Source: Atractiella rhizophila
Taxonomy: Eukaryota
NCBI GenBank assembly: GCA_021432655.1
Contig: MU271187.1
Coordinates: 206,695 to 226,694, forward strand
Direction of reading: 5' to 3'
Length of the DNA: 20,000 nucleotides
Shown piece by piece: positions 1 to 20,000 of this stretch; position 1 is the stretch's first letter, and every line of letters begins with the position of its first letter. The notes beneath the pieces are model-generated. The model worked only from the letters and a program-made list of their open reading frames with translations. It was not told where the DNA came from and made no database searches. The translations under genes and the position numbers were made by a program.

Positions 1-2313
1 TTTCGGTTGTTCGGCGAGTGACCCGTAGCTCCACAGGTTGATTGTATGCGACATTGAGAAGGGAGAGAGGGGCTCGACTGCAACGGACTATTAGCTATGA
101 TGTAAAAGTCCTAAAACGCATACCCTTCTTGAATGGCTTGTAATACAGCTTGATTTTCTTCATATTTCATCAAAGGTCCATCTTCGATCGAGAATCCGTC
201 TTTCCAGAACGTGAGGTGCCGCACGACGGTTTCCTCGTCGCTCGACTGTCGAGAGGATTCGCCCGCTCCAGGTAAAGATCCAGGCATCGTTGCAGATGGT
301 CCAGCTGAAGAGGTGGAGGGTGGATCGTCCTCGCTCCCAAGGCGATAACCTGAAGAAAAGCATAAACCATCCGTCTCTGTCGCACGACGCCAACACTTAC
401 CTGCTCCTCCCCAATTGCTTGCGCCAGTACCGCTACCTCCGGTATTTATCGCCCTTCCCGCACCAGGCTCACTTGGAGGTCTGGCGGCTCCTTCAGTTTT
501 AGCTTGATGTAAAATCTTCTTCACCAGTTCGTTGTCGTCTCCGCGCCTGCGAGCGTTTGGGTTTTGCACAGATAGACCAGACTTCTCTCCTCCCGCAAAA
601 AGGTTTGGGGGATCGTCTCCCTCGCTATCACTATCATCATCTTCGGGAGGGCGGTGCGGAGCCGAGTGTCCGCCAGATGAAAGTGAGCCAAAGGTCGCAA
701 TCCGAGCGCCGGATGATGATGATGCACTGTCAAGGGAAAGGTCAGATAGGCCTTCACTTCGGTAGAACCGCATAATCTAATAACATGAAGCCAAAGAGAA
801 CTCATTATGTGAAATAAACTAGTAGCAATGCAAACATCTTGGTCGCAAGCTGTTTTGGTCAAGGTTAAAGTTTGCTTCTCCAATCATACGCTTCCCAGCA
901 TCTTAGAACTAAATGGGTTGGTTACTCAACCGCTAGATGAAAAAATTTGTAAGGCAGCCAAAAGGTCGCTTATAACATAATCATAATTGGTGTTTCCACA
1001 CACAGCGCTTCGCTGCAAGACGTGCAGCCAAAATGCTTCACGAAGGAAGGTTTTTCCTCAGAAACGGTGCGGTTCTTTCTAAATTGATGGCCGCAACCAG
1101 CCGCATGCTTTATTTTCTCGTCTTCAGCTTCAGATCGGTCGCAGAAGACAATCGACGCCGGACCAAGCCAATTGCAGGAAATGATGGTGAAGTTGCCGGT
1201 CACGAAACTAGAACAGTTCTTGCTTTTGTCCTCAGCCGTCACTTCGGTAAACATTCACCCCGGATGATTATGAAGGTGGGCTAAAGAAAATATGTTTTGG
1301 TTTCTTTCCCGCCAAAAAATAACTTCAACGGATGAGAGAGAGACCTCGCTCACCGTGGGGCATCCCTAGCACGACAGACAAAGTCTCTATCACGTTGAGG
1401 ATGAGAAGGACGAAGGAAGGCGCTGATGTCTTCCGATCGCTTTGGCGCGTTTCCACAAAAACAAACGACGATGATCCACTCCAATGGTTTTTAAGTCGCC
1501 GTAGTAAAAGCAGTTGTCTTATCGCTGTCATCAGGCGAAAAGCAGAAATGCACTTTGTGAAAAGAGCCAGAAGAGCTGGATTTTCACATACCGCCTCCAC
1601 ATTCAGCGTCTGTCAACCCTCAGGTTTTGTCAGACGAAAAATTACACCTTAATCAGGCATAAAACATCCTGAAAGGTGTTATGCGGGACGTACGAAGACT
1701 TTCATAAATTTCTCAATCTCTGACAGAAACGGGAGGTACCCGATTGAAAGCAACATATGGGTAAGGCACAATCATTCCGCCTAGAAGAAACAGAGGCATT
1801 CGAGCGAATCAAGGTAGATGAAGCCAGTAGATTTGGCAGAATAACAAGGCGGGCCCTCGTCTGCCCTTGCAGGAACGAGGGTCAGGAGAATCGATAATTG
1901 CCATTCTGTGCTGCATAAACATTTATTCGGCTGAGCTCACGGAGGACAGTCAAGGTCCGCACCGCACCGCTCCAAAGCATTCAAGACGAAGAGGACACAC
2001 ACCCTTTCTTCTTTTCCCCCTTCTCCTCAGCCCTACTTGCTTCCACTTCCAAGGGCACCGCCTTCCTTCCATCCAACGTATAAACCCATCTCATCCCCTC
2101 TGGTGGCTCTTCCTCATTCCCATTGCCTCCTTCAGCAATCCCAGCACTATTACTGAGATCTTCATTGAGATCAGCCCCCTCTTGACCTCCACTCTCATAG
2201 AAAGCCTGGACAGCCCGTTCGAAGTTGCCGTTTGCGGAGGAGAGGAAGAATTCAGCTTGTGAGCGCGTGGAGGACGTAAGCGCCATAAATTCGGTTAGTT
2301 TGTCGTCTCCCAT
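1..2313 (-). CDS. SHP1: p47/NSFL1C-type Cdc48 cofactor (UBA-like + SEP domain; UBX expected beyond the window edge), 3'-partial. Exons 2313-2003, 726-401, 349-124, 77-<1
   Basis: N-terminus [40 protein letters not shown] is UBA-like; family motifs [31 protein letters not shown] and SEP domain [18 protein letters not shown]...[18 protein letters not shown] introns 2002-727, 400-350 and 123-78 all keep frame. Confidence 0.92.
727..2002 (-). other. Long first intron of SHP1 (1276 nt)
   Basis: GTGTGT donor; CTGAC branch and TTGACAG acceptor; phase-2 join GG|T. Confidence 0.75.
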
Positions 2314-2566
2314 TTCGTCGATTTGAGGATGGGTACGCAGGAGATGTTGGACGTTGGAGATGGGATTGCGCGTCAAAGGAGACAAAGGACAGATAGAGTT
2401 TACCAGATGACGCGTACTTGCCTTTTCTGGAATATATAATCCGACCGCCAAACATGGCTCTCGTTCTCTTCGATGTTTGTAGAACTTCATGACTACTTGA
2501 CCATCGCATTAATTTCTCAACTTGGAGACGCAATAGTCCTTTCAAGATACCTCACCCATACTCAAA
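2314..2566. promoter_or_regulatory. Short (253 bp) bidirectional promoter between SHP1 and IRC3, with an MCB-like ACGCGT at 2410-2415
   Basis: Head-to-head ATGs at 2313 (-) and 2567 (+). ACGCGT and a nearby CGCGT are seen; their function is inferred. Confidence 0.5.
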
Positions 2567-5500
2567 ATGTTGACAGCTTCCATGCGAGTGACGCGAGCAC
2601 GGACTTGCTGTTCAACTCTCAGCGGAACTCTCAAGTGGTACATCTCGCCTGATCCAGCTCTCAAAAACTGGTATTCCACAGCAACACCTGCGGCAACCTC
2701 TACACCTTCGACTTCTCACCTCCCTCTTCCTTCCTTGCCTTCAACGTCAGGTCCAGCTCCACCTTCAAGACCTAACCTGCTCGAAGGAGGAAGAACAACT
2801 GGAACTGCAGGAGGAGATGTCCAGTTAAGACCGTATCAGGAAGAGTGTGTAGAGGAGTGTTTAGAAGCTATACGAAATGGCGTGACGCGCATCGGAGTGT
2901 CGTGTCCCACAGGTCTGTCGTTTCTACTTCTTCCTTGTTCTCTCTTAGTCTCTATCTCCATTATTCATTAGTGTGCAGCCACATACCGAAATTTACGTCA
3001 AACCAATAAGCTGTTAAGTTGTAATGTGTTTAGTACATTGTGAATGAATATGAAGACATGCTCCTCTGACGTGCATGAGCGCTTGGAAACATTCGCATCT
3101 GGATCTTTTGTTGGAAAGTTGAATTCTGACACATGATAGGGAATGTTTCAATTCGAAATCCTTGTTGCAACGGAAGGAGATTTCCTGGCCCTCCTTCACA
3201 TTAGAAAATATTTCGTCATGCTTCTTTGCCATCCTTATGACGATGTTCCCTCAACCACCGAACTCTTTGATGATTCTCCGATGCGATGAGAGAACGGAGA
3301 ATGGAGAAGTTAGGGGTAATGCATCTACGGCCTCGCAATGCCCAGTTCAAGTATCGACGAAGAAGTTCTGAATGTCGTATCTCCAATTGTTGGGACGCTT
3401 GTACAGTCCGAGAACACTCAACGTATTTCGTATTCGCTAAAGACTGGGGTCTCATAGTTCTTTTGCAAAATTCTGATCCAAGCTGTTAACTGAGTGAAAT
3501 GGATTCAAACAGGATCCGGAAAAACCGTTGGCTCCCACTCTTCTCTCCCAATTTTCTCTGAAGAGAGGAAGTTGAACAGACAATATTCACTGAACTCCTC
3601 AAACGCTACTCTGACGCTCTCGATGCCACGGAGGGCGGAGGGAAGAAGATTCTTATCATCGTAAATACCATCCAGTTGGTGAACCAGACGTATGCTCATG
3701 TCAAGAAAACATGTCCGAACAAAGTCTGTCCATCCCCTCCCTCCTGCCTTTCTCGTCCATTCTAATGCCCTCTTCCGTCCCGTCGTGCTCATATTGTGGT
3801 GCGTCGCCGTTTGCAGAAGGTAGAGATAGAGCAAGGCTCTAATCTGAGCTCCGGAGAGGAAGATATTACCATTGCTTCTTCTGCAACAATGGCTCGGACA
3901 GAAAGGCTTCAGAATTTCGACCGGGAGAATATGGGCTAGTGATCGTTGATGAAGCACGTCTGCCCCTCTGCCAGTTACAAGGCTCCGGAACTGAATAGGA
4001 AACAGGCACACCATGCGGCCAGTGCAAGTTATCGTCGAACTCTGGCACATTTTGATCCTAGGATCATGCCGAAAAAGACGACCAAAATGGGCAAGGGCAT
4101 TTATCAAGAACTCGAACAGCTAACTAGCGTCGAGAATAATCCCTACCTCACCCCTCCCGAAGCTCATGAATTTGATCCCGAAGAAGTGGTTTCATCCTCC
4201 ACAGTAGAACTGGAACAGCAACTGTCGGCATCAGCATCTGAGAAGCTCAAGGAGAAGGAACCAAAGAAATTGTCGTTGAAGCGGAAGCGGAAGAATGTGG
4301 AAGAGGTAGCAGTGGAGGAGAAAGAGAAGGAAGAGGAGGAAGAGGAAGATGTGAACCCGGTCCCGATTGTTGGTTTCTCCGCCACTTTCTCGAGAAATGA
4401 TGGTTTGGCATTGAGCAGCGTATTTGAGCGCATCGTATTTCATAAAAACTTGGTGGAAATGGTCAAAGAGGGATGGTACGTTTTACTCCACATTCAACAC
4501 CTTCCGTCATCGTGATCGTCTATCAACGCCAATTGATTGCAGAGTAGGTTAAGTCCAGTGCGCTTCACTCTGGTGGAAGCGGCTCTCGACCTCTCCAACG
4601 TGATCGTATCAACGACTTCTGGAGACTTTATGCCGACTAGTCTGTCACATGTCGTGAATACAGACAGCGTCAACAAACTCGTCGTTCGTAGCTGGATGGA
4701 GAAAGCAGGTTCGCCGCTCTTACTTCTCCTTCCGAATGAGCAGCAATAATGACCTCGTTTTGTTCCACAGGGAATCGACGCTCCAGTCTTGTCTTCGGTG
4801 TGACGATCGACCATGTAAAGGCTCTCACGCAAGAGTTCAGGCTAGCTGGAATCGATGCTAGGTATCTGTATGCGGAGACGAAGGCTAGGGATAGGAACAA
4901 GCTGTTAAATGATTTCAGAAAAGGAGTCTTCCCCGTGCTCGTGAATTGCTGTTTGTCTTCCTCAGCCTTTCCATTTCTTTCAGAGCAGTGGGTGACTCGG
5001 CTCGACAGCTATACTGACGGAGGGAGCTGATATCCCAGAAGTAGACTGTGGTCCGTGTTTCCCCTCGTCATTGAGCCATGTATGCTGATCGGAGACGAAC
5101 AGTCGTGATGGCGCGGCCGACGAAGTCGAAGAACCTGTTCTCCCAAATGATTGGGAGAGGGTTGAGATTATCTCCTACGAGTGGAAAAGAAGATTGTCTT
5201 GTACTCGATATAGTGAAGAATTCAAGCAGAGGGGTGGTTTGCGCACCAGAACTGTTTGGGTTCCAGCCGGACGTCGTCGAAGGTATCCTCACCCACATCT
5301 GCGTACTGTTGCTCATCAAATGATGGAATAGGGAAGACAACAGACGAAGCCCTTCTACTCGATCTCGTAGAGAAGAGCATGTTCAAGCCACGTCCGGTAT
5401 TGCCTTTACCCGAAGAGGTTTCCTATGTGGACTATGCGACTATATTCGATATCATCGAATCCACCCGCTCCGTTGACGACGAAACCATCTGGACTATCCA

Positions 5501-6170
5501 GCGTCTAACTTCAGTCAACTGGGTAGGATGTGGAAACAAGAAATTTGTCCTTGATCTCCTAGGGATAGGCTTCATCACAGTGCAGCCTTCCGGCCTATCA
5601 GATCCAACCAAAAGTTGGAAAGCTACATTTGTGAAGAATTATGCCGTGGCCTTGCGACGAGGGAGGACGCAAGGGGCGTTCGCACGACCAAAACTGCTGG
5701 GCCATTCCGAATCACTGGAGCACGCGATTCTGGGTGGCAATCACTTCGCGGCAGGAGAAATGAAAGGACCAAATGGGATGCATCGATTTGGTAACTTGTC
5801 GCGATATGCCCCCTGGAGACGGAAAGAGAAGATTTCTGATGGGCAGAAGAAATTTATCAAGCCACGGCTTGGAGTTTCAGCGAAGGGAAGTGGAGAGGGA
5901 AAAAAAGAATATATTGAGGGAATCTGGGTGGGGAGGAGCTGGAAGGAACTTGTCAAGATAGACAACCTCACGAAGGGGGAGGCGGGGGATATCATTACGC
6001 GTTTCAAGCATGGAGCGAAGAGTGGATGGGATAAGAGGAAGAAAGGTTTTTTAAGTGAGGAGACTAAGAGGACGAAGAAGCAGTCTTTGAGGGATGACCC
6101 GCTTTGGAGGAAACTGATCGAGGAGGGCAAAGTTACTTATGCAGATATCAATCCCCTTGAACGTGAATAG
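2567..6170 (+). CDS. IRC3: IRC3-like mitochondrial SF2 DEAH helicase, ~837 aa if one missing base near 3910-3925 is restored. Exons 2567-2912, 3513-3526, 3580-3723, 3817-3953, 4006-4475, 4548-4708, 4771-4950, 5009-5050, 5103-5282, 5332-6170
   Basis: Q motif LRPYQEEC, Walker [64 protein letters not shown] and C-terminal [17 protein letters not shown]. Arg/Ser/Thr-rich, acid-free presequence-like N-terminus. Confidence 0.88.
2913..3512 (+). other. Long first intron of IRC3 (600 nt), inside Walker A
   Basis: ACA G|GTCTGT ... GTTAAC ... AAACAG|GA TCC GGA AAA ACC rebuilds TGSGKT exactly. Confidence 0.9.
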
Positions 6171-6711
6171 GTTGTATTAGCTTATTCTCCCATCTTCCCC
6201 CTAATCATCGGGTTTATGTATATATTATTCTCATAGTGCGTGATATTGGATACCCTGGTATCAAATCTATTCACAGGTTAATTGGTTAATTTGGGGAATA
6301 TTCAGTTATTCTCTCTCCTTTCCTCGTAAATTTTTTTGAAGATGGACTTTGCAATGGCTTGGACAAGATATTCCTTCGAGGATTCCTGGACCAAGCGCTA
6401 CCTTGTCTTCCGAAAGTACTGAAAACCACGAAGAGTGGCGCAGTAGGTCCTTTGCAACCGTCATGATGAATATCGGTAAATTTTATCACTCGCGGACAAG
6501 AGCTACCACTGCTGTATATAGGTTCCAGCATAGGGATGGACTGAGGAACAGAATCCCATCACTGCGCGAACTCGGGAGACATGGAAGGATGCGCAGGGTC
6601 TCGCTCGGAAGAGTGAGATACATCCCCAGTCCACACTGTTGCTAGAATCCCTGTGGGTCGCCGAAAATTTGATGACCGTGAGGAACGTATACTTTATCGC
6701 ACCGTGGCACG

Positions 6712-7342
6712 CTAAGTTCCTGCCAGAGAATCAGAGCAGCCCAGGATCCGGACATTGGCCAGTTGTCCGGAGGGATCTAGCACAATGCGAGAACCCAAGT
6801 GCCAGTTGAAGATGAAAGAGTGGGGGTTCGGATTGCGTAACGGACTGCATAACGGACTGCCCAACGGGGGCTAAACCGTTGCGTTAGGAAGAGGTAGGAA
6901 TCCAACAATGCAATCTGATAGAGACGGTAGGACTGGAGGTCTAACAAACACAAACAGTGTAACACATCCCGTTACACTTTCACACCTCTTAGTAGAAATA
7001 TGGAACTCAAAGGAAGTTAAACGGACCATTTTCCACCCTTTCATATCTTCCATTGTCGCTTCCCCTCCAGCGCCAACGTGCATCAGTGCATCCACTGCGG
7101 TTGGATGGCCATGTAGACAGGTTTCCAAGCACTTTGTCGATCCTATCCTTCAGTCATGTAACCGGATGAAGGAAAGAACCCACCTTCACACAATGGGGAC
7201 AGTCAGGATTACTGGCTGTTGACTACGGGAAAAACAGTCAGAATAGGACAAGGCAGAGCAGGATAAACCATACCTCTTTCACGGGAATGGACAGCACCGA
7301 AGCAAAGAGAGCTGTTGAGAATAATAATCTGGAAAGTAACAT
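6712..7342 (-). CDS. Small secreted Cys-rich protein A (8 Cys; 130 aa, or 107 aa if in-frame 6845-6777 is also spliced). Exons 7342-7274, 7222-7184, 7131-7027, 6976-6956, 6870-6712; 3' end uncertain
   Basis: Signal peptide MLLSRLLFSTALFASVLSIPVKE, then STASNPDCPHCVK | CLETCLHG...GWKM | CNGMCYT | PPLGSPLC...ILGCSDSLAGT*. Phase-0 introns of 51, 52, 50 and 85 nt (two use AAG acceptors). TATAAA ~50 nt upstream. Confidence 0.68.
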
Positions 7343-7392
7343 GTTCGGGTTCGGATCACACCTTTTCTCATCACTTCAGTTGCAAAACGTCC

Positions 7393-7398
7393 TTTATA
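7393..7398 (-). promoter_or_regulatory. TATA box of secreted gene A
   Basis: TATAAA on the minus strand ~50 nt upstream of ATG 7342. Confidence 0.5.
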
Positions 7399-8217
7399 TC
7401 ATAACATCACAACAAGAACGTCACACCAGTTTGCCACGGAAATGGCGGCAACAGCGGTCTCCTTTCCGGCAGTGTTGGACCTCCGTTGACAAGCTGTACA
7501 TGGCGTGAGGTTGAAGAGCCTGATCATCACTGAACGCTGAGCGCTGTGCTGTGATGCACTTTGTACACGCAAGTTCCCCGATGTTTCACTTGAGCGAGAA
7601 GGTGAGAAAGATGACAAGGGAGATTGTTAAGTCTACTGCCGCGGTTTGATATCATTAACTCTTACTGGCTGATGGAGTCTTGCATGTCGTGCGTCAGCAT
7701 AGAACATAGACACACTATGTGCGTGGATATTGAACTGGTTATGCACATTGGTTATTGTTTCATTTCTAACACCGATGGATCGAGACTATGGACGTTGTCG
7801 TTCAATCAACTCGTTGGACGGAGTGAATTGAAGGTGCATAGAGATGTTTGTTATTCTATTGTGACGTTGTAAACAAGGACTCATGCTATGCACCTCATAC
7901 CCGTTCAGGGTTACCACAGAGAATGGGATGAAAGAGGTCGAACGCAACGTTGGCCGTAGCGGTTCATTCATCAATTCACAGCTAGCAAGGTAGTGTGCAC
8001 CGTATTACGACCTCGCTGTTACCAGGAAGAAAGGAGACCGCTCAAGTCTGCGAGTGGAGCTGCAACCGCACTCGCGGCGTCCTCTCTGTCGAGCAGGTAC
8101 AACACCTTGAGAGTTTAGCAAGGTGGAGTACGGTGTCTGCGGCTTGTGATCCCCTCGAGACGTCCTCTACCACGTTTTGCGGTGAAGTTAGAGTTTCTGT
8201 CCATCCACATCTGAAAG

Positions 8218-8224
8218 TATAAAA
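8218..8224 (+). promoter_or_regulatory. TATA box of secreted gene B
   Basis: TATAAAA ~55 nt upstream of ATG 8279. Confidence 0.55.
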
Positions 8225-8278
8225 GACGGCAGCTTTCTTTCTATGTTCCACTACGATCTAAGCATAGGAAGAAAGGAT

Positions 8279-8702
8279 ATGTTATACAGATCTATCCTGC
8301 TCATTGCGCTCAGCCTTCTGGCTGTAGCTGCTCCAACTGTAAGTGATTTCCTTCAATAGGGCAAGACCACAACTCAATCGGCTGTGCAGCCCGAAAGCGA
8401 GCCCTCACTTGAGGAACTATTGAAAAGGTCACCACAGCTGAATCATGATGTGCTCCGCTCTGTACGACTTCTTCTACTTCTCATTGGCATTGACCTCACT
8501 CTTGTGGTAGTGCGAGCAAGCATGCAGCAGTAACCCTCCACCTGTGGGCTACAATTATGTCTCAGTAAGCAGTCTCAAGAGTAGACAGCTAGGTCTTACG
8601 GATTGAGATAGTGTTTCTTTGAGTGTGCGCAAAAAGGAGGTATTTGATTCATAGATCTTTGATGCGCGCTTGAATGCATCATATTAAGGCTACCATTTGT
8701 AA
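8279..8702 (+). CDS. Small secreted Cys-rich prepropeptide B (71 aa). Exons 8279-8338, 8390-8449, 8511-8564, 8612-8639, 8689-8702
   Basis: MLYRSILLIALSLLAVAAPT|PESEPSLEELLKRSPQLNHD|CEQACSSNPPPVGYNYVS|CFFECAQKG|GYHL*. Four GT-AG introns of 51, 61, 47 and 49 nt keep frame. Signal peptide, acidic pro-region, KR site and TATA box are all present. Confidence 0.82.
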
Positions 8703-9412
8703 CCAGGTATATCAAAGTGAGCCTGAAATCTGCAGCACTCGGCTAGGCCGTATAACGACGTCCCAGATTAGTTCACCTGGAGATTTAGAATGGCATCAAA
8801 GACACCAGAAGGAAGGACGAGGAAACGGGCTCTCTACAAGAATTTATCACTGCATGCCTGTTCGATCCTTTTTTTCCCCACAAAACTTCAGCACTAAGAA
8901 GTAATACCCATTACTGTACGCTGAATGCTGTATGCATAGGATAGAGCCCTGCAGCCATTAGGAGGCAGAGCAGAAAGCAATTGTGCCCCCAATTTACTGA
9001 CAAAAGAGCTTGCAAAGATCAGAGACTAACCAGCACCGTGACACCTATCCTTGGAATTGCCTCCATCTCGAGCAATTGGAGCAATCGTTAGCGCACTACA
9101 AAATCTGTGGCATTTACAGTTTCGATGTGATTGCGATATGTCCTGTCGTGATGGTCATCGGTAGGGTTAGGGTCCCAGCTTGTTTCACCTCCATCCGCCC
9201 CAAGACAGCGCCTACATTTTCCTACTTCAGTCTTTCTTTTCTCATCCAATCCTTTCTCGGCTTTCGACCTCGACTCTCTGAGGCTTTCACTCCCTTTCGC
9301 CGAAAAAATCGAGAAAAAAACGTCGACTTTGGTCGATCCGCGATATAGCCCGCAATTTTCACACCAATCCGCTAACCAACGACACGATCCCCTATTTTCT
9401 CTTTCTGCAACG

Positions 9413-11370
9413 ATGGAGCACAACAGACATCTGAAGTCTCATCAGAGGATCAAGCGTCAAAGGTTGGGAGTCCCTACTACGGGTGATCCAACGACGACCC
9501 CAGCCGAAACGACTAAAGGTCCCTCGACCACGCCGACGCCGAAAGCTGCTAATCCCAAGACGACGCCCGCCACGACGGAGAGTGATCCTACGACGAAGAA
9601 GGCGGCGACGAAGACGACGGATAGTAACACACAGACGAGCTCGAGCAAGACCAAAAAGGGTAACTCTAGCTCTAGCACCACTGGTTCGGTCACAGGTACC
9701 ACGGGATTATCTGGAACTGTTACTGGTACGAGTTCCACTTCTACCGGTACGGCTATCGGGGCTGGCTCGAACAATGGGACGAGCAGCGGAGGCGGAATTT
9801 CCACTGGAGCTATCGTCGGTATTATCGCCGTGGTTGCAGTGGTCGCCGTGGCTGGATTATTCTTCTTCGTCCGAAAGAAGAAGAGAGCGAATGTCGCTGC
9901 TGCCAATGGCGGACCCATTGGCTCGAATAAGAGGGCCAGCGCGATGGGTGCAGAGCCTTTGAGGAGCGACGAGAATTTGTTCAGTAGCGTGGAGGAGAAG
10001 AATGGCGGTGGTGGATGGGGAGGAAATGGAGGTGGGTATGGCGCTGTGGGCGCCACGAGAGGAATGGGCGGTGGAATGGGCGGGAATGGACCTTCGAACG
10101 AAGGAAGGGTCTGGGGAGAAGAAAAGATCAACGTTGTGCCCTCGCCGTCTGCGACTAACTTTAATGTCGGGGCTGCTCCTCCGCCAATGTCTTCGTATCC
10201 TCCGTCTTATCCCCCTTCGAATGGTTACCAGTCTCCTCCTCCTCAATTCGACGACTATAACCAACCGCCGATGTCAGCCCAACCGCTTATGGCCCCGGCT
10301 CCCTTGCCCATTCCAGCCAATGTTGCCCCTCTTCGACAATACACTCCTTCACCGACCTTGTCTCAAAACACGAATATGATGTCTCCTCCGGCCTCTACTG
10401 CGCACTTCTCCACCGCCTCTTCTCAGGTGCCTCTCTTACCTCAGGGAGGCACGCCAATGACACCCGGTTCCGACTTTTTTGGGCCAAACAGAAGTGACAC
10501 CGCGACGCCTAAGAGTAACGTTCCCGTCGCTCTCCTTGCCGGTGCTGGCTCTCCTCCTCCCGGTCATCTTCCAAATCCCCTCATGGCCAGCCCTCCTCAA
10601 CCCGCTCAACCGCTCGTGGCTCCTCCAGCTCCGGTTCCGGCTCCTGCTCCTTCTCCTGAGACTGCGGAGAACCCGTTCCCAGATTCGCCTGAGCAAGGGA
10701 AGGTCTTCAGTGTGGTTAGGACCTTTGAGCCTAATATGAATGATGAGCTTGTTATTTACGTGCGTCTTTGCTCCTTCCCTAGATAGGAAAGTGTCATTGA
10801 TTGTGAATGAAACAGCCCGGAGACAAAGTCCAGATTCTCATGAACTACGACGATGGCTGGGTTCTCGGTGTCAATCTCTCCATCAACCCACCTCAACGAG
10901 GAGTGTTCCCCCGCGATTGCGTCGAAGAAGCGGATCCGTCCTCTCCCCTTCCTGGCGCCACCAACGGTAACAACGAGAACAAGGGTAACACGCTGATGGG
11001 AAACAACCACTTCACAATCATGGAGGAAGATGAGGACGAGCCTTCTGAGCTCCCTTACGGTCCTCCTTCTCCCAAGAACAAAGTCGCGGACAAAGCGCCG
11101 TTCCTTCCCCCCATCGACTTTGTCACTTCGTCCGCTAGCCCACCAACGATCGCGGTCGAGGCTCCAGCGGAACATAATTCGAACCACATTGCTGGCCCTG
11201 GTGTTGGCGGAGTGACCCCTAGTCAGAGCTCCGGAAACGTGAGCACTGCGAGTGGAAAGAACGTGAGGAGGTCTAGCTCGCTCATCGCTAGCAGAGATGC
11301 GGAGTTGTTTGTTGCTCTTGGTGAGGCTTTGGATGATGGGAAGAAGAGGCAACAAACGAACATGATTTGA
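9413..11370 (+). CDS. Single-pass membrane protein with Ser/Thr-rich ectodomain, Pro-rich tail and SH3 domain (Fus1-like architecture), ~633 aa. Exons 9413-10759, 10816-11370
   Basis: TM segment GAIVGIIAVVAVVAVAGLFFFV followed by RKKKR. SH3 VVRTFEPNMNDELVIY|PGDKVQILMNYDDGWVLG...GVFPRDCV is joined across a 56-nt GT-AG intron. Start codon not certain. Confidence 0.85.
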
Positions 11371-11924
11371 GTCAGTCAGTCTTTCTTTCTTTCAGGTGCT
11401 CTTGTTCAGAGACACTGATTGGTGACTGATGATAGATGAACTATCGCCGGTCCTTTCTCTAGATTCATAAGCTCTTCACTCTTCACTCTCCAATCTCTTT
11501 ATTTATTCTCCCGCTTACCTTATCCCTCCAATCAACCGCCACGTGTATTGAAAGAATGAGAAGAAGTCGATATACCCAGTGTTTTTTGCTTTCTTCTTTC
11601 CTCTTTCCACAACCACATTACAGCACTTTGATGGTGGTAATACGCTCTTCTTATAAATCTCTGTTTTTTCGAGTCGAAGGTGCAAGCACCCAGCCATTTT
11701 ACCCAGCCTTCTTCCACAGCATATCCGTGTTCCCGTTCTTCATTTCAATTTTCTGCTTCAGGTTTCCTTGTCGAGAATTTCCGTCTGTAGATAGACTTGG
11801 AGTTTGAGAGAGGAATTTGTGAGGAGTTCATCTAGACATTGTCGCGTGCGTCGTGGAACAACGATCCTGAGGTGAGGACAAGAAGCAGAAATATGATACA
11901 CCTGAGCATGAACAAACATTCCAT

Positions 11925-12930
11925 CTATCCCATGGTTATATCACCCTCCCGATCTTTTCCTCCATTCTTTCTCTTCTCCATCTCCACCACATCCTTCTCA
12001 CTAGGCACCAGACCCTGATCCAACATTCTCTGCAGCCGCTGCACCTCTTCCGCACTCCCAGCAGCTTCTACCGCCCTCTTCACTCTCTCCTTCTCTTCTT
12101 TAGTGAGCAGACGACCTTTATCCACCTTCTGCGTTCCTGTTGGTGCGGTAGGTTGAGTGAACGTTGTCGAGCTGGTGAGAGAAGTGTAGAGAGCGGTTGG
12201 AGCGGGTGGGTTTGAGGGAACTTGAAAGAGATCAGTCGCGGTGTTTCGTTCCTGTATCGCGGACAGGTCGAGATATGTCAATGAAATGCTGGTAGCAGGA
12301 TAAGGGAAGCGTTGACAGACCTTGTCCTTCACCTTTTGGAAGTCGAGGATTCGGAGTTTCTTGCAACCAAAGATGAGAAACTCTCGGTAGTATTTTGCGT
12401 TCTTGACGGGATTGCCGTAGAGAGTGAGTGACTGAAGCGAGGGGAGAGCAAAGAGGGGTAGAAGTTGTGAGAACTCCCTGTCCAATCGCAGCAACATTCA
12501 CTGCCTATTTCCCTCTTGACTTTGAAGAGAGTACGTACCTGAACTCGCAACCCATCATACTGAGATGCTTCAAATTGACCAGGTTGAACCCTAAATGTGG
12601 GTTGATGTGATTCAAAGGATTATTGTTGATGATAATCTGCGTGAGACGCGACATGACTGGAAAATTGGTGAGCGAGCGAATCGAGTTGTCAGTCAGGTCA
12701 AGGGAGTCGACTGAATTTCGTAAGATGCCCAAATTTTCGATGGAGGGGATCTTCATGCCTATTCCACCAACGAATCAGCGAAATCAGCCTTTTGGACCGC
12801 TTGAAAGGGTATAATGAGGATCGCTCGAAACTGAGAAATGGCAAGACCTACCACGTAAATCAAGCTCCCTGTCTTTCAGAGGAGATAAGTAAGATGGCTT
12901 TTGAAGTAGTTCTGGCGTTAGCTTCACCAT
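11925..12930 (-). CDS. LEA1: U2 snRNP A' protein (leucine-rich repeat), 260 aa. Exons 12930-12852, 12758-12539, 12477-12321, 12251-11925
   Basis: MVKLTPELL...SPLKDRELDLR|GMKIPSIENLG, DSLDLTDNSI, LRRcap GNPV...YYREFLI...LRILDFQKVKDK|ER and C-terminal AGSAEEVQRLQRML. Introns of 93, 61 and 69 nt. Confidence 0.95.
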
Positions 12931-13455
12931 TTTGATGCGAGCTCAAACACAGAAATCGCTGGAGTGCTCTTGGTTGACGGAAGCGTCGGTCGGAACTTCA
13001 AACAAAACAAAGGAATTCGCAGCAACACTTTGACTTCGGCATAACACGGCGTTGAAGACGGTTCGGCTGCCAGAACTCTGGCTCCGCTACTTAGCCGAAT
13101 TATGGTTCTCAGTGAGTGTTTTCCTGTCATCTGGGCTTTGGAGGCCCGTGAGACAAGAGAGTAGAGTAGACTGACGCTTCTACACAAAAGGAGCGAGTTA
13201 TGGAATCACCGAATCAACGGCTATCCTGAGGATGGATGGGATGAAACTCTGACCTCCACATCTACATGCGAGTGGAGCTCTGAGTGAGAACGTCGGGGGG
13301 GAGAGGTCGAGCCCTGCCCTTCCACCCCGTTCACATCACAAACGTGGAGGAAGGAGACCTCAAATATAAGGAGCCCAGCGATTAACAGCGCATCCACCAA
13401 TCATCACTCGAACTGAGACCTCTCACCAATCCGCCCTCCATACTCATTATTCAAC

Positions 13456-14609
13456 ATGACCATCATCAAAGCTGCCACAGCACCACTGTTCGCTGTAGTT
13501 GGCGCTTCCGGTAACCAGGGTGGCTCAGTCATGCGCTCCATCCAGGCATCTTCCAAGGCATATCGTGTTCGGGCCATTGGACGAGATATCACGAAGCCGA
13601 TTTTCAAGAAATACGAAGAATGGGGTTGCGAGATCCTCTCTGCTGATGTATCGACGAAGGATGGAGCCGAGAAGGCATTCAAAGACGCTGACATAGCGTT
13701 TGCTATCACTGTCTCTGAGTATTCTGATGGTGCAAAAGAGAAGGTGAGACTGACATAACTTCGAAAGAGAACGCTGAAGGAGAGAACAGGAAATTGCGAA
13801 AGGCAAGACGCAAATGGACGCTTGTGCTGCTCTTGGAGTCAAACAAGTAATCTACACCGGAATGGTACATCTAGGAAGGCTCACCGGCGCCTCCTGCGAC
13901 CTGCAAGCTCTTTCACGATAATATTCATGCAGAATCTGACGAACAAAACTCAGATGGGACTCAAAAGCAGAGGTAGCGGAGTACGCTCGCTCTCTTCGAG
14001 CTTTCAAACTCTACGACATCTCCACCGGGACCTTCTTCAACAACTACTTGACACAGAACGCGCCACGAAAAGCTGAAGATGGCACATATTTCATCGCTGC
14101 TCCATTCGGGCCAGACACCAAACTCCCTCTCATCGATCACGCGGAGGATTTTGGAAAATACGCGATTGGAGCGTTGGAGAACGATGCGCACGAGAAGACG
14201 GTATGCGCTGCTCCAGAATATGTGACGCCGGTCCAGATCGTCGAGGCTTTCTCGAAGGGTAGGCATTCCCTCCACCTCACCTGTCACGAGCCAATTTGAC
14301 AAAATGGTAGTTTCTGGCAGAACGATAAACTTGAAAGTTTTGACGGATGCGGAGTATGGAGGACGTCTCAAAGGGATTTTTGGAGAACAACTGGCGAACG
14401 GAATGGTGAACACCATGGCCGCCGTTAGAACCGTTGGCTGTAAGTCGCCTCCCTCGTTCATTCATTGCGCCTCTACAGTTGTTGACTGGAAAATAGATTA
14501 CGGGGGAGAAGAGCTGGAGGAAAGCAACCAACTCCTTTCAACCCCTGCCAGGAAGCTGCCTGAAATGGTGGAAGCACACAAGGACCGCATTTTAGCCCTT
14601 TTTGCGTGA
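13456..14609 (+). CDS. NmrA-like atypical SDR / NAD(P)-binding protein, 315 aa. Exons 13456-13743, 13790-13902, 13954-14258, 14311-14439, 14497-14609
   Basis: Rossmann motif AVVGASGNQGGSV, AFKDADIAF, WDSKAEV and EDFGKYA. Frame-keeping introns, including GC-AG 13903-13953. TATAAG at ~13365. Confidence 0.9.
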
Positions 14610-15315
14610 TGCGACATGTTCATGAATATAAACTAAAATTAAAAGGCAGAAAGGCTGCGAAATTCAGTGAACGTTCTAAATTCTTTCTCTTCAAATCTCA
14701 TGTGACGACCGTCACATTCATACTCGTGCTTACAATAGTGGTCTTGCTGAGCTTCTAACGCCACGGGTAATCAAATCCAATCAAGATAACTCAAATCTTG
14801 ACTTGCATGTAATCAATGATGAAAGCCTTTCCCTCTGTTCCCTCTTGGAAAGTCTCGATTTTGCTAGTAGCAATAACTTAAGACCGATCCACCTAGCGCT
14901 GCGCCACATTGGAAGATCGGCAATGAGAGAAGGTAGCCAGAAGAAAGGAATGCAGACTACCATCCATCGCATCCATCGAGTTCGCAGCAATAAGGAACGC
15001 CTACTTTGCTACATTGGGTAAATTGACCGAAAACATTCTATAAAATATGACTTTTAAACCTCCATCTCCATCTCAAGTTTTAGCTCACGATGTCTCTTTC
15101 AGTTCAATCTCATGACTGCGACTGCAACAGAACACTCGTCGTAGTAAATCTGGTGACATCATCGCCGAAGACAGTACAATCACAGCGACGACCATAATTT
15201 GCTTCATCGCAGCCTGAATACACCTGCGATATACTGTAACAACACCTCAGAATAACATCTCTCTCTTGTCTTCGCTCTTGCACTTTACTGTATACCGGAA
15301 CAAAGGTCCTACGAC

Positions 15316-17369
15316 ATGGCGCAAACACATCCAGACCTTCCTCACCGCTCTTCTTCCGGATTCGACGCTTCAGAACTCGCAGAAGCCACGCGTGCGAGCC
15401 TACAAGATTCAGGTTCACCGCTCTCCAATACTACGGGATTGGGCCTGAATGAGGAGGAGGAATTCGAACGCGCACGATTGGCTAGTTTGCAGGACGTTGG
15501 ACAGATGATTGGAGGAGAGGGGATCGGGAGGGGTGGAAGTGGATTTGATGAAGCTGAGATGGATAGAGCGATTAGGGAGAGCTTGAATGATGCCCCGGCA
15601 GGAGGAGGGAGTGGAAGTGCACATGAAACACCAAATGTGTTTGCTGGTGCAGTTGGGTAAGTTTTCCATTTCAGACAGGGGAACATGGAGGATTATGTTT
15701 CGACTTGAGGTTTTGAGTTGTTTATCTTCCTTTCAGTGCTAAGTTTGTGAGGCTGTAGTCTTCAACGGAGTTGTAGCATCTATCCTGGTAAATACAGGGT
15801 GCGGTGGGAGGCCTTATTCAAAGTAGACTTGCTAAGTCTAACTTCCCTTCTCTGTGTAAACAGGATTCTACCCGTTCTACTTACAAGGCACAGTTTGAGT
15901 ATTTGTAATTTGCTCCGGGGCAGAATACAAGATCTGGGTCCAATTGCTCAGGGTGAAGAACGTGTCCGTCTAACACCTCGTCGCCTGGCGCATTGTTTGC
16001 AGCTTAACCATGCGGTAAAGGTTGTTCGATGATTAAAGTGTAATAACTTGCTGCACTTTCTCTGCTTCTTTGTCGTGCTTTTGTACCCCAATTGGACATC
16101 TACAGATAATTACTGTGACAACAGCGTCCTTGCCTCTTTTTATCGTCACCTTTTCCTCTTTTTAGTGATCCGTCCATTGTATTGCACGGGCCACTCGGGC
16201 TAATTAAACAGGTAGCTTCTGCAGTCCTATCTAACATAGAGACATTTGGTTCAAAGACGAGGAACCATCTACTGACGGACAACAAACTTGTCACCTCTTT
16301 ATCCATCAGCAGTTCTTCTCCTTTTTATGCAACTTTGGCGCATTGATTTGAAAAGTGCTTCAGCGAGCAGTGTTCTACTGAATCGTCTTGCACCTTGGCT
16401 GTAGCCCTTACAATGCAGAGGTGGCGTACTAATGTTGTGTGTGTGCAAACAGCGCCGTTTCCCCTCCCCCATCATATGTCTCCCCTCCACCTACCACCCC
16501 GCTAACCTTCCCCGAACCGTCCATCCCTCCAGCGCTTCCACCCCGGAGCGAATTCGACGTGCACCGAGCTGCCTCCATCGCGTCCGCCAGCGATCCAGGT
16601 GATGCAGCACTATTCCACGAGACCGCATCGCATCTCGAACGGCCAACGCCTCCCCCTTCTCCTAAGCCGCACGAACGGGAACCTGTAGCAAGAGACGCGA
16701 TTCCTGCTGGCACGAGTGCGAGTGCGAGTGGCGGTGGCGGTGGGATGAAGGAGGAGAATAAGATCGGCGTCGCTGCTGCTTTTGAAGCTATAAGGAAGAT
16801 GATGAAGGACTTTGATTCTGCTGAAGCCCAAGAGAGGGGAAAGAATATTTTGGATCATGTTGTGGGTGTGGGGAAGGAAGTATATAAGGCTCAAAAGGAA
16901 CATGCCGCTAAGACTCTAGCTCAGGGGAGCGGAAGTGGTAATGGAGGAGCGGGTTCGACTTCAAGAGCCGCCAGTGGAACAGGAACGGAGAGATCTACAT
17001 GGCAGGAGAAGCTGGTACGCATCCTATCCCCCTTGTAGACGTTGTTTTACGATCTTAAATCATACGCAGGTGGGAATGGCAATGTCTGAAGCTGCGAAGC
17101 TATTCGATAAACAACATGCCTCCACCTCAGCTGCTGGATCCACGTCAGCCTCCGCTTCGACGAGTGGGAAAGCGAAACGCGAAGCGATTCAATCGGCAGC
17201 TAAAACCTTACTTCGACTGTTGGACCAATTGCCCAAGGACAAGCCTGCAGGCTCTGCGACGGGAAGTGGGACCGGCGCTTCTGGATCGAAGACGAGCGTG
17301 AAGGACTTGTTGGCTATGGCTCAAAAGTTGGCTAAGTTCATACCTACTGATGGCGCCACGAAGAAGTAA
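15316..17369 (+). CDS. Protein with three N-terminal UIM-like motifs, a Pro-rich linker and a C-terminal beta-flanking-protein-like helical region, ~400 aa. Exons 15316-15656, 16453-17014, 17070-17369
   Basis: Donor GG|GTAAGT (15657) joins in frame to acceptor TACTAAT...AAACAG|C (16452). Motifs IGVAAAFEAIRKM, KL|VGMAMSEAAKLFD and KREAIQSAA resemble, from memory, fungal beta-flanking proteins. The exon 1-2 join is inferred. Confidence 0.7.
15361..15591 (+). repeat. Three protein-level UIM-like repeats
   Basis: FDASELAEATRASLQD, NEEEEFERARLASLQD and FDEAEMDRAIRESLND fit the acidic-Phi-xx-A-xxx-S-xx-acidic UIM pattern. Confidence 0.75.
15657..16452 (+). other. Long first intron of the UIM/beta-flanking-like gene (796 nt)
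   Basis: GTAAGT donor, TACTAAT branch, CAG acceptor, in-frame join. Confidence 0.65.
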
Positions 17370-17782
17370 GCTGCTTGAAGTTGTTTTCTGGACTGTCAGG
17401 ATGGACGCGCTAAATATGTGCTTTCAACAAATTTGATTGGTAGATAAGTTGTTGTGAGTTGGAGGGGTGTAAATACCGAACATAAATGTACAGAATATAC
17501 AGGAATGCTAATGTAACGAATCTAGTACCCAGTGTCTAAGGCTAGGTCAAACAACGGTCATACTAGGACTAGTGGAAGCGCTCTATCAAGCTTTATTGGC
17601 AAGTCGTGTGCAATGTCATCATCATCCAATCACAAGGAAATGCGGGAAGGCTTTCAGCTGCCATCCATCCAGACCAAACATCTCACCTCCTTCGCAGAGG
17701 ATATCCTGTGTAAATCGTTCGAATATATGTAAAGCTTTCAAGTTAGAGAATAGATCACTTTCACGCCTTACAGCCACGAGAA

Positions 17783-20000
17783 ATGCTCTACTCAGTCGTT
17801 TCTGGCGTCGCCTCGACAGCAGTCAGCTTCATTCCATTCGTCGGCTCTCGCTCTTCGACTCCCACCAAACAGCGCCTTCAAGCTCCAACCAACTCCGATC
17901 CCCAAGGCGAAGAGGACGAAAATGCGAGCTCAGCCACATTGTACAAGGCACCAGTCCCTCCCAATGCCCTTGCGACACACCAATCCACCTCTCTTGTCCT
18001 CCACCGGCTTGCCACCACGTCCCCTCTCTTGCCCGTTCAACTTGCAGAGCTTATAACTGCCCTCTCAATTGCCGCGAGGGTTTCTTTGCGTGCTTCGGCG
18101 CTCTTTGCGGAGGCGATCTTGGAGGGTGCACGAGTTGGGACTGGGACGGGGATGGGGCTTAGTAGGAGAGCAATAATTGCGGCGTTGGGGAGTGCTAGGT
18201 GGATGAGGGAGATTACAGCGGGTGGGACGAATGGGGGAGAGGAGTGAGTATCTTTCTTAGCTCATTGGGAAGCGGAATGTGAGGAAAGCAGTGAGGCTTG
18301 ATTGAGCTTGTCTGAGAGTTCGCAATAACCACATAGAGGGGTATACGTGATCGAAATTCAGGCTCACGCCCACATTGCTGTTGGCGGTTCGCGAGTGGGA
18401 CATGACATATTTGTTATTTTGTTGCTACTCTGCTTCGTTTGAAGCGACTGAAGGATTATCTGTGCGGCGAACCTGCCGCTTTCTCTGCGTGCGAGTCAAC
18501 TGAAAGAATTCTGGAGAAATGATAATTGGATATCTCGCCATTGTAGTCATGGTGATGTCCTCCTGGGAAGGCGAGTTCACATGATCACCGCGTAGAAGTT
18601 CGCCACTATTGAGGTCCCTGCTAGAGGAGAAATTCTAAACCGCAGAGGGCGATAAATCAATAGACACAGCAGTTGATAATATGCCATCCAATCCATTGTG
18701 GCAGGAAAATAAGATGCCAAAACAACTCCGAGAATTGCTGAAAATTGTGAAATAACGGTGTATAAAAGCTCCTAAGAAGTTATGTGGCTAATGCACAAAA
18801 TGTGTGGATCATCATTACTTCCTCGAAGTAGATGAAGTTCCCTCGCGTTTCCGTTGTGACTCCGCGTCTTCAACCTCCATGGTTCTGCCCGCGAAAACTC
18901 GTGAAACTGACAAATTTGTGTATTGTGTATGACAGGGACAAGTTCTTACAGGTGCTCGACCATTATACCAATCTAGGGATCTACATGGTGCACCACGCCT
19001 TCACCTTAGGCGAGCTCTTCACAATGTCAGGCTTCTACCTCGCCTCCTCCACTGTGTCTTTCTCCTTCGCAGCAGGCGAAGAGTCGGTACGAATGCTCGA
19101 TTCCCTCTTTGGATCCAATGAGACTTCACGCGCTCTCAGTGCATTCATCACTCTCCTTGGAAGGGAAATGAATAGTGGAAAGTTTGGGGAGATGAGAGGA
19201 ATCCTTGGGACTGGAAGGAAATTTTTTGCCCTTACAAAGAGTTTGACGGTGTGGGCCTGTCTCCAGAGCGTGACGCATAGAAGGACGGTGAAGGGGATGA
19301 AGATGAGAGTTCTGTGGGATTGTACGGTGTGCGAGCGACAGAACTTGGTGACTAGTCCAGAGGGCCGGGAGGAAGGACATGAAATGGAGAAGAAGGAGAG
19401 GGAGAGACTTATCAGTGATGTGCGCAGTGCAAAGGAATTCGGAAGAACATGGAGGGACGAAATGACCGAATCGAAAAGGGAGAAGAGATTGTCACTGGCT
19501 CCTACGCTCTCAAGAGCAACTACAACGAGCACGATACGTTCACGACCTGAAACTGAACTGGGGAATCCGATAAATGCGGGAGATGAAGGAGAAGAAGGGG
19601 AGATTGTCTTCGAGCTCATGCAGCTCATAGGTGATGACGATGAGAGCGAAGTGAAGATGGAAGACCTTCCGCATGATGTGAGAGAGGCGATAGAACGCTT
19701 GGAGCGAGGCGATGAAACCGGATTAGAAGTGGTGAAAAGGGGAAAGGGAATGGATGGTACAAGATTGGTGCGGTCGGAAGAGAAGGATACGGTGTATGAG
19801 ATCGAGACAACTACCACTGTCACAACGACCACAGTCGTGCGTGTTATCGATCCTAATTTGACCTCCAGTGTGTCATCTATCTCCTCTACCGTCGGCGCTA
19901 CATCAACCGAGCTCGATGTACCCCAAGCCTCGACTTCCTCACATCGCTCGAGGAATCACACCCGTAACTCGTCCATTCTTAGTCACAACAGGTTCAGCAC
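17783..20000 (+). CDS. Large fungal class-3/diacylglycerol-lipase-like protein, N-terminal part (3'-partial). Exons 17783-18243, 18936->20000
   Basis: GA|GTGAGT...ACTGAC...GACAG|G joins in frame to DKFLQVLDHYTNLGIYMVHHAFTLGELF...EESVRMLDSLFGSNETSRALSAFITLL; the frame stays open to the window end. Family call rests on recalled N-terminal motifs; the catalytic domain is not in the window. Confidence 0.7.
18244..18935 (+). other. Long first intron of the lipase-like gene (692 nt)
   Basis: GTGAGT donor (unspliced read-through hits TGA), ACTGAC branch, CAG acceptor, in-frame join. Confidence 0.85.

What the first reader, a model, noticed from the sequence alone, without database searches (positions are those of the whole stretch)
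8279..8702. Hidden 71-aa prepropeptide giving an alpha-hairpinin-like 38-mer after a Kex2 site
Seen: signal peptide, acidic pro-piece PESEPSLEELLKR, then SPQLNHDCEQACSSNPPPVGYNYVSCFFECAQKGGYHL = C-x3-C-x13-C-x3-C. It is absent from the ORF track because all five exons are 60 nt or less. Known: KR is the Kex2 site, and CX3C-Xn-CX3C is the signature of plant alpha-hairpinin defence peptides (helix-loop-helix, C1-C4/C2-C3 disulfides). Inference: a fungal hairpin peptide acting as toxin, protease inhibitor or effector.
Basis: partly seen in the sequence, partly recalled or inferred. Interest (0 to 1): 0.75.

Follow-up and report, generated by a model that had tools for sequence, protein, structure and literature searches.

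The report
Hidden fungal disulfide-hairpin peptide gene
A root-dwelling fungus has a tiny, overlooked, spliced gene for a secreted 40-residue peptide that is probably stapled into a two-helix hairpin like plant defence peptides, and it appears to be the smallest member of a small gene family so far seen only in this fungus.

Summary
One RNA-derived contig (1 of 4 runs laid) shows intron 2 starting at 8462, not 8450, confirms intron 3, and reads through the supposed intron 4. Corrected model: four exons, 73 aa: signal peptide, acidic pro-piece ending L-x-K-R, then a 40-aa acidic peptide with C-x3-C-x13-C-x3-C. A pattern built from this gene found three more genes in the same genome (Atractiella rhizophila) with the same plan: 20-codon signal exon, L-x-K-R exon, phase-0 introns before each CX3C. 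They have 8 Cys and C-terminal cargo; the window gene lacks both outer Cys pairs. A paralogue's core models as helix-loop-helix (pLDDT 74) whose best, but non-significant, structural matches are plant alpha-hairpinins. No sequence relatives were found outside this fungus. It is not a plant hairpinin by descent, lacks the cationic cluster of antifungal members and the loop Arg of trypsin inhibitors. Best reading: a convergent, Kex2-released disulfide hairpin that binds a protein target of a neighbouring organism. Fold of the window peptide itself, processing and function are untested.

The parts
8218..8224 (+). TATA box, 61 nt before the ATG
   Evidence: sequence; TATA-like boxes also at -61, -64, -97 in the three paralogues
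8279..8338 (+). exon 1, 20 codons, signal peptide ending A-P-T
   Evidence: hydrophobic core (no SignalP available); 10, 8 and 7 of 20 residues identical to paralogue exon 1, also 20 codons; not covered by RNA
8339..8389 (+). intron 1, 51 nt, phase 0 (predicted)
   Evidence: GTAAGT..CAG; in-frame stop if retained; same position in paralogues
8390..8461 (+). exon 2, 72 nt: acidic pro-piece, L-x-K-R (KR at 8423-8428), first 11 residues of the mature peptide
   Evidence: RNA contig covers 8417-8461 and joins to 8511
8462..8510 (+). intron 2, 49 nt, phase 0 (reader placed the donor at 8450)
   Evidence: joint 8461>8511, GT..AG, run X2
8511..8564 (+). exon 3, 54 nt: first CX3C and the Pro/Tyr-rich loop
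   Evidence: RNA contig, 0 differences
8565..8611 (+). intron 3, 47 nt, phase 0
   Evidence: joint 8564>8612, GT..AG, run X2
8612..8647 (+). exon 4 coding part: second CX3C, short tail, stop TGA 8645-8647
   Evidence: RNA contig runs unbroken 8612-8806; translation
8648..8806 (+).
   Evidence: same RNA contig; 13 differences in 159 nt against 1 in 135 coding nt

Best explanation
A single-copy gene of the root endophyte Atractiella rhizophila for a 73-aa prepropeptide. It enters the secretory pathway, two disulfides form, Kex2 cuts after L-x-K-R (residue 33) and a 40-aa peptide is secreted (possibly trimmed by one X-Pro dipeptide). The peptide is a helix-loop-helix held by C1-C4 and C2-C3, presenting a rigid Pro/Tyr-rich loop. 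It is the minimal, most diverged member of a small family in this genome with a shared signal/pro cassette and Cys frame but unrelated residues between the Cys. The fold is convergent with plant alpha-hairpinins. Being acidic, it most likely works by binding a specific extracellular protein (enzyme, receptor or channel) of a neighbouring microbe or of the root, not by lysing membranes. Shown: introns 2 and 3, stop position, motif, paralogue architecture. Inferred: intron 1, secretion, Kex2 cut, fold and pairing (about 0.7), family kinship (about 0.75), mode of action (about 0.45).
For: Spliced contig with two GT..AG joints. L-x-K-R in all four genes, matching the Kex2 preference in PMC8528282. 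Cys-exon pattern made from the window gene alone gave 32 matches (control 7); of 30 cut out, 5 have an upstream signal+KR model (window, L009, L010, L015, L034) against 3 of 2,950 background sites. Exon 1 is 60 nt in all four, all introns phase 0, exon-1 similarity beyond shuffles (p at most 0.0003). L009 model equals NCBI protein P0002. Paralogues have Cys spacing 2-2-3-11-3-3-1; the window gene lacks the two outer Cys on both sides together, as expected for nested pairs. AlphaFold2 of the paralogue core: helices 7-14 and 19-29, mean pLDDT 74, the two CX3C on opposite helices. Top rows of both fold searches include hairpinins: Tk-hefu, vicilin leaders, nigellin (6 of 26 rows); BWI-2c Z 4.4, rmsd 2.3, 36 aligned and luffin P1 Z 4.2, rmsd 2.5, 38 aligned. 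Helix propensity good on both sides of the loop, poor in it (0.47, 1.6, 0.48 kcal/mol). Coding part more conserved than 3' UTR in strain X2 (1/135 vs 13/159, p 0.002).
Against: RNA support is one contig in 1 of 4 runs laid; its run is only guessed to be RNA and intron 1 is uncovered. The window peptide itself was not folded. Fold matches are not significant (Foldseek best E 1.9; VIA best Z 4.4, tied with unrelated helical pairs) and the full paralogue model is poor (pLDDT 47). Outside the Cys, exons 3 and 4 share almost nothing with the paralogues (0 of 7 and 0 of 9 identities at the exon starts), post-signal alignments are weak (shuffle p 0.03, 0.37, 0.25), and the positions of introns 2 and 3 before Cys were imposed by my pattern. 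A shifted alignment (window exon 2 end against paralogue exon 3, 5 of 12 with L009) competes. The coding/UTR contrast may be a haplotype boundary: in X24 the non-coding 7900-8548 is nearly invariant too. No evidence of any target or activity.
Confidence: 0.5

Rival explanations
1. Antimicrobial peptide in the manner of antifungal plant hairpinins, acting on the wall or membrane of competing microbes.
For: Same 3-13-3 spacing as antifungal EcAMP1; aromatic residues on loop and second helix; helices moderately amphipathic (moments 0.59, 0.44); root niche is crowded (PMC6450171).
Against: The basic mini-cluster named as needed for antifungal hairpinins (PMC7191063) is absent: 2 basic, 3 acidic, pI 5.4.
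Confidence: 0.15
2. Self-signal: a secreted ligand for the fungus's own receptor (hyphal contact, self/non-self recognition, development).
For: Kex2-released peptides with X-Pro starts act as fungal signals, and such precursors occur in Basidiomycota (PMC6339444); the mature peptide starts with an X-Pro dipeptide; one paralogue lies beside a DPP-IV/Ste13-like gene; acidic helical disulfide pheromones exist in ciliates (recalled).
Against: No repeats, unlike alpha-type pheromone precursors; no CAAX end (recalled feature of basidiomycete mating pheromones); no receptor gene found among 104 of the window's frames scanned.
Confidence: 0.15
3. A truncated, decaying copy of the 8-Cys family, still transcribed but without a function.
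For: Lost four Cys and all C-terminal cargo; very diverged; not in the protein collection.
Against: Intact TATA, signal, Kex2 site and splice sites; an even, symmetric Cys set; no remnant of the paralogue tails after the stop; 1 difference in 135 coding bases in another strain.
Confidence: 0.1
4. The peptide is real but unrelated to the C24/C87 genes; they only share a signal/pro cassette common to small secreted proteins here, and the twin CX3C arose separately.
For: No similarity between Cys outside exon ends; DNA alignments to the paralogues are confined to the promoter/exon 1 part and weak (7, 1, 33 of 300 shuffles reach the score).
Against: Patterns for the signal exon or the KR exon turned up no further gene with this cassette among the loci examined; 3 of 3 intron positions and phases agree.
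Confidence: 0.1

Closest known systems
Plant alpha-hairpinins (EcAMP1, VhTI, BWI-2c, luffin P1, Tk-AMP-X2, nigellin-1.1, vicilin-buried peptides)
   Same: 4C motif; 3-13-3 spacing as in EcAMP1 and VhTI; released from a precursor; predicted helix-loop-helix (paralogue only).
   Different: Fungal, intron-split gene; one module after a Kex2 pro-piece rather than a vicilin leader or multi-module cassette; no sequence similarity; acidic; Pro where VhTI has its reactive Arg; paralogues have an 8-Cys frame that fits neither the 4C nor the 6C definition.
Kex2-processed pro-domain (K2PP) fungal effectors (SnTox3, ToxA, SIX1/4/6; PMC8528282)
   Same: Signal, disordered pro-piece, L-x-x-R/KR site in the first half, Cys-rich mature part.
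   Different: Much smaller mature product; no sequence or Pfam link; host is an endophyte; processing and any effect on plants untested.
Cysteine-stabilised alpha/alpha channel blockers of scorpions and cone snails (kappa-hefutoxin, OmTx, vil14a, flf14; PMC7191063)
   Same: Same Cys motif and expected pairing; conserved signal/pro with variable inter-Cys residues is the pattern of such families (recalled).
   Different: No sequence link; longer loop and N-terminal extension; dyad geometry not tested.
KEX2-processed repeat proteins (KEPs; Rep1 of Ustilago maydis; PMC6339444, PMC4617103)
   Same: Kex2 release of peptides; the C87 paralogue has a second KR before a 19-aa aromatic peptide.
   Different: The window protein has no repeats and one site.
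Cin1 of Venturia inaequalis (PMC4617103)
   Same: Fungal secreted protein with a helix-loop-helix core.
   Different: 523-aa repeat protein, three-helix bundles of 52-64 aa; no similarity tested or found.

Membership tests
plant alpha-hairpinin | 4C motif CX3C-X4-20-CX3C with no CC and no stray Cys (PMC11591084 Table 1) | tested here: met
   Cys at 12, 16, 30, 34 of the 40-mer, no others (criteria)
plant alpha-hairpinin | helix-loop-helix with C1-C4, C2-C3 disulfides | tested here: inconclusive
   window peptide not folded; paralogue core models as two helices; fold matches weak; disulfides not measured
plant alpha-hairpinin | plant peptide from a vicilin-like or multi-module precursor | tested here: not met
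   fungal gene, single module after a Kex2 pro-piece; no plant hits for the paralogue or exon 3
antifungal alpha-hairpinins | cluster of basic residues | tested here: not met
   one Arg (10) and one Lys (37), net about -1.5 at pH 7
trypsin-inhibitor alpha-hairpinins | reactive Arg between the two CX3C motifs | tested here: not met
   no Arg or Lys among the 13 loop residues; Pro at C2+4 (feature)
K2PP secreted proteins | signal peptide, then polar pro-piece ending KR/RR or LxxR in the first half | tested here: met
   hydropathy test only, no SignalP; L-x-K-R ends at residue 33 of 73
K2PP secreted proteins | pro-piece absent from the secreted protein; cut by Kex2 | not testable with these tools
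   needs proteomics or in vitro Kex2
KEPs | internal repeats separated by Kex2 sites | tested here: not met
   one KR, no repeat in the 73-aa protein (definition)
alpha/alpha channel-blocker peptides | Lys plus aromatic dyad in the right geometry, channel block | not tested
   no model of the window peptide; it has one Lys and four aromatic residues

The most novel reading that the evidence does not exclude
A fungal lineage has independently built a modular peptide family on the alpha-hairpinin (disulfide alpha/alpha) scaffold so far described from plants, scorpions and cone snails: a fixed signal/pro cassette, each CX3C helix on its own phase-0 exon, a 4- or 8-Cys nested frame, hypervariable faces and exchangeable C-terminal cargo, used by a root endophyte against proteins of its host or competitors. 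Most members are missed or cut short by gene callers, so similar families may be hidden in other intron-rich basidiomycetes.
Probability: 0.35. Interest if true: 0.72.

Novelty: new variant of a known kind. Interest (0 to 1): 0.52.

Why it matters
It adds an apparently unannotated secreted peptide and a small family to a widespread root endophyte, and gives a testable case of the disulfide helical-hairpin scaffold in fungi, for which my searches of the paper library found no report (open-licence papers only). It also shows how micro-exon peptide genes escape annotation: of four distinct genes, one has a full model, one a model without signal and pro exons, and two were not found in the protein collection.

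Tried and rejected
Intron-2-retained reading with a hydrophobic tail: contradicted by the joint. DNA and exon-sized protein searches of the own genome found only the gene itself. Metagenome scan with a 21-nt exon-3 stretch gave 1 locus, a chance 22-nt match. Protein collection: no candidate for the exon-2 frame or the C87 exon 4. HMMER over 1.84 billion representatives with P0002: itself, P0001 and three repeat proteins judged spurious. Pfam (best E 0.028, below cut-off), PDB sequences and ESM Atlas gave nothing usable; absence there shows no novelty. Further family patterns: 14 matches, 6 known loci, 8 others seen only as printed matches, 34 matches (control 35), 30 examined, no new member, 19 matches (control 20), 5 known, 5 examined without a member, 9 not examined, 18 matches, seen only as printed; C1206 match not examined. 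No biosynthetic cluster: 104 window frames scanned show UBA/SEP, helicase, LRR, NmrA only. The CX2CX2CX3C of the paralogues resembles a ferredoxin motif, and twin CX3C the small Tim proteins (both recalled); rejected because these are signal-peptide proteins without Pfam hits. The bacterial promoter scan is not meaningful here. My first script mis-set exon 3 by one base, corrected.

Full report
Setting. The window is C8:206695-226694 of G000 (51.5 Mb, 1,998 contigs). Proteins of paralogous loci in G000 are 100% identical to NCBI entries labelled Atractiella rhizophila, a Pucciniomycotina basidiomycete described as a root endophyte (PMC6450171, passages). The gene lies in a single-copy interval between a helicase gene and a membrane-protein gene; 104 window frames scanned against Pfam show housekeeping domains only.

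Observation. Of 24 listed runs I laid 4. One contig of run X2 lies on 8417-8461, 8511-8564 and 8612-8806 with two GT..AG joints. This moves the intron-2 donor to 8462, confirms intron 3 and removes intron 4. The corrected gene has coding exons of 60, 72, 54 and 36 nt, introns of 51, 49 and 47 nt, all phase 0, and encodes 73 aa. After L-x-K-R (residue 33) comes a 40-mer with Cys at 12, 16, 30 and 34, pI 5.4, net charge about -1.5. Intron 1 has no RNA cover. X1 and X4 do not cover the gene. In X2 the coding part differs at 1 of 135 bases and the 3' UTR at 13 of 159 (Fisher p 0.002), which may reflect selection or just a haplotype boundary, since upstream non-coding DNA is nearly invariant in X24. 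The protein was not found in the 5.8-billion collection by its exon-2 frame, so it seems unannotated.

Family. A pattern made from this gene alone (acceptor AG plus CX3C, an intron-sized gap, acceptor AG plus CX3C) gave 32 matches against 7 for the reversed control; many are simple repeats. Of 30 loci cut out, 5 have an upstream signal exon and KR exon: the window gene, two tandem genes on C24, one on C87 and a C1131 copy; background 3 of 2,950 AG sites. C1131 is 98% identical to C24 over 3.3 kb, probably an allele or recent duplicate, so there are four distinct genes. All have a TATA-like box, a 60-nt first exon ending x-P-x, L-x-K-R in exon 2, and three phase-0 introns; exon 1 of the window gene shares 10, 8 and 7 of 20 residues with them (shuffle p at most 0.0003). 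The model of L009 equals NCBI protein P0002, an outside confirmation of the four-exon plan; P0001 is an N-terminally cut model of L010. The paralogues have eight core Cys (spacing 2-2-3-11-3-3-1) and C-terminal cargo: one or two C-x10-C modules on C24, a second KR and a 19-aa aromatic peptide on C87. The window gene lacks the two outer Cys on each side and all cargo. Against kinship: between the Cys there is almost no similarity, whole-gene DNA similarity is limited to the 5' part, two intron positions were imposed by the pattern, and a shifted alignment with L009 scores 5 of 12. Four more patterns found no further member among the loci examined (unexamined matches are listed under Tried and rejected). 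Outside this fungus nothing convincing was found.

Fold. Only a paralogue could be modelled. Full P0002 is poor (pLDDT 47); its 41-residue core gives helices 7-14 and 19-29 at mean pLDDT 74, with the two CX3C on opposite helices. Foldseek found nothing at E 0.001; 6 of its 26 weak rows are hairpinin-type peptides. In the wide search BWI-2c (Z 4.4, rmsd 2.3, 36 aligned) and luffin P1 (Z 4.2, rmsd 2.5, 38 aligned) lead but tie with unrelated helix pairs. For the window peptide, helix propensity is good on either side of a Pro-rich loop, and the joint loss of both outer Cys pairs fits nested disulfides. The hairpin is therefore a fair inference (about 0.7), not a result.

Mechanism. Secretion, oxidation, Kex2 cut after L-x-K-R (preference described in PMC8528282, passages), possible trimming of the first X-Pro dipeptide (Ste13 specificity in PMC6339444, passages), release of a rigid acidic hairpin showing a Pro/Tyr loop. 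A conserved signal/pro cassette and Cys frame with unrelated residues in between is the pattern of peptide families that bind changing targets (recalled, as in conotoxins). The basic cluster needed by antifungal hairpinins and the loop Arg of trypsin inhibitors (PMC7191063, first of 8 parts and passages) are missing. I therefore favour binding to a protein of a neighbouring organism over membrane action; self-signalling and decay remain open.

Comparison. The peptide meets the 4C motif criteria of PMC11591084 (passages) and has the 3-13-3 spacing of EcAMP1 and VhTI, but the same review notes the motif also in scorpion and cone-snail peptides and says it cannot classify by itself. It works, probably, like a hairpinin in fold; it is not a member of the plant family. 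It fits the K2PP layout in sequence; it is not a KEP. Cin1 (PMC4617103, passages) is a fungal helix-loop-helix precedent of a different build. Searches for hairpinin with fungal terms and for this species with small secreted proteins showed no report of such a family (listings only, open-licence library; supplements such as KEP tables were not read and could list a paralogue).

Verdict. Real gene, corrected model, new small family; convergent scaffold likely; function untested. New variant of a known kind, interest 0.52.

Noticed in passing
L015/L039 (G000:C87, about 45,540-46,025, minus strand): Paralogue with a second Kex2-type site releasing a 19-aa Trp/Phe/Tyr-rich peptide; not found in the protein collection.
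   Followed up: partly
L039:503-760 +: C-terminal end of a DPP-IV/Ste13-like dipeptidyl peptidase gene (PF00326, E 2.7e-10) lies tail to tail with the C87 paralogue; 1 of 3 family loci, may be chance.
   Followed up: partly
L009, L010 (G000:C24, about 55,300-56,850, minus strand): Tandem paralogues carry one and two copies of a roughly 27-aa C-x10-C module with no hits; NCBI model P0001 lacks the signal and pro exons; C1131 holds a 98% identical copy of the pair.
   Followed up: partly
window 8656-8793: Island of about 9% allelic divergence just after the stop codon, three alleles among the window, X24 and X2, while 7900-8548 is almost invariant.
   Followed up: no
window 9413-11370 +: Neighbour gene for a Ser/Thr-rich single-pass membrane protein with a Pro-rich tail; RNA joint 10759>10816 (56-nt intron) in X24 and X1, same intron in X2; an SH3-like stretch spans the joint (recalled pattern; no Pfam hit on the separate frames).
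   Followed up: no
window 8243-8278 +: An in-frame ATG 36 nt upstream of 8279, only 25 nt after the TATA box start; 8279 is preferred because it matches the paralogues' first exon.
   Followed up: no
L083 (G000:C34:81400-81980, minus strand): TATA box and a signal-peptide-like start of another possible small secreted protein, no Cys frame seen.
   Followed up: no
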